From Minisyncoccota bacterium (GTDB lineage Bacteria > Patescibacteriota > Minisyncoccia > Phycocordibacterales > UBA2100), in the NCBI GenBank assembly GCA_035500505.1, contig DATJXE010000004.1, positions 126,977 through 190,976 on the forward strand: a stretch of 64,000 nucleotides of DNA, read 5' to 3'. The notes beneath the pieces were generated by a model. The model made no database searches, was not told where the DNA came from, and saw only the letters and a list, made by a program, of their open reading frames with translations. Below, in pieces: positions 1-64,000 of this stretch. The translations under genes and the position numbers were made by a program. How positions within the stretch are numbered: the first letter of the stretch is position 1; the number at the start of each line of letters is the position of its first letter.

Positions 1-401
1 AGCTTGCCCGATGGCTTCAAGATGCGGTGCGCCTCGGCAAGCACGGCGTTCTTGTCTTCCACTTGGAAGAGAAGATTGGAAATGAGGACGACGTCGAGCG
101 ATTCCTTGGCGATCTTGGAACCTTTTGGTTTCTCCAGATCGGCCCAGAGTATCTTGAGATTGGTGATGCCGCGTTTCTGCGCTTCGTTGTGAATGCGACG
201 CAAAAGATCTTGTTGAACATCGATGGCGAAGAGGTGTCCCGAATTCGCGAGCGTCCTGGCGATAGGCCAAATGTATGCGCCGGATCCCGCACCGAAATCG
301 GCGACCGACATACCCGGTTGAATGGCGAGCAACGAGGCGTTGCCCTCCGGCTGTGCGAACCCTGCCGTATCCGGCACGAAATGGTGTGCAGTGTGCTGCA
401 T
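1..401 (-). CDS. class I SAM-dependent methyltransferase, C-terminally truncated by the window edge
   Basis: Minus-strand translation from ATG at 399-401 gives MQHTAHHFVPD...VADFGAGSGAY...LKPSGKL (SAM-binding motif I DFGAGSG); the ORF runs off the window start and is not in the ORF track. Confidence 0.6.
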   Translation of the reverse strand, partial: MQHTAHHFVPDTAGFAQPEGNASLLAIQPGMSVADFGAGSGAYIWPIARTLANSGHLFAIDVQQDLLRRIHNEAQKRGITNLKILWADLEKPKGSKIAKESLDVVLISNLLFQVEDKNAVLAEAHRILKPSGK

Positions 402-448
402 CAAGACAATTATATAGCAAACGGCGGCGCCTTGGCGCCGCCGCAATC

Positions 449-808
449 TCATACTGTGGGCAGTCCGTTCTCCGCGACGCGAGCCTGCCAGAGCTTCCGC
501 ATGTTATCCATAAGACGCGAAAGGTCCGCTCGGTCCGAGACATTGTTGATCAAGAACAACGCCTCTTCAACGTGTTGGGTGCAGATCGCCGATCTACCGT
601 CCGTTGCGAACTCCAGGTTTGGGTGCGTGCGTTTTGTCCGACCGCAAAAGCAGCACGGAATGTCGCGCGCCTTCGGATCGCGCTCGATGACGATAAGGGG
701 CTTGTTATCGTTAGCTGTCGCATGTTCCATGCTGGACTCCGTTCGTATGCCACACCCGTAGTACGCCAGCTCGCTTCTCCAGTCAAGCCTCTCCCGTCTC
801 TGTTCCAA
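449..808 (-). CDS. small zinc-ribbon-like hypothetical protein; start may be internal at about 730
   Basis: ORF contains CCFCGRTKR...AICTQHV (CxxC...C..H), resembling ClpX-type zinc-binding N-domains; overlaps gyrA stop by 25 nt. Confidence 0.3.
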
Positions 809-3278
809 ACACGACGAACGACGCGACCGAATCCCCTTCCCGCAGTTTCATGACGCGCACGCCCTGGGTCGCGCGGCCGGAACTTCGAATTTCATCGAGG
901 CCGGTGCGGATGGTCTGTGATTTCTTGGACATCGCAACGAGTTCGCCGCCGCCCATGACGACCGCCGCGCCGATGAGCTGCTTCGTTTTTGCCGTGATGG
1001 ACATCGTTTTGATGCCGCTCCCCCCGCGGCCCTGCTGCTTGTATTCCGAAAGCGGGGTCTTTTTGCCATAGCCCGTCGAGGAAAGCACGAGCAGTTCTGC
1101 GTCCTTCGCGCCTTTCGGAATGACGCTGCTACCGACGATCGTGTCCCCACTCTTCAACTTCATCCCGCGCACGCCGCCAGCCGGGCGGCCCATTTCGCGT
1201 ACGTCTTCAGCAAGGAATCTAATTGACTGCCCCTTAGCGGTCGTCATGATGACGTCATCGCCTTTGTGCACGAACTGTGCGGTGATGAGCGCATCGCCTT
1301 TGTCGAGGCCTATCGCGATGAGGCCCGAGCGGCGCACTTCGTAGAAATTCTTCGCCGCGACGCGCTTCACCGTGCCGTTCCTCGTCGCCATGAAAAGCGA
1401 GAGCCCTTCAACGACTTTCTTTTCTTTCGGCATGGCAAGTATCGAGGTTATCTGCTCGCCCTGCTCGAGCGAGATGAAATTCATGATGGATTTGCCCTTC
1501 GTTGCACGCCTGCCTTCGGGCAGCTCATACATTTTCAATTGGTAGACCTTGCCGCGGTCGGAGAAAAAGAGAAGGTCGGAGTGGGCGCTCGCGGTCAGGA
1601 ATTGCGTGACGAAATCCTCTTCCTTGGTGTCGAGGTCGACGACGCCCACGCCGCCGCGGCGCTGCCTGCGATATTCCTGCGGGTTGGTACGCTTGATGTA
1701 CCCGCCCTGCGTGAGTACGAGCACGTAATCGTCGTCGGCAACAAGGTCTTCGGCGCTCAAGATGGTCGCACCCTTTTTGACGATCTTCGTGCGACGCTCG
1801 TCGCCGTATTTCTCGACAACTTCGCGGATCTCCTTCTTGATAAGGTCCATCAGCTTCTTCGGGCTTTTCAAAAGCGCTTCTAATTCCTCGATGAGGGCCT
1901 GTACTTCCTTCAATTCGTCCTCTATCTTCTTGCGCTCGAGGCCGGCAAGTTTCTGGAGGCGCATGTCGAGAATGGCATTGGCCTGACGCTCGGAGAATTT
2001 GAACTTCGCCATCAACTGCTTGCGCGCATCATCGACATCTTTCGACTTCTTGATGAGCGCGATTATCTCGTCGATGTGGTCAAGCGCTTTCTTGAGGCCG
2101 AGCAATATGTGCTCGCGCTCTTTCGCCTTGGCAAGGTCGAACTGCGTGCGTTTCGTCACGACCTCTTTGCGGAACTCGATGAAATATTCGAGAAGGGCTT
2201 TCAACGAAAGCGTCTGCGGCACGCCGTCGACGAGCGCGACGACGTTGTAGTGGAAGGCTTCCTCGAGCTGCGTGTGCTTGTACAGGTAGTTGAGTACCGT
2301 CTGCGGGTTGGCGTTGTTCTTAAGTTCGATGACGATGCGGATGTCCTTGGTGCTCTCGTCGCGTATGTCGCGGATGCCCTCGAGCTTTTTCTCGTGCACC
2401 AAATCGGCGACCTTCGTGAGAAGGTCTGACTTGTTCACGCGGAACGGGATCGAGGTGACGATTATCTGGTAGTCGCCCTTTTTGCCTTCCGTTATTTCCG
2501 CGTTGCCGCGCACGACGACGGGGCCGCGGCCGGTCGCGTAGGCATGCGCGATGTCTTTCTGGTTGAACGCGATGCAGCCGGTCGGAAAATCCGGGCCCTG
2601 TACGAACTGCAAAAGATCTTCGGTCGCAGCGTCGGGATTTTCGATGAGGTGGATGGCGGCGTCGCACACTTCGCGCAGGTTGTGCGGCGGAATGTTGGTC
2701 GCCATGCCGACCGCGATGCCAAGCGTCCCGTTCAAAAGAAGATTCGGGATGGCCGCCGGCAGGACGCTCGGCTCTTTTTTGGTGTTGTCGTAATTCGAGG
2801 TGAACGCGACCGTTTCTTTGTCGATATCTCGGAGCATTTCTCCTGCAAGCCGCGACATTTTCGCTTCAGTATAACGATATGCCGCCGCGCCATCACCGTC
2901 GATGGAACCGAAGTTGCCCTGCCCGATGATAAGCGGGTAACGCATCGTAAAATCCTGCGCCATTTTCACCATCGCGTCGTACACGGAGGCGTCGCCGTGC
3001 GGGTGATATTTACCCAAGACGTCGCCGACGACAGTAGCCGACTTTTTCGTTTTGGCCGAAACGGTGAGTCCGGCCTCCTGCATCGCGTAGAGAATTCTGC
3101 GGTGCACGGGCTTCAGGCCGTCGCGCACATCAGGCAAAGCGCGCGCAGTGATGACGGACATCGCGTAGTCGAGATATGACTCACGCATCTCCGTTGAGAT
3201 GGAACGCGACACCACATTCACATGAGGCCCCTTTGGGGCCTCAGAATCGGGCTTTTTCTCGTCCTTTTTCGCTGCCAT
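783..3278 (-). CDS. gyrA: DNA gyrase subunit A
   Basis: 831 aa; N-terminal ...[27 protein letters not shown]... with catalytic Tyr region and C-terminal beta-pinwheel repeats. Confidence 0.95.
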
Positions 3279-3434
3279 ATGTGCTCAAATTATACCAAAA
3301 ATGAGACATGAAATCCAGTCAAAAATGGCTCTACTTCGGCACAAATATTTACTTGACTCTTCTTGTTTTGAGTTGCATTATTCTAATCAGCGACATCGAT
3401 ACGGTGTTCGCGAGGCCATGAATGGAGGTTTTTC

Positions 3435-3779
3435 ATGCCCGAAGATACCAAAGCTCCTCTTAAGTACTACCCCGTTCTTGCGCGCATCTTGCTGCTACTC
3501 GGCGGACTGCCCATGGTTACGTTTCGTACCAGCGTTGTTACGGCGCGAAACCTGACGATTAACAACGATCTGATCCACAGATTCGTCACGGAATACAAGG
3601 GCCCTTCGCATAGCAGTTGCGAGAACGAGCATTACGTCGGGTTTTACCGTGACAAATCTTTGGAAGCCTTGGAACGCAAGGCGAGAAAGTTAAAACGGTT
3701 CAAGAACCAGACGTTCGAGCCCGTGGTGGAAATCGAGATCGACTTGCGCGGCGTGATGCCGACCCTGGTCGATGGATAA
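3435..3779 (+). CDS. hypothetical protein (114 aa)
   Basis: GGAGG 7 nt upstream of ATG; followed by hairpin terminator; lower-GC than surroundings. Confidence 0.45.
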   Translation: MPEDTKAPLKYYPVLARILLLLGGLPMVTFRTSVVTARNLTINNDLIHRFVTEYKGPSHSSCENEHYVGFYRDKSLEALERKARKLKRFKNQTFEPVVEIEIDLRGVMPTLVDG

Positions 3780-3789
3780 AAACATACAC

Positions 3790-3826
3790 GCCACCGAGGT
3801 TTAGCCTCGGTGGCGGCTGTTTTTAT
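3790..3826. terminator. bidirectional intrinsic terminator (GCCACCGAGG-loop-CCTCGGTGGC followed by T-run)
   Basis: Perfect 10-bp inverted repeat followed by GCTGTTTTTATT; lies between convergent genes 3435..3779(+) and 3823..4071(-). Confidence 0.6.
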
Positions 3827-4071
3827 TGAGATTGCGTGGAGGTCAGGTACTGGGTCGACGAGGCGTAGGCTTGCGAGAGGCCGTTGGGGTTCAAACTGTT
3901 GACCGCGCTTTGAAAATCCGGCGCGGGAGCCTGCGTGATGCTCTGGAAAAAATAGACGACCCAGCCGATGAAGAGAACCACGACGACGACTATCGCGATC
4001 CACCCCGCTATCGCCATGCGATCTTCGCGTGAGCGCGTGCGCAACTTGTTGAGCGTTCTGCGGACCACCAT
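3823..4071 (-). CDS. small membrane protein (1 TM)
   Basis: Hydrophobic stretch IAGWIAIVVVVVLFIGWVVYFF; immediately upstream and same strand as 4073..4693. Confidence 0.4.
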   Translation of the reverse strand: MVVRRTLNKLRTRSREDRMAIAGWIAIVVVVVLFIGWVVYFFQSITQAPAPDFQSAVNSLNPNGLSQAYASSTQYLTSTQSQ

Positions 4072-4072
4072 C

Positions 4073-4693
4073 CTACGATTGTAACACTACGACGTCGCCC
4101 TCTTTCCCGACGAGGTCGCGTAACTTCACGGTCAGTTTTTCCACCGGCTTCACCCCTTCGTCTCCCGCTTCTTTCAAAAATTGCTTGAGTGTTTTGTCGT
4201 CGTAGAGAATGGGAATGATGACTTTCGGCTCGAGCTTCACCGCGAGCTTCGCGGCCTCGGCCGGGGAAAGCGTTCCCTGTCCGCCAATGGGCGTGATGAG
4301 AATGTCCGGAGAATCCATCTCGAAGACGTCCTTCGGTAGTTCCGCGCTGCCGAGCGCGCCGAGGTAGAGTACGTTCATGCCGTCGAACGTGAGTGCGAAG
4401 ACGGTGTTGATGCGCTCCTCCCCGCCGTATTTCGACTTCGAGGGAAACCCGGCTGCCGTGACCTCCTTTATCTCATACTCGCCCGGTCCAAAAACGACGA
4501 ACGGCTTTTTGTCCCCACGACTGGCCTCTTCAGCACCGTTCATGTCGGGATTGTTGAGCGAGATGAACGCGACGTCGGCACCGAAATTCGCCGCTTTGAA
4601 GTTCTTGGATTTCTTCGAAACGGGCGAAAACACTAGCGTCGTATCTCCTGCCTGTGCCCGCACGCACGCGCCTTCGTGAAATGTCAGTATCAT
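4073..4693 (-). CDS. metallo-beta-lactamase-fold hydrolase (UlaG/L-ascorbate-metabolism-like)
   Basis: Starts MILTFHEGACVRAQAGDTTLVF (typical MBL-fold beginning) with later LITPIGG and DVAFISLNNPD segments; alternative start at 4726. Confidence 0.55.
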   Translation of the reverse strand: MILTFHEGACVRAQAGDTTLVFSPVSKKSKNFKAANFGADVAFISLNNPDMNGAEEASRGDKKPFVVFGPGEYEIKEVTAAGFPSKSKYGGEERINTVFALTFDGMNVLYLGALGSAELPKDVFEMDSPDILITPIGGQGTLSPAEAAKLAVKLEPKVIIPILYDDKTLKQFLKEAGDEGVKPVEKLTVKLRDLVGKEGDVVVLQS

Positions 4694-4839
4694 GGGCGCG
4701 ATTGTACCATTTTTTGTTGTATCCACATCTCATTTGACACACCGTGCATCTGGTTGCATGATGCAAGGACACCTCCGCCCAAGGATCGTTCTGAGTAGGG
4801 ACGAGGAGGTGAGAATAATTCTCAAGAAAGGAAGTGGCG

Positions 4840-5211
4840 ATGAAGCAAGCACGCTTCGGCTTGATCCTGGCCGCAGGATTACTGGCCACGTGCCCGGCGT
4901 TCGGGCAAAGTGACCCGTGCGTTCCCAACAAAACGTACGTGGTCATCGAAAACGGCAAACTTTACGCCGACGCGATAGTTCCGCTTGGGTGCTCGAGGGT
5001 CCGCGCCATGGAAATCGCGATCGATGCGGTGTTTAGTGAATTGAAAGATCGCATCGCGGAGCAAGTGAAGCCGTCCACCCAACAGATGATCAAGACGGAA
5101 CACGAGCAGTTCAAGGGTTTCGCGAACTGCACGCTGGGCCAACCCGTCGGCGACGGATGCCCGTCGCCACAAGGACCGGAAAAGTTCGTTCCAGCTGGCA
5201 CGCAGCGCTAG
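4840..5211 (+). CDS. secreted hypothetical protein with signal peptide
   Basis: MKQARFGLILAAGLLATCPAFGQ signal-like N-terminus; multiple Cys; GGAAG RBS. Confidence 0.5.
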   Translation: MKQARFGLILAAGLLATCPAFGQSDPCVPNKTYVVIENGKLYADAIVPLGCSRVRAMEIAIDAVFSELKDRIAEQVKPSTQQMIKTEHEQFKGFANCTLGQPVGDGCPSPQGPEKFVPAGTQR

Positions 5212-5231
5212 CGCGTGCCGACAGAGAAAAT

Positions 5232-5268
5232 CCCGGGGCTGCTCAAGCTCCGGGGTTTTTTGTTTTCT
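5232..5268. terminator. bidirectional intrinsic terminator
   Basis: 9-bp stem CCCGGGGCT/AGCTCCGGG, loop GCTCA, then GGTTTTTTGTTTTCTG; mscL stop codon lies inside the hairpin. Confidence 0.6.
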
Positions 5269-5740
5269 GTTGCGACTGACTTTTCAATATGTCGCGGATC
5301 TCGACCAACAGTTTTTCCTCGTTGGAGGTCGGCGGCGAAGGCGGCGTTTGGGCCTCCTGGTGCTGGAAACGCTTGATGACCCCTTGCAGCAATTTGAATA
5401 TCAAGAATATGGAGAGACCGACGATGAGGAAATTGATGGTCGCCTGGATGAGCGCGCCGTAGCCGATGACGAGCGCGGGAGTCGTTGTGCCGTTCACGGT
5501 CGTCGCCGATCGAATGGTATAGCCGAGCGCGCCGAAATTCACGTTCCCCGTCAAAAGGGAGATGAACGGCGTAATGATGTTGTTGACGAGCGAGTTGACG
5601 ATAGCGCCGAAGGAGCTGCCCAAGACGACACCTATCGCAAGCTGGATGGCGTTGCCCTTGGCGGCGAACGCCCAAAATTCGCTGAAAAAGCCGCCTATTT
5701 TATTTCCGACCCGTCTTTCCATGCTCATGAAATCGATCAT
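5243..5740 (-). CDS. mscL: large-conductance mechanosensitive channel
   Basis: GNAIQLAIGVVLGSSFGAIVNSLVNNIITP matches the MscL TM1 signature; 165 aa. Confidence 0.85.
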   Translation of the reverse strand: MIDFMSMERRVGNKIGGFFSEFWAFAAKGNAIQLAIGVVLGSSFGAIVNSLVNNIITPFISLLTGNVNFGALGYTIRSATTVNGTTTPALVIGYGALIQATINFLIVGLSIFLIFKLLQGVIKRFQHQEAQTPPSPPTSNEEKLLVEIRDILKSQSQQKTKNPGA

Positions 5741-5882
5741 ACCACGTAGGGACGACGCTTGCGCCCAGGCACTCTTTCCTATATATTGTGCGAGCCCGAC
5801 GTGGGCATTATTTATTACTATTCCGGTAACACTTCCCTGCCCTCAGTCACGGTAGCGTAAGCAGGATAGTCCGGAGCACACA

Positions 5883-7007
5883 ATGGCAACAGCAGAAATA
5901 GAAAAGAACATACTCGCCGAAACGGAACACGAGGAACCGACGACACCAGCAGCCTCCGGCCCCATGGAGGAGCTTTTGAGGAACGCGCCGCAGGCGCCTT
6001 CGCTCGACGACGTCGTCGAAGGCCCAGTCGTCGCGGTCGGCCGCGCAAAGGTCTACATCGACCTGCCTCCTTTCGGTACCGGCATCATTTACGGACGCGA
6101 ATACCTCTCGGCGCGCGAGGCCCTGAAGAACGTGCACCTTGGCGACATGGTCACGGCGAAAGTCGTCGGCCTTGAGAATGAAGAGGGCTACATCGAGCTG
6201 TCACTCCGCGAGGCCCGCGCGGCCTTGATGTGGAACGAGGCCGAACAGGCGCTCCAGAAAAAGACGGTCTTTGAACTCCCTATCACCGACGCCAACAAAG
6301 GCGGGCTCATCGTGCACTGGCAAGGCATCCAAGGATTCTTGCCTGCATCACAACTTTCTGCCGCGCACTACCCGCGCGTGCCGGACGGCGACAAGGACAA
6401 GATCTTCCTGGAGCTCAAGAAGTTGATAGGCCAGAAACTCGAGATGGTCATCATCACCGCTTCCCCCAAAGAGCAGAAGCTCATCTTCGGCGAAAAGGGC
6501 GCGGGGCAGTCTGAGCGCTCGACGTTGGTCGGCAAGTACCACGTCGGCGACGTCCTCGAAGGCGTCGTGACCGGCGCGACCGAGTTCGGCGTCTTCGTAA
6601 AATTGGAAGAAGGACTCGAAGGGCTCGTGCACATTTCGGAAATGGACTGGGCGCTCGTCGAGAATCCGAAGACGCGCTACAAGCAGGGCGAGCACGTCAA
6701 GGTGAAGGTCATCGAAATAAAGGACGACAAGATCTCGCTTTCCATCAAAGCGCTGCAGGACGATCCGTGGAAAGCCGCGGCCGCGAAATACAAAAAGGAT
6801 CAGAAGGTGGACGCGGTCGTCATCAAGTACAACAAGCACGGCGCGCTCGCTTCCATCGAGGAAGGCGTCGCGGGCTTGGTGCACGTGTCCGAGTTCGGCA
6901 GCGAAGAAGAACTTCGCCAGAAACTCGAACTCGGCAAGGTCTACCCTTTCACCATCACATTCTTCGAGCCGAAGGATAGGCGAATGACATTGAAGCCGGT
7001 TGTGTAA
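5883..7007 (+). CDS. rpsA: S1 RNA-binding domain protein (ribosomal protein S1-like, four S1 repeats)
   Basis: Repeated GxxVxGxVxxIxxFGxFVxL blocks (e.g. GDVLEGVVTGATEFGVFVKLEEGLEGLVHISE); 374 aa is shorter than canonical 6-domain S1. Confidence 0.7.
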   Translation: MATAEIEKNILAETEHEEPTTPAASGPMEELLRNAPQAPSLDDVVEGPVVAVGRAKVYIDLPPFGTGIIYGREYLSAREALKNVHLGDMVTAKVVGLENEEGYIELSLREARAALMWNEAEQALQKKTVFELPITDANKGGLIVHWQGIQGFLPASQLSAAHYPRVPDGDKDKIFLELKKLIGQKLEMVIITASPKEQKLIFGEKGAGQSERSTLVGKYHVGDVLEGVVTGATEFGVFVKLEEGLEGLVHISEMDWALVENPKTRYKQGEHVKVKVIEIKDDKISLSIKALQDDPWKAAAAKYKKDQKVDAVVIKYNKHGALASIEEGVAGLVHVSEFGSEEELRQKLELGKVYPFTITFFEPKDRRMTLKPVV

Positions 7008-7010
7008 AAG

Positions 7011-7241
7011 TTACAGGCCCCAGTCACTCCGTGTGAGGCCCGATTGTCGGACCATGGCATTCAATGTGCGAGGCTTAAAAGTCTTTGAGCCATGGAAAGG
7101 AACTTGTACCTGGTGCAATTTCCCTCCTACACTCCCCACGTAATAATGATGACTTCCTCTTGTGTGGTTTAAATAAAATTTATGTTGCTTGAGCACCGCA
7201 ACCACATCGTAGTAGTTCCAGTTGAACACCCCCTTTGTCAT
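7011..7241 (-). CDS. hicA: HicA-family mRNA interferase toxin
   Basis: ...KQHKFYLNHTRGSHHYY...GKLHQVQVPFHGSKTFKPRTLNAMVRQSGL matches the HicA/YcfA dsRBD-like pattern (GSHxxF...PxHxxKDLxxGTLxxILKQAGL). Confidence 0.75.
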   Translation of the reverse strand: MTKGVFNWNYYDVVAVLKQHKFYLNHTRGSHHYYVGSVGGKLHQVQVPFHGSKTFKPRTLNAMVRQSGLTRSDWGL

Positions 7242-7248
7242 AGCGAGG

Positions 7249-7557
7249 CTATGCGTTAATGGTCGTGTATCCGACTTGGCTTACCGAAATGGGGCTGGCA
7301 ATCGGTTTGTCTGCTTGTAAATCATTCCAAAGGTTCTCATACTCTGCATCCGGTTTTTGATTAAGGGGAGCAACTCTAGACCCTTTTATCTTTGCTTGAG
7401 ATTCAATATAACCTCGTATTGCCTCTTGAAGGTCAAACGCGACAACATCCTTATCATCACCCTCGACAACAAGATTAAACTCCAAAGCCACGCCGTACCA
7501 GGAGTCGCCATCTTTAAAAACTATCCATCTTACCTTTCCTTTTTTGGCTGTATTCAT
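7249..7557 (-). CDS. hicB: HicB-family antitoxin
   Basis: N-terminal WIVFKDGDSWYGVALEFNLVVEGDDKDVVAFDLQEAIRGYIE is typical of the HicB RNase-H-like fold; immediately upstream of hicA on the same strand. Confidence 0.7.
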   Translation of the reverse strand: MNTAKKGKVRWIVFKDGDSWYGVALEFNLVVEGDDKDVVAFDLQEAIRGYIESQAKIKGSRVAPLNQKPDAEYENLWNDLQADKPIASPISVSQVGYTTINA

Positions 7558-7585
7558 AACGCGGCTAGTATACCATATTGACTCT

Positions 7586-7670
7586 CGGAGAGGGAGAGAT
7601 TCGAACTCTCGATGGGTTGCCCCATGCCGGTTTTCGAAACCGGTGCTTTAGACCACTCAGCCACCTCTCC
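7586..7670 (-). tRNA. tRNA-Ser (anticodon CGA)
   Basis: Minus-strand read GGAGAGGTGGCTGAGTGGTCTAAAGCACCGGTTTCGAAAACCGG...GGTTCGAATCTCTCCCTCTCCG: 7-bp acceptor stem, anticodon loop TTCGAAA, long variable arm, T-loop GTTCGAATC; CCA not encoded. Confidence 0.8.
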
Positions 7671-7854
7671 TTCGCGGAGAGCAGAAACTCTCCGCAGCTT
7701 GCATGCAAGTTGCATGTAAGCGATGAGGTTCCCGGAAGGAAACCTCACAAACGATCTGACCGTGCCCAAAAATATCATACTTTCGAACGTCTTGAAAATG
7801 CGCTAGACTATTGCGCATTCACGAGGCTCGCCCTGCGAAGCCTTGGCGAAGCAG

Positions 7855-7926
7855 GGCCCTATCGTCTAGTGGTTAGGACAGCAGCTTTTCAAGCTGTTAA
7901 CTCGGGTTCGATTCCCGATAGGGTCA
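7855..7926 (+). tRNA. tRNA-Glu (anticodon UUC)
   Basis: GGCCCTATCGTCTAGTGGTTAGGACAGCAGCTTTTCAAGCTGT...GGTTCGATTCCCGATAGGGTCA: cloverleaf with anticodon loop TTTTCAA and typical tRNA-Glu D-arm. Confidence 0.85.
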
Positions 7927-7927
7927 C

Positions 7928-8386
7928 ATGAAAAGCACTCACGGACTTCTGGAAAAAAGCGCATTGATTCTCGTCATCCTTATTCCCCTTGCGTTCATCG
8001 CCTACGCGACATGGGGTGGGAATGGAAGCTCGAGTGCGCCGACTTCGCAGGTTCCTACAACGACGTCTTTGCCAACGGCGACCATCTCTTTGAACGATCC
8101 CGCTTCCCTGCCGACGAGTATCGCCGCGGGGCAGTTCGCGTCGTTCTCGTTCACCATAAAGAACACGGGAAGTGTGAGCGGGGAGTTCCCTTACAAAGTG
8201 TCCGTGCAATGGTCGAACGGTGAAAAGGATGTGATAGACGTGAACGTCGCTTCCCTCTCGCCAGGACAATCGACGACTATCCGAGAGAACCTCAAATTTG
8301 AGGTCCCTAACGAGACCGCGCAGGTGACCCTTGCGTTGACGCAAAGCGGGCAGACCGTACAATTCGCGCTTCCGCGGAAACAATGA
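7928..8386 (+). CDS. membrane-anchored secreted protein with CARDB-like beta domain
   Basis: N-terminal TM LILVILIPLAFIAYA, Ser/Thr/Pro linker, then SFTIKNTGSVSGEFPYKVSV...LSPGQSTTI pattern; stop overlaps next start (ATGA). Confidence 0.5.
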   Translation: MKSTHGLLEKSALILVILIPLAFIAYATWGGNGSSSAPTSQVPTTTSLPTATISLNDPASLPTSIAAGQFASFSFTIKNTGSVSGEFPYKVSVQWSNGEKDVIDVNVASLSPGQSTTIRENLKFEVPNETAQVTLALTQSGQTVQFALPRKQ

Positions 8387-9018
8387 AAACGAACCACGCC
8401 AGATCGCTTTCGGTCTTGAAGCGCGACAAGAAGCTCGCGAAGCTCATTAAAAAGCACGGGGCTCCCGACCTCTCGCGCTATCACGCCAATTCCCCTGGCG
8501 TGTTCCAGGCACTCTTACGTTCCATCATCTACCAACAGCTTTCGGGCTACGCAGCGCGCGCGATACATGCTCGCGTGCTCGCTCTCTTTCCGAAGCAGCC
8601 GCCCACACCCAAAGCATTGCTCAAAATTCCTACGAGAAAATTGCGCGCGGCCGGACTCTCGATGCAAAAAGTGGAATACGTGCGCGACCTCGCGCGCAAA
8701 TGCCTCGACGGCACCATCGACCCAAAGAAATTCCCGAAACAATCGAGCCAGGAGATCATCGAACACCTCACTGCCGTGAAGGGCGTGGGCGAGTGGACGG
8801 CGCACATGGTGCTCATTTTCACGCTGCAGCGGCTCGATATTCTACCGACCGGCGATCTTGGCATCAGGAAAGGCTTTCAAAAGGCCTACGGCCTGCGTTC
8901 TCTGCCGACCAAAAAGCAAATGGAAAAGCTCGCCGAGGCGTGGCGCGGGCACGAGTCGGTCGCTTCGTGGTATCTCTGGAGAGCCGCGGATGAAGAGAAA
9001 CGGCCGGTGCGGCAGTAG
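8383..9018 (+). CDS. alkA: DNA-3-methyladenine glycosylase II-like (HhH-GPD family)
   Basis: HhH-GPD hallmarks: LTAVKGVGEWTAHMVLIF...LPTGDLGIRKG; 211 aa. Confidence 0.75.
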   Translation: MKTNHARSLSVLKRDKKLAKLIKKHGAPDLSRYHANSPGVFQALLRSIIYQQLSGYAARAIHARVLALFPKQPPTPKALLKIPTRKLRAAGLSMQKVEYVRDLARKCLDGTIDPKKFPKQSSQEIIEHLTAVKGVGEWTAHMVLIFTLQRLDILPTGDLGIRKGFQKAYGLRSLPTKKQMEKLAEAWRGHESVASWYLWRAADEEKRPVRQ

Positions 9019-9135
9019 CTTCTCAGGAGCGTTTCCTTTTGCGCGAACCTTTCGCCGGTGATGCGGCGGGCTTTTCTGACAGCTCGAGAACGGCAGGCGA
9101 TGCTCCGGAGAAGCTACTGCCGCACCGGCCGAAAC

Positions 9136-9648
9136 CTACTTTTGTGCCGTGAACGTCGTACCGGCGACCGTTCCGTCCATATTGAGGACGATGGTCTCGG
9201 TCTTCAGGTTGAACGTCTTGGTACCGTCGTCAAAGTAGATGAGCGCCTGGTAGGTATCTCCCGCAGTCGTCGCGCGAAGGAGCGGTACCGAAACGCTCTG
9301 CTGTACCCCTGGCGGGAAAAGCGCAGCGCCGAGCGTTTTGCCTTCCGAATCGCGGATGGCGACCCAGCCCTCCTGCGAAAGCGAGAGCGACTGTACCGTG
9401 ATCTCCGTGCCAGCCGGCTGATCAGCGATGGTCAGCGAATTCCCTTGGGCGATCTCGGTTGGATTCTGGACCTGCGTGCCCATGACGGTCGTGGTCGGAA
9501 CGGTTTGATGCGTGGTCGTCCCCATCATCATGTCGTGCTCGGGAGTGTATCCGGCGCGTTCGGTCGTCGTCACGTACCACCCGCCCACCAACACGACGAT
9601 AAGAGCTAGAATTGCGATAATAAGACCCGTTTTGCCCTGTGCGTTCAT
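9136..9648 (-). CDS. membrane-anchored hypothetical protein
   Basis: Start MNAQGKTGLIIAILALIVVLVGGWY (signal anchor); Thr-rich linker; beta-rich C-terminal domain. Confidence 0.45.
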   Translation of the reverse strand: MNAQGKTGLIIAILALIVVLVGGWYVTTTERAGYTPEHDMMMGTTTHQTVPTTTVMGTQVQNPTEIAQGNSLTIADQPAGTEITVQSLSLSQEGWVAIRDSEGKTLGAALFPPGVQQSVSVPLLRATTAGDTYQALIYFDDGTKTFNLKTETIVLNMDGTVAGTTFTAQK

Positions 9649-9701
9649 AAGCCCCCTAGAGTTGATTGATATGCCCCAAGTGTACAGGAATTCCCGATTC
9701 G

Positions 9702-10343
9702 TCAAACTGCCTCCGTGGACTGCCCAAAAAGGGCCTGCGCGGGGACGGCCCCCTCGCGCAGGACCCTGATATCCCCTTCGGAAACGTCGACGACGGTCGA
9801 GGGCAGCGCTTCGGGCAACTCTCCCGCATCTATCGCAAGGTCTATCATCGCGGCGCGCTCCCCAAGCTGTGCCACAATGCCTGCGACACTCCGCTCACTT
9901 GCGGCCCCCGCGACGTTGGCGCTGGTCGTCGTATACGGCGAACCAAAAGCCCTCGCGAGCGCGAGACAATAGTCGTTCTTCGGGATGCGGATGCCGATGG
10001 TTTCAATTTCTTTTGCGATGCCGGTAGTGAATTCCTGATTCTTTTTTAAAATGAGGGTCAAAGGCCCCGGCAGGAATTTCTCCGCGAGCGAGCGCGCAAG
10101 CTCGTTCACCTCCGCATACTTCTCTACCATCGCGAGATTGGCGACGACGCAATGGACGGGCTTCTTCTCATCGCGGCCCTTGATGGCATACACTTTGGCG
10201 ACCGCTTCGTCGGAAAAAGCGTGTGCTCCGAGGCCGTACAACGTGTCCGTAGGGTACAAAACCACCCCGCCCGCCCGCAGCACTTCTGCCGCACGGCCAA
10301 CCGCCTCACCGATATTCCCTGCCGTCAACGAAATAGTTTCCAA
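9702..10343 (-). CDS. tsaC: L-threonylcarbamoyladenylate synthase (YrdC/Sua5 family)
   Basis: GGVVLYPTDTLYGLG...SANVAG...R motifs characteristic of YrdC domain; 213 aa. Confidence 0.85.
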   Translation of the reverse strand: METISLTAGNIGEAVGRAAEVLRAGGVVLYPTDTLYGLGAHAFSDEAVAKVYAIKGRDEKKPVHCVVANLAMVEKYAEVNELARSLAEKFLPGPLTLILKKNQEFTTGIAKEIETIGIRIPKNDYCLALARAFGSPYTTTSANVAGAASERSVAGIVAQLGERAAMIDLAIDAGELPEALPSTVVDVSEGDIRVLREGAVPAQALFGQSTEAV

Positions 10344-10344
10344 G

Positions 10345-10416
10345 TGCGCGGTAAAGGGATCGAACCTTTGGCCCTCGTCACGTCAAGACGATGCTCTACC
10401 ACTGAGCTAACCGCGC
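10345..10416 (-). tRNA. tRNA-Val (anticodon GAC)
   Basis: Minus-strand read GCGCGGTTAGCTCAGTGGTAGAGCATCGTCTTGACGTGACGAGGGCCAAAGGTTCGATCCCTTTACCGCGCA; anticodon loop TTGACGT. Confidence 0.85.
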
Positions 10417-10561
10417 AATATTGTCGCAAACGAACTGTACGCCCCCAACTCCAGTAAGCCGCATCGTCCACCGGAGCCAACCACGCACTACCCTCACAAG
10501 GATTCCACTATACCTAGCCCGAGCGGTCTTTTCAACGTGGCAAACATGTTTAAATATCCTC

Positions 10562-11980
10562 ATGATTCTCGGGGTCGAAGAATCGGCTCTTGCTTTTGCC
10601 GCAATAGCAAATTTTGCAATTGGCTTGTATGTGTTCCTTTCCAACCCAGCCGACAATGTAAGGAGGGCTTTCTTTCTCTTTGTTGGTGGGACATCAATAT
10701 GGATCGGAGGATTTCTCACACTTCAGGCGACGCGTGATTTTGATTTAGACCCAATCACGCAATTCGGCGGACTGGCGGGAGCACTGGGGCTCATCCTATT
10801 CGCTCAATGGTTTCCAAGGCCGCAACTCCTTCCGGTACGCCCATTACTCCTCTACGCACCCTTCCCTATTGCCGCCCTCGGCATCATCCCCTGGCATTTT
10901 ATCGTTTCCGATATTCGAGCGCTTCCGGGGGGAGGGTTTGATCCAGTTCCAGGACCGCTTGCCGGTATATGGATGTTACTCATTGGTTCCTATGTGATTG
11001 CTGCCATCTACCTATTTTATGTACACTTACGCACAGCCCGCGGAAAAGAATACGAGCAGTTACTCCGTGTCTCTTTGGGAATCGGATTTTCCTCAATAAC
11101 CGCATTCGTATGCGATGTACTCCTTCCCGCAGCCGGCATATCGGGCTTAAAAGAACTAGGTCCGTTATCATCTGTCGTTTGTGTTGGGATGATCGCATAT
11201 GCGATCATGCGACACGAACTCATGGACATCCGTGGTGCCTTCAGGGAGGCACAGGGTCGCGCGCTCGAACTAGAACGTAAGGTTGCTGAGCGGACGCGAG
11301 AATTACAAGAATTGCAAGACCGGCAGAATCGAATGATGCTTGAAATCGCACATGGGCTCCAAACTCCGCTTGCCGTATTTCAAACCAAACTTGAGAAGTT
11401 AAAGTCTGTGGACCGGTATACAAGGGACGTTGAAGGGTTGGAGCGCTCACTCATAGATCTTTCCGACTTCATTGAGGACTTACTTAAATTGGCCCGTCTG
11501 GAAACCAGAGCCAGAGAGATGCCTTTTGAGAAACTGTCCTTGACGAAACTCATTGAGGAAGTTACCGAGGAGCTCCGAACTATTGCCGCCCAAAAGGGCA
11601 TAAGTGTGATTTGCCATACCAAATTGGGTATTGAAGTGCTGGCTGACAAGAGGGAATTGCGTGCGGCAATCATGAATCTCGCTAATAACTCAATGAAGTA
11701 CATGGGGCAAGAGGGGCAGCGGGAAATAGTCTTTGCACTAAGTCAGAACTATGACTGTGCGGAGCTTATGATTCGGGACACCGGTATAGGAATCTCTGAG
11801 GAAGATATTCCGCGTATTTTTGATCGCTTTTACCGTGGGACCACCCAAGCCAGTGGGAACGGATTAGGACTGGCCATCTCCAAAAATATAGTCGAACGAC
11901 ACGACGGGAATATAATTGTGCGTAGCGAAGTTGGCTCCGGTACCACAGTAACAATAACACTGCCTCTTCTCCTGACTTAG
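10562..11980 (+). CDS. membrane sensor histidine kinase (HisKA + HATPase_c); no adjacent response regulator
   Basis: 6-7 TM N-terminal region; H-box EIAHGLQTPLA; N, G1 and G2 boxes (NLANNSMKY, DTGIGI, GTTQASGNGLGLAISKNIV); ORF-track start 10421 overlaps tRNA-Val, so ATG 10562 is preferred. Confidence 0.85.
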   Translation: MILGVEESALAFAAIANFAIGLYVFLSNPADNVRRAFFLFVGGTSIWIGGFLTLQATRDFDLDPITQFGGLAGALGLILFAQWFPRPQLLPVRPLLLYAPFPIAALGIIPWHFIVSDIRALPGGGFDPVPGPLAGIWMLLIGSYVIAAIYLFYVHLRTARGKEYEQLLRVSLGIGFSSITAFVCDVLLPAAGISGLKELGPLSSVVCVGMIAYAIMRHELMDIRGAFREAQGRALELERKVAERTRELQELQDRQNRMMLEIAHGLQTPLAVFQTKLEKLKSVDRYTRDVEGLERSLIDLSDFIEDLLKLARLETRAREMPFEKLSLTKLIEEVTEELRTIAAQKGISVICHTKLGIEVLADKRELRAAIMNLANNSMKYMGQEGQREIVFALSQNYDCAELMIRDTGIGISEEDIPRIFDRFYRGTTQASGNGLGLAISKNIVERHDGNIIVRSEVGSGTTVTITLPLLLT

Positions 11981-11986
11981 GAAATG

Positions 11987-12067
11987 TGCCGGAGGAGGGA
12001 CTCGAACCCTCACATCTTGCGATACACGATTTTGAGTCGTGCGTGTCTGCCATTCCACCACTCCGGC
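11987..12067 (-). tRNA. tRNA-Leu (anticodon CAA)
   Basis: Minus-strand read GCCGGAGTGGTGGAATGGCAGACACGCACGACTCAAAATCGTG + long variable arm + GGTTCGAGTCCCTCCTCCGGCA. Confidence 0.8.
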
Positions 12068-12150
12068 CTCGCCCTTCAAAGCTTAAGCGACGAAGGGCAA
12101 TGGTCGACATGATACTTCATTTATCGTGTGATTTGAAGTACTGTAGCCCC

Positions 12151-13050
12151 ATGCAAAAAGTGCTCGTCATCGTCGGCCCGACCGCTTCGGGCAAGTCGGC
12201 GCTTGCCGTCGCCCTCGCGAAAAAGTTCAATGGCGAGGTCGTTTCGGCGGATTCGCGGCAAGTGTATCGCGGACTCGACATCGGCACCGGAAAAATAACG
12301 AGGCGGGAAATGCGCGGCGTGCCGCATCACTTACTCGACGTCGCATCGACCACGAGAAAATTCTCGGCCGGAGATTTTGCGGAACGCGCTCGCGCTGCGA
12401 TCCAAACAATATCAAAGCGTCACAAGCTCCCCGTCATCGCCGGCGGCACCGGTTTTTATATCGACGCGCTCATCGGGAGAATTTCCCTGCCGGAAGTAAA
12501 AGCCGACCCCGCACTCCGGGTCCGTTTGCAAAAGAAAACCGCCGCACAGCTCTACGTGATGCTCAAACAACGGGACCCGAAGCGCGCGAGGGCAATGCGT
12601 ACGCCGAGCGAACGCAACAACAAAGTACGCCTGATCCGCGCACTTGAAATAGCGACATCCAAGAAAGTTGCTGCGCAGCAAGCCCCTGCTTACGAAACAC
12701 TCTGGCTCGGTATCAAGCCTTCGCAAAGAGAACTAGAGCGTCGCATCCGCATGCGCCTCACAACGCGCATCCGGCAAGGTCTCATCGCTGAAGGCAGGCG
12801 TTTGCACGCGCACGGACTTTCTTACAAGCGCATGGAGGAACTCGGGCTCGAATATCGTTCGCTCTCGCGACTGCTGCAGAACAAGCTCTCAAAGAAAGCG
12901 TTCGAAGAAGAGCTCTTCCGTGACATCCGCCGCTACGCCAAAAAACAGCTCGCCTACTGGAAGCGCAATAGGGGCATCCGTTGGTATGCCCCTGAGCGAA
13001 AGCCTCGAATCATGCGCCATGTCGCGGCTTGGCTGAAAAGTGCAAAATAG
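12151..13050 (+). CDS. miaA: tRNA dimethylallyltransferase (i6A37 synthase)
   Basis: Starts MQKVLVIVGPTASGKSALAVALA...VVSADSRQVYRGLDIGTGK (P-loop + DSRQ/Y motif); ORF-track start 11986 rejected because it overlaps tRNA-Leu. Confidence 0.9.
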   Translation: MQKVLVIVGPTASGKSALAVALAKKFNGEVVSADSRQVYRGLDIGTGKITRREMRGVPHHLLDVASTTRKFSAGDFAERARAAIQTISKRHKLPVIAGGTGFYIDALIGRISLPEVKADPALRVRLQKKTAAQLYVMLKQRDPKRARAMRTPSERNNKVRLIRALEIATSKKVAAQQAPAYETLWLGIKPSQRELERRIRMRLTTRIRQGLIAEGRRLHAHGLSYKRMEELGLEYRSLSRLLQNKLSKKAFEEELFRDIRRYAKKQLAYWKRNRGIRWYAPERKPRIMRHVAAWLKSAK

Positions 13051-13066
13051 AATATGATGCCCGCAA

Positions 13067-13137
13067 GGGCGATTAGTTAAATGGTATAACTTCGGTCTCC
13101 AAAACCGACGTCGGGGGTTCGATTCCCTCATCGCCCG
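13067..13137 (+). tRNA. tRNA-Trp (anticodon CCA)
   Basis: GGGCGATTAGTTAAATGGTATAACTTCGGTCTCCAAAACCGACG...GGGGGTTCGATTCCCTCATCGCCCG; anticodon loop CTCCAAA. Confidence 0.8.
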
Positions 13138-13142
13138 CAACT

Positions 13143-14282
13143 ATGAGAATCCTTGGCATCGAGACGTCCTGTGACGAGACGGCCGTGTGCGTTATTGAGG
13201 CGGACGGGGATTTTGGAACGAACTTCAAATTCAACGTGCTTGGCAATGCGCTTTTCTCGCAAGCAAAGCTGCACGAGCAATACGGCGGCGTGTTCCCCAA
13301 CGTAGCAAAGCGCGAACACGCGAAAAATCTCGTACCGCTTCTCTCGCGCATCTTGCCCGAAGGCGGGAAGACTGATGCCGACGATCAGGTTTTGCGGGAA
13401 CTTCTACACCGCGAGCCGGAGTTGTACGAACAGCTCACCGCGTTCTTTGCAACGCACGGAAAACCCGATATTGACGCTCTCGCGGTAACCTACGGCCCCG
13501 GACTTGAGCCATGCTTGTGGGTCGGCGTGAATTTCGCAAAAGCGCTCTCGCTCGCATGGAATGTCCCTATCGTCGGGGTCAATCACATGGAAGGCCACAT
13601 CGTGCTCTCGATGATGCAAAAGGAGCATCTCGCGCAATTCGAATTCCCACTGCTCGCGCTCCTCATTTCCGGCGGACACACTGAACTCGTCGTCTCAAAA
13701 GAATGGCTGCAGTACGAAGTCGTCGGACAAACGCGGGACGATGCGGCAGGCGAAGCGTTCGACAAAGTCGCGCGGCTCTTGGGACTTCCCTATCCCGGCG
13801 GGCCGGAAATTTCCAAACGTGCGGAAGAAGCGCGGCAAGGAAAACTCGTCAGTGAATTTTCTCTGCCCCGTCCCATGCTCCACGAAGACAATCTCGACTT
13901 TTCTTTCGCTGGATTGAAAACGGCGGTACGCAAGATCGTAGACGCGAATCCCTCGCTCTCGGACGATGCAAGGAAAGCTCTGGCGATGGAATTCGAGAAC
14001 GCGGTCGCCGACGTGCTTGTCGAGAAGACGCTGCGCGCGATAGACCAATTCGGCGCCAACACCATTGTCGTTGGCGGCGGCGTTTCCGCCAATACGTATA
14101 TTCGAGAACGACTGGCAAGTGCTCTGCGAGATGAAGGCGAGCCGGCAAAACTCCTCGTTCCGCCTCCCGACCTTGCAACCGACAACGCGCTCATGATAGC
14201 CCTCGCAGGCTATTTTCACGCACTCAAAAAAGACTATGTTTCAATCGAATACCTGCGTGCCAATGGCAATCTTCGGCTCTAG
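13143..14282 (+). CDS. tsaD: tRNA N6-adenosine threonylcarbamoyltransferase (Kae1/TsaD family)
   Basis: MRILGIETSCDETAVCV...; HMEGH metal-binding motif; 379 aa. Confidence 0.9.
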   Translation: MRILGIETSCDETAVCVIEADGDFGTNFKFNVLGNALFSQAKLHEQYGGVFPNVAKREHAKNLVPLLSRILPEGGKTDADDQVLRELLHREPELYEQLTAFFATHGKPDIDALAVTYGPGLEPCLWVGVNFAKALSLAWNVPIVGVNHMEGHIVLSMMQKEHLAQFEFPLLALLISGGHTELVVSKEWLQYEVVGQTRDDAAGEAFDKVARLLGLPYPGGPEISKRAEEARQGKLVSEFSLPRPMLHEDNLDFSFAGLKTAVRKIVDANPSLSDDARKALAMEFENAVADVLVEKTLRAIDQFGANTIVVGGGVSANTYIRERLASALRDEGEPAKLLVPPPDLATDNALMIALAGYFHALKKDYVSIEYLRANGNLRL

Positions 14283-14356
14283 TTGACACTCGCGGCATTA
14301 AAATGCAAAGTGCCAGACAGGTCCGCACCCCTGCGGCCTCAATCAGGGAGTTCTCC

Positions 14357-15352
14357 ATGGATAAGGTAACGATCCGCCACCTTGCCGGTGGCTTCTTCGG
14401 CGGCGTACTCGGAATCCTCGCATTCGGCTACTTCGGCACAGCGCTGATGGTTGTCGGTTGCCTCGTCGGCTCCGCCGGCGGCTTCTGGCACGATGTCGTC
14501 TGGCAGACGATCGTAAGCGAGTTGCAGAAAAAGGACCGGCGTTTCTCTGCCCCGCACCCGCTCTTCTTCGCCTTCGCGACCGAACTGCTCATGCTAGTGC
14601 CGCTCTGCATCTCGGCAGGAGCATTCCTGATCGGCATGTATTACGTCGCCTACCTGTTGGCTGGCGATACTTGGATGACGATTACTTGGGCAGTGCTGTG
14701 GGGAATTGGCACAGTCTTCGGATTTGTCTTCAACGCTATGCTCTTCGTCGGAACACTTAACAAGGACGTTTTCCGCCGAAAGGCAGCTAGTGCCCGAGAC
14801 CTCAAGCCCTTCTACGAGCATTGGCAACAGTGGAGCGAGAAAAGCTTCGGCCGGTACATGATCGAAGTTTACGTCGATCTGCTGAAAGGTCAGGTCGTCG
14901 TCATGGCTTTCCTGTTTGGCCTGTTCTGTTTTATTCTGGCAGCGATTTTTGTCATGATCCTACCGGGGTTCGTGATTGCTGTCGGATGTGGGCTCGGCAA
15001 AGGGACGGTGCTGGCAGTGCGCCGCGGCGGCTATTGGATCTGCTTCGTCGTTTCGCTAACGACGACGACAAGCTTCATCTACCTGATGTACGGGCGGCTC
15101 GGTGACACTGTGACGCTGCTTGTCACCGCACTCGCTGTCGGTGCAGTATCGGCCGCGGGCTCCGAGGCGATTCACCAGGGAATGCGCTGGCTGCTCGCAC
15201 ATCATCCTTACCTGATGAAAATTGGTCGCCTAAAAGTCCATATGCTTTCAGGAGCCTATATGGAAACTTCCGAGGACTACTTGGAGAAACTCAGTGGGAA
15301 GGTCTTGGAGGCCATGTCCTTTCCCTGGATCCAGCCGAAGTATCTCAAGTGA
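14357..15352 (+). CDS. polytopic membrane hypothetical protein (about 8 TM)
   Basis: AGGGAG RBS before ATG 14357; multiple hydrophobic helices; no recognisable motifs. Confidence 0.5.
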   Translation: MDKVTIRHLAGGFFGGVLGILAFGYFGTALMVVGCLVGSAGGFWHDVVWQTIVSELQKKDRRFSAPHPLFFAFATELLMLVPLCISAGAFLIGMYYVAYLLAGDTWMTITWAVLWGIGTVFGFVFNAMLFVGTLNKDVFRRKAASARDLKPFYEHWQQWSEKSFGRYMIEVYVDLLKGQVVVMAFLFGLFCFILAAIFVMILPGFVIAVGCGLGKGTVLAVRRGGYWICFVVSLTTTTSFIYLMYGRLGDTVTLLVTALAVGAVSAAGSEAIHQGMRWLLAHHPYLMKIGRLKVHMLSGAYMETSEDYLEKLSGKVLEAMSFPWIQPKYLK

Positions 15353-15394
15353 TCGGCGGGAAAATCGGAGGCCGGGCGGCGACGCCCGGTCTCT

Positions 15395-17584
15395 TTGTTT
15401 TGGCTCTTTATGCTAGGATTCCCAGATATGGAGCCATCCAAAGCGCCTGACGTATTCCTGAAGCCCTTCAACCCTGCCGAGCAGGAACTACGTATGCGCA
15501 CGCTCTGGGACGAGTACGGCTATGCCAATCCGGACGTCTGCGTTGAGAAAGGCATCACGAAAAAGGACGCGGAGAGTTACTCCATCGTCCTCCCCCCGCC
15601 CAACGTAACAGGGACTCTACATATGGGCCACGCGGCCATGCTCGCCATCGAAGACATCCTCATCCGCTACCATCGCATGCGCGATTACAAGACGCTGTGG
15701 GTCCCCGGCACCGACTCCGCTGCGATCGCAACACAGGCGAAAGTCGAGGACACTATTTACAAAAAAGAAAAGAAAACGCGGCACGACATCGGGCGCGAAG
15801 AACTGATGAAGCGCATCACGGAATTCACCGACGAGAGCAAATCGACCATCATCAACCAAGTGAAAATGATGGGCTCATCGCTCGACTGGTCGCGCTACGC
15901 CTACACGATGGACGACAAGCGCAATGCGGCTGTCACCGAAGCGTTCGTGCGCATGTACGAAATGGGACTCATCTATCGCGGCGACCGCATCGTCAACTGG
16001 GACCCAAAACTGCAGACGACCGTCTCCGACGACGAAATCGAGTACGTCGAGAAAAAAGACCCTTTCTACTATTTTCAGTACGGTCCGTTCGTGATAGGCA
16101 CGGTGCGCCCGGAAACCAAATTCGGCGACAAATACGTAGTGATGCATCCGGATGACAAACGGTACAAAGACTACCAACACGGGCAGACAATCGAACTCGA
16201 ATGGATAAACGGCCCCATCACCGCGACCGTCATCAAGGATGAAGCGGCGGATATGGAGACCGGTTCCGGGGTCATGACGATAACGCCCGCACACTCGGTC
16301 ATCGACTTCGACATCGCGCAGAAACACAAGCTCGACATCGAGCAAGTTATCGACGAGCGCGGCATCCTCCTCCCCATCGCCGGAGAATTCGCCGGACAGC
16401 ACATCAAGAAAGCTCGCGCGGCCATCGTCGAGAAATTACAGAAGAAAGGCCTCGTCGTGAAGATCGACGAGCACTACGTTCACAACGTGGCAACCAACAG
16501 CCGTGGCGGCGGCATCATCGAGCCGCAAATAAAGCGGCAGTGGTTCATTGCGGTGGACAAAAAAGTGAAGCTGCCGAACGGCGAGACGAAAACGATGAAG
16601 GAGCACATGCGCGAGGCCGTTGAGTCCGGAACGATACAGATACTGCCGCAACATTTCGAAAAAATATACTTCCATTGGACGGAGATATTGCGCGACTGGT
16701 GCATTTCGCGACAGATATGGTTCGGGCATCGCATCCCGGCGTGGTACAGGGGCGACGAAGTTCACGTCGGGCGCGAAGCGCCCAAGGGTGATGGGTGGGA
16801 ACAAGACCCGGACGTGCTCGACACCTGGTTTTCTTCGGGGCTTTGGACTTTTTCGACGCTCGGCTGGCCCGAAAACACTCCTGATCTGAAGACCTATCAC
16901 CCTACATCGGTACTTGAAACCGGTTACGACATCCTGTTCTTCTGGGTCGCGCGCATGGTGCTCATGACAGGCGCGCTTTTGGGCGATATCCCCTTCAAGA
17001 AGGTGTACTTGCACGGGCTCGTGCGCGACGGCCAGGGCCGCAAGATGTCGAAGTCGCTCGATAACATCATCGATCCGTTGGACATGATAGAAAAGTTCGG
17101 CGCCGACGCGACGCGCCTCTCGCTCATCATCGGCGCGTCGATCGGCAACGACCTGAAGCTCTCCGAAGACCGCGTGCGTGGCTACAAGCACTTCGCCAAC
17201 AAGGTCTGGAACATCGCACGGTTCGTTCTTGAAAATGTCGAGCAGGGTGAAATCAACGCCGCCGACCAGGAACTACTTCGCGAGGCGGAGCGCAAAGCGG
17301 CGGAGGTTTCGCAATACATCAACGAATTCCGGCTCGACCTTGCCGCCGATGCCGTCTACCACTTTGTTTGGCATCGGTTCGCGGATGAGATTCTCGAAGA
17401 GTCGAAACCTATCTTGAAAAACCACGATGCGGCAAGCCTCAGCCGCGCCGCCGCCCTGCATGAGATACTCCTGATATCATTGAAGCTACTGCACCCCTTC
17501 ATGCCCTTCGTTACTGAAGCGATCTGGCAAGAGCTGCCGCACAGGGAATCCGACCTTCTCATGGTCGCCAAGTGGCCGATATGA
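15395..17584 (+). CDS. valS: valine--tRNA ligase (short form, about 729 aa, no C-terminal coiled coil)
   Basis: HIGH (PNVTGTLHMGHA), KMSKS (KMSKSLDN), and DTWFSSGLWTFSTLGWPE block typical of ValRS; alternative start at 15428. Confidence 0.85.
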   Translation: MFWLFMLGFPDMEPSKAPDVFLKPFNPAEQELRMRTLWDEYGYANPDVCVEKGITKKDAESYSIVLPPPNVTGTLHMGHAAMLAIEDILIRYHRMRDYKTLWVPGTDSAAIATQAKVEDTIYKKEKKTRHDIGREELMKRITEFTDESKSTIINQVKMMGSSLDWSRYAYTMDDKRNAAVTEAFVRMYEMGLIYRGDRIVNWDPKLQTTVSDDEIEYVEKKDPFYYFQYGPFVIGTVRPETKFGDKYVVMHPDDKRYKDYQHGQTIELEWINGPITATVIKDEAADMETGSGVMTITPAHSVIDFDIAQKHKLDIEQVIDERGILLPIAGEFAGQHIKKARAAIVEKLQKKGLVVKIDEHYVHNVATNSRGGGIIEPQIKRQWFIAVDKKVKLPNGETKTMKEHMREAVESGTIQILPQHFEKIYFHWTEILRDWCISRQIWFGHRIPAWYRGDEVHVGREAPKGDGWEQDPDVLDTWFSSGLWTFSTLGWPENTPDLKTYHPTSVLETGYDILFFWVARMVLMTGALLGDIPFKKVYLHGLVRDGQGRKMSKSLDNIIDPLDMIEKFGADATRLSLIIGASIGNDLKLSEDRVRGYKHFANKVWNIARFVLENVEQGEINAADQELLREAERKAAEVSQYINEFRLDLAADAVYHFVWHRFADEILEESKPILKNHDAASLSRAAALHEILLISLKLLHPFMPFVTEAIWQELPHRESDLLMVAKWPI

Positions 17585-18276
17585 CAGAGACCGAACCAAC
17601 CGCCATCGCGCTTGCGATCGCCGCCGGCTTTTTCCCGGCGCTCGCGTGGTTGTGGTTCTGGCTGCGAGAGGATTCTGAACATCCGGAGCCGCGACGTCTC
17701 ATCGCGCTCGCGTTCTTGGGAGGCATGGTGATGGTTGCGGTCGTCATTCCCATCGAGGAATACGTACAAGGCTTCATCGTCTCGCAAGCGCTCCTTTTCA
17801 CCGCGTGGTCCACCATCGAAGAGGTCTGCAAGTACGTCTCCGCACGCGCGCTGGTGCTCTGGCGCCGCGACGACGATGAACCCATCGATCCGGTCATCTA
17901 CATGGTGGTCACCGCACTCGGGTTTTCCGCCGTTGAGAACGCACTATTCCTTTTCTCCCCGCTTGCCGGCGGCACGGTCCTTTCGACCATCCAGACGGGA
18001 GACTTGCGCTTTGTTGGGGCCACGCTCGTGCACGTCCTCGCCTCGGCAGTGGTCGGCGTCATGCTCGCCATCACCTTTTATGAGAGTAGAAAATGGGTCC
18101 GGCGGTTCGCCGTCTTCATCGGAGTTATCCTCGCGGCGCTTTTGCATAGCACCTTCAATTTCTTTATACTGAATGCGGGGTCAGAACAGACGCTCCTCGT
18201 GCTTACCTTCGTGTGGGCGGGCGTTATAGCCCTCTTGGCCGTTCTGGAGTGGGTCAAGCGGTTCCGACCTCGATAA
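17572..18276 (+). CDS. prsW: PrsW-family intramembrane metalloprotease
   Basis: EExxK (EEVCKYV), FxxxE (FSAVENALF) and HxxxxA (HVLASAVVG) motifs within a polytopic membrane protein; start overlaps valS stop. Confidence 0.7.
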   Translation: MADMTETEPTAIALAIAAGFFPALAWLWFWLREDSEHPEPRRLIALAFLGGMVMVAVVIPIEEYVQGFIVSQALLFTAWSTIEEVCKYVSARALVLWRRDDDEPIDPVIYMVVTALGFSAVENALFLFSPLAGGTVLSTIQTGDLRFVGATLVHVLASAVVGVMLAITFYESRKWVRRFAVFIGVILAALLHSTFNFFILNAGSEQTLLVLTFVWAGVIALLAVLEWVKRFRPR

Positions 18277-18310
18277 CCATACTATCCATTATTAGCGCAA
18301 CGATTTCGAT

Positions 18311-18802
18311 ATGAAAAAGTCGGGTTTTTTCTCAAGATTGACGGGCAAGTCCGACGATTACGGCGAGTACCTCGACGAGCTCGAGGGCGCGCACGCCAAG
18401 TTCGAAGGCGATGGCGAGGAACGTCACGCGCACATCAACACGCGCAACGAGGAGTGGTCTTCCGACGAGCCGGGCGGCGAATTGGCCGTCGACGTCTACC
18501 AAACGCCGGAAGCTATCGTCGTGAAGGCTTTCATCGCCGGCGTCCAGCCGACCTCCATCGATATTTCCCTCACCCGCGAAATGGTGACCATTTCAGGCCA
18601 GCGCCAGGACGAACGCGAGGTGGACGAGGATGACTATTTCCAGCGCGAGCTCTACTGGGGTTCGTTCTCCCGCACCATACTCCTGCCCGAAGAAGTCGAT
18701 GTGGACATGGCGGAAGCCTCCGAAAAACACGGTATTTTGATGATCCGCTTACCGAAGGTGAATAAAGGGAAACAGACCAAATTGAAGGTCCGGAGCCGTT
18801 AA
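18311..18802 (+). CDS. Hsp20/alpha-crystallin small heat-shock protein
   Basis: ACD core AVDVYQTPEAIVVKAFIAGV...ISLTREMVTISGQRQ...GSFSRTILLPEEVD...GILMIRLPK. Confidence 0.85.
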   Translation: MKKSGFFSRLTGKSDDYGEYLDELEGAHAKFEGDGEERHAHINTRNEEWSSDEPGGELAVDVYQTPEAIVVKAFIAGVQPTSIDISLTREMVTISGQRQDEREVDEDDYFQRELYWGSFSRTILLPEEVDVDMAEASEKHGILMIRLPKVNKGKQTKLKVRSR

Positions 18803-18806
18803 CTCA

Positions 18807-18832
18807 AAGGGCGCCTCTCGGCGCCCTTTAAA
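18807..18832. terminator. intrinsic terminator hairpin (AAGGGCGCC-TCTC-GGCGCCCTT) flanked by A/T runs
   Basis: Perfect 9-bp inverted repeat directly after hsp20 stop. Confidence 0.55.
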
Positions 18833-18845
18833 ACTACAACATTGA

Positions 18846-19169
18846 CTACAGGGTCTTTGGAAAAACGCCGAGTAGGTGAAAAACTTTATTAACCAGATCC
18901 CTATCTGTTGTTCGTACAATATTGTCTTCGAGAGCAAATTCCGCGAGAATCGTAACCGAAACTCTATAGGTCGGTGTCAATGCTTCTTCTTTGGAATCTT
19001 TTTCAATACCGAGAAGATCGACATACCTCATGTATTCCGACGACTTACGCCTTGATACTGTTTCGGATGATTCCTCAATCCGATTCTCGACGCTATCGAT
19101 GAACTTTGTTAGCGCAGCGATCCTGCACATATACAGGCCCGGAACCTTCAAAAGAACTGGCTTCCTCAT
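18846..19169 (-). CDS. hypothetical protein in a low-GC patch
   Basis: 107-aa ORF; local GC about 45 % versus about 60 % in flanks. Confidence 0.35.
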   Translation of the reverse strand: MRKPVLLKVPGLYMCRIAALTKFIDSVENRIEESSETVSRRKSSEYMRYVDLLGIEKDSKEEALTPTYRVSVTILAEFALEDNIVRTTDRDLVNKVFHLLGVFPKTL

Positions 19170-19256
19170 CTTTCTCTCCCTGTCTCAACGGTCCCGAATC
19201 ACTCGGAGACCTTGGACGCTGTCTCTATAAACCCTCCTGAACGAGCTGTCAATAAA

Positions 19257-20213
19257 TCAGACTTGCACAACAATTTTCCCCACCGTGCCCCCCGACTTCA
19301 GTGCCTTGAGTGCTGTTGGCAGATTTTCGAACGTTTCTATTCTTGAGATGACAGGTTTGCCAATGTTGAGTTCGGCTATCTTTCCCATGTACTCGCGCAT
19401 CTTATCCGCCTCCTCGAATAAATAGATGAGGTTGAAGGACGACACCGAGATGTTGTTGAAGTGGAACACGTCGACGCGCGGGCGCGTGAGATATTTCCAT
19501 GCGACCGATAGATATGGAATCCGGTTCCCCCGGGGCATGTAGTGCGCGAAACCATAGACGGCCATGCGGCCGCGCTTGCCGAGCGCGCGCAGACTTTCGC
19601 GGAAAAAGCGCCCGCCCGTGCATTCCATGACGACGCTGAGCGTGCGCCCGTCGAGCGCATTCTGCAAGTCGCGGCGAAAGTTACGGCTTCGAACGATGAC
19701 CTTGTCGTATCCTTCCCGTTCGCAGAAATCCACCTTCGAAGCACTTCCGACGAGCCCGATGGTAAAACAGACGAACTTCTTCGCGATGCGATTTGCCATG
19801 ATACCGACGCCTCCCGCAGCGCTGTGAATGAGGACTGTTTCGCCTTTCTGCAAATGGCATTGGTCTACGAGGCCGTAGTAGGCGGTAAGTGCGGCGACCG
19901 GAAAAGCGGCGCCCTCTTCGAAGCTCCAGTTTTCCGGAAGCGCAACCGCCAAGCGCGCATCGACGTTGAGTGCTGTCGCGTAAGCCCCGAAACGGGTTAC
20001 TCCCATAACGCGGTCCCCTACCTTGATGTACTCTACATTCGGACCGACCTTCTCAACGACCCCCGCAAATTCAAGCCCTGGAATGAACCGCTTCCAACCA
20101 GCGGCTGTGTAGAGACCGACGACGGCGAACGCATCGGCAAAGTTGAGTCCGATGGCTTTGACGGCGACCTGTACTTCCCCCGGTTTCGGATCGCTTAGTT
20201 CCTCCTCCAGCAT
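19257..20213 (-). CDS. zinc-type/quinone oxidoreductase of the MDR superfamily
   Basis: MLEEELSDPKPGEVQVAVKAIGLNFAD...GETVLIHSAAGGVG (Rossmann GxxGxxG) ...; ORF-track N-terminal extension to 20525 overlaps the upstream gene and is rejected. Confidence 0.75.
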   Translation of the reverse strand: MLEEELSDPKPGEVQVAVKAIGLNFADAFAVVGLYTAAGWKRFIPGLEFAGVVEKVGPNVEYIKVGDRVMGVTRFGAYATALNVDARLAVALPENWSFEEGAAFPVAALTAYYGLVDQCHLQKGETVLIHSAAGGVGIMANRIAKKFVCFTIGLVGSASKVDFCEREGYDKVIVRSRNFRRDLQNALDGRTLSVVMECTGGRFFRESLRALGKRGRMAVYGFAHYMPRGNRIPYLSVAWKYLTRPRVDVFHFNNISVSSFNLIYLFEEADKMREYMGKIAELNIGKPVISRIETFENLPTALKALKSGGTVGKIVVQV

Positions 20214-20265
20214 CCTGAGGTTCCGAATGTTGCCTGGTTTTGAGTAATATGCGCGCCTTCGCATA

Positions 20266-21159
20266 CTACCCGTCCAACAAACCGAGCCTATACACATCAA
20301 AGGAGTTCTCCCCTTCGAACATATCTGACGGATTCGGAAGGTAGAGCCGCGGGCGGGAAATTTCTTGCGTGGCATCGCGCAAGAGCCGGTGGAATAATTT
20401 GAACTCCTCGTCAATTTTGTTGAAATCGATGACGTAGCGCTTGAGCTGCGCGCTGCCGTCTTTGTTGCGGGATTTTTTGCACTCGTAGACGATGAACCGC
20501 CGCACCGGCTTTCCAAAATTCTCACGCACGACGTAGTAGTTGAAGAGCGCCTGCATGACGAAGAGCGTCTTCCCTGCCTTGTCCTTGCTGAAACTTTCGA
20601 CGAATTTATGGTCGATTATGTCGAGGCTCCCTGGTTCGACGCGGGATTCGACGACGAGATCGGAGACTGCCTTGATGGGAAGCGGCAGGCCCTCGACCTT
20701 CGCCATCGCAGAGAATTCTACACCGAGCACGTTGTGCTTGGGTGGTTTGGCAAGATAAAAATTGATGACTCGGAGGTAGTCGCTTTCCATTTTAGCTCGA
20801 AGTGCTTTCTGCGCCGCTTTCGACTTCGCCTTTCCGAAATTGATCTCGAAATCCGGGATCTTGCGGATGTATTCCAAACCGAGCTCTATCCCACCGTCTT
20901 TGGCTATGCCGCCATAAAAGTGCTGAAGTGCCAGGTGCGCGGCACTACCAACTATTGAGGACGGGTTCCTCGGCGTGTCGTATATCTTCTCGACATAGCG
21001 TTTGTACCACGCGAGCGGATTGCGCAGGAAAGCCATCAGAGATGAATGGCTCCAGTATTTGATGGGTAGCTTTTGCTTTTCGAGTGCCTGTTCCGCCTCT
21101 TTTTTCCATCTGTCGAGCGACGGTTTTGATATCGCCGTCTGTGGAGTTGCGCGCGCCAT
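20266..21159 (-). CDS. PD-(D/E)XK (RecB/Cas4-like) nuclease family protein
   Basis: N-terminal YWSHSSLMAFLRNPLAWYKRYV resembles the conserved start of PDDEXK_1 nucleases; IIDHKF and VYECKK candidate D/ExK motifs. Confidence 0.5.
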   Translation of the reverse strand: MARATPQTAISKPSLDRWKKEAEQALEKQKLPIKYWSHSSLMAFLRNPLAWYKRYVEKIYDTPRNPSSIVGSAAHLALQHFYGGIAKDGGIELGLEYIRKIPDFEINFGKAKSKAAQKALRAKMESDYLRVINFYLAKPPKHNVLGVEFSAMAKVEGLPLPIKAVSDLVVESRVEPGSLDIIDHKFVESFSKDKAGKTLFVMQALFNYYVVRENFGKPVRRFIVYECKKSRNKDGSAQLKRYVIDFNKIDEEFKLFHRLLRDATQEISRPRLYLPNPSDMFEGENSFDVYRLGLLDG

Positions 21160-21189
21160 GAGTCGAGTATATCATCGTGCGAACGCGTT

Positions 21190-21387
21190 TTGGGAACGCG
21201 TTCTACGGAGGGAAACTTGGATCGGAAAGGCAGCCTCTTTGGCTACGACCGCAACGAATACCGCACAGGGATCGAGATCGACCCCGAGGGCGTTTCCGAG
21301 CTGAAAAAACTCGGAAAGGACTTCGCGGTGGCCGTCGGCAAGCTCATTCGTGCGTGCGCGCACTTCGCGGCATTCATTCCGGTGTGA
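21190..21387 (+). CDS. small hypothetical protein (65 aa)
   Basis: ORF followed by a strong hairpin terminator; no motif. Confidence 0.3.
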   Translation: MGTRSTEGNLDRKGSLFGYDRNEYRTGIEIDPEGVSELKKLGKDFAVAVGKLIRACAHFAAFIPV

Positions 21388-21408
21388 CCCATCACGCCGC
21401 AATCGTGT

Positions 21409-21446
21409 GGCCCCGCCCGAGTACCTGGGCGGGGCCGGATCTTTTC
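21409..21446 (+). terminator. intrinsic terminator (GGCCCCGCCC-loop-GGGCGGGGCC + GGATCTTTTC)
   Basis: Perfect 10-bp inverted repeat followed by T-run. Confidence 0.5.
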
Positions 21447-21567
21447 ATGAGGCTATTCACAGAAAAGGCTTGACCTGAGCCACGATAGGGATAAAATCCT
21501 GCGAGCCGTTCCAGATAGTACGGATGCGTCGGCTGCAACTCTGACAATCAATCAATGGGGACTTGGA

Positions 21568-22155
21568 ATGAAGCCTGTCTTTCTTTCACTGGTCGGGCCG
21601 CAAGCAGGCACGACCCGCCTTTACGAAAAGCTCAAGTTCGCATGGCCCGCGACGTTTCCCGACCGGACATGCGAGTTCCTCGGGGATCCGCTCGCCGAAC
21701 ACTGGGAGAAGATGAAGATCGGAGACAAGCGCAAGCGCGACTTCCCTCCGATGGCTCGCTTGTGTTTCCGGTGGGGCTTCTTCTACGCGTACAACGAAAG
21801 GGTCGTGGGTCCCGCCTTCAAGCGGGGGGTCGACGTTATTCTCGTACGCCAGTTCGGCTTCGACGTCTATGCGGGGGCAGTGGTGCACAACGACTGTGAA
21901 CGGTCGTTGTCGCTCCACATGGCTCTCGTTCCGTTCGGTGTCTACGATCTTGAACTTTGCGCTCCTCTGTACGTGTTCACCGAAGAGCTCGACGACCGGA
22001 CGCGGCTCAATCACGACCGGTATTTCGCCCCGGGTAATGGCCAGCGTTCTTGCCGAATAAATCCCGCGCTTTCCGACAACGACAAGGTCGCAGCCCTGAC
22101 GGACATCGCAAGGGCGGAGCTTGCCCGTCGGGAAGAAACAGCGGTCGCTGCGTAA
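21568..22155 (+). CDS. thymidylate-kinase-like P-loop protein with degenerate Walker A (GPQAGTT, no Lys)
   Basis: SLVGPQAGTTRLYEKL aligns with Tmk GIDGAGKTTQ...L; DRYF segment aligns with the Tmk DRY motif; upstream TTGACC-N17-TAAAAT promoter-like sequence. Confidence 0.4.
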   Translation: MKPVFLSLVGPQAGTTRLYEKLKFAWPATFPDRTCEFLGDPLAEHWEKMKIGDKRKRDFPPMARLCFRWGFFYAYNERVVGPAFKRGVDVILVRQFGFDVYAGAVVHNDCERSLSLHMALVPFGVYDLELCAPLYVFTEELDDRTRLNHDRYFAPGNGQRSCRINPALSDNDKVAALTDIARAELARREETAVAA

Positions 22156-22224
22156 CTGTCCGCCTGCTCTGTCCACATACGATACGCGGGACCTCCGGGT
22201 CCCGCGTATTTCTTTTTCAGATCG

Positions 22225-23295
22225 TTATCGCGACAATTTCCCTTTTGAGATCACGTGGAGGGCTCTCGTGTTGAGGTCGACCGTGCCCGCAAGGATCTGG
22301 AGCTTCTTCATGATCTTCGGCACGCGCTCGCGCAACACGCGCTCGCTCTCGCGCGCGAGGAACAGCGTTTTCTCTATCGCAACGCCCTGGTCGGCGCCGA
22401 TGGTGCGGAACGGGGCGCACAGGAGCAACAGCGCTCCGTCTTTTTCGGGGATGCGCTTCGCTTTCATGTTCCCGAGAACGATGTTCCCCGCAACCGCGAT
22501 GGCGTCCTCCCAACGCGGGTCGTACGGCCCGATGATGAGCGCACGATTCGGCACGTGGAGCCAGTCGAATCCTCGCCCGACCGCGATGATCTGCTCTTTG
22601 TGTTCCAGGTCAACGACCGGTGGCTTTTTCGCGCGTACTTCGGCAACATACTTCTGGTTGCCTTGGATGAGCGGTAGGAGGTCTTCGATGATGCGGTCGG
22701 GCATTTCGGGGTACATGTGCCGCAATTGGGTGTGGATGTTTTCGGCGCTCGCATCAATGTGTTCGGCAACGTCGAACGTCTGTGCGCCTTCGCTGTGGAA
22801 GATGAGTCCCCCCTCATCCGTTTCTATGCCGACGACGAGCGGAAACACGGCGATGTGGTTCCCGCCAAAAGCGAATTTGAATTGGTCGCGCAGCTTTTTC
22901 GCGCCCTTTTTCGCGGCGTTGGTGTCATATCCGTATCCCGCGCAGCCGCGGTGTTTATCTCCCTTCGAGAAATGGTAGGTCGAGAGCACGATGGTCGGGC
23001 GACCTTTGGAAACGGCATATTCGATATCTTCGAGCATGAGCCGGCCGAAAAAGGGCCAACCGAGGTCGAATTTGCCGCCGATGTTGCGGTAAGGCTTGAT
23101 GATGCCCTGCGGGGTGTTGGTCGTGAGTGCGAGGTTGAGCCTTCCGTCCATGCATTTCAGCGCAAGGATCTCGCTCGGGTGCTGGGCACGATACAAGCGC
23201 CGCGCGAGCTGAGCGCCCGGCGTGCAGAATTCGGCGCTCTGCTTTTTGTTGCGCTCCAAAATAAATTGCGTCAAATTTTGCCTCTTTTGAGCCAT
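22225..23295 (-). CDS. hypothetical protein with beta-carbonic-anhydrase-like CxDxR / HxxC motifs
   Basis: LKCMDGRLN (C-x-D-x-R) and HRGCAGYG (H-x-x-C) about 70 residues apart; ATG at 23295 preceded by A-rich region; ORF-track upstream extension rejected. Confidence 0.4.
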   Translation of the reverse strand: MAQKRQNLTQFILERNKKQSAEFCTPGAQLARRLYRAQHPSEILALKCMDGRLNLALTTNTPQGIIKPYRNIGGKFDLGWPFFGRLMLEDIEYAVSKGRPTIVLSTYHFSKGDKHRGCAGYGYDTNAAKKGAKKLRDQFKFAFGGNHIAVFPLVVGIETDEGGLIFHSEGAQTFDVAEHIDASAENIHTQLRHMYPEMPDRIIEDLLPLIQGNQKYVAEVRAKKPPVVDLEHKEQIIAVGRGFDWLHVPNRALIIGPYDPRWEDAIAVAGNIVLGNMKAKRIPEKDGALLLLCAPFRTIGADQGVAIEKTLFLARESERVLRERVPKIMKKLQILAGTVDLNTRALHVISKGKLSR

Positions 23296-23352
23296 GGTCC
23301 GCGATATCCTACTACACTGGAAAGCCCACGACAATATGGTATCCTCATCGGT

Positions 23353-23922
23353 ATGAAAACTTCTAACATCATTTGGGCGATTATCGTGGTCATCATTTTG
23401 GTCGGTGGCTGGTACATTTGGATGCAAAGTTCGGTGCCTGCACCGACTTCGAATACGAACGGTCCTTCGACCGCGCTCGGACTCAACGGCTCTCCCAACC
23501 AGGGCAACCTGGGCCAGCCCGACAACGGCCAGGTGCAGCAACCCTCCACTTCGACCTCCTCGACGGGCGATGGTTCCGCCATCAGCGACAACCTAACCCT
23601 CGGCGTCGACTCAAAAGCATCCGTCGGCACCTACCTCATCGCCTACAACGGCATGACGCTCTACACCTATTCGGGCGATTCTGCCGGAGTCTCCAACTGC
23701 ACCGGAAGCTGCGCCGTGAACTGGCCACCCTACACCGTGCCGGCCGGTATGCACCTCAACTTGCAGGCGGGCGTGACGGGAGCCGCGAGCACCATCACTC
23801 GCGCCGACGGCACCACCCAGGTGACCTACAAAGGCATGCCGCTCTACTTCTTCGTTGGTGACACAACCTCTGGCGCAGTGACCGGGGACGGTGAAGGAGG
23901 TTTTTCCGTAGCGAAACCCTAG
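23353..23922 (+). CDS. secreted lipoprotein-like protein with tandem Yx(FWY)xxD motifs (COG4315-like)
   Basis: N-terminal TM IIWAIIVVIILVGGWYIW; two copies of the motif (LYTYSGD, LYFFVGD). Confidence 0.65.
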   Translation: MKTSNIIWAIIVVIILVGGWYIWMQSSVPAPTSNTNGPSTALGLNGSPNQGNLGQPDNGQVQQPSTSTSSTGDGSAISDNLTLGVDSKASVGTYLIAYNGMTLYTYSGDSAGVSNCTGSCAVNWPPYTVPAGMHLNLQAGVTGAASTITRADGTTQVTYKGMPLYFFVGDTTSGAVTGDGEGGFSVAKP

Positions 23923-24006
23923 TTTTTCGGGAATTCTCGACGAGTGCTCCCCTCGCTGGGGAGTAATGGAAAAGGCGTTCGAACGTCTTCATGAGGTTAG
24001 GAGCTA

Positions 24007-24333
24007 ATGCTTATATCTATGCTTTTTTCTTTCATCATCGGGATTATCCTCGGAGCGATCGCGGTCATATTTGCATTCCAGAATGTCGCGGTCGTGACGG
24101 TTAGTTTCTTCACGTGGCAACTCACCGGTTCTTTGGCGATCGTTATTCTCGGCACGCTTCTGTGCGGCATCGTGCTCACCCTCCTCTTTCTCCTGCCGAG
24201 CGTCATTCGCGATGAGTTCTACCTCGCGACCATCAAACGCCAAAAGCGCGAGGCCGAGGATGAACTCGCGCGCATCAAGAATTCTCCCGCTCCCGCGTCC
24301 GTTTCTTCGACCACGGCGGTTGTAACCCCCTAA
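24007..24333 (+). CDS. LapA/DUF1049-like small inner-membrane protein
   Basis: Two TM helices followed by charged helical tail KRQKREAEDELARIK. Confidence 0.45.
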   Translation: MLISMLFSFIIGIILGAIAVIFAFQNVAVVTVSFFTWQLTGSLAIVILGTLLCGIVLTLLFLLPSVIRDEFYLATIKRQKREAEDELARIKNSPAPASVSSTTAVVTP

Positions 24334-24392
24334 GTTTGGACAACTCGGTCCGATAGGCGTAGGATTTCTACAGCGAATTCTGGCGGGAGAAA

Positions 24393-24851
24393 GTGCCCGT
24401 CGTCGTAGCAATGGGAATGCCCATGTCGAATCCGATGAAGAGAGTCTATGTTCTTTTCGTGGGGATGAGCCTGCCTGCGTTCGGGAATGAAGACCGAAAA
24501 CTCCGCCAAGCGCTGCTTGCAGAAGACAAGTGCTGGGCGCTCGTCACAGTGCCTGGGATAACGGTGCAAGAGGCTGCGATTCGCGCCAGCACAAGCGCGA
24601 ACCTTGATATTGTATTCATCTCAAACCAGGTCGAGTATTCGATATATTCACTCGCCGAGGGCTGTAAGGAACTTGCCGAGAAGTTGGCAAAGCGATCAAG
24701 CCCGCCCTGGGTCTGCTTCGACAAGCGCTGGCTCTACTCTCTGGCAGCGAGCTTCCGGACCAACGGGCTTACCATCTGTGAAGGAAGACTTGAGGAAATT
24801 ATCCGGAGACGGTGGGAGCATCAACGTCGAAAGGTGCATCATGTCGGTTAG
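24393..24851 (+). CDS. hypothetical protein (152 aa)
   Basis: ORF with several Cys; stop overlaps next start (ATGTCGGTTAG). Confidence 0.35.
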   Translation: MPVVVAMGMPMSNPMKRVYVLFVGMSLPAFGNEDRKLRQALLAEDKCWALVTVPGITVQEAAIRASTSANLDIVFISNQVEYSIYSLAEGCKELAEKLAKRSSPPWVCFDKRWLYSLAASFRTNGLTICEGRLEEIIRRRWEHQRRKVHHVG

Positions 24852-24984
24852 AGACAGAATAAGAACGCTGCTCGATAATCGCCTCTTGAACCTCTTGGCC
24901 TGCGGCATCGGTCTCGCGGTCGCGATCGGAGCACTCGGGCTTCTTGGGGGCCAGCTGCGCTTGCCCACTTTCCCGTTCGGCTGA
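24840..24984 (+). CDS. 48-aa single-TM peptide
   Basis: MSVRDRIRTLLDNRLLNLLACGIGLAVAIGALGLLGG; translationally coupled to preceding ORF. Confidence 0.3.
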
Positions 24985-25005
24985 GCCGAACCCAGCATCA
25001 TCAAT

Positions 25006-25040
25006 CCGGCCGGAGCCTCGCGCTCCGGCCGTTTGATTTT
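25006..25040 (+). terminator. cassette module A: GC hairpin (CCGGCCGGAGC-loop-GCTCCGGCCG) + TTTGATTTT
   Basis: First of five related hairpin+T-run elements; stem flanks CGGCCG conserved, inner stem GGAGC/GCTCC. Confidence 0.6.
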
Positions 25041-25061
25041 GGGAACTGCGAGGTATAGCAT
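25033..25061 (+). promoter_or_regulatory. cassette promoter A: TTGATT-N15-TATAGCAT (sigma70-like -35 / extended -10)
   Basis: Identical spacing and near-identical sequence in copies B and C; GGAGG RBS 8 nt before ATG 25082. Confidence 0.5.
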
Positions 25062-25081
25062 TCCAGGCAGGAGGTGCCGCC

Positions 25082-25276
25082 ATGAGCAAGAGTATTCTTG
25101 GGACGTTCTTCGCCCGCCTCACATCGCGAGAACCGCCGTTCTGCGTTGAATGTGGGAGCACCGACATGGAGCTCGTTGACAAGGTCCTTGTCTGCAAACT
25201 CTGCGCCAACAGGCAGGCCAACGCTGCGGCCGACCGCCGCATCCTGCCCGAACTCGACACGTTCTCCGGGCACTAA
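25082..25276 (+). CDS. 64-aa zinc-ribbon protein (CxxC-N16-CxxC)
   Basis: FCVECGST...LVCKLCAN; first gene of cassette A. Confidence 0.5.
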   Translation: MSKSILGTFFARLTSREPPFCVECGSTDMELVDKVLVCKLCANRQANAAADRRILPELDTFSGH

Positions 25277-25287
25277 CGGAGGGGAAA

Positions 25288-25530
25288 ATGACACACTATG
25301 CTCCCGATCCGCACCACTCCTCGGCAACGGCAAGGGAGGTTGTCCGGGTCGTTCTCATCGCCTTCGCGGTCCTTTACATTTACATGGCGTTCAAGGGCCT
25401 GCCTCACTGGCCGGTCCTGGAAGAGAACGCGCTCACGCCTCGCGAACAGTATATCCTCGGAGGACTCGGCGTCGTCTGCGCCGCTCTGGCCGCCACCTGG
25501 TCCTGGATATGGCCGACCGGGGACGAGTGA
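25288..25530 (+). CDS. 80-aa 2-TM miniprotein
   Basis: GGAGGGGAAA RBS; helices VVRVVLIAFAVLYIYMAF and ILGGLGVVCAALAATWSWIW; 12 nt after previous stop. Confidence 0.5.
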   Translation: MTHYAPDPHHSSATAREVVRVVLIAFAVLYIYMAFKGLPHWPVLEENALTPREQYILGGLGVVCAALAATWSWIWPTGDE

Positions 25531-25556
25531 GTAGTTCGTCTCCGAATGATACCGAA

Positions 25557-25587
25557 CGGCCGGCAATTTGCTGGCCGTTTGATTTTG
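25557..25587 (+). terminator. cassette module B hairpin (CGGCCGGC-AATTT-GCTGGCCG) + TTTGATTTTG
   Basis: Same flanks as A with different, compensatory inner stem. Confidence 0.6.
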
Positions 25588-25607
25588 TGGGCCAGGAGGT
25601 ATAGCAT
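25579..25607 (+). promoter_or_regulatory. cassette promoter B: TTGATT-N15-TATAGCAT
   Basis: Copy of promoter A; GGAGGA RBS before ATG 25631. Confidence 0.5.
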
Positions 25608-25630
25608 CCCGACAGTTGGGAGGATCCGCC

Positions 25631-26098
25631 ATGAAACGCATCTTTCGAAGGGTGCTGCGCCCTTTGCGCATCCCCCTCAAACTGCTCAAACTTTTCGTCC
25701 TGCTAGTCGTCATGCCCCTATTGGGATCTGTCTGCTTCTACGCAAGATTCTTCAGCCACGAGAAACTGACTGACTACGGATACTGGTTCTTGCCCGGCGT
25801 CGTATTGGCTTGCATCGCTTTCCCTGTATGGTCCTGGTTCTTCGGGACGATGCGGAATGATCTGAAAATTATCGGCCGATTCCTGAACGAGAAGCCGAAC
25901 GGGAAGTATCCGGAGCGCTCGAACGGCATCGTCCTTGCAGGGCTCATCGTTTTTTCGTTTTTGTTCCTGGGTGGCGCCCTGGAATTGGTGAAGCACAATC
26001 CCGAAAAGATGTCGTACGTATTCGCAGCCATGCTCGTACTTGCCGGCGCCCTTCTCGTCCTGACATTTGCTCACGGACACCTGCGCGGCAAGCTCTAG
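25631..26098 (+). CDS. 155-aa 4-TM membrane miniprotein
   Basis: ATG 25631 with GGAGGA RBS (ORF-track TTG 25616 rejected); four hydrophobic helices. Confidence 0.55.
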   Translation: MKRIFRRVLRPLRIPLKLLKLFVLLVVMPLLGSVCFYARFFSHEKLTDYGYWFLPGVVLACIAFPVWSWFFGTMRNDLKIIGRFLNEKPNGKYPERSNGIVLAGLIVFSFLFLGGALELVKHNPEKMSYVFAAMLVLAGALLVLTFAHGHLRGKL

Positions 26099-26116
26099 CT
26101 TGCGATGACAGTCGAA

Positions 26117-26148
26117 ACGGCCGGGTTCTCCCCCGGCCGTTTGATTTT
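26117..26148 (+). terminator. cassette module C hairpin (ACGGCCGGG-TTCTCC-CCCGGCCGT) + TTGATTTTG
   Basis: Third copy of the element. Confidence 0.6.
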
Positions 26149-26168
26149 GTGAAGAGAGCGTATAGGAT
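26141..26168 (+). promoter_or_regulatory. cassette promoter C: TTGATT-N14-TATAGGAT
   Basis: Slightly diverged copy; GAGAGGA RBS before ATG 26191. Confidence 0.45.
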
Positions 26169-26190
26169 GATTGCAGATTGAGAGGACACA

Positions 26191-26574
26191 ATGACATCAG
26201 ACACAGACGACGCCCCCGACCTTGATTACTTCGCTTCGCTGGCAGTTGATCGTTTTTATAGGAACTGTTGGCGTATAACGAACAGCTTCTTCTACGGATT
26301 CGGCATCTACAGCGCGATAATCCTCTTGCTCGAGGTGCCGGGCGCTGGAACCACATGGTTTTGGCTGGGCGCCGGCCTTGCCGCGCTCCTCGATATACAA
26401 TGGTCGGTCTACGTTCACTTCTTCATTCGCCTGCAGCGCGGTACCTTCGGCATCAGACCGGACGAGGCGGATATGATCGGCCGTGCGATCGACAAGTGGC
26501 GTGACGAACGAGGATTGGAGAATCAACGCGAGGCCTATCGCCAAGAGTTATGGGAGATCTTTCGCCTCCAATGA
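26191..26574 (+). CDS. 127-aa 2-TM miniprotein
   Basis: Trp/Phe-rich helices FFYGFGIYSAIILLLEV and TTWFWLGAGLAALLDIQW; charged C-tail. Confidence 0.5.
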   Translation: MTSDTDDAPDLDYFASLAVDRFYRNCWRITNSFFYGFGIYSAIILLLEVPGAGTTWFWLGAGLAALLDIQWSVYVHFFIRLQRGTFGIRPDEADMIGRAIDKWRDERGLENQREAYRQELWEIFRLQ

Positions 26575-26597
26575 ACGAAAGAACTTGGAGAATGTCC

Positions 26598-26744
26598 ATG
26601 AGCGATACGATGATGAGACTATTGTTCTACACTTCGCCCGCCCTTGTTGCACTGCCGCTCCTGATCGTCTGGGGCGTTCGTGCAGTCCGGGAATTCAAAC
26701 GAAGCTGGAACTGGTTCTGGTGCAAAAGAGAGGCGCGACAATGA
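26598..26744 (+). CDS. 49-aa 1-TM peptide
   Basis: GGAGAA RBS 7 nt before ATG 26598; MSDTMMRLLFYTSPALVALPLLIVWGV; stop overlaps next start (ATGA). Confidence 0.35.
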   Translation: MSDTMMRLLFYTSPALVALPLLIVWGVRAVREFKRSWNWFWCKREARQ

Positions 26745-26938
26745 TCAGCCGCCGCGGCGTGACGAAGGGTATCCTCATCGTATTGTTCGTCCTTATCGTG
26801 GCCTCTTGTATCGTGGGTGTCGTCGTACTCGATCCGTGGACGATGGACGTGAGGCCCCTGGAACCGGTCAGACTAATCTTCGGGCTAATGTTCTTCGGCC
26901 TCGGCTTAGGTGGCATCAAGTCGATATTCGAGGCCTGA
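26741..26938 (+). CDS. 65-aa 2-TM miniprotein
   Basis: ILIVLFVLIVASCIVGVVVL and LIFGLMFFGLGLGGI; translationally coupled to preceding peptide. Confidence 0.4.
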   Translation: MISRRGVTKGILIVLFVLIVASCIVGVVVLDPWTMDVRPLEPVRLIFGLMFFGLGLGGIKSIFEA

Positions 26939-26957
26939 AAAGGCGGGCAACATGAAA

Positions 26958-26988
26958 ACGGCCGAGACACCTCGGCCGTTTTGCTTGC
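26958..26988 (+). terminator. cassette module D hairpin (ACGGCCGAG-ACAC-CTCGGCCGT) + TTTTGCTTG, followed by second hairpin CCTCCC...GGGAGG
   Basis: Fourth copy, inner stem again compensatory. Confidence 0.55.
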
Positions 26989-27011
26989 CTCCCCGCCTCG
27001 GGTGGGAGGCT

Positions 27012-27039
27012 TGGACAATACAGAACCCTGATATAGCAT
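27012..27039 (+). promoter_or_regulatory. cassette promoter D: TTGGAC-N14-TATAGCAT
   Basis: TATAGCAT octamer identical to A/B. Confidence 0.4.
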
Positions 27040-27109
27040 TCCTAGAGGAAATTTGAGCTTGAGCCCGAAACCTTGCGCGTTCTCGAAGTTGCCTGACAAG
27101 GGGAAAACC

Positions 27110-27379
27110 ATGGGAACAGTCGTTACGTTGCGGCAGGATCCGAATCGGCCCATCGAACAAAGGCTCTATGCGCGGTCGATGGTCGCGTGCACATTGAGAA
27201 CTTACGCTTTGAGCGAGGCCTACTTGCACGTCTTGGAATACCATCCCGAATCGCAGACGCTCCAGGATCGGTTTGCTCTTGCCGTCGAAATCGCCAAATG
27301 GGCATTGTTCAAAGCCGGAAAAAGCCTGATAGAAAATCCCCCGTTCATCGTGTCTGAATTGAGACCTCCGCCTTCGTGA
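27110..27379 (+). CDS. 89-aa soluble hypothetical protein
   Basis: AAGGGGA RBS before ATG 27110 preferred over ORF-track TTG 27053 (RBS spacing only 2-3 nt). Confidence 0.4.
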   Translation: MGTVVTLRQDPNRPIEQRLYARSMVACTLRTYALSEAYLHVLEYHPESQTLQDRFALAVEIAKWALFKAGKSLIENPPFIVSELRPPPS

Positions 27380-27397
27380 TGGATCAGGGAGACGAAA

Positions 27398-27721
27398 ATG
27401 GTCAATAAAGCATTGAGGAGCATGGTTGGCGTCGCCTTGGGAAGCCTGCGGGAACATTCCTTCGAGATCGGCGTAATCCTCGGAGCCCTGGCGTTCGGCA
27501 TGATGATACTCATCGTGCCGATCCTCCTGGTCGGCGAGCCGCTAACAGGTACACTGTCATTGCGCCAGGAGCTGGTCGGGATATTCAGCGCCATGGTAGG
27601 AACCATGACCGTAATCACGATCTCGCTGAGCATTCTTTGCTCCCGCCCTGATACGGGAAGCAACCCTCCACGCGGCCGGAAACCTCCTCCGGCCGTTTCG
27701 TTTTGCCTTCTGGAAGTTTAA
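27398..27721 (+). CDS. 107-aa 3-TM miniprotein
   Basis: GGGAGACGAAA RBS; helices GVILGALAFGMMILIVPILLVG, LVGIFSAMVGTMTVITISLSIL. Confidence 0.5.
   Translation: MVNKALRSMVGVALGSLREHSFEIGVILGALAFGMMILIVPILLVGEPLTGTLSLRQELVGIFSAMVGTMTVITISLSILCSRPDTGSNPPRGRKPPPAVSFCLLEV
27673..27705 (+). terminator. cassette module E hairpin (CGGCCGGA-AACCTCC-TCCGGCCG) + TTTCGTTTTG; array end
   Basis: Fifth copy, lacks the downstream TATAGCAT; overlaps last codons of 27398..27721. Confidence 0.55.
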
Positions 27722-28057
27722 CTAATTGGACACTGGGGTTGTGCCAGGGTCTTGGCGGCTGTACACGAAGGTCCAAACTTTGTTGTCAGGATCCGGTCGG
27801 GTAACAGTCGTAATGGCATCGAGCTCTCCTTGAGAAGTTTGATCATTCACCCAACCTTTTTGTTTCAACCTGTTCCAGATAGTTGTTGACACTGCGCTCC
27901 CATGTTCGTTCCAAAAACCGTCGAGTTCCCTCCTGCTCACGGCTCCGGCGAAATGGAATTCAAATTCGATCACGTTCCCGTGGTCGCGAATATTTGTCTT
28001 GACAAGCTCAATGTATTCCGGCGATGTAGATCGGGGACGTTCTGGGGATTCTTTCAT
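27722..28057 (-). CDS. hypothetical protein (111 aa)
   Basis: ORF convergent on the array; no motifs. Confidence 0.4.
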   Translation of the reverse strand: MKESPERPRSTSPEYIELVKTNIRDHGNVIEFEFHFAGAVSRRELDGFWNEHGSAVSTTIWNRLKQKGWVNDQTSQGELDAITTVTRPDPDNKVWTFVYSRQDPGTTPVSN

Positions 28058-28080
28058 TGGGAGCAGTTTACCACCTCAGA

Positions 28081-29340
28081 TCAGTAACTCCGCAACTGCT
28101 TCGCCCGCTCGTGGAAGCGGATACGTTCCAATGCCTTGGCTTCTATTTGGCGGATGCGCTCGCGCGTGACGCCGAATTCGCGGCCGACTTCTTCGAGGGT
28201 GTAGCAGATGCCCTCGTCGGTGAGACCGTTGCGCATTTCCAAGATCTTGCGCTCTTTCGGAGAAAGTTCGTCGAGGATGTCCATCATTTGCTCGGAGAGA
28301 ATGCGGCGCGAGGCGTCTTGGTCGGGTGATGCGATGGTTTCGTCCGCAATGAAGCTGCCAAGCGTTGAGCGCTCGTCGTCATCCTCGCCTACCGGACTCT
28401 CCAAAGAGACAGTGTCTTGGTTGATTTTCTGGATGGTGTAGATTTTCTCCACCTCAATGCCCATTTCGGCGGCGATTTCTTCCGGAAGCGGATCGCGGCC
28501 CAAATGTTGGCTCAATTCCCTCACTTTTTGCTTATATTTCGCGATAGTTTCGACCATGTGCACCGGGATGCGGATGGTGCGCGACTGGTCGGCGAGCGCG
28601 CGGGTGATGGCCTGGCGGATCCACCAGGTCGCGTAGGTCGAGAATTTGTAGCCCTTGGTGTAGTCGAATTTGTCGACTGCCTTGAAGAGACCAAGGTTGC
28701 CTTCCTGGATGAGGTCGAGGAGCGTGAGGTCGGGCGAGCGATTCACATATTTCTTGGCGATGGAAACCACGAGGCGGAGGTTGGAGCGCGCAAGAATGCC
28801 ACGAGCTTCATCGTCGCCTTCGACGATGCGCTTCGCAAGCGTCTTTTCCTGCTCACCATTCAAAAGCGGATACTGCCCTATCTCGCGCAAATACATCTGG
28901 ACGGAATCGTAGCCGGAGTCGGAGCGGCGATTCTGCAACTTCTTGCGCTCAAGCACGGAATCTGCCGAGGTGTCCTCGAGCATGCCGCCGCCTTCGAGCA
29001 CGTCGATGCCGGCCGCGCCGAAGCGCTCATACATCTCTTCGAGCAACGTCATGTTGTCCTCTATCGTCGGGAACTCGCGAAGGATCTCGTCGTAGGTGAT
29101 GTACCCGCGCTCGCGGCCGAGTTTGATGAGCGCTTCCACCTTGGTCTGCGCTTTGCCCTGCAAAAGAAGCGACTTCGCCTTCGAGCGTGCCGCGGGACGC
29201 TTCGAAGTTTTGCGTGCTCTGCCAACGGCAAAGCGCGCAGCGCGAGAGGACGCCGAACGGCGTTTTGCGACATGGGAAGAGGCGGCGCGCTTCACGCGCT
29301 TCATCGTCCTCTTTTTCGTGTGTTTTTTGGATGAAGCCAT
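28081..29340 (-). CDS. rpoD: RNA polymerase primary sigma factor (sigma-70)
   Basis: Regions 2-4: [50 protein letters not shown]; basic N-terminal tail. Confidence 0.9.
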
Positions 29341-29466
29341 AAAAATGATGCGAACACGCGAGAAAGCCGCCCCGCCTCCGCGGAAGCTGCTCTCACCGTG
29401 TCATCTTCTTTACTCATTTGATGGCTACTTTATTTCACCATCATCCCACGAGCAAAGGGAGGCATT

Positions 29467-31176
29467 CTACGCCATTCCGTCGAGCTGCGCAATGCGGCTT
29501 TTCAACAGGTTATACACAGTTTTTAAACGTTTAACTTCGGCCTCCTTCCCCTCTTCCTGCGCCAACAGCATGGCGTCATGGATCTCTGGCAAGCGTTCGG
29601 TGCGAAGGAGTTCGCGCACATGCATCCGCGCGTCGCTTTCAAGAGAGCGGCTTTTGCCGTGGTCGCGCTCTGCTTCGAAGCGCAGCGACTCCTGTTCCTC
29701 AGCGGGCAATGTGCGAAGCTTCTCGAATGAGTCTTTCCCGATGATTTCTTCAAGTTCCTTTGAAAATGCCTCTATGTCCAAGATCGGTTTCGGGAGCGAC
29801 TCTTGCCATAAGAGGAGGGCGAACGCTTGCCGCGCGCGGTCGGCCTTCGGTCGCACCGGTTTCGTCTCTTCTTCCTGCGACCGCTCCGGTTGAGGCATCT
29901 GCGGCAGCTTGGAGAGCGTTTCGCTTACTGCCGATTCTGAAACACTAAGCCGCGAAGCGATCTCGCGCACGTATTGCTCGCGCGCTATCGGCGAACGCAC
30001 ATCGGAGAGGAACGGCAGCACGGCGGCCTCGACGGAGCGGCGGAAATTGTCGGGACTTTTCGCATGTTCTTCGAGTACGTCGAGCAGGAACGTGATGATG
30101 TCCTTCGAATCGCGTATCGCTTTCTTCCACGCGTCGGCTCCCTGGGCGAGGATGAGGTCCGCCGGGTCCGATCCAGCCGGCAGGCGCGCGACTTTCACGT
30201 TGAGGCCGCCTTGGAGCGCGGCGCGCGCAGCGCGGCTCGCGGCTTTGATACCGGCTTCGTCAGCATCGAGCGCCAAGACGAGATTGTCGGTCATTCGACG
30301 GATAAGGGCCGCGTGCTCGGGCGTAAAGGCGGTGCCGGAAACCGCGACCGTATTCCCCCATCCGGCCTGGTGCGAAGCCAAGAGATCCATCTGACCTTCG
30401 ACCAAAACGGCGCAAGAAAGCTTGCGCATGGCCAACTTTGCCTTGTCGAAGCCGTAGAGAACGCGAGACTTGTGGAAGAGCGGCGTTTCGGGAGAATTCA
30501 GGTATTTCGGGGCCTCCGGCGAGGCGTTCTCGCCAAAAATACGCCCAGAAAAGGCTATGATGCGACCCGCGGAGTCGGCTATCGGGAACATGATGCGGTT
30601 GCGGAACTTATCCAAAATGCCCCTATCGCCTTTTTTGCCGACGCCCGCGTCGATGATCTCCTTGTCGGAAAACCCCTTCGATCTCAAGAAGTCGCAAGCG
30701 TCCGTCCAGCCGGCCCCCGCGAGTCCAAGACGGAATTCTTTGATCGTCGCGTCTTTCAACCCGCGCTCGCGCAGATACTTTTTCGCGTCATCAGAAAGTT
30801 TGGATGCGTGGTGGATCGTCGCCACTTCCATCAACTCGAACAACCGCTCACGCTCGTCTTTTTTCTCTTTGCCGCCGCACTCGTAGACTATCTCAACGCC
30901 TGCTTTGTCGGCCAGCACTTTCAGGGCGCCTTTGAAATCGAGTCCTTCTATTTTCTCCACGAACGTGAAGATGTCGCCGCCTTCGCCACACCCGAAACAG
31001 TGAAAAGTGCCACGCTCGGCGGAGACGAAGAACGAGGGCGTCTTCTCCGCGTGGAACGGACAGCGCGCGCGCAAAGTCGAACCCGCCCTGTCGAGCTTCA
31101 CGTATTGCGACACGACGTCCACGATGGAAAGCCTGTCTTTTATTTGTTGTACGGTGTCCGACGCCATCGCAGTCAT
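29467..31176 (-). CDS. dnaG: DNA primase
   Basis: CHC2 zinc finger CPFHAEKTPSFFVS...HCFGCG, Toprim region EGQMD...D..LALDAD; GGAG RBS before ATG 31176. Confidence 0.9.
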   Translation of the reverse strand: MTAMASDTVQQIKDRLSIVDVVSQYVKLDRAGSTLRARCPFHAEKTPSFFVSAERGTFHCFGCGEGGDIFTFVEKIEGLDFKGALKVLADKAGVEIVYECGGKEKKDERERLFELMEVATIHHASKLSDDAKKYLRERGLKDATIKEFRLGLAGAGWTDACDFLRSKGFSDKEIIDAGVGKKGDRGILDKFRNRIMFPIADSAGRIIAFSGRIFGENASPEAPKYLNSPETPLFHKSRVLYGFDKAKLAMRKLSCAVLVEGQMDLLASHQAGWGNTVAVSGTAFTPEHAALIRRMTDNLVLALDADEAGIKAASRAARAALQGGLNVKVARLPAGSDPADLILAQGADAWKKAIRDSKDIITFLLDVLEEHAKSPDNFRRSVEAAVLPFLSDVRSPIAREQYVREIASRLSVSESAVSETLSKLPQMPQPERSQEEETKPVRPKADRARQAFALLLWQESLPKPILDIEAFSKELEEIIGKDSFEKLRTLPAEEQESLRFEAERDHGKSRSLESDARMHVRELLRTERLPEIHDAMLLAQEEGKEAEVKRLKTVYNLLKSRIAQLDGMA

Positions 31177-31255
31177 TATGCTCCATCCAAAATGGAAAAG
31201 CGAAAGCCCGACATTTGCGTCGGGCATTCGATAGAACTTGATCCACAGAACTTGA

Positions 31256-31735
31256 TCAGCTGCACGCCAGCATGTCGTCACCCGGCTTGTCGCCTAAGGG
31301 GGCATAGTGTGCTTCGGAGACGGCCATCGGGATGAACTGAACGCAGTACTTCAGAACGAGCGCGTCGAGGTCCCCGAGCGTGACGGCGTCCGTCGACGCA
31401 TACAGCGCGATGGAGCGATCGGTGGCTGTGCCGTCGGACTTCTGTGCATCCGTGCAGTGTGGGAACAGCACGGCAGCGAGGCCCGGGAACAACGTGTCCT
31501 TTCGGACTACCTTGAATACCAGTCCTCGGGCCCAGAAATAGCCGTCCTCGGTCTTTTCGATGAACGGACACCTGTATTCGCGAAGTCCGTTCGCCGCCTT
31601 GACCAGAACTGATGTGTTCAGGCCTCGCCGTGATTCGAACCACTTTGCGTATGCATCCTGAAGCTTTGGCAGACTGGGCGGAAAGAACGGCCCACGCCAG
31701 CGCTTGAGTTTCGTATTAACTTGTTGGTTGCTCAT
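31256..31735 (-). CDS. hypothetical protein (160 aa) between rpoC and dnaG
   Basis: ATG at 31735; no recognisable motifs. Confidence 0.4.
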   Translation of the reverse strand: MSNQQVNTKLKRWRGPFFPPSLPKLQDAYAKWFESRRGLNTSVLVKAANGLREYRCPFIEKTEDGYFWARGLVFKVVRKDTLFPGLAAVLFPHCTDAQKSDGTATDRSIALYASTDAVTLGDLDALVLKYCVQFIPMAVSEAHYAPLGDKPGDDMLACS

Positions 31736-31842
31736 CGCGCTTCCTCCTCGGCCCTCTGCCGAATTCGAATGGCACTTTCGGCTTTGTACCACGAAAAACG
31801 CGCCGTTCAAAGCGGCGCGTTTTTCGTGCATTAGCTTGGCGA

Positions 31843-34800
31843 TTAGCGCTCGACCGTGTCGCGCTCCCGTTCGGTCGTCGGTATTTCGACCGGCTGTTGC
31901 GACTGGATCTCGGCTTCCATCTGCTCGACCAGCTCATATTTTTTGCTGCCCGCAAAGCCGGTGCCGGCGGGGATGAGACGGCCAATAATAACGTTCTCCT
32001 TGAGGCCGACAAGGCGGTCGACGGCGCCGCCGACGGCGGCTTCGGCCAACTTGCGCGGCGTGTTCTGGAAGGAGATCGCCGAGAGGAAGGATGCGCGCGT
32101 GAGCGAGACTTCGGTGATACCGAGCAAAAGCTGCTTGCCTTTCGCCGGTTCTTTGTCATTCTCTTTCGCCACTTTATTCAAGCGTTCGAATTCGAAGTCG
32201 GCGACGATGTCGCCCGCGGATACGCCCGTGTCGCCCACCGAGGTGATGGAGACGCGCGAGAACATCTGCTTGACGATGATCTCCAGGTGCTTACGCGCGG
32301 TCGAAACACCCTGCAATTCGTAGATGCGGGTGATCTCGCCGATGATGTACTCCTGGGAGCGCTCCTTGCCTGCGTAGAGGAAGAGCTCATCGAGGTCCGC
32401 GGAGCCGTTGGTGAGGAAGTCTCCCTTCTGCACGGAGTCGCCGACTTTGACGACGATGGTGCGGAGCGGGTGGACGCGGTATTCGGTCTCTTTCTTGGCA
32501 CCCTTTGCGGTCTTCGCGGTCGAGGCGGTTTCGGGAACGATGGTGATGACCATTTCGTCGCCGTCCTTCACGATGTCGGAAATGACGCCGGACACGCGAG
32601 CAATTGTCGCAGGAAGCTTCGGCGCGCGCGTTTCGAAGACCTCTTCGACGCGCGGCAGACCCATGGTGATGTCGCCGCCCGCGCTCGCAACGCCTCCGGT
32701 GTGGAAGGTACGCATCGTGAGCTGGGTGCCCGGCTCGCCGATCGCCTGCGCGGCGATAACGCCGACCGCTTCACCGACGTCGACGATCTCTCCCGTCGTG
32801 AGGTCGAGGCCGTAGCATTTCTGACAAACGCCGCGCGCGACCTTGCAGGTCATGGGCGAACGTACAGTGACTTCTTTGATGCTCGCGTCATCCTCGATGG
32901 CCTTCGCGTCGTCGCGGCTCACGAGGTGGCCGCGCTTGAATGTCCCCGCTTCTTCGGCCAATACCCTCCCGACAACTCTATCGGCGAACGAACCGCCGAT
33001 GTTCTCTTTGCCCGGGCGCTGTATCGCGACCCCGCCGTGCGTGCCGCAATCGTCTTCCAGTACAACGACGTCGTGCGCGACGTCGAAGAGGCGGCGCGTG
33101 AGGTAGCCGGCGCGCGCGGTGTTGAGTGCGGTGTCGGCCAAGCCTTTGCGGGCGCCGTGGGTCGAGATGAAGTATTCGATGGGCGTGAGACCTTCTTTCA
33201 AGGATGCGGTGATCGGGAATTCGATGATCTCGCCGCGCGGGTTGGTGATGAGTCCTTTCATACCGGCCATTTGGTGCAGCTGGACGACGCTACCACGAGC
33301 GCCGGAGGTTATCATGTCGTGCACCGGACCCTGCTTGTCGAGGGCCTCGACGACGTGCTTGCGGAGGTCGCCGGACACTTTCGCCCAGATCTCGATGGTC
33401 ATGCGCTTGCGCTCTTCTTCGGTGAGGAGTCCCTGCTGGTAGTTCTCCTCTTCCTTCGCGACGGCCTCGCGGCCCGCCTTGACCAGCCCTTCTTTCACTT
33501 CGGGAACGACGACGTCGGAGAGCGACCACGTGATGCCGGCCTCGGTCGCGTAGCGGAATCCGAACGCCTTTATCTTGTCGAGGATGGCGGGGATGCCGTC
33601 GAGCTTGTAGCGCGTGACGAGCTGGTGCACGAGCGAGTTCATCCGCTTGTTGGTTATTTCTTCATTGAGGAACGGGAAATCGCTCGGCAGGACGGAGTTG
33701 AAGAGAAGCCTGCCGACGCTCGTCTCGAAAACCTTGCCTTCGAACTGCGCGTACTTCGCGCTGTCGCCCGGCAGGACCTTTATCTTCGCGCGCAGATCGA
33801 CCGCGCCGAAATCGTGCGCGGTGATGGCGGCGTTGGTCGAGGGGAACGACTTCCCTTCGCCCGCGAGACCCTCGACTTGTTTGGTCATCCAGTAGCAGCC
33901 CAGGACGATGTCGAGCAATTTGGATGCGACGACGACGTCGCCGCTCCCAGGCTTCAAGACGTTCTTGTTGGCCGACATTATTTTTGCGGCCTCCATTTGC
34001 GCGGCTTCGGAGAGCGGCACGTGCACGGCCATGGCGTCGCCGTCGAAGTCGGCGTTGTACGCCGGGCAGACGAGCGGGTGCACCTGGATGGCGTTGCCTT
34101 CGATGAGGACCGGGCGGAAGGCCTGGATGGACTGGCGGTGGAGGGTCGGCGCGCGGTTCAAAAGCACGTACTTCCCTTTGATGGCCTCTTCGAGGATGGG
34201 CCAGACTTCCGGCGCTTCGTCTTCTATCAAGCGGCCGGCGCCGCGAATGTTGTAGGCGTGTTCCCTGGCGAGCAATCCTTGGATGACGAACGGGCGGAAC
34301 AGTTCCAAGACCATGTGTTTCGGAAGCCCGCACTCGTCGAGCGCGAGTTCGGGACCGACGACGATGACGGAACGTCCCGAGTAGTCAACGCGCTTGCCGA
34401 GGAGGTTCTGGCGGAGGTACCCGTGCTTGCCCTTGAGGTAATCGGCGAGCGATTTGAGCGCGCGACGGCGGCCTCCGAGAATACCAAGCACGCCTGCGCC
34501 GCGGCGCATGGAGTTGTCGAGAAGAGCGTCGACCGCCTCCTGCAAGATGCGCTTTTCGTTGCGCAAGATGACTTCCGGCGCGTGTATCTGCTGGAGACGC
34601 TTCAAACGGTTATTCCTGTTGATGACGCGGCGATAGAGGTCGTTGAGATCGGAAGACGCGTGGCGGCCGCCTTCGAGCGCGACCATGGGCCGAAGCGCCG
34701 GCGGAACGACCGGAAGGCGCGTCATGAACATCCACTCCGGACGGACGTCGGCGCGGCGCAGGCTCTCGGCGAGCGAGAGGCGCTTGCGCAGCTTGTCGCG

Positions 34801-35550
34801 TTCGGCGGCTCCCGCCGTCTCATACTCTTCCTTGGCGTTCTTGATGAACGCATTGAGGTCGATCTTCTTCAGTATTTCGTACAGCGCTTCGGCGCCGATG
34901 GCGGCGCGGAACATCGCGCCGTATTTGACGGCGAAAAGGTGGTAGGCGGCTTCGTCGAGGACGGCGCCGACCTGCACGGATTCGATCTCTTTCTTCGCCT
35001 TGGTCGCTTTGTCCTTGAGTTCGGTTTTAATGTCTGCGTTGGCCGCCGACTTCGTCTTTGTCTGGAATTCGTGTTCGAGGTCTTTCAACAGGCGCGTTCG
35101 CTCGTCTTCGTCGACGGACGTGACGATGTAGCCCGCGAAGTACACTACTTTCTCCACTTCGGCGGCGGAAAGGCCGAGCATGAGCGCAATGCGCGACGGG
35201 ATGCCGCGGAGGAACCAGATGTGCGCGACGGGCGTTGCGAGATCGATGTGACCCATACGCTCGCGACGGACGATGGCGCGCGTAATTTCGACGCCGCACT
35301 TCTCGCAGACGATGCCGCGGAAACGGATACCTCGATACTTGCCGCAGTAGCATTCGTAATCCTTTTCGGGGCCGAACACGCGCTCGTCGAAGAGGCCGTT
35401 CTTTTCCGGCCTTTGCGTTCTGTAGTTGATGGTCTCTGGCTTCGTGATCTCGCCGAAACTCCACTCCAGCACGCGGTCAGGAGAGGCCAATCGCATCGCG
35501 ACGGCGCTGAAATCCTGCGGGATCATGTCTTTTCGTTTTGGTGTTGCCAT
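31843..35550 (-). CDS. rpoC: DNA-directed RNA polymerase subunit beta'
   Basis: 1235 aa; NADFDGD catalytic motif, zinc-binding CxxC pairs near N-terminus. Confidence 0.95.
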
Positions 35551-35555
35551 AAGGA

Positions 35556-38500
35556 TTAGGAGTTACGTGCAGATTCGCTGCCTTCTAAAAATTCGATGTC
35601 GATGCCAAGCCCGCGCAAGTGTCTGACCAGGACGTTGAACGTGGCCGGCGTGTTGGTCTCTTCGATGCGCTTGCCGGAGACGATGGCGTCGAATGCCGCC
35701 GAACGTCCCAGGATGTCGTCGGATTTGATGGTGAGAATTTCGCGCAGAGAGTATGCGGCGCCGTAGCCGAGGAACGCCCAGACTTCCATTTCCCCGACGC
35801 GCTGGCCGCCGTTCTGCGCCTTGCCGCCGAGCGGTTGCTGCGTCGTGAGCGAGTACGGACCGATGGAGCGCATGTGTATCTTGTCCTCCACCATGTGGTG
35901 CAATTTCAGCATGTACATGACGCCGACGGAGACCGGCTGCGCAAAAGCCTCGCCGGTGCGGCCGTCGAAGAGTGTGCGCTTGCCGCTCTCGTGCACGCCC
36001 GCCTTCTTGAGCTCCTCTTTGATCTCCACTTCGGTCGCCGAAGCGAACGACGGAACGACCGCCTGGTAGCCGAGCATTTCCGCCGCGAGGCCGAGATGCG
36101 TTTCGTAGATCTGGCCCAAGTTCATACGCGAGGGCACGCCGAGCGGGGTCAGGATGATGTCCACCGGGTTGCCGTCTTGATCGAAGGGCATGTCCTCTTC
36201 CGGGAGCACGCGAGAAATGACACCCTTGTTGCCGTGGCGGCCGGCGAGCTTGTCGCCTACCGAGATGGCTCGGAGTTGCGCCACTTCGACGTGGACGCGC
36301 TTGATGACGCCGCTTTCGAGCTGGTCGCCGTTCTCGCGCGAAAACACTTTGACGCCAACGATGCGGCCGCGCTTGCCGCCTTCCATGCGAAGGCTCGTAT
36401 CTTTCACGTCCTTCGCCTTCTCACCGAAAATGGCATGCAAGAGGCGCTCCTCGGGCGTGAGCTGCGTTTCGCCTTTGGGCGTTACCTTGCCGACCAAGAT
36501 GTCGCCAGGGCGGACTTCCGCACCGATCCTGATGACACCGTCCTCGTCGAGGTTGCGGAGTTTGAATTCGGAAACGTTGGGGATGTCGTGGGTCGTGACT
36601 TCCGCGCCGAGCTTGGTGTCGCGGACGACGCAGACGAACTCTTCCATGTGGATGGAGGTGAATTTCGCGTCCTTTGCAAGACGCTCGGAGATGACGATGG
36701 CATCCTCGAAGTTGGCGCCGAACCAGGGCAAAAAGGCGACGCGCACGTTCTGGCCGATGGCGAGCTGTCCGCCCACGGACGTCGATGTATCCGCGAGAAC
36801 GGTGCCCTTGCGCACCGTGTCTCCCACCGAAACGAGCGGGCGCTGGTGGAACGTGGTGAAGCCGTTGGTCCGCATAAAATTCACGAGGTTGTACTCTTTG
36901 GTCTTGCCGTCCTGGTTCTTGATCTTGATCGACTGCGCGTCGGCGAAGGTCACCTCGCCCGCCTCTTCGGCGACGACAAGTCTGCCGGAGTCGCGTGCGG
37001 CGGCGCTTTCGACGCCCGTCGCGACGACCGGCGCTTCGGGCACCACGAGCGGTACGGCTTGTTTCTGCATGTTCGAACCCATGAGCGCGCGGTTCGCGTC
37101 GTCATTCTCGACGAACGGGATGAGGGACGTTGCGACGGAGAACGGCTGGTTGGTCGCAACTTCTATGTAATCGACGTCTTCGCGACGCACCAACGTGGGC
37201 TTGCCGCCTTTGCGGACCTCGACCATCTTCTCGCTTATCTTGCCGTTGTCGTCCCGGGGCGTCGCGGCGTGCGCGATGGCGAAATCCTCTTCCTCAAGCG
37301 CGTTCAGGTAATTGATATCCTTGGTGATGCTTCCCTTCTCGACTTTCGCGTAGGGAGTTTCGATGATGCCGAATTCGTTGGGGCGCGCGTAGAGCGACAT
37401 GTGCAAGACAAGCCCGATGTTCTTGCCTTCGGGCGTGTGAATGGGACAGACGCGGCCGTAGTGCGAGGAGTGTACGTCGCGCACTTCCAATCCGGCGCGC
37501 TCCGAGGTGAGGCCGCCGCGGCCGAGCGTTGAGAGCGTGCGGAGGTGTTCTATCTCGTCGAGCACGTTGTACTGCTGCATGAGCTGCGAGAGCTGATCGG
37601 TCGTGAAGAACTCGCGGATGGCGGCATGGAAGGGGCGCGGGTTGACCATCGAGACCGGGAGGGTCGTTTCGGGATCCACCATCGCCATGCGGTCCTGGAT
37701 ATTCCGTTTCATTCTGGACAGACCGACGCGCATCCGCTGCTCGAGCAATTCCCCCGCAAAACGCACGCGACGGAAACCGAGGTGGTCGATGTCGTCCGCT
37801 TCCGCGTTGGGATTGGCGTTCAATTCGACGATGTGCGTGATGATCTTCACGAGCGTCTCGAGGTCGAGCGTCGAGCGTGCGAGGTGCTTCTCGTCGGTCG
37901 GGAGCCCGAAGCGGCGGTTGAAGTGGAAGCGGCCAACCCGAGAGAAGTCGTAGCGCTCCGCCGAAAGTATTGCCTCAACGTGGTCACGCGCGCTTTCCGC
38001 CGTGGCGATGTCGCCGTCGCGGAGCCTGCGGTAGATCTCGACGAACGCCTCTTCGACCGATTTTGCGTGATCGAGAGCCAGGGTCGTTGAGACCATGTCC
38101 CGAACGGCAGCGCTGCCCCCGCCTTTGGCGGAGAATTTTTGCATCATTTCGGCATCGGTTTTGAGGCCCAACACGCGCAAAAGCGAGGTGACCGGAAAGC
38201 GGCGTTTGCGGTCAATCTTCACATAGATAGCGCCGTCCGGGTCGGACTCTATCTCGATCCATACGCCGCGTGCGGGGATAATCTTCGCTGCGAAATAATT
38301 CTTGCCTTTGTAGGGAATGCCTTCAAAAAAGACACCGTAGGAGCGGGCGAGCTGGGGCACGACGATGCGTTCGACGCCGTTGATGATGAAGGTGCCGTGC
38401 GCGGTCATCCACGGAAAATCGGCCAGGAATATCTCCTGTTCTTTCTTGTCGCCGGTCGTCTTGTTCCTCAAGCGCACCACCATCGAAAGCGGCGCCTCGT

Positions 38501-38756
38501 ACGTGCGCATCATTTTCTTCGCGCTGTGCTCGTCGATACGGAGATCACCAAACGAAAATTTCACGAGCTCAAGCTCGAATTTCTTGCCGGAGTGATCGGC
38601 GATCGGAGAGAATTCCTTGAAGACGCGCTCTGCTCCGCCTTCAACGAATTCCTTGAACGATGCGATCTGGCTCTCGACCAACGACGGCATTTTCACGAGC
38701 GGCTCCCGGAATTTGCCGAAGTACTTCTGCGGACGCGTCGATTTCTGTTTAGCCAT
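35556..38756 (-). CDS. rpoB: DNA-directed RNA polymerase subunit beta
   Basis: 1066 aa; conserved beta-subunit blocks; 5 nt upstream of rpoC. Confidence 0.95.
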   Translation of the reverse strand: MAKQKSTRPQKYFGKFREPLVKMPSLVESQIASFKEFVEGGAERVFKEFSPIADHSGKKFELELVKFSFGDLRIDEHSAKKMMRTYEAPLSMVVRLRNKTTGDKKEQEIFLADFPWMTAHGTFIINGVERIVVPQLARSYGVFFEGIPYKGKNYFAAKIIPARGVWIEIESDPDGAIYVKIDRKRRFPVTSLLRVLGLKTDAEMMQKFSAKGGGSAAVRDMVSTTLALDHAKSVEEAFVEIYRRLRDGDIATAESARDHVEAILSAERYDFSRVGRFHFNRRFGLPTDEKHLARSTLDLETLVKIITHIVELNANPNAEADDIDHLGFRRVRFAGELLEQRMRVGLSRMKRNIQDRMAMVDPETTLPVSMVNPRPFHAAIREFFTTDQLSQLMQQYNVLDEIEHLRTLSTLGRGGLTSERAGLEVRDVHSSHYGRVCPIHTPEGKNIGLVLHMSLYARPNEFGIIETPYAKVEKGSITKDINYLNALEEEDFAIAHAATPRDDNGKISEKMVEVRKGGKPTLVRREDVDYIEVATNQPFSVATSLIPFVENDDANRALMGSNMQKQAVPLVVPEAPVVATGVESAAARDSGRLVVAEEAGEVTFADAQSIKIKNQDGKTKEYNLVNFMRTNGFTTFHQRPLVSVGDTVRKGTVLADTSTSVGGQLAIGQNVRVAFLPWFGANFEDAIVISERLAKDAKFTSIHMEEFVCVVRDTKLGAEVTTHDIPNVSEFKLRNLDEDGVIRIGAEVRPGDILVGKVTPKGETQLTPEERLLHAIFGEKAKDVKDTSLRMEGGKRGRIVGVKVFSRENGDQLESGVIKRVHVEVAQLRAISVGDKLAGRHGNKGVISRVLPEEDMPFDQDGNPVDIILTPLGVPSRMNLGQIYETHLGLAAEMLGYQAVVPSFASATEVEIKEELKKAGVHESGKRTLFDGRTGEAFAQPVSVGVMYMLKLHHMVEDKIHMRSIGPYSLTTQQPLGGKAQNGGQRVGEMEVWAFLGYGAAYSLREILTIKSDDILGRSAAFDAIVSGKRIEETNTPATFNVLVRHLRGLGIDIEFLEGSESARNS

Positions 38757-38924
38757 GTAGTTGTTTCGTTAACGCGCAGAAACGAGACACACGCTTCATG
38801 CGCCTGCCCGCCTTCGGCGGGTTCTCTATTAAGTTGTCACACTTCTTTTATAAAAAGCCCTGACCCACTTTCTTTACTCAAAGCGCAGGCGCAACTCAAT
38901 CGGCTTGCGAGCAAATGTCGGAAA

Positions 38925-38953
38925 AGTATATATGACCTCCACATAAGAGTCAA
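38925..38953 (-). promoter_or_regulatory. candidate sigma70 promoter for rpoB-rpoC (TTGACT-N17-TATACT on minus strand)
   Basis: Minus-strand read cacTTGACTcttatgtggaggtcataTATACTttt about 160 nt upstream of rpoB start. Confidence 0.35.
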
Positions 38954-38970
38954 GTGAAATCTGCATGAAA

Positions 38971-38998
38971 AAAGGCCCCGCACCGCAGGGCCTTTTCA
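38971..38998 (-). terminator. intrinsic terminator (GGCCCTGC-GGT-GCGGGGCC + TTTTTT on minus strand)
   Basis: Downstream of minus-strand ORF 39022..39258 and upstream of the rpoB promoter. Confidence 0.5.
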
Positions 38999-39021
38999 CG
39001 CCGCATCTTAGTTCGTGACTG

Positions 39022-39258
39022 TTACGCCAGCCGTTGGACCTTGCCATCCACGACGATCGCCGGCACCGAATAGCGGTTGCCGAAATCGTATTGGGTGGGC
39101 TCGCTGCCGAAGCGGCCGCGCGGTCGTGTGATCTGCACGCCATCGTAAACGCCGCGGCCACGTTTTCGCGTACCCACGGAAGCGATAGCGTTGTTGAAAA
39201 GTGCATCGACGATCGGCTGAGTCCGGTCCGTACCGGACGGAATCGTATTCATGGGCAT
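39022..39258 (-). CDS. small hypothetical protein (78 aa)
   Basis: ORF followed by terminator; Gly/Arg-rich. Confidence 0.3.
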   Translation of the reverse strand: MPMNTIPSGTDRTQPIVDALFNNAIASVGTRKRGRGVYDGVQITRPRGRFGSEPTQYDFGNRYSVPAIVVDGKVQRLA

Positions 39259-39391
39259 CCCCTTTGTTCAGCCACGTTCCATCACGAGGCTAAAAGTATA
39301 ATAACACGAATAAAACATTTCTCAAGTAAAGTGAGTCGGGCAATCCAAGAATCTATGGATTGCCCGTTTTTTGAGTTTCCCCATGATCGCC

Positions 39392-39598
39392 TCACACTGT
39401 TGGAGGTCCAAATTTGTCGCTCCACAGAGGCCGACCGTCAAGCCGGACGGCTTTCCATTTGCCGTCGACCTTTCGGACTTCCGCCGCGGCGGCTTGTGTC
39501 CGCCATTCGGGAATGTGAATTTCCCGAACCGTTTTTGGCTCTTCGGGGATGTTAACGACCTCTTCCGGCGCACGGGGCGCCTTAACCATTTTGTTCAT
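39392..39598 (-). CDS. small hypothetical protein (68 aa)
   Basis: GGGAG 9 nt upstream of ATG; alternative overlapping frame 39322..39573 not excluded. Confidence 0.25.
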   Translation of the reverse strand: MNKMVKAPRAPEEVVNIPEEPKTVREIHIPEWRTQAAAAEVRKVDGKWKAVRLDGRPLWSDKFGPPTV

Positions 39599-39676
39599 AA
39601 TTCGTACTCCCTGTTACGGTAACGAATGTAGCGCTTATGCGCCCTAGCACAACTGTAACACCTTATTTGATACATT

Positions 39677-40345
39677 TCAAGCCCCCCGCTTCTTCCACTT
39701 TTCAATTTCCGCATGATGGCCGGAAAGCAGGACTTTCGGCACACGATGTTTTTTGCCCTTCCACTCCAAGACCTCCGGGCGTGTGTAAACTTCCTGGCTG
39801 GAGACGCGGGAACGCTCAAGGGACTCGGCCTTGCCGAGGACTCCGGGCACGAAACGCGCAACGGCGTCGATGACGGTTGCGGCGGGCAATTCCCCTCCCG
39901 TGAGCACGTAGGGGCCCACGGAAACCTTTTTCGCCTTTAGGATTTTCTGCACGCGCGCGTCGATGCCCTCGTAATGCCCGCAAATAAAAACGATATCCTT
40001 CCCGCCTCCACGGCGGGTTGGTTTCGCCAATTTTTGCGCCATCGCTTCGTCGAATTGCGCACCATCGGTGGAGAAAAAGATGATCTCAACTCCCCTTTTC
40101 TTGCCGATCGCTTTTTGCACGGCCCGAAGGATGGGTTCGGGGCGCAGTATCATGCCTGGGCCCCCGCCGTACGGGCGCCTATCAACTCGTTCATCTTGCA
40201 CGCGCTTCGACTTCCGAAGAAAGTCTTTCGGATCATAAAAACTGACCTTTATGCTCCCTCTCTGGCGCGCTTTGCCAATGATGGACGTGCCCAGGTACGG
40301 CTCGATAGACTCCGGGAACAGAGTCACGATATGAAAATGCACCAT
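39677..40345 (-). CDS. trmD: tRNA (guanine37-N1)-methyltransferase
   Basis: MVHFHIVTLFPE...YGGGPGMIL...FICGHYEGID...GGELPA SPOUT-family signatures. Confidence 0.9.
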   Translation of the reverse strand: MVHFHIVTLFPESIEPYLGTSIIGKARQRGSIKVSFYDPKDFLRKSKRVQDERVDRRPYGGGPGMILRPEPILRAVQKAIGKKRGVEIIFFSTDGAQFDEAMAQKLAKPTRRGGGKDIVFICGHYEGIDARVQKILKAKKVSVGPYVLTGGELPAATVIDAVARFVPGVLGKAESLERSRVSSQEVYTRPEVLEWKGKKHRVPKVLLSGHHAEIEKWKKRGA

Positions 40346-40352
40346 AGGCGCT

Positions 40353-40685
40353 TTATTGACCCGACTTCAGGTCGTTGATGACGTCGTCGACGGTCGTGTC
40401 TTTTTCGTAAGGCATACTCTGCCCGGCCGCGCGTTCACTCCCCTCCGGTTCCTCGATCTTGAGATTGACGCGAGCGTCGTTCTTCATGCCGACGACGCGC
40501 AGGATGGTACGGATTGCTTTTGCGGTCGCGCCGGAACGGCCGATGACCTTGCCCATGTCGTCCTTGTTGACGCTCATGAGAAGGAGCACGCCCATTTCGT
40601 CGACGGTGCGCGTTATCTTCACGTCTTCTGGATGCTCAACCAACGCCTTCACTACGTATTCCAAGAATTGCTGATCTCGTTCCAT
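40353..40685 (-). CDS. KH-domain RNA-binding protein (YlqC/UPF0109 family)
   Basis: GKVIGRSGATAKAIRTIL GxxG-type KH motif; conserved position between rpsP and trmD. Confidence 0.75.
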   Translation of the reverse strand: MERDQQFLEYVVKALVEHPEDVKITRTVDEMGVLLLMSVNKDDMGKVIGRSGATAKAIRTILRVVGMKNDARVNLKIEEPEGSERAAGQSMPYEKDTTVDDVINDLKSGQ

Positions 40686-40723
40686 ACAGAATGTCTGTTA
40701 GTACTATTGGTAACTATGGGAAA

Positions 40724-41095
40724 TTACTCTGCCTTCGCCTCAGCGGCAGGGACCTCTGGAACAGCCGGAGCCTCCGCAGGTGCTTCTGCAACAGGAGCAG
40801 CTTCGGCGACCGGAGCTTCCGGTGCTTTGTAGCTCGGGAGTACATTTATTTTCTTACCGGAAATGACGCCACTCGAAACGAGCATGTTGTGCATCGTCGC
40901 TGAAGGCTTGGCCCCCACCGACATCCAGTACTTTACTCGCGCCTCATCAAGCGAACGGGCCTTGGTGCGTGGGTTGTAGGTGCCGAGCTTTTCGACGAAT
41001 TTGCCCGCCTTCGGAGAGGCGGTGTGTTCGGTAACGACAATGCGATAAGAGGGCTGATTGATGCGCCCAACTCGCTGCATTCGTATCTTCAACAT
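40724..41095 (-). CDS. rpsP: 30S ribosomal protein S16 with Ala/Pro-rich C-terminal extension
   Basis: MLKIRMQRVGRINQPSYRIVV...; about 35-aa APVAEAAPVAEAPAEAPAVPEVPAAEAKAE tail. Confidence 0.9.
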   Translation of the reverse strand: MLKIRMQRVGRINQPSYRIVVTEHTASPKAGKFVEKLGTYNPRTKARSLDEARVKYWMSVGAKPSATMHNMLVSSGVISGKKINVLPSYKAPEAPVAEAAPVAEAPAEAPAVPEVPAAEAKAE

Positions 41096-41188
41096 AACCG
41101 CGACACTGTACCTTGGAATATTGAAAAGTTCAAGCCGACGATGGGAGGCCCCACCGTCGGCTGTGTTCGCGATAATCCGGCCAAATCG

Positions 41189-41548
41189 TTAGCCGATCAA
41201 AATAAGGCTGTCCTCGACCAAGAGGTTCATCGCCTCAAGATGAGCCTCTTGCTCATCATTCGAATTGCAGGCCGGGACGGAAAGGTCGAAACCGCATCCT
41301 CGCAGCCGGTCAAGCTCATCGATCGGCATGGGCGCCCAATCTTCTTCCTTCCCTGGCTTCCAGAGGTAGAACGAGTGCAGTTCGGTGTCCCTGGGAACCA
41401 GCCGCTCCTGTGGCACCTCGATCACGAGGTGCAAGAAGCGAACGCCCTCGACCTCGTAATCTTCGATCGACTCCGGCTTATACGCACCGTTCCCGCATTG
41501 TATATCTTCCAGCTGCATCGACGTCTCCCTCGCTAGCTCGGTCCACAA
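41189..41548 (-). CDS. hypothetical protein (119 aa)
   Basis: ORF only. Confidence 0.3.
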   Translation of the reverse strand: MWTELARETSMQLEDIQCGNGAYKPESIEDYEVEGVRFLHLVIEVPQERLVPRDTELHSFYLWKPGKEEDWAPMPIDELDRLRGCGFDLSVPACNSNDEQEAHLEAMNLLVEDSLILIG

Positions 41549-41581
41549 GGCTGAGCTGGAGGCACTGTAATATAACGCCTC

Positions 41582-43792
41582 TTACTTCGCCACCCGTTCC
41601 GCTTCCTCAAGTTTGACCGACAACAGCTTCGAAACCCCATCCTGCCCCATCGTGACGCCATACAGTTCTCCTGCCGCAGCCATGGTGGCGCGGTTGTGGG
41701 TGATGACGATGAGTTGCGACTTTGCCCCGAGCTCTTTGATCATGTCGGCGTAGCGCTTCGAGTTGGCTTCGTCGAGCGCGGCGTCTGTTTCATCGAGTAT
41801 CAAAAAGGGCGGCGGGTTCACCTGCGACATCGAGAAAATGAGGGCGATAGAGGTGAGCGCGCGCTCGCCGCCGGAAAGGACGTCGAGTCCGGTTATCTTC
41901 TTACGCGGCAGGTGCACCGAGACCGAAAGTCCGGCATACAACTCCTCTTCCTCGTCGAGACCTTGTTCCTCGTCTTCGTCGTCCGCGTCAATGCGACGCC
42001 TTGATGCACGTCTGGGTTCTTCGATCTGTAGCTTGGCGTCCCCGCCACCGAAGAGCTTTTGGAAAAAGCCTTTGAGCGCCTCGTTGATGTGTTTGAGACC
42101 GTCCCTGAACTTCTCGTCTATCGTCTTTTCAAGTTCTGCGATGATGTCTTTGAGCGAGGCGGCCGAAGTCTCGAGATCGATAAGCTCTTTCGCAAGAAAC
42201 TCGTCGCGTTCTTTGGTTTGGTTGAACTCTTTGACGACCACGTCCCCATTCCCGACACCGGATTCTTCTATCTTTATCTTCAAGCGCTCGATATCGCGGC
42301 GATGCTTTTCCTGTGTGCTTCTGTCCTCCGAAAGCGCCCCTTCCGGGATCTCTCCGCTCTCCCACCCTCGGATGCCGGGGCCGATAAGAGCAACGCCTTC
42401 GCGCACTTCTTCTTCAAATCGTTGGCGCGACCCCGAGAGCTGGACGCGCGCGGAGTTGGAGAGGTCGAGCTTGCTGCGCACCTCGCGTATCTTCGACTCA
42501 AGCTCGACGGACTCGCGCTCCGCTTTGAACGACGCTTCCCTGCTTTGTGCGATGCCCGCGCGCGCCATATCGACGTCGGTCGAAAGTTTCGCTTCTTCAC
42601 TCTCCGCCTGTTTCAGGGACGCGGAGAGACGCTCCACGTCTTGGCGGACCTCTTCGTTGGTCGCAGGCGCGGTGCCGGAGAGGCCGTCGACGAACGCCCT
42701 GATGCGGCCTCGGACATCGGCGATGACAGAGCGCAGCGACGCCGTATCCTCGACCCGCTCCGCCGAAGAAAGCGTTTCATCCACCTCCCGGACGAACTGC
42801 CGCACGTGCGGCACGGGGACGATGGCTTCGACCGTCACGTTGGTCGCTTCGAGCGCGCCTTCGGCACGGCCGAGCTCGCGAGCAAGTTCCTCCCGACGTT
42901 TTCGAACGTCGGCGAGCTTTGTCTCCAACTCTTGAACGCGACTTTGCAGACCCAGGACCGCGTTCGATGCGGCACCGCCTTTCTTTCCGGTCGCTTCGTG
43001 CAGCCTCGCGGTGAGTTGTTTGAGTTCGTGTTCATGCGCCCGCGCATCTTCCAAAAGCCGCGCGTCCTCCTGCTGGATCCAGGCATTTTCGCGCGCGAGA
43101 TAATCGTTGAGTTTGTGCGCAAGCTCATCTTTGAGCTCGCGAGCCTTTTCTATCTTTTCGACCTGATGACGAAGGAAATTGAGATGTGGAGCGATCTCGC
43201 GCCGGAGCGATCTTGTCTTCTCGATATTGATGCCGGTCTCTTCGAGTTTGCGTTCGCTCTCTATTTTCTTGTGTTGATATAACTTCAGACCAAGTGCGTC
43301 CTCGACCATCTCCCGCCGTTCGCGCGGTGAGGCGTTCAGTATCCTGTCAGCCTCGCCCTGCGAAATTATCTGATACCCCGAGCCGCCGATATTGGCGCCC
43401 GCGAGTAAGCGAATGACGTCCTTGAGCCGCACGACGGAACCGTTGAGCACGTATTCGTTCTGCCCGTCGCGATACACGACGCGCTCCACAACGACCTCTT
43501 TGAAATCGATATCGAGCAATCGTTTGGAATTATCAAAAACGACCTTCACGCTCGCCCTGTTTTGTCGAGGCATCGCGGGCGAACCGCCCCAGATGAGGTC
43601 CTCGCCTTTTCTTGAGCGCATGCTCTTCATCGACTGCTCGCCGAGCACGAAGCGGAACGCTTCGGCAACGTTGGATTTTCCCGAGCCGTTAGGTCCAACT
43701 ATGGAAGAGATCGTCGAGCCGAACACGAGCTCGGTCTTTTTGCCGAACGATTTGAACCCCGAAAGCTCGATGGATTTGAGTGCGAGGAACAT
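41582..43792 (-). CDS. smc: SMC-family chromosome segregation ATPase, unusually short (736 aa)
   Basis: N-terminal Walker A (GPNGSGKSN), C-terminal signature LSGGE and Walker B LILDETDAALD; coiled-coil-type central region; conserved rnc-smc synteny. Confidence 0.75.
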   Translation of the reverse strand: MFLALKSIELSGFKSFGKKTELVFGSTISSIVGPNGSGKSNVAEAFRFVLGEQSMKSMRSRKGEDLIWGGSPAMPRQNRASVKVVFDNSKRLLDIDFKEVVVERVVYRDGQNEYVLNGSVVRLKDVIRLLAGANIGGSGYQIISQGEADRILNASPRERREMVEDALGLKLYQHKKIESERKLEETGINIEKTRSLRREIAPHLNFLRHQVEKIEKARELKDELAHKLNDYLARENAWIQQEDARLLEDARAHEHELKQLTARLHEATGKKGGAASNAVLGLQSRVQELETKLADVRKRREELARELGRAEGALEATNVTVEAIVPVPHVRQFVREVDETLSSAERVEDTASLRSVIADVRGRIRAFVDGLSGTAPATNEEVRQDVERLSASLKQAESEEAKLSTDVDMARAGIAQSREASFKAERESVELESKIREVRSKLDLSNSARVQLSGSRQRFEEEVREGVALIGPGIRGWESGEIPEGALSEDRSTQEKHRRDIERLKIKIEESGVGNGDVVVKEFNQTKERDEFLAKELIDLETSAASLKDIIAELEKTIDEKFRDGLKHINEALKGFFQKLFGGGDAKLQIEEPRRASRRRIDADDEDEEQGLDEEEELYAGLSVSVHLPRKKITGLDVLSGGERALTSIALIFSMSQVNPPPFLILDETDAALDEANSKRYADMIKELGAKSQLIVITHNRATMAAAGELYGVTMGQDGVSKLLSVKLEEAERVAK

Positions 43793-43861
43793 TGGTCTCT
43801 ATTGTAGCAAAAAACACGAAGCCCCGGGCCGGATTGCCCAGGGCTTTCAACTTGCATGAAC

Positions 43862-44194
43862 TCAGGCCGGTCCGCGATCGTCGACGACGAGCAATCGCAC
43901 GGTTTGAGTCTCCCCGATGTGCACCTGCTTCATGGAGGTCCGACCGAATGGCATGTTCGGATCAAGCGCGTGAGCCATGGCCGACGATGTTTTAATGCAC
44001 CACTCGTCGCAGAATTTGAAGCGCACATTCTGCCCGACCACTCCGAATTTGACCGGCGACGACATCGACGTCTGCCTGACGAGGCCATCTTCGGTAAATT
44101 CCTTGCCCAGCGGAACTTCGCTTTTCCGCACCTGTTCTCCGCGAAGCGACACGATTTTCGTGCAGTCCGCGTCGCGTGCCGAATTATCGCTCAT
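43862..44194 (-). CDS. hypothetical protein (110 aa)
   Basis: ORF only; Cys pair FCDEWC. Confidence 0.3.
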   Translation of the reverse strand: MSDNSARDADCTKIVSLRGEQVRKSEVPLGKEFTEDGLVRQTSMSSPVKFGVVGQNVRFKFCDEWCIKTSSAMAHALDPNMPFGRTSMKQVHIGETQTVRLLVVDDRGPA

Positions 44195-44249
44195 AGAGCC
44201 TCCCCTTTCGATGGTCCGTTTTGCCGAGAATCCCAGGAGAAACTTTGCC

Positions 44250-44936
44250 TTACCACCCCTTCGCTGTCAAAGCCTTTTCAGCGGCAGCTTGTTCGGCTTC
44301 TTGTTTGGACCGGCCCTCGCCTGTGGCCACCTTGTCGTTGCCGATGAAGGCGCCGACGACGAATGTTTTGTCATGGTCGGGACCGGATTGGTCGAGCAAT
44401 TGGTATGCGGGTGTGATGCCGAGTTTTTCTTGCGCGGATTCCTGGAAACGGCTTTTGGCGTCCTGCCAGAGTCTGCGTGCGACGACGTCGTCGGTTTTGT
44501 GGAAGAGCTGTTTGGCGATGAAATCCTTCGCGGCGACGTAGCCCTGGTCGAGGTAGAGCGCGCCGATGAGCGCTTCAAATGCATTTGCGAGGATGATCTG
44601 CCTGGCGCGCCCCGTATCTTTCGCTTCGCCCCGCGAGAGCAAGAGAAAGTCGTTCATCCCGAGCTTTTGCGCGGCGTCGGAAATTGACTGGGTGTTGACG
44701 AGCGCCGCGCGGTAGGCAGTGAGGTCGCCCTCCGGCTTCGTCGGATATTTCTCAAAAAGAAATTCGGTAACGACGAGTTCCAAGACGGCGTCGCCGAGAA
44801 ATTCCAACCGCTCGTTGTGCTCGCGTACCGCATCGCGGTTCTCGTTCAAATACGAGCGGTGCGTGAACGCGCTTTCTAGCAAACGCTTATCGCGGAACAC
44901 GTGACCGATCCGTTTTTCGAAAACATCGAATTCCAT
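44250..44936 (-). CDS. rnc: ribonuclease III
   Basis: RNase III signature ERLEFLGDAVLELVV; C-terminal dsRBD (GEGRSKQEAEQAAAEKAL); ATG 44936 preferred over ORF-track extension. Confidence 0.9.
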   Translation of the reverse strand: MEFDVFEKRIGHVFRDKRLLESAFTHRSYLNENRDAVREHNERLEFLGDAVLELVVTEFLFEKYPTKPEGDLTAYRAALVNTQSISDAAQKLGMNDFLLLSRGEAKDTGRARQIILANAFEALIGALYLDQGYVAAKDFIAKQLFHKTDDVVARRLWQDAKSRFQESAQEKLGITPAYQLLDQSGPDHDKTFVVGAFIGNDKVATGEGRSKQEAEQAAAEKALTAKGW

Positions 44937-44941
44937 AGATC

Positions 44942-45871
44942 TTATTTCTTCTTCGACCCCTGTTCGCGTATCTTCGCAAGAGCCTTGATGGCCGGGATGA
45001 CTATTTTGTTGAGCGAGTCGTCGTAAAAGTTGAGGTCGCCGACGGCTGAAAGCGGGAACCACTGCGCGTCGTCGAGCCCTCCGGAACTTCCGAGGCGTAC
45101 CTCCGTGAACGGAGATTTCGCCAAGAAATAGGTGACGCGTTTTTTCTTTTTCCCGCCCTCGATCTTCGAATCATTGGCGACGTATTCGTTCACGCCAAGC
45201 TGTTCGACGATCTCGATATCAAGATTCATTTCTTCCTTTATTTCGCGGATCGCGCCCTGTTCGATATCCTCGCCGGGTTCGATCTTGCCCTTTGAAATGG
45301 TCCAATGCCCGAAAATATCGTGCACGAACGCGAGATAGTACTCGCCTTGGTTTTCCGCGTACACGACGGCTCCCGCAAGTTCTTCGAGCGGCATTTTCGA
45401 AGGCTTCTGGCTCTGCTGCTTGCGCGGCGTTCCGTCGGCCTTGCCCGGCTCGCCAAGCTCTATATACACGGCGCCCAGAACGCCATTGACGAAACGGCCG
45501 GAGGAATTGCTTCCGAACGTTTTGGCGAGCTCTATCGCCTCGTTTATGGCCACCTTGGCCGGCACCTGCGCTCGGTCGGCGTATAAAAGTTCCCCAAGTC
45601 CCAGCCGCAGGATATTGCGGTCGATGGCGGCGATCTTCTCGAGCGGCCATTCGGGCGCGGCGCGAACGATGACCTCGTCTATTTCTTTTTGTTTGGCGAG
45701 GATCATCTGGAGGAGCTGCTTCATGAACGGCATGTCGGAATCCCGAGCGCCGAATTCTTTGGAGTAATCGCTCAAGCGCCCGATGCATTCATCGAGCGAC
45801 ATGGTGCCGTTCTGGTCGCGCTCGAAAAGCACTTGAAGAACGATGGAACGCGCTAGGTGTCTGTTGGCCAT
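44942..45871 (-). CDS. nusB: NusB antitermination factor fused to a C-terminal NUDIX hydrolase domain
   Basis: N-terminal about 140 aa NusB-like (RHLARSIVLQVLFERD...NEAIELAKTFGSNSSGRFVNGVLGAV); C-terminal Nudix box GKIEPGEDIEQGAIREIKEEMNL (Gx5Ex7REUxEExGU). Confidence 0.75.
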   Translation of the reverse strand: MANRHLARSIVLQVLFERDQNGTMSLDECIGRLSDYSKEFGARDSDMPFMKQLLQMILAKQKEIDEVIVRAAPEWPLEKIAAIDRNILRLGLGELLYADRAQVPAKVAINEAIELAKTFGSNSSGRFVNGVLGAVYIELGEPGKADGTPRKQQSQKPSKMPLEELAGAVVYAENQGEYYLAFVHDIFGHWTISKGKIEPGEDIEQGAIREIKEEMNLDIEIVEQLGVNEYVANDSKIEGGKKKKRVTYFLAKSPFTEVRLGSSGGLDDAQWFPLSAVGDLNFYDDSLNKIVIPAIKALAKIREQGSKKK

Positions 45872-45918
45872 ACTTCGCTAAAGATCAAGGGATAAAGAGC
45901 TGAAGAACCGGGCGGCTT

Positions 45919-46182
45919 CTATGTCGCCGCCTCTTTTTGGCCTGTATCTTGTCCTGATTCTCGGAGCGCTTTCTCGCGGCGCTTCATGCGGCGGTCGGCA
46001 CGCTTTTTCTGCGCGACGATGTCGATGACGACGCGGCCTTTGTACATGCCGGTCACGGGATTCACGCGGTGCGGCAGGTAGAGGTTGCCCGCCGAATCCT
46101 TGGCGAGGCGCATGCCCTTGAGCGCGTGATGAGAGCGCCGCTTGGCGGTTTGGGAACGATTGCGACGCATTCGTACTACCAT
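45919..46182 (-). CDS. rpmF: 50S ribosomal protein L32 with basic C-terminal extension
   Basis: MVVRMRRNRSQTAKRRSHHAL...LPHRVNPVTGMYKGRVVI matches the L32 pattern; ORF-track N-terminal extension rejected. Confidence 0.75.
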   Translation of the reverse strand: MVVRMRRNRSQTAKRRSHHALKGMRLAKDSAGNLYLPHRVNPVTGMYKGRVVIDIVAQKKRADRRMKRREKALRESGQDTGQKEAAT

Positions 46183-46229
46183 ATGTCGAGGAGTATACCG
46201 AAAAATCCTGCTTTTGCAATGAAGGATAT

Positions 46230-46850
46230 TCACGCGGCGACGGGCTCGAACCCGAATATCTTCGTGCAGAACGTAATACGATGCAGCTCGCACACGCCTT
46301 CGCGTTTGATGCTTTTCCTGTGGTCGGCGGTGCCGTACCCTTTGTGTTCGTCGAAACGGTACGCCGTGTGAGTTTCGGCGAGATCTTCCATAAGCCTATC
46401 GCGGGTCACTTTGGCAATGATGGAAGCGAACGAGATGGCCGGAATAGTTTCGTCTCCTCGTATAAAAGATTCCTGTGACCACTTCCTCGGCACGCGCAGC
46501 CCCGCGTCGAGCAAGACCTCGACGCGCGAGGGCCGGATAGCGAGCGCCGAGATAGCGAGCGCGGCGGCCTCATTGGCGGCGTTCACAATGCCTATTTCGT
46601 CTATCGTTTTCGCATCGACGAATGCGGAAGCGTGGCGCAGGCGCCCGTGCATCGTGATGTAATCGAAGAGAATGTCGCGCTGCTGTGCCGTGAGCTGTTT
46701 AGAGTCGCGCAGCACGGGTTTTCCTTTCTTGGTGACGAGCGCGAACGCTTCTTCCCAATCGAGATCTTCGGGATAGAGGACCGCTCCGACGCACACAGGC
46801 CCCGCGAGCGCACCTCGACCGGCTTCGTCGATGCCTATCACCCAATTCAC
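46230..46850 (-). CDS. rnhB: ribonuclease HII
   Basis: MNWVIGIDEAGRGALAGPVCVGAV (DEAGRG catalytic motif). Confidence 0.9.
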   Translation of the reverse strand: MNWVIGIDEAGRGALAGPVCVGAVLYPEDLDWEEAFALVTKKGKPVLRDSKQLTAQQRDILFDYITMHGRLRHASAFVDAKTIDEIGIVNAANEAAALAISALAIRPSRVEVLLDAGLRVPRKWSQESFIRGDETIPAISFASIIAKVTRDRLMEDLAETHTAYRFDEHKGYGTADHRKSIKREGVCELHRITFCTKIFGFEPVAA

Positions 46851-46897
46851 CCTTCAATTGTAGCAAGCGAAAGGGCCCAAAAACGCATGAATAGGCC

Positions 46898-49800
46898 GTG
46901 CAGTGTATACTTGTGGATATGAGCGCGCGCGACTTTTGCCATTTGCACACCCATTCGCACTATTCCCTCCTTGAAGCCCTGCCCCGAATACCCGATCTCG
47001 TCGCCGCGGCCAAAAAAGACGGCCAAAAAGCCCTCGCGCTGACCGACAACGGTAACCTCTACGGTGCCATCGAGTTCTACAAGGAGTGTAAAGCGAACGA
47101 GCTAAAACCCATCATCGGCATGGACTTTTTCGTGGCACCGCGGACGCGACACGACAAGGAGCATCGTATCGATGACCAGCTCGGCAGGCTCATGCTGCTC
47201 GCCAGGAGCCGGATCGGGTACAGGAATTTGCTCAAACTGGTCTCGGATTCGTATCTCGAAGGCTTTTATTACCGCCCGCGCATCGACCGCGAACTCATCG
47301 AGCGGTATCACGAGGGTCTCATCGCGATACTCCCCTCGCACGGCGGAGAGGCCGCATACGGGCTTCGCCACGGCGACAAGGCCCGTGCGTCACAAGCGTT
47401 GGAATGGCACAAAAAAGTGTTCAACGAAGACTGCTACCAAGAAATAACGAAGCACCCCGAAATACCCGAACACGAAAAAGAAATGAACGCGCTTATCGCG
47501 CTTGCACGGCAAAGCGGCGTCGAACTCATTGCGGCGCACGATGTGTATTATCTGGACCCGGACGACGGACTTGCGTGCGACCTCGTCAACAAGATCCGCA
47601 GTGGTGGCACGCTCGACCGCGAGAACGGCGAGTACCGCATGCGGGATTTTTCTTTCGTGCCGAAAAAGAGAATGGAGGAACTCTTTGCCGACCTGCCGGA
47701 AGCGCTCCAAAATGCCGCGAAGGTCGCCGATTCGTGCAACCTCGAGCTCGATCTCGGCAAAGCCATCTTTCCGCTCTTTCCCATTCCCGAAGGTTCGACC
47801 GCCGACAAGGAGCTGCGCAAGCTCGCCGAAGCGGGCATCGCGGAGCGCAGCATGAAAGACTCGCCGGAATTGCGGCAGCGCATGAATTATGAATTGGGCA
47901 TTATCGAGAAAAAAGGCTACGCGTCGTACTTCCTCATCGTCGCGGACCTTCTGAACCACGCGCGCGATGTGGGTATTTTCACCAACACCCGAGGCAGCGC
48001 AGCCGGCTCGCTCGTCTCCTACCTCTGCGGCATCACGACGGTCGATCCGATAGCGTTCCAAATGCCGTTCGAACGCTTCTTGAACCCGGAGCGGCCGAGC
48101 GCGCCGGATATCGACATGGACATCGACGCGTACCGTCGCGACGAACTCATCGAATACGCAAGGCAAAAATACGGCAGCGACAAGGTCGTGCAGATAGGTA
48201 CTTTCGGCACGATGCTCGCGCGCGCCGCCGTGCGCGACGTCGCGCGCGCGCTCGGGCAGCCGTACGGCCTCGGCGATCGCATCGCGAAGCTCATCCCCTT
48301 CGGCAAACAAGGCTTTCCGGTGTCCATCGGAGGGTCGCTCAAGGAGGTCCCGGAACTCAAGCAGGTGTATGACGCGGATGCGGACGCGCGCGAAGTCCTC
48401 GACTTGGCGCTCAAGATAGAAGGCAACGCGCGGCACGTGGGCGTACACGCGGCAGGCGTCGTCATCGCTCCCTCGGCCGTCACCGAGTACTCCCCCATCC
48501 AGCTCGACCCCAAAGGCGGCAAGACCATCACGCAGTACGACATGTACTCCATCGTCGACGAATACGGCGGCGTCGGGCTCCTCAAGTTCGACATGCTCGG
48601 CCTCACCAACCTCTCCGTCCTGGCCGATTCCGCCAAACGCGTGAAGGAGCGCCTCGGCGTCGAGGTCGACCTTGAACGCCTCCCGCTCGATGACAAAAAG
48701 GTCTACGACATGCTCTCCCGCGGAGAAACGCTCGGTGTCTTCCAAATGGCCGGCTCCGGCATGACCGCGTACCTCAAAGATCTGAAACCTACCGTCATCC
48801 ACGACCTCAACGCGATGGTCGCGCTATACCGTCCCGGCCCGATGGCCTTCATTCCCGAATATATCGAGCGCAAGAAAAATCCCGCGCGCGTGAGATACCT
48901 GGACCCGCGCATGGAAAAGATATTGAAACCAACGTATGGCGTTCTCATCTACCAGGACGACGTCATGATGATAGCGGTGGAACTCGCCGGCTACTCGTGG
49001 GGCGATGCCGACAAATTCCGCAAAGCGATGGGCAAGAAGATCCCGGCGGAAATGCAGGCGCAGAAAGAGAAGTTCCTGAAAGGCTGTATTGAGCGCGGCA
49101 TGAAGCCGAATGTCGCGAAGGAATTGTGGGAACAAATAGAAACTTTCGCCGCCTACGGGTTCAACAAGGCGCACGCCGCGAGCTACGGCAACCTCGCGTA
49201 CAAAACCGCGTACATGAAGGCGAATTTTCCCGTCGACTACATGGCGGCGCTCCTCACTGCGGAGTCGGGCGATGTCGAGAAGATCGCGGAAACGGTCGCC
49301 GAATGCAAGCGCATGGGCATCAAGGTGTGGCCGCCCTCCGTACAGGAAAGCATGGGCACGTTCACCGTCATCGACGAGGAGAACATCCGCTTCGGACTCA
49401 ATTCGATAAAGAACTTCGGCTCCGGCGTCGCCGACGCTATCATCGCGGCCCGCGACGCTGACTCCTTCAAAGACGTTGCGGATTTCCTGGCACGGGTCGG
49501 CGACAAGAACCTCAATAAAAAACAGCTCGAGTCGCTCATCCAATCCGGCGCTATGGATGAATTCGGCGAGCGCGGCAACTTGCTCGCCAACATCGACCTG
49601 CTCCTCGACTACCACCGCGAACACCTGAAAGCTCCGTCGAACATGGGCTCGCTCTTCGGCGGCGCAGCGCAGGCAGCTCCGGCGCCGCTCAAGCTTCCGC
49701 CTTCGGACCCCGCGTCGATGGACCAGCGGCTGGCCTGGGAAAAGGAGCTTCTCGGTCTCTACATTTCCGGCCACCCGCTCGATAAGCACCAATCCAAGCT

Positions 49801-50092
49801 CCAGAACGCAAAAATAACGATAAAACACGCCAAGGAGAACCTGCGCGGCATCGAGACCGTCATCGCCGGCTACATCGAATCCACGCAGCCCATCCTCACC
49901 AAGAACGGCGAAAAGATGCTCTTCGCAAAGATCGCGGATTTTTCGAGCTCCATCGAGCTCGTCGCCTTCCCGCGCGTCCTCAAAGAGAACGAGTCGCTCT
50001 TCTCGCCGGGCAACTGCATCATGCTCAAAGGAAAAATATCCGAGAGAAATGGGGAGCCCAGTTTCGTCGTTGAACGAGCGCGGGCGCTGTAA
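46898..50092 (+). CDS. dnaE: DNA polymerase III alpha subunit
   Basis: PHP domain HLHTHSHYSLLEA, polymerase core, OB-fold C-terminus; 1064 aa. Confidence 0.95.
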   Translation: MQCILVDMSARDFCHLHTHSHYSLLEALPRIPDLVAAAKKDGQKALALTDNGNLYGAIEFYKECKANELKPIIGMDFFVAPRTRHDKEHRIDDQLGRLMLLARSRIGYRNLLKLVSDSYLEGFYYRPRIDRELIERYHEGLIAILPSHGGEAAYGLRHGDKARASQALEWHKKVFNEDCYQEITKHPEIPEHEKEMNALIALARQSGVELIAAHDVYYLDPDDGLACDLVNKIRSGGTLDRENGEYRMRDFSFVPKKRMEELFADLPEALQNAAKVADSCNLELDLGKAIFPLFPIPEGSTADKELRKLAEAGIAERSMKDSPELRQRMNYELGIIEKKGYASYFLIVADLLNHARDVGIFTNTRGSAAGSLVSYLCGITTVDPIAFQMPFERFLNPERPSAPDIDMDIDAYRRDELIEYARQKYGSDKVVQIGTFGTMLARAAVRDVARALGQPYGLGDRIAKLIPFGKQGFPVSIGGSLKEVPELKQVYDADADAREVLDLALKIEGNARHVGVHAAGVVIAPSAVTEYSPIQLDPKGGKTITQYDMYSIVDEYGGVGLLKFDMLGLTNLSVLADSAKRVKERLGVEVDLERLPLDDKKVYDMLSRGETLGVFQMAGSGMTAYLKDLKPTVIHDLNAMVALYRPGPMAFIPEYIERKKNPARVRYLDPRMEKILKPTYGVLIYQDDVMMIAVELAGYSWGDADKFRKAMGKKIPAEMQAQKEKFLKGCIERGMKPNVAKELWEQIETFAAYGFNKAHAASYGNLAYKTAYMKANFPVDYMAALLTAESGDVEKIAETVAECKRMGIKVWPPSVQESMGTFTVIDEENIRFGLNSIKNFGSGVADAIIAARDADSFKDVADFLARVGDKNLNKKQLESLIQSGAMDEFGERGNLLANIDLLLDYHREHLKAPSNMGSLFGGAAQAAPAPLKLPPSDPASMDQRLAWEKELLGLYISGHPLDKHQSKLQNAKITIKHAKENLRGIETVIAGYIESTQPILTKNGEKMLFAKIADFSSSIELVAFPRVLKENESLFSPGNCIMLKGKISERNGEPSFVVERARAL

Positions 50093-50170
50093 CGTTATCC
50101 ACAGTATTGACGTGAGCGTGAGAGGTTCTATTCTACGCGCAGGATTTGAACAACTGAAAAGGGTACGGGG

Positions 50171-50522
50171 AATGACTCATCATGCGCAATTCGATCGGAA
50201 ACTTTTCGCCAAGGCGGAGCGCTCCGTAAAACGTTTGAACGGGCATCCGACACCGGAAAATTCTCTAATCAAGGAATGCAGTCAACAACTCAAACGAATG
50301 TGTCCGGTATCGTTCGTTGAGTACAGCCAAATGGGCTACGTGGAGCGTCGAAGGATCCGCAGGGCAGTTCGTTCCGCGCTTGAGTTGAAAGAAACGCCGA
50401 CGGACGAGATCGCATACGGCGAATTCAGGCACATGATCGGCCACTGCGAGGACCCGATGTCGCCCAACACGAATCGTGGCAGACTGAGCCGTCTTTTGCA
50501 CTACTTCGCCTCGAGCACCTGA
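50171..50522 (+). CDS. hypothetical protein (117 aa)
   Basis: ORF between dnaE and thrS; Cys/His-containing. Confidence 0.3.
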
Positions 50523-50607
50523 TCCAAGTTCATCGCGAATTGAAGCGCGGCAAGGAGCCGCGTTTCTTTTTTGCACCTCACTGATTCCCTGCTATCATCC
50601 TTGGAAT

Positions 50608-51849
50608 ATGGCCGAAAGCGACGATCTGAAGGACCGAGACCATAAAAAGCTCGGCAAAGAGCTGGACCTCTTCACCTTTTCCAACGAGGTCGGCAAAGGA
50701 CTTCCTCTCTGGACCCCTAAAGGCTCCGTCATCCGCCGAGAGCTTGAACGTTTCATCGTCGACGAGGAGATAAAGCGCGGGTATCTGCATGTGTATACGC
50801 CCGATATCGCGAAGCTCGACCTCTACAAGAAGAGCGGCCACTATCCGCACTACAAGGATTCCATGTACGCTCCCATTACTATCGACGACGAGGAATTCAT
50901 GCTGCGGCCCATGACGTGCCCGCATCATTTTGAGCTCTACCTTTCTCGCCCGCACAGCTATCGCGAACTTCCCATCCGCTACGCGGAACTTGCGAAATTG
51001 TACCGCTACGAGCAATCCGGCGAGCTCATGGGACTCCAGCGCGTCCGGACGTTCGAGCTCTCCGATGCACACATCATCTGCGCGACCGAGGAGCAGGCCG
51101 CCGAGGAGGTCTCGAAGGCGCTCGACCTTATCGAGTATGCCGCAGGCGTGTTCGGCCTGAAGCTCGGCAAGGATTTCCACTTCCGGCTCTCCTTGGGCGA
51201 TCGGAACAACACCGAGAAGTACTACAAGAACGACGCGGCATGGGAGAAGGGGGAAATGCTCCTTCGGGAGGTGTTGAAAAAGCGCGGCGAGAAGTTCGTT
51301 GAAGCGAAGGATGAGGCCGCGTTCTATGGCCCCAAGATCGACGTACAGATGAAGAACGTGAACGGCAAGGAGGACACGGCTTTCACGGTGCAATACGACT
51401 TCTGCATGCCGGACCGCTTCGACCTGACCTATGTGGCGGAAGACGGCTCAAAAAAGCGCGCCTTCGTCATCCACCGTTCTTCGATCGGCGCCATCGAACG
51501 GCTCGTCGCGTTCCTCATCGAATTCTATGCAGGTGCCTTTCCTCTTTGGCTCTCTCCGGTCCAGGTCGCGGTGCTGCCGGTATCCGAAAAACACGCGACC
51601 TACGCGCAGAGCGTCTTCGAGGAACTTAGGGCAGCGGGCATTCGCGCTGAACTTTCGGCAGACGATTCGCTCGGCAAACGCATCCGCAACACGAAACTCG
51701 AGAAAATCCCCTACTTTATAGTCGTCGGAGATCAAGAGGTCTCAGACTCCACCGTCACCGTAGAGAATCGCGCCGGGCAGAAAAAGACGGAGGGTATCGC
51801 TCCGCTCATTGAAAAACTGAAACGCGACATCGCTTCGCGCGCGATGTAA
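50608..51849 (+). CDS. thrS: threonine--tRNA ligase, catalytic + anticodon-binding domains only (413 aa)
   Basis: Class II motifs: MTCPHHFELY, KLYRYEQSGELMGLQRVRTFELSDAHII, anticodon-binding VAVLPVSE; N-terminal TGS/editing domains absent. Confidence 0.9.
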   Translation: MAESDDLKDRDHKKLGKELDLFTFSNEVGKGLPLWTPKGSVIRRELERFIVDEEIKRGYLHVYTPDIAKLDLYKKSGHYPHYKDSMYAPITIDDEEFMLRPMTCPHHFELYLSRPHSYRELPIRYAELAKLYRYEQSGELMGLQRVRTFELSDAHIICATEEQAAEEVSKALDLIEYAAGVFGLKLGKDFHFRLSLGDRNNTEKYYKNDAAWEKGEMLLREVLKKRGEKFVEAKDEAAFYGPKIDVQMKNVNGKEDTAFTVQYDFCMPDRFDLTYVAEDGSKKRAFVIHRSSIGAIERLVAFLIEFYAGAFPLWLSPVQVAVLPVSEKHATYAQSVFEELRAAGIRAELSADDSLGKRIRNTKLEKIPYFIVVGDQEVSDSTVTVENRAGQKKTEGIAPLIEKLKRDIASRAM

Positions 51850-51869
51850 CCAGAACGGCACAACAAAAA

Positions 51870-51900
51870 CTCCCGCGTCAAAAGCGGGAGTTTTTGTTTT
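51870..51900. terminator. bidirectional intrinsic terminator (CTCCCGC-GTCAAAA-GCGGGAG + TTTTTGTTTT)
   Basis: Perfect 7-bp stem between convergent thrS and 51940..53244. Confidence 0.7.
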
Positions 51901-51939
51901 CACTTTGGAGCGACGCGAGGGCGGCGGACTTTGGTGAAG

Positions 51940-53244
51940 TTAGTTGCGCGAGATGACGATGCGCGGTGCGCCGCCACTGTTCGTGATGGACATCGAGTCG
52001 CTCGTCGGGCGGTCGAAGCCCATGACCGGAAGCGCTTCGATGGTCGAGACTTTCGACGGAGCTTCGATGCGCGTTTCAACGACCGGGGCAACTTTCTTTT
52101 CGATCGTCACCGGAGTGAACGTGCGGCGAGGGATCATCGAGCCCGCGAAGAGTGCCATGCCGCCTTTGTAGTAGACCAAGAGGTAGCCGGCAGCAACCGC
52201 GAAGACCGCGAGCATCAGCCAGTACATCGTGTCACCAAGCGTGCCGAGGTCGAAGCCCGTGTACGGTATCTGCGAGAGCGAGACCGACGGATAGGCGTTG
52301 CCGACCGAAACGTAGGTGTTGCACGTCGCGCTCTGGCCGTTGTAACCGTAGACCGTGAGCACATAGCTCGTCGAGCCGTACGGGTGGACGCTCAAGCTTC
52401 CGCTCGGAGCGACGTTGCCGTAGCTCGAGAGCGTCGCCGAGGTCGCGCCGTAGCTCTGCCAGCTGAGGTAGGTGTACTGACCGTTCTGGATGGAGTTGGG
52501 CGAGGCGTAGATGGAGCACGAGACGTTCTGGTAGTTGTAGTACGTCGGATAGGTGTAATTGTAGTTGTACGGGTAGGTGTACGTCGGGTAAGTGTATTGC
52601 ACCGGGTAGTAGGTCGTCGGGACCTGCGCGATCGGGATGACCGTGGTGGTCGTGTTGGTGTTGCCGCTGTTGCTGATGTTCGTGTTGCAGCTTCCGCCCG
52701 TGCAAGTGTTGTACGTCGAGTTCGAGATAGGCGTTACGATCTGTTGCTGCTGCTGCTGCTGCTGTTGCTGTTGCTGCTGCTGTTGGACGACCGGAGCAGA
52801 GTAATAGCTGCGCGGTGCCGAGATCGCGAATGGAGTGGAATAACCGATCGAGTAGTTGTAGGTCGGGATGGAGTAGTTGTTGTAGCCGTAGCCAGTGTCT
52901 CCGTAGATCGGGTAGGTCTCCTCAGAGTACGTTACGCCGCCTTCCTCGACGCAAGTGTCGCAGCCGCTAAAATCGAGATAACCGCCGTTGTCGCCTGAGA
53001 TGTCCGCATAGCCGCCGTTGTCGCCGGAGAAGTCCAAGTATCCGCCGTTGTCGCCGGAAGTATCCACGTAGCCGCCGTTGTCGCCGGAGAAATCGAGGTA
53101 GCCGCCGTTGTCGCCGGAGAAGTCGATATACCCGCCGTCATCCTGGGCGTGCGCAAAAAGCGGAAGGGCAAGAGCGAAGCCGGAAAGGACCAAAGCTCCC
53201 GTCAAGAGGATAGAAAAGGCTTTCAAATTTAGCTGTGCGGACAT
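51940..53244 (-). CDS. type I membrane-anchored surface protein: 6x DNGGYxDxSG decapeptide repeats, poly-Q tract, Y/N-rich segment, beta domain, C-terminal TM
   Basis: Signal peptide AFSILLTGALVLSGFALALPLFAHA; repeats and low-complexity segments seen directly; TM YWLMLAVFAVAAGYLLVYY near C-terminus. Confidence 0.6.
   Translation of the reverse strand: MSAQLNLKAFSILLTGALVLSGFALALPLFAHAQDDGGYIDFSGDNGGYLDFSGDNGGYVDTSGDNGGYLDFSGDNGGYADISGDNGGYLDFSGCDTCVEEGGVTYSEETYPIYGDTGYGYNNYSIPTYNYSIGYSTPFAISAPRSYYSAPVVQQQQQQQQQQQQQQQIVTPISNSTYNTCTGGSCNTNISNSGNTNTTTTVIPIAQVPTTYYPVQYTYPTYTYPYNYNYTYPTYYNYQNVSCSIYASPNSIQNGQYTYLSWQSYGATSATLSSYGNVAPSGSLSVHPYGSTSYVLTVYGYNGQSATCNTYVSVGNAYPSVSLSQIPYTGFDLGTLGDTMYWLMLAVFAVAAGYLLVYYKGGMALFAGSMIPRRTFTPVTIEKKVAPVVETRIEAPSKVSTIEALPVMGFDRPTSDSMSITNSGGAPRIVISRN
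52741..52785 (-). repeat. CTG/TTG (CAG/CAA in coding strand) trinucleotide tract of about 15 units encoding poly-glutamine
   Basis: ctgttgctgctgctgctgctgctgttgctgttgctgctgctgttg. Confidence 0.85.
52966..53145 (-). repeat. six tandem 30-nt in-frame repeats (GCCGCCGTTGTCGCCGGAGAAGTCNAGGTA-like) encoding DNGGYxDxSG
   Basis: Visible periodicity in DNA and protein. Confidence 0.8.
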
Positions 53245-53383
53245 ATGCGTGGTGGTTTACTTGTAAATTAGTAATGCTTTTGTAAGACGTGAGAATTATA
53301 CTTACATTTTTCCTTATGTCAAGTATTGAGAATTTCGGGGGACGGGCCTTTTTTAGTGGCCCGCCCCTCGGAGTTTGAAGCGT

Positions 53384-53800
53384 CTACTGGCGCCACGCTT
53401 CGATCGTGTCGGAGTGACGCGGCTGCGGTTGCGGCTGCGTCGACGCCGGCGCCGGGGCGTTCGCCGGCGAGTTGTCGGCGTGCGGCACATAGCCGCGATC
53501 GCACAAGACGTGGGTGCGATAGTCGCCGCGGAACTTCTGCTCGGCCGTCATCGCCATCTTGGGCCCGCCAGTCGTATTCTTGACCTTGACGAGCTTGATG
53601 GCGCGCATCGGGCAGACTTTGCCGAAGCCGGGCGTCATCATGTTGGCGGTGATGGGAGCGCCGTTCCAGTCGCCGCCGGTGATGGTCCAGGTCTGGCCTT
53701 CGAACTCGAAGGTGTTGTTGGGATTGGACTGCGCCTGGGCGGCGTTGGCGGCAGTGAGCGCGGCGATGCAGATCGCCGAAGTAAGGAGGAACTTTTTCAT
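53384..53800 (-). CDS. secreted hypothetical protein with signal peptide
   Basis: MKKFLLTSAICIAALTAANAAQAQ signal; Pro/Gln-rich C-terminus. Confidence 0.5.
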   Translation of the reverse strand: MKKFLLTSAICIAALTAANAAQAQSNPNNTFEFEGQTWTITGGDWNGAPITANMMTPGFGKVCPMRAIKLVKVKNTTGGPKMAMTAEQKFRGDYRTHVLCDRGYVPHADNSPANAPAPASTQPQPQPRHSDTIEAWRQ

Positions 53801-54011
53801 CGGATTTCCCTTTGCAAAGGTCCCTCGGCTCACATCGAAGCTGATGTGCGAGGGCTGTATGGGCGCGAATTCTCGTGCACAGACAGCCCTCGCAAAGTAG
53901 ACGTTGAATCAAAGAACAACGGTTGAAAGCCGAACCAGCAGATTAGGATAATCCCTTGGCTTTGGCTATTAACCGCGACATTATATCACCCACAACTAGA
54001 TTGTCAAGTAT

Positions 54012-54050
54012 GTAAAACGACCCGGGCTATAGAGGCTCCGGGCCGTTTTC
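54012..54050 (-). terminator. candidate intrinsic terminator for 54072..54809
   Basis: Hairpin GGCCCGG...CCGGGTC with flanking T-rich runs on both strands. Confidence 0.35.
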
Positions 54051-54071
54051 TGCACGAAGCAGAATTAGACT

Positions 54072-54809
54072 TCAGCAGTCGGGCTCAATGGCGTAAATGG
54101 GCGCGCCATTGCTCATTTCGCCGACCTTGGTTCTGCTCTTGACTAAAGAGCAATCTTTTTCACCATTGCCAGCAATGTGCCCATCACCGGCATCGGCCGC
54201 CTTGTTGAACGTGAACCTGACTCCATTGCCGAGTGTCGCCATGGCGAGCACCGCAATGAGAAGTATCACGAGGATCACGATGACAACGCTCGCAGCCGAG
54301 CCGGGAACCGGCGGGGCAACGGGCGCAGGGATCGTCGGAGGCAGGGGTGCAGGCGGTGCGATTGCTCGCGCAGCCGTCACTTGCGTCCACGCCGGCCCAT
54401 GCTTGTGCGATTGGAACACCAGCAATGAGAGCCAGCTGAATACCAGGAGTACGATCAGTAAGTCCCTGGCATGGGGCACAGCGAGCAGATCAACGGTCTT
54501 GGGATCGTTTTGTTGCAGGCCGAGGAATACCCAGCCAGCAGTGAGCGTAATGACCAAGCACGCCGTTGCCGAAGCAAGGTAGCTCAACCAGTAAAGCGGC
54601 ATGTTGCCACCTTCGCCGAGTGCGGCATTCAGCAGTTCCAACGCGATATAGACGATCGCGATGTACATGCCATCCTGCACGAGTGAGATCGTCAGGCCAT
54701 AAGCGTTGATGTCCTTCAGACCGATGACGTAGTAGGTAGCCGCAGCCGCAGCCGTCGCGAAGACGACAACAGCGTCGAGCCACGTGATTGTAACGCGCAG
54801 CGGGTTCAT
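54072..54809 (-). CDS. polytopic membrane hypothetical protein
   Basis: AAGGAAG RBS before ATG 54809; 6+ TM helices; Pro/Ala-rich segment PPAPLPPTIPAPVAPPVPG. Confidence 0.5.
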   Translation of the reverse strand: MNPLRVTITWLDAVVVFATAAAAATYYVIGLKDINAYGLTISLVQDGMYIAIVYIALELLNAALGEGGNMPLYWLSYLASATACLVITLTAGWVFLGLQQNDPKTVDLLAVPHARDLLIVLLVFSWLSLLVFQSHKHGPAWTQVTAARAIAPPAPLPPTIPAPVAPPVPGSAASVVIVILVILLIAVLAMATLGNGVRFTFNKAADAGDGHIAGNGEKDCSLVKSRTKVGEMSNGAPIYAIEPDC

Positions 54810-54852
54810 GGTACTTCCTTTCGTTACCGTTGGAGTTGTTGGATTCGGGGTT

Positions 54853-55206
54853 TCAGGTTCGGGTTCGTCCGACGTGCTTGTTGCATATCCGACGAACCAG
54901 GCGAAAGGTACCGCCGATGCCAAGCATGATCAGCTTGACGGCGGCCACCGCTTCCGAAAAGAGTAATATCCGCTCGAAGTTGATGAACCTCGAGAATGTT
55001 TCGAAACGATCACCCCAATCCGGAGCGAACGTTTCGATCAGACTTCCGACGTGTTTGACCAGACCAAGATTGAGGTCCAGTCCATCGTTCAGCAATTTCG
55101 GCTTGAGGATAAATACAAGCACGAAACAAATTGCCGTAACAGTGAAGGCGCCCCCCTTGAAGAGGTGGTGCCTGCCTTGCTCCCACATGTATCGGTGCCA
55201 CCTCAT
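54853..55206 (-). CDS. membrane hypothetical protein (117 aa)
   Basis: Hydrophobic helices; immediately upstream of 54072..54809. Confidence 0.4.
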   Translation of the reverse strand: MRWHRYMWEQGRHHLFKGGAFTVTAICFVLVFILKPKLLNDGLDLNLGLVKHVGSLIETFAPDWGDRFETFSRFINFERILLFSEAVAAVKLIMLGIGGTFRLVRRICNKHVGRTRT

Positions 55207-55307
55207 GGCCCCTCCTTGATTTTGAATGAGCTCGCCTGCGCCGAAGCGCAGAGCGAACGAGCATAGTATAGTAAAAGTGGCCCCCTGTCAAGGGTTACCG
55301 GCTTTCT

Positions 55308-56519
55308 CTAGAGACTCCGGATCCGACTTGCGACAGTGTTAACATCGGAGCGCGTATACGCAGTGCCGAGCAACGAAGAAATATATCGCAAGATGGCATT
55401 CCAAAAGCCCCGTTCTCCTTGCGTGTTCATTTCGGCGTGATACTTGTCGTCCAACCAATGTTGCGCAAGTTCTTCGCTCACACCCGGATCGCTTCTATGC
55501 GCCCAGCGCGGGTCGGTCGAGAGAGTACGCAACGAGTTGTCAGAAGCCGCTGTGTCTTTCATGAGCTTCTCCATTTTCGTTTGTGCGTTTTTCAAACCGT
55601 CGTAGGCTTGCTTCGTTTCAATCGGCGCATTCGGCTGAAGCGCCTCGCGAGTGAGTACTGACCCAGCGACACCCTCCTGGAGGAATACTGTGCGCAGCGC
55701 GTTGCTGATCTCCGAAGTGTAGCGAAGCCTGTCGGCACCGTGTTTTCGATAGTTGTCGACGATAGCGGAAATACGGCCCAAATTCTGCTGAAAGCCAATC
55801 TGGTTTATGCCGGATTTTAGGTTCGACAACATTGAGTCTCTCCCCTGCATGCGCGCAGCAGCAGCCGATGTCAAAAGTTCTTTCCAGTCATCCCGGTCGA
55901 TCGCTTGCATGACAGTGCCTTTGTCGATGCCATATTTTTCCGCGGTGGAGAACAGCTCGCTCAGTGCTGTCCAATCCGATTTCGCGAAATTACGAGCTCC
56001 AGCCAAGCTGTTGACGATGGCGGCGTATCGTCCTGGGTCCTTGTACGCGTAAACCTTCAGCGCGCGGCCAACTCTGTCTTTTGCGCTCGAATCATCGAGG
56101 GCGAGAATACCGGCTATCTCCGATTCTCCGGGGTGGAGGGCTACCACTCGTGCGATGGTTTCTATGTCTTCGTCCGAGACGAACTTCTCTGCGGTCTTTA
56201 CTGCATCAAGGCCTCGCTGATACTTCCCCATGAGCGAAGGAAGTTCCTTTTGCTCTTCGAGCGAAAGTTCGACGGTCGGCGACGCGTCCGGGCTCTGCGC
56301 GATCAAGTTCAGTTTATTCGAGAGCGACATCAAACGCTGTTGACGCTCGACATCCGGGCGTACTGGCCCCGCAGCCGAAGTGATAGCTGATATGTTTCTA
56401 AGTTCCTCTTCAGCGATCGCCGCGAAGTTGAGTGATTTTTCTTTATCGTTTAAAAGATCTTTTATACCCAACGTTTTAGGCGCTTCCCGTACCGCGCTCC
56501 CGATGCGTTCCATCTTCAT
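55308..56519 (-). CDS. hypothetical protein (403 aa), predominantly helical
   Basis: Long ORF, no recognisable motif. Confidence 0.5.
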   Translation of the reverse strand: MKMERIGSAVREAPKTLGIKDLLNDKEKSLNFAAIAEEELRNISAITSAAGPVRPDVERQQRLMSLSNKLNLIAQSPDASPTVELSLEEQKELPSLMGKYQRGLDAVKTAEKFVSDEDIETIARVVALHPGESEIAGILALDDSSAKDRVGRALKVYAYKDPGRYAAIVNSLAGARNFAKSDWTALSELFSTAEKYGIDKGTVMQAIDRDDWKELLTSAAAARMQGRDSMLSNLKSGINQIGFQQNLGRISAIVDNYRKHGADRLRYTSEISNALRTVFLQEGVAGSVLTREALQPNAPIETKQAYDGLKNAQTKMEKLMKDTAASDNSLRTLSTDPRWAHRSDPGVSEELAQHWLDDKYHAEMNTQGERGFWNAILRYISSLLGTAYTRSDVNTVASRIRSL

Positions 56520-56561
56520 ACGGGCATGATAGCAACGAAGACGATACGCGCAAACGCCATA

Positions 56562-57095
56562 TCACCTGGCCCAGGGCGGACGAGTTTGCGACCGCAATGG
56601 GGAGCGAACTTTGCTCAAAACCTCGATATCGGCCTTGATCTTTTCTGCTGCTGCAGGAGATTTCAACTCGTCGATTCTTTTGATGAGTGGTGCAGGGTTT
56701 ACACCAGTGCCTTCAATCCTTTTCAACTCTCCTCGCAGCTCCGCTTGCGTTTGCACTCGGTCTTCTTCTTTTTCAAATGGCGGACCTTGAGGTGCCTCCT
56801 CAGGTGAAGCCGCGGTGGGCGCTTCCGCGGGAATTTCTGGTGCAACTTCGCCAGGAGCGGCGGGCATTTCGGCAATGGTTATGCTGGAACTGTATTTTGG
56901 GTGACCTGGAGCAGGCTCGCTCGTCGGGTCGAGCTGTTGGCGATCGCGTTCGTAGTCGTTTGCGTCTTCAAGTACGACGACGCGGCGGTTCTCGTCCAAG
57001 TACCAGTGCTTCCCCGTACGCGGATCCAGGCTTAACGAAATTTCTGTCGGAGAATTCCGGGGGCTCTCATTCTTTGGCTCAGATTCAATACTCAT
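56562..57095 (-). CDS. hypothetical Pro/Glu/Ala-rich protein
   Basis: Low-complexity segment PAAPGEVAPEIPAEAPTAASPEEAPQGPP. Confidence 0.4.
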   Translation of the reverse strand: MSIESEPKNESPRNSPTEISLSLDPRTGKHWYLDENRRVVVLEDANDYERDRQQLDPTSEPAPGHPKYSSSITIAEMPAAPGEVAPEIPAEAPTAASPEEAPQGPPFEKEEDRVQTQAELRGELKRIEGTGVNPAPLIKRIDELKSPAAAEKIKADIEVLSKVRSPLRSQTRPPWAR

Positions 57096-57184
57096 GGCTC
57101 TTATCATAACAGTGCATAAAAAAAATGCATGGCGGGTCCGAGGACTCCGCCATGCGAGGGTGACCGTTTGCCAGGCGGTAAAGA

Positions 57185-58042
57185 TCAGGCGGCCAGCTGT
57201 TCCGGAAGCTTCAACGGCTGTTCGAGCGAGAGACGCTCGAACCTCTTGAACATAGTGGGAAGAGCGCTCGAGGGCATCTCGTGCACTTCATGCCCCACTT
57301 TCGGCTTGCCGGTAAGCATCCACGCCTTGCCAAGGTGACGAACGAGAACGGCTTCGCTGTCCTTGCGCGAGAACCTGACACGGTAGAGACGGCTCGTCCA
57401 CAGGAACACGCCGCAGAAGATGTCGCCGACCCGCTCCTTCATCAGGGTCGCCATCTTCCTCTTCGAAAGTTTTGTGCCGTTCACGTCACCAAGGGGGAGC
57501 TTGTCTTCCTCCGTGATGTCCTCGGTACTTGCCGTATCGAGGAGCGTTGTCGCCCCACTATAAGCGACCGCACCGGAGATGAACATGTTGGCCTGGATGA
57601 GCTGCTTCGTTTCTTCGGTCGCGCCTTCCGGATGGCCCGACCAGATCTCGTAGTAGACCTCATTGTCTCTTTCCAACGGCATGGCACGGATGATTCCGGG
57701 CGCCATCTCGCGGAAAGTCGTGAAGTCAATGTATTGACGGGTCTGCCGTTTCTTCGATTGCTCCTCGGTGAACGTGAAGTTACGCACGGGGATGGTCTTG
57801 AAGTCGTCGCTTGGCTGGGTCGGGATAACGAGTCCGCCCGGCGACATCTTGAACCCCGGCCCAACATCTTCCATCGGAAGGTGTTGCCCGGGACCAAAGC
57901 CGATGCCCGCGACGACTTCCGTTTCGGTCTTCTCGGCAGTGCTGGAATAGCGCATTCCGCCGAAAAAGATACGGTCGTCGAGCTTGCCTTGGACCATGCG
58001 GGGACGACGGCCGGGGATGAAACGTGCTGCGTTGCATTCCAT
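57185..58042 (-). CDS. hypothetical protein (285 aa)
   Basis: AAGGAAGG RBS before ATG 58042; no recognisable motif. Confidence 0.5.
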   Translation of the reverse strand: MECNAARFIPGRRPRMVQGKLDDRIFFGGMRYSSTAEKTETEVVAGIGFGPGQHLPMEDVGPGFKMSPGGLVIPTQPSDDFKTIPVRNFTFTEEQSKKRQTRQYIDFTTFREMAPGIIRAMPLERDNEVYYEIWSGHPEGATEETKQLIQANMFISGAVAYSGATTLLDTASTEDITEEDKLPLGDVNGTKLSKRKMATLMKERVGDIFCGVFLWTSRLYRVRFSRKDSEAVLVRHLGKAWMLTGKPKVGHEVHEMPSSALPTMFKRFERLSLEQPLKLPEQLAA

Positions 58043-58211
58043 GACATACCTTCCTTTCCTATGGGTATGTGTTGCGAACTGGCGGATGCCAGAGTGCTCT
58101 CTGCACTGATGCGCAGTGTAGCATCAAATTACCCCTCTGTCAATAAATTCTAAAATAAAAAGGGCGCCGCGAACTTCGCGGCGCCCTGTCTTCGTTGAAC
58201 GGGGTCTCAAT

Positions 58212-58700
58212 TCAGCTGACCGGAACGGCCGTCCCGCCCAACACGCGAGTGTTGACGATGAGCATGATAAGGATGCTGCCGATCAATGAGCCGAGCATGG
58301 CGAAGAAGAGCACGCCGGCGATCGTCGCTCGGTCCCCGATTATGCCGAGATGAATTCGGTCGTACCAGACGATCAGCATCTCGGCGACAAGCGCCACCGA
58401 AATGAGCAAATCGAACACGACCGAGACCCAGCGATCCTTACGCACGACGGTGAGCGCGGCCGTGATCGGTTCGACGACTAGGTAGATCGTGACGATCCAG
58501 AGCACCGTGACCAGCGATGGTTCGTTGTCCGCGATCCAGAACTGGTAGATGATCCACGCGGCGAATAACACGCCGAGGAGCGAACTACACATGTTGGCCC
58601 CGATATGCATTCGGCGGTGGTGCAAGATTTCCCCGGTACGATGCAAAATGGTCTCGCGCGGAATTTGCGGGCTCGATTGAGGAACGGACGTATTGGACAT
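58212..58700 (-). CDS. membrane hypothetical protein (4-5 TM)
   Basis: GGAGG RBS before ATG 58700; hydrophobic helices. Confidence 0.5.
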   Translation of the reverse strand: MSNTSVPQSSPQIPRETILHRTGEILHHRRMHIGANMCSSLLGVLFAAWIIYQFWIADNEPSLVTVLWIVTIYLVVEPITAALTVVRKDRWVSVVFDLLISVALVAEMLIVWYDRIHLGIIGDRATIAGVLFFAMLGSLIGSILIMLIVNTRVLGGTAVPVS

Positions 58701-58769
58701 GGGTTCCTCCCTGTTGTCCGTTGGATACACTGGCGCAAGTAGTACTCCAAAATGAGTTCGCGTCAAGAA

Positions 58770-58812
58770 AACAAAGAAGGCACGCCAAGTGGGCGCGCCT
58801 TCTTAGATTTCG
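58770..58812 (-). terminator. intrinsic terminator for 58828..59184
   Basis: Minus-strand GAAGGCGCGCC-CACTT-GGCGTGCCTTC followed by TTTGTTTTCTT. Confidence 0.45.
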
Positions 58813-58827
58813 GACAGCGCTTGCGGT

Positions 58828-59184
58828 TTAGGGACAGATCCCCTGGACACAAACGCCGTACACGCGACGCCAGTAATTCCGAATGATACGGGTGCCGTAG
58901 CCGACGATGCCGTGATGATGCTGGATCATGCCGGCGCCGTAATACGATTGGCCGCCGTAGTAACCACGCTGAGCCGGACCACGGTATCCCCCGCCGCAGT
59001 ATGACGGCATGGGCCACCGGCCTTTGTTGGTGACAGCGAAGGTCCGACAGAGTTCCGCAGCTTGGGAACTGCCTGGAATTACGCCGGCAATACACGTGTC
59101 GTCGTTGCAATATGCCGAAGCCGGAGCAGAGAACGAGAGCGCGATGAAAGTGACGAGAGCGAGAGTGCATGCGAATTTCCGCAT
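58828..59184 (-). CDS. secreted 8-Cys, Gly/Tyr-rich small protein
   Basis: Signal MRKFACTLALVTFIALSFSAPASA; mature part YCNDDTC...CRTF...YCGGGYRG...GYYGGQSYYG...HHHG...GVCVQGICP. Confidence 0.5.
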   Translation of the reverse strand: MRKFACTLALVTFIALSFSAPASAYCNDDTCIAGVIPGSSQAAELCRTFAVTNKGRWPMPSYCGGGYRGPAQRGYYGGQSYYGAGMIQHHHGIVGYGTRIIRNYWRRVYGVCVQGICP

Positions 59185-59279
59185 CGGTAGTTCCTCGTGT
59201 CTTGCCACGGTTCCCGGGATGGGAGCCGTTGCTTAGGCTGCCGAGATTATACCTTTACATCTTGCACTCGTCAAGTGCT

Positions 59280-59816
59280 TTAGTACTTCCCTATCTTCAC
59301 GGGTGTGCCGATATCGACGGGAACGCCGATGGTGGTCGCGTAGGCGATGGTCACGGGTTGCGCGATGGTGGTTGGATAGCCGATGGAAACCGGTTGGGCG
59401 ATCTGCACAGGCTGCGCGATGGTGACGGGTTGCGCGATCTGTTTTGCGACCGCGATCTGCTTTCCGACGCCAATCTGTTTCGGTTGGCCGATGGTGACCG
59501 GCTGCGCTATCTGTTTGGGTTGCGCGATGGTCTTCGGCTGCGCGATCTGCTTAGGGACCCCGATCTGGGTCGGCTCTGCAATGGGGACGGCGTAGCCGAG
59601 AGGTACCGCCGTTGCGATGGGGGTCGCTTCGGCGATAGGAGCGGCGTAGGCGATCGGAGATGCATAGGCGATGGGCGAAGCTTCCGCGATCGGGGAGGCG
59701 AAAGCGATCGGGACAGCGTTCGCGATGGAGCAGCCGCAATCTTGCGCGTACGTGAGTGAGGCGCTCGCGGCGACGGCGATGATGAGTCCAGCGGTTATTT
59801 TTGTTTTCATGTGCAT
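59280..59816 (-). CDS. secreted protein composed of about 24 tandem hexapeptide repeats (x-x-I-[AG]-x-[AP])
   Basis: Signal peptide LIIAVAASASLTYAQDCGC; repeats SPIAEA/SPIAYA/KQIAQP/VTIAQP etc. Confidence 0.6.
   Translation of the reverse strand: MHMKTKITAGLIIAVAASASLTYAQDCGCSIANAVPIAFASPIAEASPIAYASPIAYAAPIAEATPIATAVPLGYAVPIAEPTQIGVPKQIAQPKTIAQPKQIAQPVTIGQPKQIGVGKQIAVAKQIAQPVTIAQPVQIAQPVSIGYPTTIAQPVTIAYATTIGVPVDIGTPVKIGKY
59290..59720 (-). repeat. 18-nt tandem repeat array (GCGATNGGNNNNGCNTAN-like on plus strand) underlying the hexapeptide repeats
   Basis: Visible 18-nt periodicity with gcgatggtg/gcgatctg variants. Confidence 0.8.
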
Positions 59817-59818
59817 AT

Positions 59819-60475
59819 TTATTTTGAAACGACGCCGACGAAGTGCGCCGTGAGGATGAAGCGCGCGCTGGTGCCGGTGAGCGTGTCGCAGGTCACGAGC
59901 GTGAGCTTCTGGCCTTGTGTCGGAGAGAGGTCGATGGAAGCCCCCGTTTGCGTGTCGGCTTTGACGACGGAGTCAACGCTGTAGAGATAGGCCTTGCCGT
60001 TCTGTCCATCGATCTCGATGGAAGCGCCCGGGTCAACATTGGGAATTTGGTTGAACGCCTGGAACATTTTGTTGGTGACGATGGGCAAGTGCGAGGAGTG
60101 CGCGAAGATGAGCACGTTGCCTTGCACACCGAGCTCTGCCGAGCTGACGTAGCGCGCGGGACCTTTGTTGAGGAGTGCGTCGAGCGCGTCGACGTCGGTC
60201 GTCGAAGGATTTTGTACCGGCAGGTCGATACCGACGGACGGGATCTTTATCTCGGCCGGAAGCGTACCTGCGGACGTGCTGTCGGAAACTGATGTGTCGC
60301 CGAGCTGAGGCAGAGATGAAAGCGCGACCGAGGGATCGTTGCATGTGTTGTCTATTTGGCACGGCACGAAGCCAACGGAGTCGGCCGCGCTCAACGTGAG
60401 CGCGAACATGACGACCGAGGTCGCAAGGAAAACAGCGGCCGGGGGCTTGGAATTTCGCGTAGATTCGGGGTTCAT
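59819..60475 (-). CDS. sortase-family transpeptidase
   Basis: N-terminal TM; catalytic-region motifs VLIFAHSSH (His) and LTLVTCD (Cys, TLxTC) plus downstream Arg. Confidence 0.7.
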   Translation of the reverse strand: MNPESTRNSKPPAAVFLATSVVMFALTLSAADSVGFVPCQIDNTCNDPSVALSSLPQLGDTSVSDSTSAGTLPAEIKIPSVGIDLPVQNPSTTDVDALDALLNKGPARYVSSAELGVQGNVLIFAHSSHLPIVTNKMFQAFNQIPNVDPGASIEIDGQNGKAYLYSVDSVVKADTQTGASIDLSPTQGQKLTLVTCDTLTGTSARFILTAHFVGVVSK

Positions 60476-60524
60476 ACGATGGCAGAATAATACATGATTA
60501 TATGCATTATGTCAATAGCATGGC

Positions 60525-61556
60525 TTGACAACTGGCGGTATGCGTGAGAGGATTCTGGCCACTATGGCGGAGGTAGAAGTATCCAAGACAACGACCACCG
60601 AAACGCGCAACGAAGGCCGCACGTCCAGTCTCTTGACCGACATCCTCACTATCGTCGGTTTTGCCATCCTTTTCATCATCATCATTTGGGGCTTCGTGCA
60701 TCTCGTCTCGCTTATCTACACTTCCCTCTCTTCGAAGTTCTCCAATACGGCGCCTTCGATAGAGGTCACTGCGCCCGCGCAAGCAACATCGGGGCAGCCG
60801 ATGACCATCTCGTGGACCTATTCGCCGAGCGTGCAGGGCAGCTACGCATTTTTGTACCAATGCGAGAACGGTCTCTCGTTCGACACGAAAGGTGCGACCT
60901 CCAGCGTCGCCGTTCCCTGCGGCGAAGCGTATACGGTTGGCAACGTGAATAATTCCCTCACGCTCACGCCTCTGCTTTCGAGCGCTTCCACCGCGACCGA
61001 CACTGTTTCCATCGTCTTTATTCCGAGCGGGACCGGTTCACAGGCACAGGGCGACGCGACCGTCGCGATCAGCGCGGCAGCCAAATCTGCTCCCGCAAAA
61101 ACGACCCCGGCGAAAACGACTTCCTCGGCGACCTACACGGCTCCGCAATATTCCGGACCCACGGACCTCTCCGTGCGCATCATCTCCGGCAACGTGGACG
61201 CGAGCGGTGCGGGTGTCGTTACGTTCGACATTGCCAACATCGGCGGCTCCGCTTCTGGCAGCTACTACTTCACGGCCCAGCTGCCGACCGCGCAGCCCTA
61301 CCCTTACCAATCGCCGCTCCAAGCCTCGCTTGAACCGGGCGGGCACGTGACGAGCACGCTTCGCTTCACCAGCGTACAATCCGGCGGCGGCACGTTCTCC
61401 GTCAGTATCCAAACGAACGACGCCAACAACGCCGACAACTACGCCTCGATGCAGCTCACCGCGCCGTACAACTACAACAACTATAATTACAACTACAGCT
61501 ACCCGTACAACTACCAATCTTCGCCGTACATCGTGTACCCGACGTATACGTACTAA
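60525..61556 (+). CDS. N-terminally anchored surface protein with two beta domains and an Asn/Tyr-rich C-terminus
   Basis: TM ILTIVGFAILFIIIIWGFVHLV; domain PMTISWTYSP...AFLYQC similar to the 51940..53244 protein; tail YNYNNYNYNYSYPYNYQSSPYIVYPTYTY. Confidence 0.5.
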   Translation: MTTGGMRERILATMAEVEVSKTTTTETRNEGRTSSLLTDILTIVGFAILFIIIIWGFVHLVSLIYTSLSSKFSNTAPSIEVTAPAQATSGQPMTISWTYSPSVQGSYAFLYQCENGLSFDTKGATSSVAVPCGEAYTVGNVNNSLTLTPLLSSASTATDTVSIVFIPSGTGSQAQGDATVAISAAAKSAPAKTTPAKTTSSATYTAPQYSGPTDLSVRIISGNVDASGAGVVTFDIANIGGSASGSYYFTAQLPTAQPYPYQSPLQASLEPGGHVTSTLRFTSVQSGGGTFSVSIQTNDANNADNYASMQLTAPYNYNNYNYNYSYPYNYQSSPYIVYPTYTY

Positions 61557-61575
61557 TAAAATTAAAATGAGAAAG

Positions 61576-61603
61576 GGCGGCCGGAGGCCGCCCCTTAAGC
61601 GTA
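61576..61603. terminator. bidirectional terminator hairpin (GGGCGGCC-GGAG-GCCGCCCC) with flanking A/T runs
   Basis: Between convergent genes 60525..61556 and 61619..62146. Confidence 0.45.
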
Positions 61604-61618
61604 GCAGAGATGGTCCGG

Positions 61619-62146
61619 TTACGATAACTTCAGGCCGCGGATGAACATCCGGATATTATCCGAGTAGATCCATCCGAAATAGCACGCGGTTCCCACGATC
61701 AGCGCCAGGATGGCATCGTCGATGCGATCGAACGATGTCGAACCCATGAGCACCGCGGAGAGTATCGCCGGTCTCACGACCCACAGTCGCTCCGTCACCG
61801 TGAGAAATTTATCGATGATGAACGTGAGCAACATGACGAGCATGGCACCGACAAGAGCGCATGGCGTCATTATGGCTTTCGGAAGGTTCGCGGTAGCGAG
61901 AACCAGCATTACATAGCCACAGTAGCTTATCGTTATGAAAGTAACTGCAGTGATGTCGTCGATTTCGCGAAATCGATGATAAACCTCATTGTAGATCGCC
62001 GATGCGACAAGACAGAGACAGACGGCGAACGTTACGGCTACGCCTGCCGCTTGATGATCCGGAAGCCAAACAAGCGCTGTGAAGTAACTGGCCACTACAG
62101 CCAACATGGCTGCCAACGGAAGTGTGACATTCAGGGTTTGACGCAT
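61619..62146 (-). CDS. polytopic membrane hypothetical protein (175 aa)
   Basis: 5 TM helices; no recognisable catalytic motif. Confidence 0.45.
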   Translation of the reverse strand: MRQTLNVTLPLAAMLAVVASYFTALVWLPDHQAAGVAVTFAVCLCLVASAIYNEVYHRFREIDDITAVTFITISYCGYVMLVLATANLPKAIMTPCALVGAMLVMLLTFIIDKFLTVTERLWVVRPAILSAVLMGSTSFDRIDDAILALIVGTACYFGWIYSDNIRMFIRGLKLS

Positions 62147-62208
62147 GACCCGCTCCAGGTTCCAGCCGCAGCAGATGCGGCACCAATTGCAACTATATCC
62201 CGCAAGTA

Positions 62209-64000
62209 CTAAATGTCGAGGTTCGCCTCCTTGGCGTGCGATTGGATGAAGGATTTGCGTGCGGGGACGTCGGTGCCCATGAGCATGTCGAATATCTGGT
62301 CGGCTTCCTGCGCGTCTTCAATGGCGACTTGTTTCAAGATTCGGCGAGCCGGATCCATCGTCGTTTCCCAGAGCTCCTCGGAGTTCATCTCTCCAAGACC
62401 TTTGTACCGTTGCACCGATATTTTCGGAACCCGTTTGACCTTTTCCGGAGCTTCCTCTTCTTCAGCTGTTTCCTCCGCCTCCGCCTCGCTCTCGGTCTCT
62501 ATCGGGATATCTTTGCCGACCAATTTAATGCGTTCCTCATCGCTGTACGCATAGGCAATCTCCTTCCCCTTGCGCACTTTGAAAAGCGGCGGTTGCGCGA
62601 TGTAGAGGAACCCGCCGTCGATGACCGGGCGGAAGTGTCGGTAGAAAAGCGTGAGAAGAAGCGTGCGGATGTGCGCGCCGTCCACGTCGGCATCGGTCGC
62701 GATGATTATCTTGTGGTAACGCAACTTGCCGATGTCGAAAATGTCGCCTATGGCGGTGCCGAGCGCAACGACCAAGTTCTTTATCTGTTCGCTCGCAAGC
62801 ATCTTGTCGAGGCGCGCGCGTTCGATGTTGAGGATCTTGCCGCGAAGCGGGAGCACTGCCTGGGTGCGTCGGTCGCGTCCGGTCTTGGCCGTGCCACCGG
62901 CGGAGTCTCCCTCGACGATGAAAAGCTCGCTCTCGCTCGCGTCCTTGCTCTGGCAGTCGGCGAGCTTACCCGGCAGCGACAAGCCATCAAGTGCCCCCTT
63001 GCGCAAAATCGAGTCTTTCGCGGCCTTGGCGGCTTTGCGCGCCTTCATCGCGAGCGTCACTTTGCCGATGATGGAACGCGCCTCGTCGGGATGTTCCTCA
63101 AGGAACGCCGCGAACGCCTCGCCGAAGACGCTTTCGGTCGCGCCGCGCGCTTCCACGCTGCCCAACTTCCCTTTTGTCTGCCCTTCGAACTGCACTTCGC
63201 GCATCTTCACGGACACGACCGCGGTGAGGCCTTCGAGCACGTCGTCGCCGGTGAAGCTGTCGCCTTTGTTGACGACATTGAGCGTGCGCGTGAGCGCGGT
63301 CTTGAAGCCGGTTATGTGCATGCCGCCTTCGGCGTTGTAAATGTTGTTGGCGAATGCGGAGATGCGCGAGGTGATGTCGTCCACGTATTGGAGCGCGACT
63401 TCGACCTCGACGCCGTCTACTTCCTTATCAACGTAGAATACCGTCTTGTGGATGGGTTCGAGGTGGCGGTTCTGGAACGACACGAGCGAGCGCAGGCCGC
63501 CTTCGAAATAGAACGTGATGGACGGTGCATCCAGTCCGAGTTCGCGCATGTAGAAGATCCCGACATCGTCGACATCTTTCACCCCGCGCAGATCGAGAAT
63601 GGAAATACGCAGGTCCTTCACCAAGTATGCCTGCTGGCGCAGGTGCGAAACGATAGTGTCCCAGTTGAATTCCCTATCCGGGAAAATGCTCGAGTCGGGT
63701 GTGAATGAAATAATGGTGCCGGTTTTGTCCGACGACGCTATTTTCTTGGTCTTCCCGACGGGCTTGCCGCCATTTTTGTATGACTGCTCGTACTTGCCTC
63801 CCTCGCGATGCACTTCGGCACGCACACTGCTCGAGAGCGCGTTGACGACGGACACGCCGACGCCGTGCAAACCGCCGGACACTTTGTACCCGTCACCGCC
63901 AAATTTGCCGCCAGCGTGCAGCATCGTCATGACCGTCTCGAGCGTCGAGACTTTCGTTTTCGGGTGTATCTCGACGGGAATACCGCGGCCGTTGTCGGCA
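62209..64000 (-). CDS. gyrB: DNA gyrase subunit B (N-terminus beyond window end)
   Basis: GyrB transducer/Toprim/C-terminal blocks (PLRGKILN, EGDSAGG, DADVDGAHI...), frame open to the window edge with ...GNDNGRGIPV ATPase-domain residues. Confidence 0.9.
   Translation of the reverse strand, partial: ADNGRGIPVEIHPKTKVSTLETVMTMLHAGGKFGGDGYKVSGGLHGVGVSVVNALSSSVRAEVHREGGKYEQSYKNGGKPVGKTKKIASSDKTGTIISFTPDSSIFPDREFNWDTIVSHLRQQAYLVKDLRISILDLRGVKDVDDVGIFYMRELGLDAPSITFYFEGGLRSLVSFQNRHLEPIHKTVFYVDKEVDGVEVEVALQYVDDITSRISAFANNIYNAEGGMHITGFKTALTRTLNVVNKGDSFTGDDVLEGLTAVVSVKMREVQFEGQTKGKLGSVEARGATESVFGEAFAAFLEEHPDEARSIIGKVTLAMKARKAAKAAKDSILRKGALDGLSLPGKLADCQSKDASESELFIVEGDSAGGTAKTGRDRRTQAVLPLRGKILNIERARLDKMLASEQIKNLVVALGTAIGDIFDIGKLRYHKIIIATDADVDGAHIRTLLLTLFYRHFRPVIDGGFLYIAQPPLFKVRKGKEIAYAYSDEERIKLVGKDIPIETESEAEAEETAEEEEAPEKVKRVPKISVQRYKGLGEMNSEELWETTMDPARRILKQVAIEDAQEADQIFDMLMGTDVPARKSFIQSHAKEANLDI

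Follow-up and report, generated by a model that had tools for sequence, protein, structure and literature searches.

The gene at positions 51940..53244 on the minus strand of the 64,000-nt stretch of DNA analyzed here (the window) encodes a protein that strings together several kinds of low-complexity sequence, and it raises the question of how such a protein is held at the cell surface and what its repetitive part may do there. A sequence-only reading had listed a signal peptide, decapeptide repeats, a poly-Q tract, an Asn/Thr-rich stretch, a Tyr-rich segment, a beta domain, a transmembrane (TM) helix, and a cytoplasmic tail. We find every one of these features in the 434-aa translation, and the proposal of a secreted, C-terminally anchored surface protein composed of several low-complexity systems is borne out. 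From sequence comparison and structure prediction, we conclude that the product is probably processed by a sortase and anchored to the wall at the surface of a Kaiserbacteria-like (Parcubacteria/Paceibacterota) bacterium. Coordinates below are window positions on the minus strand unless stated otherwise.

The gene and its family

The ORF opens with ATG, and a homology search with its 434-aa product recovers 227 homologs within E ≤ 1e-3, with 4.9e-128 as the best value. A predicted promoter of its own, TTGACA-16-TATAAT at 53322..53295, lies ≈50 nt before the ATG and matches the sigma-70 consensus at 12 of 12 positions; our consensus scan indicates that 0.4 such sites would be expected in shuffles. 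Downstream, a bidirectional intrinsic terminator (51862..51898; a 15-bp stem with seven G-C pairs and a T-run) is common to the gene and the convergent thrS. To judge from the homologs and from the promoter and terminator matches, the gene is real. The contrary view, that the ORF is not a genuine gene or that its repeats are an assembly artefact, could draw on the long antisense ORF that overlaps it (51931..52998, plus strand) and on the general possibility of mis-assembly in repeats. It is effectively refuted by an architecture common to hundreds of homologs, by the expression signals, by an Ig-like domain that AlphaFold (AF2) models at high confidence, and by the synonymous changes that separate the repeat units.

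The protein belongs to a family that, by sequence comparison, is large, specific to a Parcubacteria lineage, previously undescribed, and without a Pfam or NCBIfam model; this low-complexity surface protein is thus a member of a large family and not a one-off oddity. Family loci number 99 in species-representative genomes. What is conserved among them is a C-terminal module comprising the Ig-like domain, a PYTG box, and a tail with a DSM…PRIVIxR hairpin. Against Pfam and NCBIfam, the protein returned only low-complexity noise (Med3, Atrophin), and the NCBIfam scan, which includes the LPXTG-anchor models, gave no match at E ≤ 10. Our literature searches on IPYTG and on sortases or LPXTG proteins in Parcubacteria and Patescibacteria turned up no account of the family; the one pertinent finding is that sortases are common in CPR (PMC6744442).

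A disordered outer region on an Ig-like domain

The precursor begins with a predicted signal peptide (residues 1–33; 53146..53244) that has an n/h/c layout by sequence rules: K8, a hydrophobic stretch at residues 9–30, and a predicted cleavage site at AHA|QDD. The AxA|Q[DE] pattern is kept across orthologs, with A33 present in at least 90% of the aligned sequences, and AF2 places a helix at residues 7–25, within the predicted peptide. The next ≈190 residues of the ectodomain are strongly anionic and predicted to be disordered; AF2 gives residues 30–224 a pLDDT below 50 and no regular structure. Acidic decamers, a Y/G/S-rich region, poly-Q, an N/T-rich segment, and a Y/P/N-rich segment follow one another through this region. 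Over the ectodomain as a whole (residues 34–326), there are no lysines and one arginine, for a net charge of about −18, and the family-wide ectodomain composition is 0.42% Lys and 9.7% Tyr. The near-absence of ectodomain lysine had escaped the sequence-only reading, as had the IPYTG box, the conserved sortase cluster, and the C-terminal hairpin motif.

Six in-register decamers of the form D[DN]GGYxDxSG occupy residues 35–94 (52963..53142). TRF reports a period of 30 with 5.4 copies and 84% matches, along with a period-60 super-repeat, and the array counts 13 acidic residues (D/E), 18 glycines, and no basic residue in 61 residues. At the DNA level, the six units are only 77% identical pairwise, and the three that share the peptide DNGGYLDFSG are set apart by four to eight synonymous changes; such divergence speaks against mis-assembly as the source of the repeats. 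An earlier suggestion that the repeat DNA makes the gene hypervariable in length stands in part: the nearest relative exists in two assembled versions, one with 5 and one with 7 decamers and otherwise 100% identical. Ongoing slippage in the present gene is an overstatement, however, because its DNA copies have diverged and CAA codons interrupt the Q tract. Metagenome contigs searched with degenerate codons gave no match to the same species, and a second metagenome search, for DNGGY arrays, returned four relatives. Among orthologs, the decamer is replaced by unrelated acidic, aromatic, and Gly-containing units with a period of 7–13, the composition being kept.

Conserved boxes recur through the middle segments. 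Residues 95–153 (52786..52962) combine a CDTC/EGGVxYS box with a Y/G/S-rich region and end in a conserved PFAISAP box in which P144 is nearly invariant; these boxes are common to orthologs in our alignment (A2). The poly-Q tract (Q15, residues 154–168; 52741..52785) is encoded by CAG with four CAA interruptions, and its position is taken in orthologs by a Q-run or a P/Q-rich linker. In the N/T-rich segment that follows (residues 169–205; 52630..52740), a conserved NTCTxxSCNT box supplies a C-x4-C pair, and N187 and N195 are nearly invariant among orthologs. Finally, a Y/P/N/T-rich spacer with 13 tyrosines (residues 206–239; 52528..52629) starts with a conserved YPVQY box and contains YTYPTYTYPYNYNYTYPTYYNY; Q216 is nearly invariant here (at least 90% of aligned sequences) and Y217 invariant.

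The low-complexity region leads into a predicted Ig-like/PKD-like beta-sandwich (residues 240–316; 52297..52527), which AF2 models with seven to eight strands at a pLDDT of 92–96. C243 and C308 are invariant, and the domain has no charged residue. Foldseek against the PDB assigns it probability 1.0 to SoxY, PKD, and Ig folds with TM scores of 0.5–0.6 normalized to the targets; no match reached E ≤ 0.001, and the hits are generic Ig/PKD/SoxY sandwiches that offer no functional lead. The fold is thus shared with PKD/Ig-like domains (PF22352; SoxY-like sandwich), from which this domain differs in its lack of charge, its invariant cysteine pair, and the absence of any match to the Pfam Ig, PKD, or Big models for the 434-aa protein; the paralog P0017 alone reaches PF22352 (Pfam K319L-like_PKD). 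A profile search of 1.84 billion representatives found the Ig-like domain in 14,868 proteins, a count dominated by the widespread domain itself, so that the anchor-module family is not cleanly delimited by it; the same search revealed three tail types.

Two more specific readings had been attached to the low-complexity region. The decamers had been proposed to form a calcium-binding, beta-roll-like array, and they do resemble RTX repeats in being tandem, rich in Gly and Asp, and extracellular; an array that is acidic, Gly-rich, and regular in period would also attract cations nonspecifically. Their period is 10, however, rather than the 9 of the RTX nonapeptide, they lack the GGxGxDxUx register and any match to HemolysinCabind or another Pfam model, and AF2 predicts no strands at residues 35–94 (pLDDT 33–43, a low-confidence model and hence weak evidence). 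The exchange of the decamer for unrelated units in orthologs, which keep composition rather than fold, further disfavors a specific array fold, and we regard an RTX-type module as very improbable. EF-hand and DxDxDG calcium loops were also considered for the decamer, and neither register fits on direct reading. For residues 154–239, the proposed alternative is self-assembly, as a functional amyloid or prion-like domain, that would make the cells cohere or build a matrix. It would account for the succession of Q15, an N/T-rich segment, and 13 tyrosines within 34 residues, and similar Y/N-rich tails on a neighboring envelope protein and on the orthologs of that neighbor suggest a shared envelope-related role for such segments. 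The classical prion-like criterion is at least 30 Q/N within 80 residues. The maximum here is 26, at residues 154–233, and 11 of 120 homologs reach 30. Moreover, many orthologs have a Pro-rich P/Q linker in place of the poly-Q, which disfavors amyloid, the spacer length is highly variable, as is typical of linkers, and the Pfam scan linked the protein neither to curli nor to any other amyloid family. Self-assembly of this kind is in our view improbable. The Q/N/Y-rich segments are present, but to call them prion-like and unusual for bacteria was too strong, since a poly-Q or P/Q linker and a Y-rich spacer are ordinary throughout the family.

The IPYTG box, its tail, and a neighboring sortase

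Eight residues before the TM helix lies a sortase-type, LPXTG-like box, LSQIPYTGFDLG (residues 323–334; 52243..52278). Its family consensus is L[ST]Q[IV]PYTG[FL]D, which here reads LSQIPYTGFD with IPYTG at residues 326–330. Its L, Q, P, Y, T, and G do not vary across the 32 aligned sequences, and PYTG is present in each of the 120 homologs examined. The box agrees with [ILV]PxTG and has the usual eight-residue gap to a TM helix followed by K/R; in the AF2 model it forms an extended linker (pLDDT below 50). The helix itself is supported by AF2 (residues 335–358), hydrophobicity, and charge distribution; its uncharged core spans residues 343–359 (52168..52218; TM segment about 340–359) and is followed by K360.

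What comes next is not a short positively charged tail: 75 residues follow the helix (K360, R373, and R374 included), forming a predicted cytoplasmic tail with a pI of 10.4 and conserved AP and LPV boxes (residues 360–434; 51943..52167). It terminates in a DSM…G.APRIVISRN motif (residues 416–434; 51943..51999) that AF2 models as a beta-hairpin with a pLDDT of about 70–80. In the alignment, D416, M418, and R433 are invariant, and P427, R428, and I429 occur in at least 90% of sequences. Across 1.4 Mb of related loci, all 86 ORFs with a terminal DSM…PRIVIxR motif have PxTG within their last 260 residues. The relatives P0017, P0153, P0189, and P0190 have a canonical short basic tail after the helix, and in other CPR subfamilies the PYTG-TM module is followed by whole cytoplasmic domains of different kinds; Pfam scans of these alternative long tails gave nothing useful.

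A candidate processing enzyme is encoded 6.6 kb upstream, where 59819..60475 specifies a membrane-anchored sortase (PF04203, 2.3e-17) whose F.HSS, LT..TCD, and R motifs are kept in 48 orthologs. It is a sortase by Pfam, yet by its sequence scores it falls outside every defined class, remaining under every cut-off of the NCBIfam class models (best class E, 37 bits versus 160). Directly after it lies a gene for a secreted hexapeptide-repeat protein (59280..59816), and divergent from it, on the plus strand, a gene for an Ig/CARDB-like protein that is anchored at its N-terminus and rich in Y/N at its C-terminus (60525..61556; a faint or weak CARDB match, in orthologs); both are conserved members of the cluster. 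A variable island of six hypothetical genes (53384..58766) separates the target from the sortase pair; it is not kept in orthologous loci, and Pfam scans of its genes gave nothing useful; the genes between sortase and target are in general not conserved across loci. Counting only loci with at least 9 kb of flank, a sortase is found upstream on the same strand, at a distance of 2.6–9.8 kb, in 36 of 38 species-level loci. In one relative (L090), a sortase with 54% identity to the present enzyme lies 155 nt ahead of the gene for the short-tailed IPYTG protein P0153, and P0017 occupies the same thrS-adjacent position as the present gene. Among 139 xPxT[GASN]+TM modules in the 1.4 Mb of related loci, 106 are [ILVT]PYTG and the remainder look like noise, so that no proteins other than the IPYTG family qualify as candidate substrates near the sortase. 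Because the sortase-target pair lies within a long conserved synteny block (gyrB ... thrS, dnaE), its co-occurrence may in part reflect inherited gene order.

Together, these features suggest the following course of events. The exported precursor would be held in the membrane by its TM helix, with the IPYTG box presented to the membrane sortase of the same conserved cluster. Cleavage between T329 and G330, within the candidate sortase peptide VSLSQIPYTGFDLG, would join residues 34–329 to the cell wall. The Ig domain would then serve as a wall-proximal pedestal from which the low-complexity region extends as a tyrosine-rich brush, hydrated and negatively charged. This brush may contact partners, surfaces, or cations or may shield the cell, and its repeat unit and copy number would turn over fast while its composition is kept. 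For the conserved tail, the most likely role is docking of the precursor, or of the post-cleavage membrane stub, to a partner in the cytoplasm that would position or retain it; this is also the least supported step. Sortase-dependent pilus assembly was considered and set aside, as the ectodomain lacks Lys and the cluster lacks a second LPXTG-type protein.

The tail is also where the chief competing explanation finds its footing. The protein may be an uncleaved type I membrane protein in which PYTG is a structural or binding element next to the membrane rather than a sortase site, and in which the tail hairpin couples the variable brush to a cytoplasmic partner, so that the whole acts as an anchor, organizer, or sensor. 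A 75-residue tail with three invariant residues and a predicted hairpin, found only on PxTG-bearing proteins, would suit such a role, and the box, with its Y at X and its flanking L-S-Q and F-D-x-G, is more extended and invariant than sortase recognition usually needs. The existence of PYTG-TM subfamilies with large, differing cytoplasmic domains, one of which (P0161) has no sortase within 10 kb, fits an uncleaved bitopic protein at least as well as a processed one. On the other hand, the invariant residues match [ILV]PxTG and lie at the right distance from a TM helix and basic residues, the short-tailed relatives resemble textbook sortase substrates, one of them adjoining a sortase, the enzyme is present at nearly all of the loci counted above, and the cluster contains no conserved gene for a cytoplasmic partner. 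We hold the uncleaved form to be possible but the less likely of the two. The two ideas could also be combined: L[ST]Q[IV]PYTG[FL]D-TM may be a CPR-wide processing or coupling device that yields both a wall-anchored, fast-evolving brush or Ig array and a functional membrane stub, whose tail (the DSM…PRIVIxR hairpin here, a whole domain elsewhere) has a signaling or positioning function of its own. Such a two-product precursor, which we consider unlikely, has, if true, not been described for sortase systems.

Relation to known surface proteins and significance

Sortase processing of this protein would place it beside the Gram-positive LPXTG proteins (sortase A substrates of the MSCRAMM/Sdr type), with which it shares a signal peptide, an Ig-like domain, a sortase gene, acidic low-complexity repeats of variable copy number, and an [ILV]PxTG motif shortly before a hydrophobic helix and basic residues. 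It differs from them in several respects. The box is extended to 12 near-invariant residues with Tyr at X, the repeats are distal (N-terminal) instead of wall-spanning, and the ectodomain has virtually no Lys. In a classical sorting signal, only a few basic residues come after the TM helix, whereas here 75 residues follow, up to a conserved C-terminal hairpin. There is no sequence homology to named families, and the sortase fits no class A–F model. In dedicated sortase systems, such as that of the class GN "marine" sortase (TIGR03784), one sortase is likewise clustered with one target family, and the recognition box is likewise more conserved than in housekeeping systems; here, there are one to four IPYTG targets per locus. 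The present sortase, however, reaches 20.7 bits with TIGR03784, whose cut-off is 158 bits, target architecture and lineage differ, and the variable island usually parts enzyme from target. Prion-like or FUS-like [G/S]Y[G/S] domains and fungal wall adhesins are comparable by composition only: the shared trait is a predicted disordered segment on a surface protein, rich in G/S/Y/Q/N, acidic or poor in charge, and variable in its number of repeats, but the present segment is bacterial and extracellular, stays under the classical Q/N threshold, and has no homology to them.

The Parcubacteria are uncultured, ultra-small, and probably attached to other cells, and their surface coat is almost unknown. 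With its one to four copies per locus, a strong consensus promoter on the present gene, its conserved position, and its highly variable outer part, the family may well supply a major determinant of the cell surface in the Kaiserbacteria lineage. The combination of a Lys-free, charge-poor Ig domain with tyrosine-rich spacers is unusual in composition and could be related to wall chemistry or to the avoidance of proteases. IPYTG provides a concrete candidate substrate motif for divergent CPR sortases, and it raises the question of why a conserved cytoplasmic tail should follow a sortase-type signal.

Layout of the gene at 51940..53244

A single minus-strand ORF spans 51940..53244 and encodes a product of 434 aa in which every feature listed by the sequence-only reading was found where it had been placed. 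A signal-peptide-like N-terminus (residues 1–33, predicted cut between FAHA and QDD) precedes six decamers that keep a single register, D[DN]GGYxDxSG (residues 35–94), a Q15 poly-Q tract (154–168), an N/T-rich segment (169–205), a segment with 13 Tyr (206–239), a beta domain (240–316), a hydrophobic helix (about 340–359), and a basic C-terminal tail of 75 residues. The gene has its own predicted promoter, a perfect match to the TTGACA-16-TATAAT consensus (53322..53295, minus strand), and a strong bidirectional terminator at 51862..51898, common to the convergent thrS, closes it. A long antisense ORF, 51931..52998(+), was rejected as a shadow of this gene.

TRF resolves the decamer DNA into 5.4 copies of period 30 with 84% matches, plus a 60-nt super-period. 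The six units share a pairwise identity of 77%, the three that encode the identical peptide DNGGYLDFSG carry 4–8 synonymous differences, and the Q tract uses a mixture of CAG and CAA codons, which together rule out the repeats as artefacts. The decamer repeats are old and under selection.

Conserved C-terminal module and variable N-terminal array

Pfam and NCBIfam searches of the protein gave no match, and we found no description of the family in the searchable literature. A search of 5.8 billion proteins recovered 227 homologues, the best of them 57% identical; all are annotated “hypothetical,” and those with a named source are all labelled Kaiserbacteria, Paceibacterota, Pacebacteria or Parcubacteria. 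Scanning one genome per species yielded 99 family loci, Patescibacteria without exception. The alignment shows that the conserved portion of the family is a C-terminal module. In it, an Ig-like domain whose Cys pair (C243, C308) is invariant is followed by the box L-[ST]-Q-[IV]-P-Y-T-G-[FL]-D-x-G, a transmembrane (TM) helix eight residues past the box, YY[KR]GG, a tail bearing AP and LPV boxes, and the extreme C-terminus D-[SA]-M-x6-8-G-x-A-P-R-I-V-I-x-R-x. Residues L323, Q325, I326, P327, Y328, T329, and G330 are invariant in all 32 aligned sequences, and PYTG is found in 120 of 120 homologues.

Upstream, the family has the boxes E-G-G-V-x-Y-S, P-F-x-I-S-A-P, N-T-C-T-x-x-S-C-N-T, and Y-P-V-Q-Y together with a poly-Q or P/Q linker, which shows the poly-Q tract and Tyr-rich spacer to be normal, positionally conserved family linkers. 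The prion-like character proposed for the Q/N/Y segments agrees with their G/S/Y/Q/N-rich composition but not with their Q/N density, which reaches at most 26 Q/N per 80 residues. Many orthologues have Pro-rich linkers in place of poly-Q. Nor are such segments as exceptional among bacteria as had been supposed, since they are common in envelope proteins of this lineage. In place of an N-terminal array of short repeats, the thrS-adjacent positional orthologues P0010, P0048, and P0017 have several tandem Ig-like domains. Family members on two metagenome contigs, L091 (Ga0070711_100026188) and L092 (Ga0207663_10008095), lack the Ig-like domain, and their Y/P-rich spacer runs directly into the IPYTG box, with Q18 present; some lineages can thus dispense with the Ig pedestal.

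A tandem N-terminal array is present in 73 of 121 family members, with periods chiefly of 7–13 (most commonly 10) and a median composition of 19% D/E, 22% aromatic residues, and no K or R. The decamer G-D-N-[GL]-G-Y-x-D-[TS]-x is recognizable in a subset of these arrays; others are built from units unrelated to it, among them GSYDPYA, GFDYGPYGGGDV, and YDGSDQPFY. Composition is preserved, and unit sequence is not. In an AlphaFold model based on a 32-sequence alignment, residues 30–224 have pLDDT values below 50 and no secondary structure, whereas values are near 95 in the Ig domain and near 70 in the C-terminal hairpin; a model of the module alone agrees. The period, consensus, Pfam result, AlphaFold model, and non-conserved unit of the decamers all argue against the idea that they form a calcium-binding beta-roll. 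The ectodomain (residues 34–326) contains no Lys and one Arg, for a net charge of about −18 and a pI of 4.05, and charged residues are entirely absent from the Ig-like domain, which is 77 residues long; non-specific cation binding by the predicted −18 brush is plausible. Ectodomains of 106 relatives average 0.42% Lys and 9.7% Tyr, 60 of them being Lys-free, and the cytoplasmic tails of relatives are of ordinary composition. Protease avoidance and the avoidance of sortase nucleophiles are both possibilities for the Lys-free ectodomain.

The array also appears to vary in length, as had been anticipated. A search of a metagenome collection found no sequence of the same species; the closest relative occurs in two versions, P0001 with five units and L093 with seven, that match at every one of 425 aligned residues and differ solely by a 20-residue indel, whose 60 nt duplicate two decamers exactly. 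This pair supports natural copy-number polymorphism in the array, with the proviso that short-read assembly may collapse repeats.

Genomic neighbourhood

In minus-strand order, a sortase gene (59819..60475) is followed directly by a gene for a secreted hexapeptide-repeat protein of 178 aa (59280..59816), six unrelated hypothetical genes (53384..58766), and the target. An N-terminally anchored Ig/CARDB-like envelope protein (60525..61556, plus strand) is encoded divergently from the sortase; the convergent thrS, and dnaE, lie downstream of the target. Six related loci (L001–L006) share the order gyrB, Ig protein, sortase, hexapeptide protein, variable island, target, thrS, dnaE. Among 80 species-level loci, 38 had 9 kb or more of sequence upstream and were assessed for linkage; a same-strand upstream sortase lies 2.6–9.8 kb off in 36 of these. 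Two to four tandem family members occur in 17 of 83 loci. The sortase is divergent, falling below every NCBIfam class cut-off, and its F.HSS, LT..TCD, and Arg motifs are kept in 48 orthologues. Pfam returned no match for the six island genes, which have no homology between genomes, and the gene immediately upstream of the target encodes a small secreted protein every time, non-homologous between genomes. These observations suggest that the island encodes envelope or secreted proteins and turns over fast.

Hexapeptide repeats of the form [QA]P[VK]xI[AG], some 20 in all, make up nearly the whole of the 59280..59816 product, whose matches to acyltransferase left-handed beta-helix models are weak and lie far under the cut-offs. 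A secreted protein of this kind without an enzyme core is unusual. The position of this gene directly after the sortase is conserved in at least six loci. The extracellular C-terminus of the 60525..61556 protein is a Y/N/P-rich tail (...PYNYNNYNYNYSYPYNYQSSPYIVYPTYTY), and all six orthologues examined have a similar Tyr-rich tail and terminal Tyr, so this composition recurs in the lineage's envelope proteins. The threonyl-tRNA synthetase (50608..51849, plus strand) has only 413 aa, a class II core and anticodon domain without the N-terminal tRNA_SAD editing region; orthologues in loci L002, L006, L087, and L089 have 579–585 aa and include that region, so that both forms are found among close relatives. 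The PYTG-module gene is convergent with the adjoining thrS in 73 of 80 loci (most of L007–L086), and likewise in the distant relative P0161 (L089, 10001..13024), which has another cytoplasmic tail and no sortase nearby; the position is thus deeply conserved.

IPYTG as a probable sorting signal or part of an uncleaved anchor

PMC6744442 notes no more than a high frequency of sortases in CPR bacteria. The target is probably processed by a sortase at IPYTG, judging from motif and context. The invariant residues are those of [ILV]PxTG, at the right distance from the TM helix and basic residues that come next. Across 1.4 Mb of related loci, [ILVT]PYTG accounts for 106 of the 139 xPxT[GASN]+TM modules, and the others look like noise. 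A profile search recovered textbook short basic tails in P0017, P0152, P0153, P0186, P0189, and P0190, of which P0017 occupies the same thrS-adjacent slot as the target. In locus L090, a sortase 54% identical to that of the window is followed 155 nt later by the short-tailed P0153, and then by a gene with an acidic/aromatic N-terminus. We consider it rather unlikely, on the same comparisons, that the target is an uncleaved bitopic protein whose IPYTG is not a sortase site, a reading that draws on the 75-residue tail and its invariant terminal hairpin. On the same side, the hairpin motif is confined to proteins with PxTG no more than 260 residues from the C-terminus, as in all 86 ORFs that carry it, whole cytoplasmic domains stand behind the same module in other subfamilies, and P0161, from one of these, has no sortase within 10 kb. 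Further points against processing are that the box is conserved beyond the need of a sorting motif and that the sortase–target linkage sits in a long syntenic block. On both readings, the target is an envelope protein that is anchored by its C-terminal part and exposed at the surface.

In P0122, P0136, P0161, P0175, P0188, P0206, P0258, and others, the PYTG-TM module stands ahead of long cytoplasmic regions whose domains are conserved and unannotated, with ...IENRAHA..VLLSxDA... and the ending ...EDGWVVLNKERILSLL. Another unannotated C-terminal end, ...AIDGTY..EAAVKMAIMKA, is common to a distinct group of Ig-array proteins; these have no PYTG box in the last 200 residues, and some of them have a different juxtamembrane motif. 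Pfam found no match for either set of alternative tails.

Among known systems, the target most resembles LPXTG surface proteins of Gram-positive bacteria that combine Ig-like domains with acidic low-complexity repeats, and a second parallel is the arrangement of a dedicated sortase plus its cognate target. In contrast to these systems, the target's invariant box is extended, its cytoplasmic tail is long and conserved, its ectodomain has no Lys, and its repeat region is distal instead of wall-spanning; the neighbouring sortase is unclassifiable. Overall, the family is a candidate major surface determinant of Kaiserbacteria and IPYTG a candidate sortase substrate motif for them, with the conserved tail a further point of interest.

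Follow-up and report, generated by a model that had tools for sequence, protein, structure and literature searches.

The window, a stretch of 64,000 nucleotides, comes from a Kaiserbacteria-type MAG of Candidatus Paceibacterota, an uncultured, ultra-small CPR bacterium. NCBI proteins HTR18983-HTR18986 belong to this MAG. Most CPR/Patescibacteria have not been cultured; they are ultra-small symbionts, and little is known of their envelope and of the machinery with which they attach to hosts. Towards one end of the window lies a sortase gene, accompanied by genes for a hexapeptide-repeat protein, a Cys-rich peptide and, on the opposite strand, an N-anchored protein (Table 1). All four open reading frames were found where the initial annotation had placed them. 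No peptidoglycan genes were seen in the window.

Table 1. Positions of the sortase module and of the predicted substrate in the window
Feature	Position	Strand	Remarks
Predicted sortase substrate, 434 aa	51940..53244	-	Signal peptide, 5 x GDNGGYxDFS, Q15, Tyr/Asn-rich spacer
Hydrophobic TM segment TMYWLMLAVFAVAAGYLLVYY, then K	52168..52230	-	Mean Kyte-Doolittle 2.1 over 17 residues
IPYTG sorting motif (predicted)	52255..52269	-	Invariant in 41 locus copies
Promoter-like site TTGACA-16-TATAAT, perfect sigma70-type	53295..53322	-	Upstream of IPYTG gene; consensus match only
Terminator-like hairpin	58774..58804	-	3' of Cys-rich gene; parts sortase unit from downstream genes
Cys/Gly/Tyr-rich small secreted protein, 118 aa	58828..59184	-	NCBI start ATG 59184; earlier 126-aa reading from GTG at 59208
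Hexapeptide-repeat secreted protein, 178 aa	59280..59816	-	Signal peptide, DCGC, 24 x (x-I-(A/G)-x-(P/A)-x), end KIGKY
Sortase, 218 aa	59819..60475	-	N-terminal TM helix ~13-33, variable linker, catalytic domain
Substrate-like motif VALSSLPQLG	60299..60328	-	Residues 50-59, TM-to-domain linker of sortase
Promoter-like site TTGACA-17-TATTAT, 11/12	60487..60515	-	Upstream of sortase-repeat gene pair; consensus match only
Divergent N-anchored protein, 330 aa	60564..61556	+	TM, beta-rich domain 1, CARDB-like domain 2, Asn/Tyr/Pro tail ending Y

The sortase is genuine, as had been proposed from its TLVTCD and VLIFAHSSH motifs: both are present, and the protein matches Pfam PF04203 at 63.3 bits (cut-off 26.6, E 2.3e-17) over profile positions 1-124 of 125. 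When aligned with 23 homologues at 58-88% identity (alignment A1), H126, H129, C196 of TLVTCD and R205 proved invariant, confirming the catalytic triad, and the regions around Cys and Arg can be aligned to those of B. anthracis SrtA. NCBI names the protein 'sortase [Candidatus Paceibacterota]'. Its AF2 model (pLDDT 69) shows a helix at residues 13-33 and a beta-barrel; the catalytic domain is mostly at pLDDT 70-89, and blocks 132-141 and 171-190 fall to 56-62. Foldseek with this model returned about 50 sortase structures at probability 1.00 and E 2e-9 to 6e-8, with classes E, A and C all matching at E ~1e-9 and hence not separated, while profile matches in the PDB included B. anthracis SrtA (2kw8, E 3.6e-8) and S. 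avermitilis sortase E. The subclass assignment by HMM that had been suggested gave no class, as the protein lies below every NCBIfam class cut-off: class E 37 bits against 160, class F 28 against 166, class C 25 against 160, class GN 20.7 against 158 and the generic TIGR01076 31.5 against 39.35. The sequence also lacks the marks of class C, having no DP[WFY] lid and no C-terminal TM and ending with the catalytic domain. The gene product belongs to a lineage-specific sortase clade; it is anchored in the membrane and of housekeeping type, has the H/C/R triad and the sortase fold, and lies outside the curated classes A-F.

The repeat gene begins 2 nt after the sortase stop codon, and the two genes are predicted to be co-transcribed. 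After the signal peptide, residues 35-178 of its product comprise exactly the 24 hexapeptides that had been counted, in consecutive units of I-(A/G)-x-(P/A)-(V/K/T/A)-x that fit the tandem pattern [LIV]-[GAED]-x2-[STAV]-x. Self-identity reaches 0.49 at period 6 versus 0.02-0.07 at periods 3, 5 and 7, and TRF finds DNA arrays with periods of 18, 36 and 54 nt in the gene. Matches to left-handed beta-helix (LbH) models stay below threshold (NeuD, E 3.5e-8 and 33 bits against 160; LpxD; LpxA), with LbH_EIF2B at 19 bits against a cut-off of 54. A PDB sequence search returned only LpxD at E 0.18, and the homology search gave just one weak match owing to composition bias. The structural prediction proposed earlier, a single-sequence AF2 model, has a pLDDT of 47, its strands being short, confined to the C-terminal third and spaced 6 or 12 residues apart. 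The protein is probably beta-solenoid-like, of the left-handed beta-helix type. It shares with LpxA, LpxD and NeuD the tandem hexapeptides, the weak matches to LbH-region HMMs and the strand spacing. Unlike the LbH acyltransferases, however, it is secreted and consists of repeats only, has an N-terminal CxC and lacks catalytic and flanking domains, and its HMM scores lie far under the cut-offs. The likeness looks like convergent periodicity.

The Cys-rich protein had been described as an eight-cysteine peptide; the 126-aa reading contains seven cysteines, six of them in the mature part. Its gene has promoter-like and terminator-like sites of its own. No homologue was detectable in 68 genome loci, and in close relatives its place is taken by a different small secreted protein rich in Cys and Gly. 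It appears to be a fast-evolving small secreted protein, and we dropped it as a core component since its sequence is not conserved past the closest genomes. For the divergent protein, the N-anchored architecture described earlier (TM, domains 1 and 2, Asn/Tyr tail) stands, and its start is more likely the ATG at 60564, which is both the NCBI call and the start of the homologues. Of 69 loci, 61 encode it, with few exceptions in head-to-head orientation to the sortase gene. All 116 homologues are 'hypothetical' and several carry PF07705 (CARDB), which matches 10 of 30 aligned homologues (best E 2.2e-9) and gives no match to the window copy at E<=0.01. Domain 2 of the homologues bears a VDPxNxVxESNExNN-type signature, degenerate in the window copy as QTNDANNADN. 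A PDB profile search with the family found nothing, and the combination of N-terminal TM, novel domain, CARDB and Tyr-rich tail matches no annotated family. The predicted product is an N-anchored CARDB-type surface protein whose role we infer. As had been noted, none of the three neighbours (3/3) ends in a motif followed by a TM segment and a basic C-terminus, and these three are most probably not the donor substrates of the sortase.

The initial annotation had left the substrate unknown, supposing either a non-canonical motif or a polymer of the repeat protein. This no longer holds, as an LPxTG-type candidate lies 6.6 kb downstream of the sortase on the same strand, the open reading frames between the two giving zero Pfam or NCBIfam matches. 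Beyond the spacer, this protein continues with an Ig-like Cys-Cys domain, VSLSQIPYTG, a hydrophobic helix of 21 residues, a Lys and a tail of ~75 aa ending APRIVISRN. The first scans for C-terminal signals required a motif within the last 55-60 residues and missed it because ~104 aa follow the motif; it was found via tblastn with the short-tailed proteins of two related loci, L066 and L032. Inspection alone revealed the motif and the architecture; neither the 434-aa protein nor its C-terminal 117 aa gave any Pfam or NCBIfam match to the LPXTG-anchor models (PF00746/TIGR01167), even at E<=1. IPYTG occurs in 148 of the 150 best cluster representatives, and the signal region is common to 389 protein clusters. 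Its surroundings are conserved too, with VSLSQ upstream, FDFGxxGN downstream and the TM sequence beyond, and in most of these proteins the part after the motif is long (median 109 residues) and closes with a conserved APRIVIxR. We found no IPYTG sorting motif in the literature and no substrate or motif described for the Kaiserbacteria lineage. Another open reading frame with a C-terminal TM and basic end (17572-18276, RFRPR) was rejected as a substrate, being a polytopic PrsW protease. Peptides proposed for a sortase assay are Abz-VSLSQIPYTGFD-Dnp and VALSSLPQLGDT.

Across relatives, the signal is linked to the sortase. Forty copies of [LI]PYTG were found in 36 of 67 loci, all on the sortase strand, the furthest upstream 250 bp and the furthest downstream 7.8 kb from the sortase; by our estimate, about one chance match to the pentapeptide would be expected in an equal amount of six-frame sequence. 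Downstream flank of 7.5 kb or more was available for 35 Kaiserbacteria loci; 27 of them encode an [LI]PYTG+TM protein and eight have no IPYTG gene nearby. Because gyrB, PheRS and ProRS are conserved neighbours as well, part of this synteny is plain collinearity within one lineage. In eight loci with rearranged neighbourhoods (L017, L021-L024, L047, L049 and L067), the IPYTG gene lies directly upstream of the sortase, ending ~15-120 bp before its start. The motif was also seen in at least three C-terminal contexts, including short-tailed canonical signals in L032 (LPYTG + 32 aa) and L066 (IPYTG + 39 aa, RRNR).

The sortase itself carries a motif that resembles this signal. Within its otherwise variable linker, L55, P56 and G59 of VALSSLPQLG are invariant in alignment A1, and an LP[EQ]LG-type motif is present in 57 of 68 sortases, being degenerate or lost in about 7-9. 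With a PSSM built from the substrates, the best match was the linker site in ~52 of 66 sortases, and the tail p was <1e-3 for 47 of 57 best matches within the linker window. The resemblance suggests that VALSxLP[EQ]LG probably serves as a mimic of the substrate in cis, occupying the active site or shielding it. In the AF2 model the linker has pLDDT <50 and no confident placement, so that docking in the active site is not visible. The N-terminal appendage of B. anthracis and S. mutans SrtA and the lid of class C are likewise segments able to contact or shield the active site (PMC7586933), and the linker is similarly placed N-terminal to the catalytic domain. Unlike the DP[WFY] lid or a helix, however, it resembles the substrate (VALSxLP[EQ]LG versus VSLSQIPYTG). 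The motif may also be cut itself, as self-processing, because SpSrtA recognises LPKLG (PMC7586933). No 'pseudosubstrate' sortase was found in the literature.

The module as a whole is best seen as an ordinary system for anchoring proteins at the cell surface, in a form specific to its lineage. We consider it rather likely, from motif, architecture and linkage, that the donor substrates of the sortase are Sec-exported surface proteins with V-S-L-S-Q-[I/L]-P-Y-T-G, a TM segment and K/R, here the 434-aa protein. The steps, which we infer from sortase biochemistry, would begin with a substrate whose C-terminal helix keeps it in the membrane. Cys196 would then attack the Thr-Gly bond of IPYTG, and an envelope amine, most likely of a peptidoglycan precursor, would resolve the acyl-enzyme. 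The ectodomain would thereby end up covalently on the cell surface, leaving behind the TM segment and the conserved cytoplasmic tail. So long a conserved tail is atypical for cell-wall sorting signals, and the IPYTG proteins could be intact bitopic membrane proteins. If so, IPYTG would be no sorting signal but a conserved juxtamembrane motif in a protein family whose cytoplasmic tail is functional, and the true sortase substrates would lie elsewhere in the genome. The APRIVIxR tail, the silence of the LPXTG-anchor HMMs and the conservation of FDFGxxGN and of the TM sequence, as expected of one orthologous family, are in keeping with this. However, [LI]PYTG sits on unrelated C-terminal contexts, including the short tails of L032, L066, L049 and an SRGGAR subgroup, it relocates along with the sortase, and the sortase linker mimics exactly [LI]PYTG and the V-[SA]-L-S before it. 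We therefore regard the juxtamembrane explanation as unlikely.

Other explanations turn on the immediate neighbours, above all on the repeat protein, whose functional tie to the sortase may be real. Hexapeptide-repeat proteins fill the position after the sortase in ~40 of 71 loci, and the tight pair is kept also in lineages with an otherwise rearranged neighbourhood. In some repeat variants xPTG strings are found, SVPTGY and SYPTGS among them, as might suit a sortase that acts on its neighbours through a non-canonical motif and polymerises or anchors the repeat protein as a fibre or pilus. The spacing of Pro and Gly in these strings is, however, unlike that of LPxTG, and the ~40 orthologous repeat proteins have no C-terminal hydrophobic anchor, no conserved C-terminal motif and no sorting signal, ending in KIGKY, PVGR, TFAK, GSH, YPSY and others. 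About 25 loci have a sortase with no adjoining repeat gene, many of them still with IPYTG proteins. The pilus or fibre envisaged in the initial annotation also sits poorly with the missing class C features of the sortase, and the IPYTG ectodomain contains 0 Lys, which argues against pilin-type polymerisation. That the neighbours are polymerised or anchored in this way thus seems most improbable. A different possibility is that the repeat or CARDB protein is the acceptor, so that the IPYT-carboxyl would be joined to a scaffold amine instead of, or besides, peptidoglycan, with the N-terminal CxC/CxxC stapling the scaffold into oligomers. The co-transcription of sortase and repeat gene, the head-to-head CARDB gene, a CxC/CxxC that in many repeat orthologues falls on the predicted signal-peptide cleavage site or a few residues from it, and a Lys-containing KIGKY end conserved in the close clade would all fit. 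Against it, a C-terminal Lys is not conserved across the family, many members closing with R, Y or H, the repeat gene is missing beside many sortases, the repeat-protein model is of low pLDDT, and adjacency may reflect only co-expressed envelope genes; a protein acceptor is on balance distinctly unlikely. Very unlikely, too, is a more elaborate version, in which a sortase gated by its in-cis LP[EQ]LG, acting as a pseudo-substrate, would use a disulfide-stapled beta-solenoid scaffold, not peptidoglycan, as the acceptor for IPYTG proteins, while the leftover TM and APRIVIxR tail would signal, the whole forming a dedicated Kaiserbacteria sortase-repeat-CARDB surface-building module.

The favoured anchoring of IPYTG proteins has its closest parallels in the class A (S. 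aureus and B. anthracis SrtA) and class E (Streptomyces SrtE) systems. These share with the present module the N-terminal membrane anchor, the beta-barrel, the His-Cys-Arg triad and TLxTC, and a substrate made up of signal peptide, [L/I]PxTG, hydrophobic helix and basic residue; the best PDB sequence matches of the sortase are 2kw8 (BaSrtA) and 5go6/5go5 (SrtE). The present system differs in that the sortase lies under all NCBIfam class cut-offs, class E being the best, in that the motif is fixed as IPYTG with VSLSQ before and FDFG after it, in the ~100 residues and the C-terminal APRIVIxR that follow it in most substrates, and in its CPR host. It resembles sortase-dependent pili (class C with LPXTG pilins) in the placement of the sortase gene amid genes for secreted surface proteins. 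Unlike those, however, it has no class C signature and no pilin with a sorting signal plus a Lys nucleophile, nor does the repeat protein carry a sorting signal.

To conclude, the puzzle of a sortase without a substrate has an ordinary answer. Sortases are enriched in CPR/Patescibacteria (PMC6744442), and the literature on CPR sortases mentions them only as a family. A sortase with a fixed IPYTG motif could be modestly useful for orthogonal protein ligation. Two features stand out, a sortase linker that mimics the substrate and a conserved cytoplasmic tail on the predicted substrates. The Kaiserbacteria sortase and VSLSQIPYTG form a concrete, testable pair of enzyme and motif, and, because 389 protein clusters share the IPYTG signal region, the signal gives a means to list the anchored surface proteins of Kaiserbacteria.

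The enzyme at the centre of this cell-surface module is a sortase, in line with the initial annotation as a sortase-like transpeptidase. It scored 63 bits against Pfam Sortase (cut-off 26.6 bits), the His/Cys/Arg triad (H126/H129, C196 in TLVTCD, and R205) was invariant in an alignment of 23 homologues, and the AF2 model (mean pLDDT 69; catalytic domain mostly 70-89) matched sortase structures in Foldseek at E about 1e-9. The protein is 100% identical to the NCBI entry 'sortase [Candidatus Paceibacterota bacterium]', and almost all of its relatives come from Kaiserbacteria/Paceibacterota MAGs. No subclass was reached by HMM, as the sortase fell below every curated class cut-off (E, 37 bits vs 160; F, 28 vs 166; C, 25 vs 160), and the structure search could not tell classes E, A and C apart; by sequence, its best matches in the PDB were SrtA of B. 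anthracis and sortase E of S. avermitilis. Just outside the TM helix lies a Cys pair, C39 and C45 (GFVPC-x5-C), both present in 11 loci, the first only in 6 and neither in 47. The second was never found without the first among relatives, a pattern that partly fits a disulfide formed in some family members only.

The substrate of this sortase had been considered unknown, but an LPxTG-type candidate with IPYTG, a hydrophobic helix and Lys is encoded elsewhere in the window, the kind of find that the initial annotation had set as refuting its reading. Scans that demand a motif close to the extreme C-terminus miss this candidate. We fetched 68 genome loci, each encoding a relative of the sortase, and in two of these, L032 and L066, proteins just downstream of the sortase carry textbook sorting signals (LPYTG plus 32 residues, and IPYTG plus 39 residues with RRNR, respectively). 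Of 67 loci, 36 contained [LI]PYTG with a TM helix behind it, in 40 copies altogether. All 40 copies were on the sortase strand, from 250 bp upstream to 7.8 kb downstream. Among the 35 loci with a downstream flank of 7.5 kb or more, 27 had the signal. Synteny in this single lineage is weak evidence alone, because gyrB, PheRS and ProRS are neighbours of the sortase that are conserved to the same degree. In eight loci with a rearranged neighbourhood (L017, L021-L024, L047, L049 and L067), the IPYTG gene ends ~15-120 bp before the sortase start. The signal logo across loci reads P-Y-V-S-L-S-Q-I-P-Y-T-G-F-D-F-G. In a full-library HMMER search, the 62-residue signal region matched 389 cluster representatives, with IPYTG in 148 of the best 150. 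The [LI]PYTG signal is linked with the sortase across its relatives.

From its N-terminus, the predicted substrate comprises a signal peptide, decapeptide repeats, a Gln run, a Tyr/Asn-rich spacer, an Ig-like domain with a Cys at either end, VSLSQIPYTGFDLG, a 21-residue hydrophobic helix, Lys and ~75 further residues. Its ectodomain holds 42 Tyr and no Lys, and therefore no pilin-type acceptor role is possible. Comparable yet different acidic/Tyr repeats (SDYSVPDSS, DSGGGG) occur in its relatives. Promoter-like sites are enriched around the gene (12 found vs 4.9 expected), including two perfect TTGACA-16-TATAAT (sigma70-type) sites. A small ORF nearby encodes one of several proteins of ~100-117 aa with hydrophobic segments at both termini and the motif GYGSK.E.ALRLFGADKAFLF.EV.A.VKL; such proteins, for which no family match was found, are also encoded between sortase and IPYTG genes in L072 (8246-8542), L011, L020 and L055. 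Two further ORFs of the window have unusual domain content (see table).

Feature coordinates (window positions unless a locus is named)
Feature	Position	Strand	Remarks
Sortase	59819-60475	-	Pfam Sortase match; N-terminal TM helix
Linker block VALSSLPQLG (residues 50-59)	60299-60328	-	resembles substrate signal VSLSQIPYTG
Sortase Cys pair	60341-60361	-	
Repeat protein	59280-59816	-	signal peptide, DCGC, exactly 24 hexapeptides
Cys-rich ORF, 118 aa	58828-59184	-	NCBI start, ATG at 59184
Slot after repeat gene, Cys/Gly-rich proteins	L070 11269-11703; L072 7653-8117; window 58828-59184		
Divergent anchored protein, 330 aa	60564-61556	+	most likely start 60564
Predicted substrate, 434 aa	51940-53244	-	homologue found with L032 and L066 proteins as queries
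15-Gln run of substrate	52741-52785	-	
Five GDNGGYxDFS repeats of substrate	52966-53115	-	
Conserved C-terminus of substrate	51943-51969	-	whole tail 51940-52167
Promoter-like site	53295-53322	-	upstream of IPYTG gene
Second promoter-like site	53980-54007	-	before ORF 53319-53912
Small ORF	54853-55206	-	
438-aa ORF	22225-23541	-	weak Pfam CsoSCA_cat match (carboxysome shell carbonic anhydrase, catalytic domain), E 5e-6, 26.5 bits vs cut-off 21.5; unexpected in a CPR genome
NusB-NUDIX ORF	44942-45871	-	N-terminal NusB domain and C-terminal NUDIX hydrolase domain in one ORF

The IPYTG protein could alternatively be bitopic and remain intact, with IPYTG as a juxtamembrane motif. Such a role would suit the long stretch after the motif (median 109 residues in IPYTG proteins, vs about 30-40) with its conserved extreme C-terminus (T.DSM....SG.APRIVI.R in 126 homologues), as well as the silence of the Pfam and NCBIfam LPXTG-anchor models on this signal; nor did we find IPYTG mentioned as a sorting motif in the literature searched. 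However, [LI]PYTG is also found on unrelated short-tailed C-termini, it relocates together with the sortase, and the linker of the sortase itself mimics the signal. If IPYTG is a cleavage site, the conserved tail suggests that the fragment left after putative sortase cleavage has a function in the cytoplasm.

The linker between the TM helix and the catalytic domain is variable except for a conserved V-A-L-S-x-L-P-[E/Q]-L-G, of which L55, P56 and G59 were invariant in the 23-sequence alignment. An LPxLG-type motif was present in 57 of 68 sortases and was degenerate or lost in a minority. A PSSM of 14 positions, built from substrates only, was run on 66 sortases and had its best match at this block in about 52 of them. 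Among 57 best matches in the linker window, the background tail probability was <1e-3 in 47 and <1e-4 in 30, the chance level for such a best-of-~215-positions search being roughly 5e-3. The relative P0081 has LPQTG at this site, and in L032 the linker reads LSISQLPTTT while the adjoining substrate has SLTQLPYTG. We favour an in-cis substrate mimic because of two precedents: an N-terminal appendage shields the active site of B. anthracis SrtA, and S. pyogenes SrtA accepts LPKLG (PMC7586933). As AF2 was not confident for the linker segment, this role is inferred; real self-processing of the sortase at the block is a possible alternative.

All four ORFs of the module are real, with revised starts for the Cys-rich and the divergent anchored protein, and the 24 hexapeptides of the secreted repeat protein stand as first described (period-6 identity 0.49). 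The repeat gene starts 2 nt after the sortase stop, a promoter-like site lies upstream of the pair, and of 71 loci about 40 have a secreted hexapeptide-repeat protein directly after the sortase, a lower bound as several loci are N-masked where repeat-rich genes are expected. N runs beside or near sortase or IPYTG genes (L042, L053, L060, L062, L068) fall where the hexapeptide-repeat gene, or the repeats at the N-terminus of an IPYTG protein, would be expected. The pair is kept where the remaining neighbourhood is rearranged, which argues more for an operon than for simple collinearity. The repeat consensus differs by lineage (xIAQPV, PVxIGY, SVPTGY, SYPTGS, PGYPSx), and in many repeat proteins a CxC or CxxC motif coincides with the predicted signal-peptide cleavage site or lies at most a few residues from it. 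None in the ~40 loci carries a sorting signal, and therefore they are not donor substrates, which leaves the earlier idea of a repeat-built fibre without positive support. The repeats match the left-handed beta-helix (LbH) consensus, with all LbH model matches sub-threshold; AF2 gave a poor model (pLDDT 47) with short strands at 6-/12-residue spacing in its C-terminal third. A beta-solenoid-like fold would be plausible.

The Cys-rich protein has 7 Cys, not the 8 initially counted, with 6 in the mature part, and its gene has promoter-like and terminator-like sites of its own. The closest genomes already carry different small secreted Cys/Gly-rich proteins in its place. Those of L070, L072 and the window have a common signal peptide, SF[ST]APASA, and an RRVY-type C-terminal stretch is common to the window and L070, the remainder being unalignable; judged by these sequences, the proteins of this slot seem to form a secreted family that evolves very fast. 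The gene of the divergent anchored protein is conserved in 61 of 69 loci, where it stands head-to-head with the sortase gene; the protein has a CARDB-like domain 2 and a Tyr/Pro-rich C-terminal tail. As annotated, none of the three neighbours combines a motif, a TM helix and a basic C-terminus. The repeat and CARDB proteins are putative co-expressed envelope components; a role of either as acceptor or scaffold is possible, though unlikely.

The puzzle of a substrate-less sortase is resolved, and the IPYTG system is a variant of a known one, not a new kind. We consider it reasonably likely that a lineage-specific housekeeping sortase would cleave surface proteins between Thr and Gly of IPYTG, whereupon these Tyr-rich Ig-domain proteins would become attached to the envelope. 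The acceptor for the IPYT end would probably be peptidoglycan, because envelopes of CPR, a group of ultra-small and mostly uncultured bacteria, are thought to be Gram-positive-like (PMC6744442); no mur/pbp genes were seen within the 64-kb window. Three features merit modest follow-up: the IPYTG signal and the long conserved tail that comes with it, the mimicking linker, and the pairing of sortase and repeat genes.

Follow-up and report, generated by a model that had tools for sequence, protein, structure and literature searches.

The DNA analysed here (the window, 64,000 nt) carries rpoB/C, dnaE, gyrA/B, SMC and dnaG and is therefore chromosomal, part of a Candidatus Paceibacterota (CPR/Patescibacteria) genome. 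Within it lies a gene, without existing annotation, for a small secreted protein that consists almost entirely of hexapeptide repeats (Table 1). Immediately upstream is a gene for a membrane-anchored sortase, which is the strongest clue offered by the locus and was absent from the interpretation given in the initial annotation.

Table 1 Features of the hexapeptide-array locus, in window coordinates.
Feature	Coordinates	Strand	Basis or remark
Secreted hexapeptide-array protein gene, 178 aa	59280..59816	-	ORF list and translation; stop codon 59280..59282
Signal peptide, residues 1-24 (MHMKTKITAGLIIAVAASASLTYA)	59745..59816	-	Positive n-region, hydrophobic core, small-x-small c-region
Mature N-terminus QDCGCS with Cys-Gly-Cys motif	59727..59744	-	Identical in L002, L003, L018, L019, L020
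24 contiguous 18-nt / 6-aa units, I-[AG]-x-[PA]-[VKTS]-x	59295..59726	-	Register table, shuffle test, window uniqueness, Tandem Repeats Finder
C-terminal half unit IGKY, within end motif [VL]KIGK(Y)	59283..59294	-	Conserved among relatives
Membrane-anchored sortase	59819..60475	-	PF04203; stop codon 2 nt before array gene start
Promoter-like site TTGACA-17-TATTAT	60487..60515	-	Upstream of sortase start; consensus scan, 11/12; pattern match only
Membrane-anchored protein, 343 aa, CARDB-like, Tyr/Asn-rich tail	60525..61556	+	Divergent; conserved sortase partner
Promoter-like site	59246..59274	-	Consensus scan, near 126-aa Cys-rich gene
Small secreted Cys-, Gly-, Tyr-rich protein, 126 aa	58828..59208	-	ORF list; downstream of array gene
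Terminator-like hairpin	58774..58804	-	Pattern scan, near 126-aa Cys-rich gene

The array ORF is a genuine gene. Relative to its orthologue at locus L002, codon positions 1, 2 and 3 differ at 56, 51 and 105 nt, respectively, with a dN/dS of 0.28. Every relative keeps the sense frame open, while L001, L003 and L008 have closed antisense frames. At the protein level the signal peptide and both motifs (Cys and C-terminal) are kept, while the DNA units fall to ~55% identity. The array ORFs of the window, L002, L003, L009 and L010 are absent from a collection of 15 billion proteins, so gene callers evidently overlook the gene. A spurious ORF, its periodicity arising from non-coding tandem DNA or from the antisense ORF at 59169..59759 (+) and its protein an artefact, would agree with these five ORFs having gone uncalled in this form by annotation pipelines and with the long antisense frames open in the window (159 codons) and in L002, but is effectively refuted already by codon-position bias and dN/dS that belong to the sense frame, by the interrupted antisense frames, by the motifs conserved as protein, and by relatives called as genes independently in ENA, JGI and Logan data.

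Beyond residues 1-30 (signal peptide and QDCGCS), the protein runs through 24 hexads without gaps or indels and ends in IGKY and the stop codon. Position 1 is Ile in 23 units and Leu in one, position 2 is Ala (17) or Gly (7), position 4 is Pro (13), Ala (10) or Gly (1), and position 5 is Val (10), Lys (6), Thr (4), Ser (3) or Ala (1). The six Lys units are nearly consecutive; the closest relative, L018, has Val there. The mature sequence has 25 in-register [ILV][AG] dipeptides, whereas 10,000 shuffled versions of it average 3.3 and never exceed 8; the pattern is far above chance level, and no second run of at least four such units was found in the six frames of the 64-kb window. The initial annotation had described about 24 tandem 18-nt units encoding x-x-I-[AG]-x-[AP] at 59290-59720; this is the same pattern with its register shifted by two residues and its bounds within about 5 nt of ours. 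The three subtypes it had named are likewise all present as blocks: units 2-7 read SPIA(E/Y)A (SPIAxA), units 10-16 KQIAQP and units 17-21 VTIAQP.

By Tandem Repeats Finder, the DNA has 18-, 36- and 54-nt periods with 62-83% matches; the units have thus drifted apart in nucleotide sequence and do not represent recent perfect copies. The array turns over rapidly: 20 of the 24 units are closer to a paralogous unit of the same gene than to their positional orthologue in L002, and copy number varies among orthologues (23, 24, 24, 25 and 28). Such within-gene turnover bears out the earlier suggestion that subtype switching reflects internal expansion. No superperiod of 18 residues (three units) or 12 residues was detected; unit identity just decays with distance. 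A CRISPR array, which the initial annotation had also dismissed, can be set aside, since the 18-nt units are contiguous, free of spacers and inside a conserved ORF, and the Rfam matches in the window are tRNAs only.

Signal peptidase I cleavage is predicted after T-Y-A, and a layout of xYA, AHA or VFA before an acidic or Q/S residue is common to every family member. AlphaFold2 models residues 3-22 of the window protein as a helix. The Cys-x-Cys directly past the signal peptide, on which the initial annotation had based a possible lipidation or disulfide anchor for a secreted protein, is conserved as DCGC or DCSC in eight relatives (DCGC in P0001, DCSC in P0003/L008). Lipidation does not fit, however: the residues at -3 to -1 before Cys27 are A-Q-D, and Asp at -1 is at odds with the lipobox [LVI][ASTVI][GAS]C of bacterial lipoproteins. 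P0001 and P0003 have G-D before the first Cys, and no lipobox was found in any family member. The tail of the window protein reads ...IGTPVKIGKY. KIGKY forms the C-terminal end in the window, L002, L003 and L018, KIGK in P0003 and NIGK in L008, and the lysines of this motif are the sole lysines of the mature protein in L002, L003 and P0003. Two further candidates were rejected, namely a metal-binding His ladder as a conserved function (the mature window protein contains no His) and an antifreeze-type Thr array (there are just two TT units).

Three independent routes led to relatives, namely a word-indexed search, a full HMMER scan against 1.84 billion representatives, and contig scans anchored on the sortase or on motifs. 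The initial annotation would have given up its reading had predicted disorder gone together with a lack of homologues; homologues exist. The family is rare and has no Pfam or NCBIfam model. A second word-indexed search with the family profile yielded one new member, P0091, and no stretch of the whole-family alignment was conserved enough to seed a metagenome scan, for which the DCGC clade was used instead. Across 209 units the consensus is [I60/V38]-[G54/A46]-x-[A39/P39]-[V65]-x (percent), with polar, variable residues at positions 3 and 6. Position 1 is I/V in 98% of these units, position 2 is G/A in 100%, and position 5 is V65, A10, T7, S4, I4 and K4 percent. The Cys pair and a C-terminal helix are mutually exclusive across clades of the family, an exclusivity that tracks clade boundaries and amounts to roughly two independent observations.

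Secreted [IV]-G-[RT]-P-[VA]-x arrays also occur in P0009, P0016 and P0008, which share the Pro-at-position-4 hexad (52% of units) behind a signal peptide. They differ in having C-terminal CDI-toxin EC869-like nuclease, ribonuclease or alpha/beta-hydrolase domains, a Gly-dominated position 2 and no Cys-x-Cys motif. Literature searches on sortases with hexapeptides in CPR bacteria, or on hexapeptide repeats in polymorphic toxins, returned nothing describing the hexad-array family.

The sortase matches PF04203 at 2.3e-17 (63 bits against a cut-off of 26.6), retains His126/129, Cys196 (in LVTCD) and Arg205, and is identical to NCBI HTR18985.1 from 'Candidatus Paceibacterota bacterium'. Its nearest NCBIfam model is class E, at a sub-threshold score. 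At each of the 15 loci with context, the array gene immediately follows the gene for a homologous sortase, 0-25 nt separating the two. The divergent CARDB-like neighbour accompanies the sortase at 10 of 11 loci with upstream DNA (36-60% identity by tblastn; L002-L010 and L012, not L011). The window copy has no Pfam match, and its homologue in L014 has a weak match to PF07705 CARDB. This pair of sortase and CARDB-like protein also occurs without the array gene, so the adjacency may mean co-expression only; the loci with no array gene at the sortase are L004, L005, L007 and L011.

Taking these data together, we consider the array protein best read as an exported rod on the cell surface, solenoid-like and stapled by disulfides, with a functional tie to the sortase; we give this reading a probability of roughly 0.45. 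The product would be exported through Sec and cleaved after T-Y-A, leaving a mature protein of 154 residues made up of QDCGCS, 24 hexads and the KIGKY end. Each hexad would add a short strand plus a turn to a repetitive beta-solenoid-like rod. In this rod, position 1 (Ile/Val) and position 5 (usually Val) would point inward, Ala/Gly at position 2 would occupy a sterically tight site, and positions 3 and 6 would face outward and be free to vary. The rod may be an oligomer, most simply a trimer, whose chains would be kept in register by disulfides between their N-terminal Cys-x-Cys motifs; in relatives without Cys, the same job could fall to a short amphipathic helix at the C terminus. The array gene would be co-transcribed with the membrane-anchored sortase, and the protein handled together with it. 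Since the array protein has no LPXTG-type signal, it is probably not the acyl donor of the sortase; if it is a sortase partner at all, the conserved C-terminal lysines could be the amine acceptor. Put more simply, the array protein probably builds a rod-like structure on the surface of ultrasmall Paceibacteria-type bacteria, where it may serve as a structural or adhesive fibril.

Several observations hint indirectly at an oligomer. The hexads are equivalent, have no three-unit superperiod, and occur in counts (23, 24, 25 and 28) that are not limited to multiples of three. The mutual exclusivity of the Cys pair and the C-terminal helix is another hint, as is the disulfide machinery of CPR bacteria, which commonly encode sortases and extracytoplasmic MdbA/VKOR (PMC6744442).

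A folded, solenoid-like rod also draws on the conserved hexad code, on the family profile's PDB matches, nearly all to beta-helical hexapeptide proteins, and on a composition that puts the mature protein on the folded side of the charge-hydropathy boundary. Some findings speak against the rod. AlphaFold2 modelled the window protein with a pLDDT of 43 and no strands, and its prolines lie at sites (T2/B2) where Pro is essentially never seen in solved LbH-I structures. The six Lys at the nominally inward position 5 are hard to fit to a tight hydrophobic core. Against the sortase tie stands the lack of any sorting signal or sortase-like pentapeptide in the mature family members. A still bolder version, to which we give little credence, would be a new kind of CPR extracellular fibre, that is, an obligate oligomeric beta-helix (e.g., an intertwined trimer) with a Pro-at-T2 geometry and non-LPXTG assembly or attachment by the sortase, for example with the KIGK lysine as nucleophile.

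The repeats could instead form a non-globular, hydrophobic, Pro-rich polymer, an extended PPII- or elastin-like chain that would act as a wall-spanning spacer, a brush or a coacervating matrix, with the period-6 Ile as a mere sticky or packing contact. We regard this as possible, if on balance unlikely. The AlphaFold2 model without secondary structure is consistent with it, as are the 13.6% Pro and 18% Ala of the 154-residue mature protein and a run of units in which position 5 accepts Lys in place of Val. Fast unit turnover and variable copy number are typical of spacer-like repeats, and the Pro-at-position-4 arrays ahead of toxin or enzyme domains elsewhere would then be stalks or linkers. 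On the other hand, the mature protein contains 30% bulky hydrophobics (I/V/L/F/Y) and carries almost no net charge, which places it on the folded side of the charge-hydropathy boundary, and its 2P+G of 0.34 is well below elastomeric compositions. The strict, indel-free register over 144 residues, with near-invariant I followed by A/G, argues for a geometric constraint not expected of a flexible chain, and a homologue was modelled with periodic strands.

The main reading of the initial annotation was a left-handed beta-helix (LbH), as in hexapeptide acyltransferases and gamma-carbonic anhydrases. A canonical LpxA-like LbH would stack three hexads per 18-residue rung into about eight rungs, here exported and without a catalytic domain. 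The core-position code of this proposal stands. All 24 units satisfy the LbH-I rule of [LIV] at B3 followed by [GAED] at B4 (I/L and A/G here). B1 (position 5) gives a mixed picture, being S/T/A/V, small or beta-branched, in 18 of 24 window units and Lys in the other six; family-wide, S/T/A/V make up 86% of units (~90% counting Ile). Searched against the PDB, the family profile matched almost exclusively LbH proteins in the same register (QdtC 3e-6, LpxD 6e-5). The names given to relatives by IMG pipelines ('isoleucine patch superfamily' or 'LpxA') and sub-threshold NCBIfam matches to NeuD, LpxD and LpxA point the same way.

Canonical membership, by contrast, was not supported. PF00132 Hexapep gave no match to the array protein, which stays below the cut-offs of PF25084 (19.3 bits against 54), TIGR03570 (33.3 against 160.8) and the LpxD and LpxA models (17-25 against 207-242). 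A survey of 78 LbH-I structures reports that Pro is confined to T1, scarce elsewhere in inner rungs and incompatible at B4 (bioRxiv 10.1101/2023.06.27.546660). The array breaks this rule, with all 21 prolines of the mature protein at T2 (13) or B2 (8), where canonical matches have N/G/D. The structure prediction that the initial annotation had proposed as a check gave the window protein no fold (7-sequence alignment; pLDDT as above), and a homologue was returned as a low-confidence beta-solenoid. With LpxA, LpxD, GlmU, QdtC and gamma-carbonic anhydrase (PF00132), then, the array protein shares the tandem hexad, an aliphatic B3, a small B4 and a usually small or beta-branched B1. It differs in being exported as 24 loop-free hexads with no catalytic or flanking domain, in placing Pro at T2/B2 instead of T1 and Lys at B1, in preferring Ala over Gly at B4, and in lacking the 18-residue superperiod. 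Together with scores below all curated thresholds and an AlphaFold2 model that is not LbH, this makes a canonical LbH improbable.

Other repetitive folds were compared. A collagen-like repeat, also raised in the initial annotation, or a PPII bundle does not agree with the composition: there is no Gly every third residue, but one small residue per six and 10 Gly in 154 residues. Bactofilins (DUF583), which are cytoplasmic triangular beta-solenoids, have no sequence relationship to the array protein. The T4 gp5 needle and tailspike stalks are intertwined triple beta-helix fibre shafts, and the repeat lengths of such phage proteins differ from the hexads of the array. MyRF (PMC8326128) belongs to the same set of comparisons.

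The invariable adjacency to the sortase (15/15 loci, 0-25 nt) raises a further alternative, in which the protein would be a sortase-processed substrate of a new kind, recognised through an internal or terminal element of the array other than LPXTG, e.g., x-P-V-T|I-[AG] or KIGK; the sortase could then either link the protein covalently to the wall or to further proteins, or split the array into hexapeptides. Some units do read Q-P-V-T-I-A, which has the P-x-T skeleton of LPXTG, and the C-terminal lysines are conserved and the sole ones in several orthologues. Yet Thr occupies position 6 in just 18% of family units, position 3 (the equivalent of 'L') is polar, and there is no hydrophobic stop-transfer or charged tail for membrane retention. 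The mature regions of 12 family members, examined by regex and hydropathy, contain no LPXTG-like pentapeptide with a hydrophobic segment and charged tail; [LIVM][PA]x[TS][GASN] has no match in any mature family member scanned, and no window ORF carries a credible LPXTG-type sorting signal. The sortase occurs also without the array gene. We judge a substrate of this kind very improbable.

The array protein can be compared with known sortase partners. Like Gram-positive sortase substrates and sortase-assembled pilins, the array protein has a signal peptide and an operon-like pairing with a membrane-anchored PF04203 sortase. It departs from LPXTG and LAXTG proteins in having only the conserved KIGK in place of a C-terminal sorting signal or sortase-type pentapeptide, and from the pilins in lacking Ig-like pilin domains or a recognisable pilin motif. 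The pilins of the CPR Pam pilus are Ig-like and unrelated to the hexad-array family. Streptomyces chaplins are likewise small, secreted, hydrophobic two-Cys proteins that build a surface layer, and they are reportedly linked in function to class-E-type sortases; the window sortase is also closest to class E, below threshold. Where chaplins have one amyloid domain, the array protein has a proline-containing hexad array; no long version bearing LAXTG was seen, and Pfam (E up to 1) returned no chaplin domain in it.

The prevailing view is that CPR/Patescibacteria live attached to other cells, and most of their surface proteins have yet to be described. The array protein, small, secreted and fast-evolving, is tied to a sortase in every genome that carries its gene. 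If it forms a surface rod, it would be a candidate attachment or envelope component of Paceibacteria, and the sortase would be working with a partner that lacks a classical sorting signal. The 'isoleucine patch' code of LbH proteins exists as a proline-rich extracellular variant, also found ahead of toxin domains, which now causes wrong annotations such as 'LpxA'.

The Cys-rich gene downstream of the array may belong to the same transcription unit. Its product has no family match, and tblastn revealed no homology among the downstream Cys-rich proteins of different loci, although similarly built proteins come after the array gene in L003 and L009.

The feature is a real, unannotated family of sortase-linked, secreted hexad-array proteins of Paceibacteria-type CPR (Patescibacteria). 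Its representative in the window is a 178-residue protein that begins MHMKTKITAGLIIAVAASASLTYA, followed by QDCGCS, 24 six-residue units (hexads) in perfect register and a terminal IGKY. Ile occupies position 1 of the hexad in 23 units, with Leu in the remaining one; position 2 takes Ala (17) or Gly (7), position 4 Pro (13), Ala (10) or Gly (1), and position 5 Val (10), Lys (6), Thr (4), Ser (3) or Ala (1); residues at positions 3 and 6 vary and are mostly polar. The mature sequence contains 25 in-register [ILV][AG] pairs, against at most 8 in 10,000 shuffles, and the window has no further run of at least four such units in any frame. DNA identity among the units averages 53%, and Tandem Repeats Finder returns periods of 18, 36 and 54 nt with 62–83% matches. 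The register table of this ORF bears out what the initial annotation described: the hexad pattern, the number of units, the subtype blocks and the CGC that follows the signal peptide. The coordinates given there were about 5 nt off.

Features of the array locus
Feature	Position	Strand	Remark
Array gene	59280..59816	-	178-residue ORF
24 hexads	59295..59726	-	perfect register
Sortase	59819..60475	-	stop codon 2 nt ahead of array gene start
343-aa membrane-anchored protein	60525..61556	+	transcribed divergently from sortase
Secreted Cys/Gly/Tyr-rich protein, 126 aa	58828..59208	-	downstream of array gene
Antisense ORF, 196 aa	59169..59759	+	overlaps repeat

The array gene is a real, minus-strand coding sequence. 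Between the window and L002, a locus with an orthologue also of 178 aa, it shows 56, 51 and 105 differences at codon positions 1, 2 and 3, with 49 synonymous codon changes and a dN/dS of 0.28 (0.15 for the adjacent sortase). All relatives keep the sense frame open, and L001, L003 and L008 have broken antisense frames; together with the codon bias, this identifies the antisense ORF as the shadow of the repeat. The array ORFs of the window, L002, L003, L009 and L010 are all absent from a 15-billion-protein collection, which suggests that annotation pipelines and gene callers have missed or miscalled them.

Word-indexed searching returned a single homologue, P0001, with a signal peptide, DCGC and V-A-H-P-V-x hexads, encoded directly behind a 54%-identical sortase. 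Ten loci came from GTDB genomes searched with the sortase as anchor (Paceibacterota, Kaiserbacteria, Parcubacteria and one labelled Saccharibacteria); an array gene follows immediately downstream in five, four lack one and one lies on a contig ending too early. Scanning 1.84 billion representatives in full with HMMER yielded 89 matches. Among these, P0003, P0006, P0012, P0019 and P0039 are clear family members, all small and built from a signal peptide, a Tyr-rich acidic linker and an array; a later search added P0091. A sortase lies upstream in the contexts of P0006, P0012, P0019, P0039 and P0091, and again in L018, L019 and L020, added by a motif-anchored metagenome scan. Overall, the sortase precedes the array gene in 15 of 15 loci, with gaps of 0–25 nt.

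In the window, the local gene order is gyrB (-), a 175-aa membrane protein (-), the 343-aa protein (+), sortase (-), array gene (-) and the 126-aa protein (-). Pattern matching alone places promoter-like sites upstream of the sortase and just past the array gene's stop codon, and a terminator-like hairpin after the Cys-rich gene. The 343-aa protein has a Tyr/Asn/Pro-rich tail at its end (NYNNYNYNYSYPYNY...). Of the 11 loci holding DNA upstream of the sortase, 10 also encode this protein (36–60% identity; not detected in L011), and one homologue shows a weak CARDB match. As the protein also occurs in three of the four loci lacking an array gene, the array gene is an accessory to a sortase/CARDB-like pair conserved in most loci, and the 343-aa protein may be the sortase's real conserved partner.

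The sortase is the same protein as NCBI HTR18985.1 (‘Candidatus Paceibacterota bacterium’ MAG). It is membrane-anchored and possesses the His/Cys/Arg catalytic residues; class E is its nearest match, below threshold. Sortases are encoded in more than half of CPR genomes (PMC6744442). The array proteins contain no LPXTG-like pentapeptide, hydrophobic stop-transfer segment or charged tail, and are thus not classical sortase substrates. The sortase might act on the array protein, for instance with the terminal lysines as nucleophile; in the mature L002, L003 and P0003 proteins, all lysines belong to the end motif [VL]KIGK(Y). Alternatively, the two proteins may merely be co-expressed. An extra Cys pair (PCQIDNTC, sortase residues 39–45) lies just outside the membrane anchor. 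It is kept in L018–L020 and absent from the L001 sortase, and so its distribution differs from that of the array protein's DCGC motif.

The initial annotation likened the array to a left-handed beta-helix (LbH) or to collagen-like or fibre periodicities, and part of that reading stands. The core hexad fits, and nearly all PDB matches of the family profile are LbH proteins, in register (QdtC, 3e-6; LpxD, 6e-5; also LpxA, GlmU and gamma-carbonic anhydrases). NCBIfam LbH models match below threshold, and the window protein reaches no curated Pfam or NCBIfam threshold. In B/T nomenclature, Ile corresponds to B3, Ala/Gly to B4, and positions 3 to 6 to T1, T2, B1 (inward) and B2. Across 78 solved LbH-I structures, inner-rung proline falls almost exclusively at T1 (bioRxiv 10.1101/2023.06.27.546660), whereas all 21 prolines of the window protein lie at T2 or B2; canonical hexads carry Asn, Gly or Asp at T2. 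Six units place Lys at B1, and no 3-unit periodicity was found in the array. Proline sites, Lys at B1, the missing 3-unit period and the family thresholds argue against a canonical LbH. We conclude that the protein is not a demonstrable LbH family member. The family is a fresh variant of the hexapeptide-repeat theme and falls outside the LbH enzymes.

For the mature protein, which is hydrophobic, nearly uncharged and falls among folded proteins by the charge-hydropathy boundary, the guess with most support is a solenoid-like repeat fold. More speculatively, it could exist only as an oligomer, for example an intertwined trimer; this would reconcile the failed monomer prediction with hexads that are all equivalent and with the alternative terminal elements. 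Of these elements, DC[GS]C is limited to one clade (window, L002, L003, L018–L020, P0001 and P0003/L008), and the Cys-less P0006, P0019, P0039 and P0091 carry a C-terminal amphipathic helix (LAQLKRQL..., AlphaFold2 pLDDT 70–80). The two are mutually exclusive across the family, following clade boundaries, and L009 and P0012 have neither; on this thin evidence they could be alternative oligomerisation devices. An extracellular disulfide at Cys-x-Cys is plausible, given the MdbA/VKOR disulfide machinery of many CPR genomes (PMC6744442). We infer, rather than demonstrate, that the protein acts as a surface rod, a disulfide-stapled oligomer and a possible sortase partner.

All family signal peptides end in small-x-small followed by an acidic residue or Gln/Ser, and the consensus of 209 units is [I60/V38]-[G54/A46]-[H/Y/T/S/Q]-[A39/P39]-[V65, A10, T7]-x. 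The units evolve quickly and in concert: window and L002 share 55% DNA identity in positional units and 80% in the signal-peptide/QDCGCS segment, and 20 of the 24 window units have a closer paralogue in the same gene than their positional orthologue in L002. Unit number is 23 in L018, 24 in the window and L002, 25 in L003 and 28 in L019. The block with Lys at position 5 is peculiar to the window protein; L018, its closest relative, carries Val at these sites.

Weaker profile matches include secreted proteins in which arrays of [IV]-G-[RT]-P-[VA]-x, 52% of whose units have Pro at position 4, stand ahead of other domains: a CDI-toxin EC869-like nuclease in P0009, a ribonuclease in P0016 and an alpha/beta hydrolase in P0008. 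The phage family phrog_5353, of unknown function, matched at 2e-13. This suggests that the proline-bearing hexad recurs as an extracellular stalk module. In IMG, such proteins go by ‘LpxA’ (P0009 and P0023) or ‘isoleucine patch superfamily enzyme’, names that look like motif-driven misannotation.

Small secreted Cys-, Gly-, Tyr- and His-rich proteins (126–139 aa) follow the array gene in the window, L003 (5294..5713) and L009 (5347..5748), each with a C-x5-6-C pair towards the N-terminus and another Cys pair towards the C-terminus. These three have no family matches, nor mutual homology by tblastn; they may represent a third, fast-evolving cassette member. In L004, a Kaiserbacteria locus without an array gene, the intact sortase is followed about 1 kb downstream by a second fragment (5691..5801), 70% identical to sortase residues 177–213, which may be a rearrangement remnant at that site.

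The window is ordinary chromosome, carrying gyrA, gyrB, rpoB, rpoC, dnaE, SMC, dnaG, a class I tRNA synthetase and five tRNAs. Three minus-strand ORFs (434, 283 and 403 aa) at 51940..56519 lack a Pfam match at 1e-5; the rest is housekeeping. A perfect 12-bp GC-rich hairpin (58161..58187) with T-runs on both sides, between genes at 57185..58042 (-) and 58212..58766 (-), resembles a bidirectional terminator.
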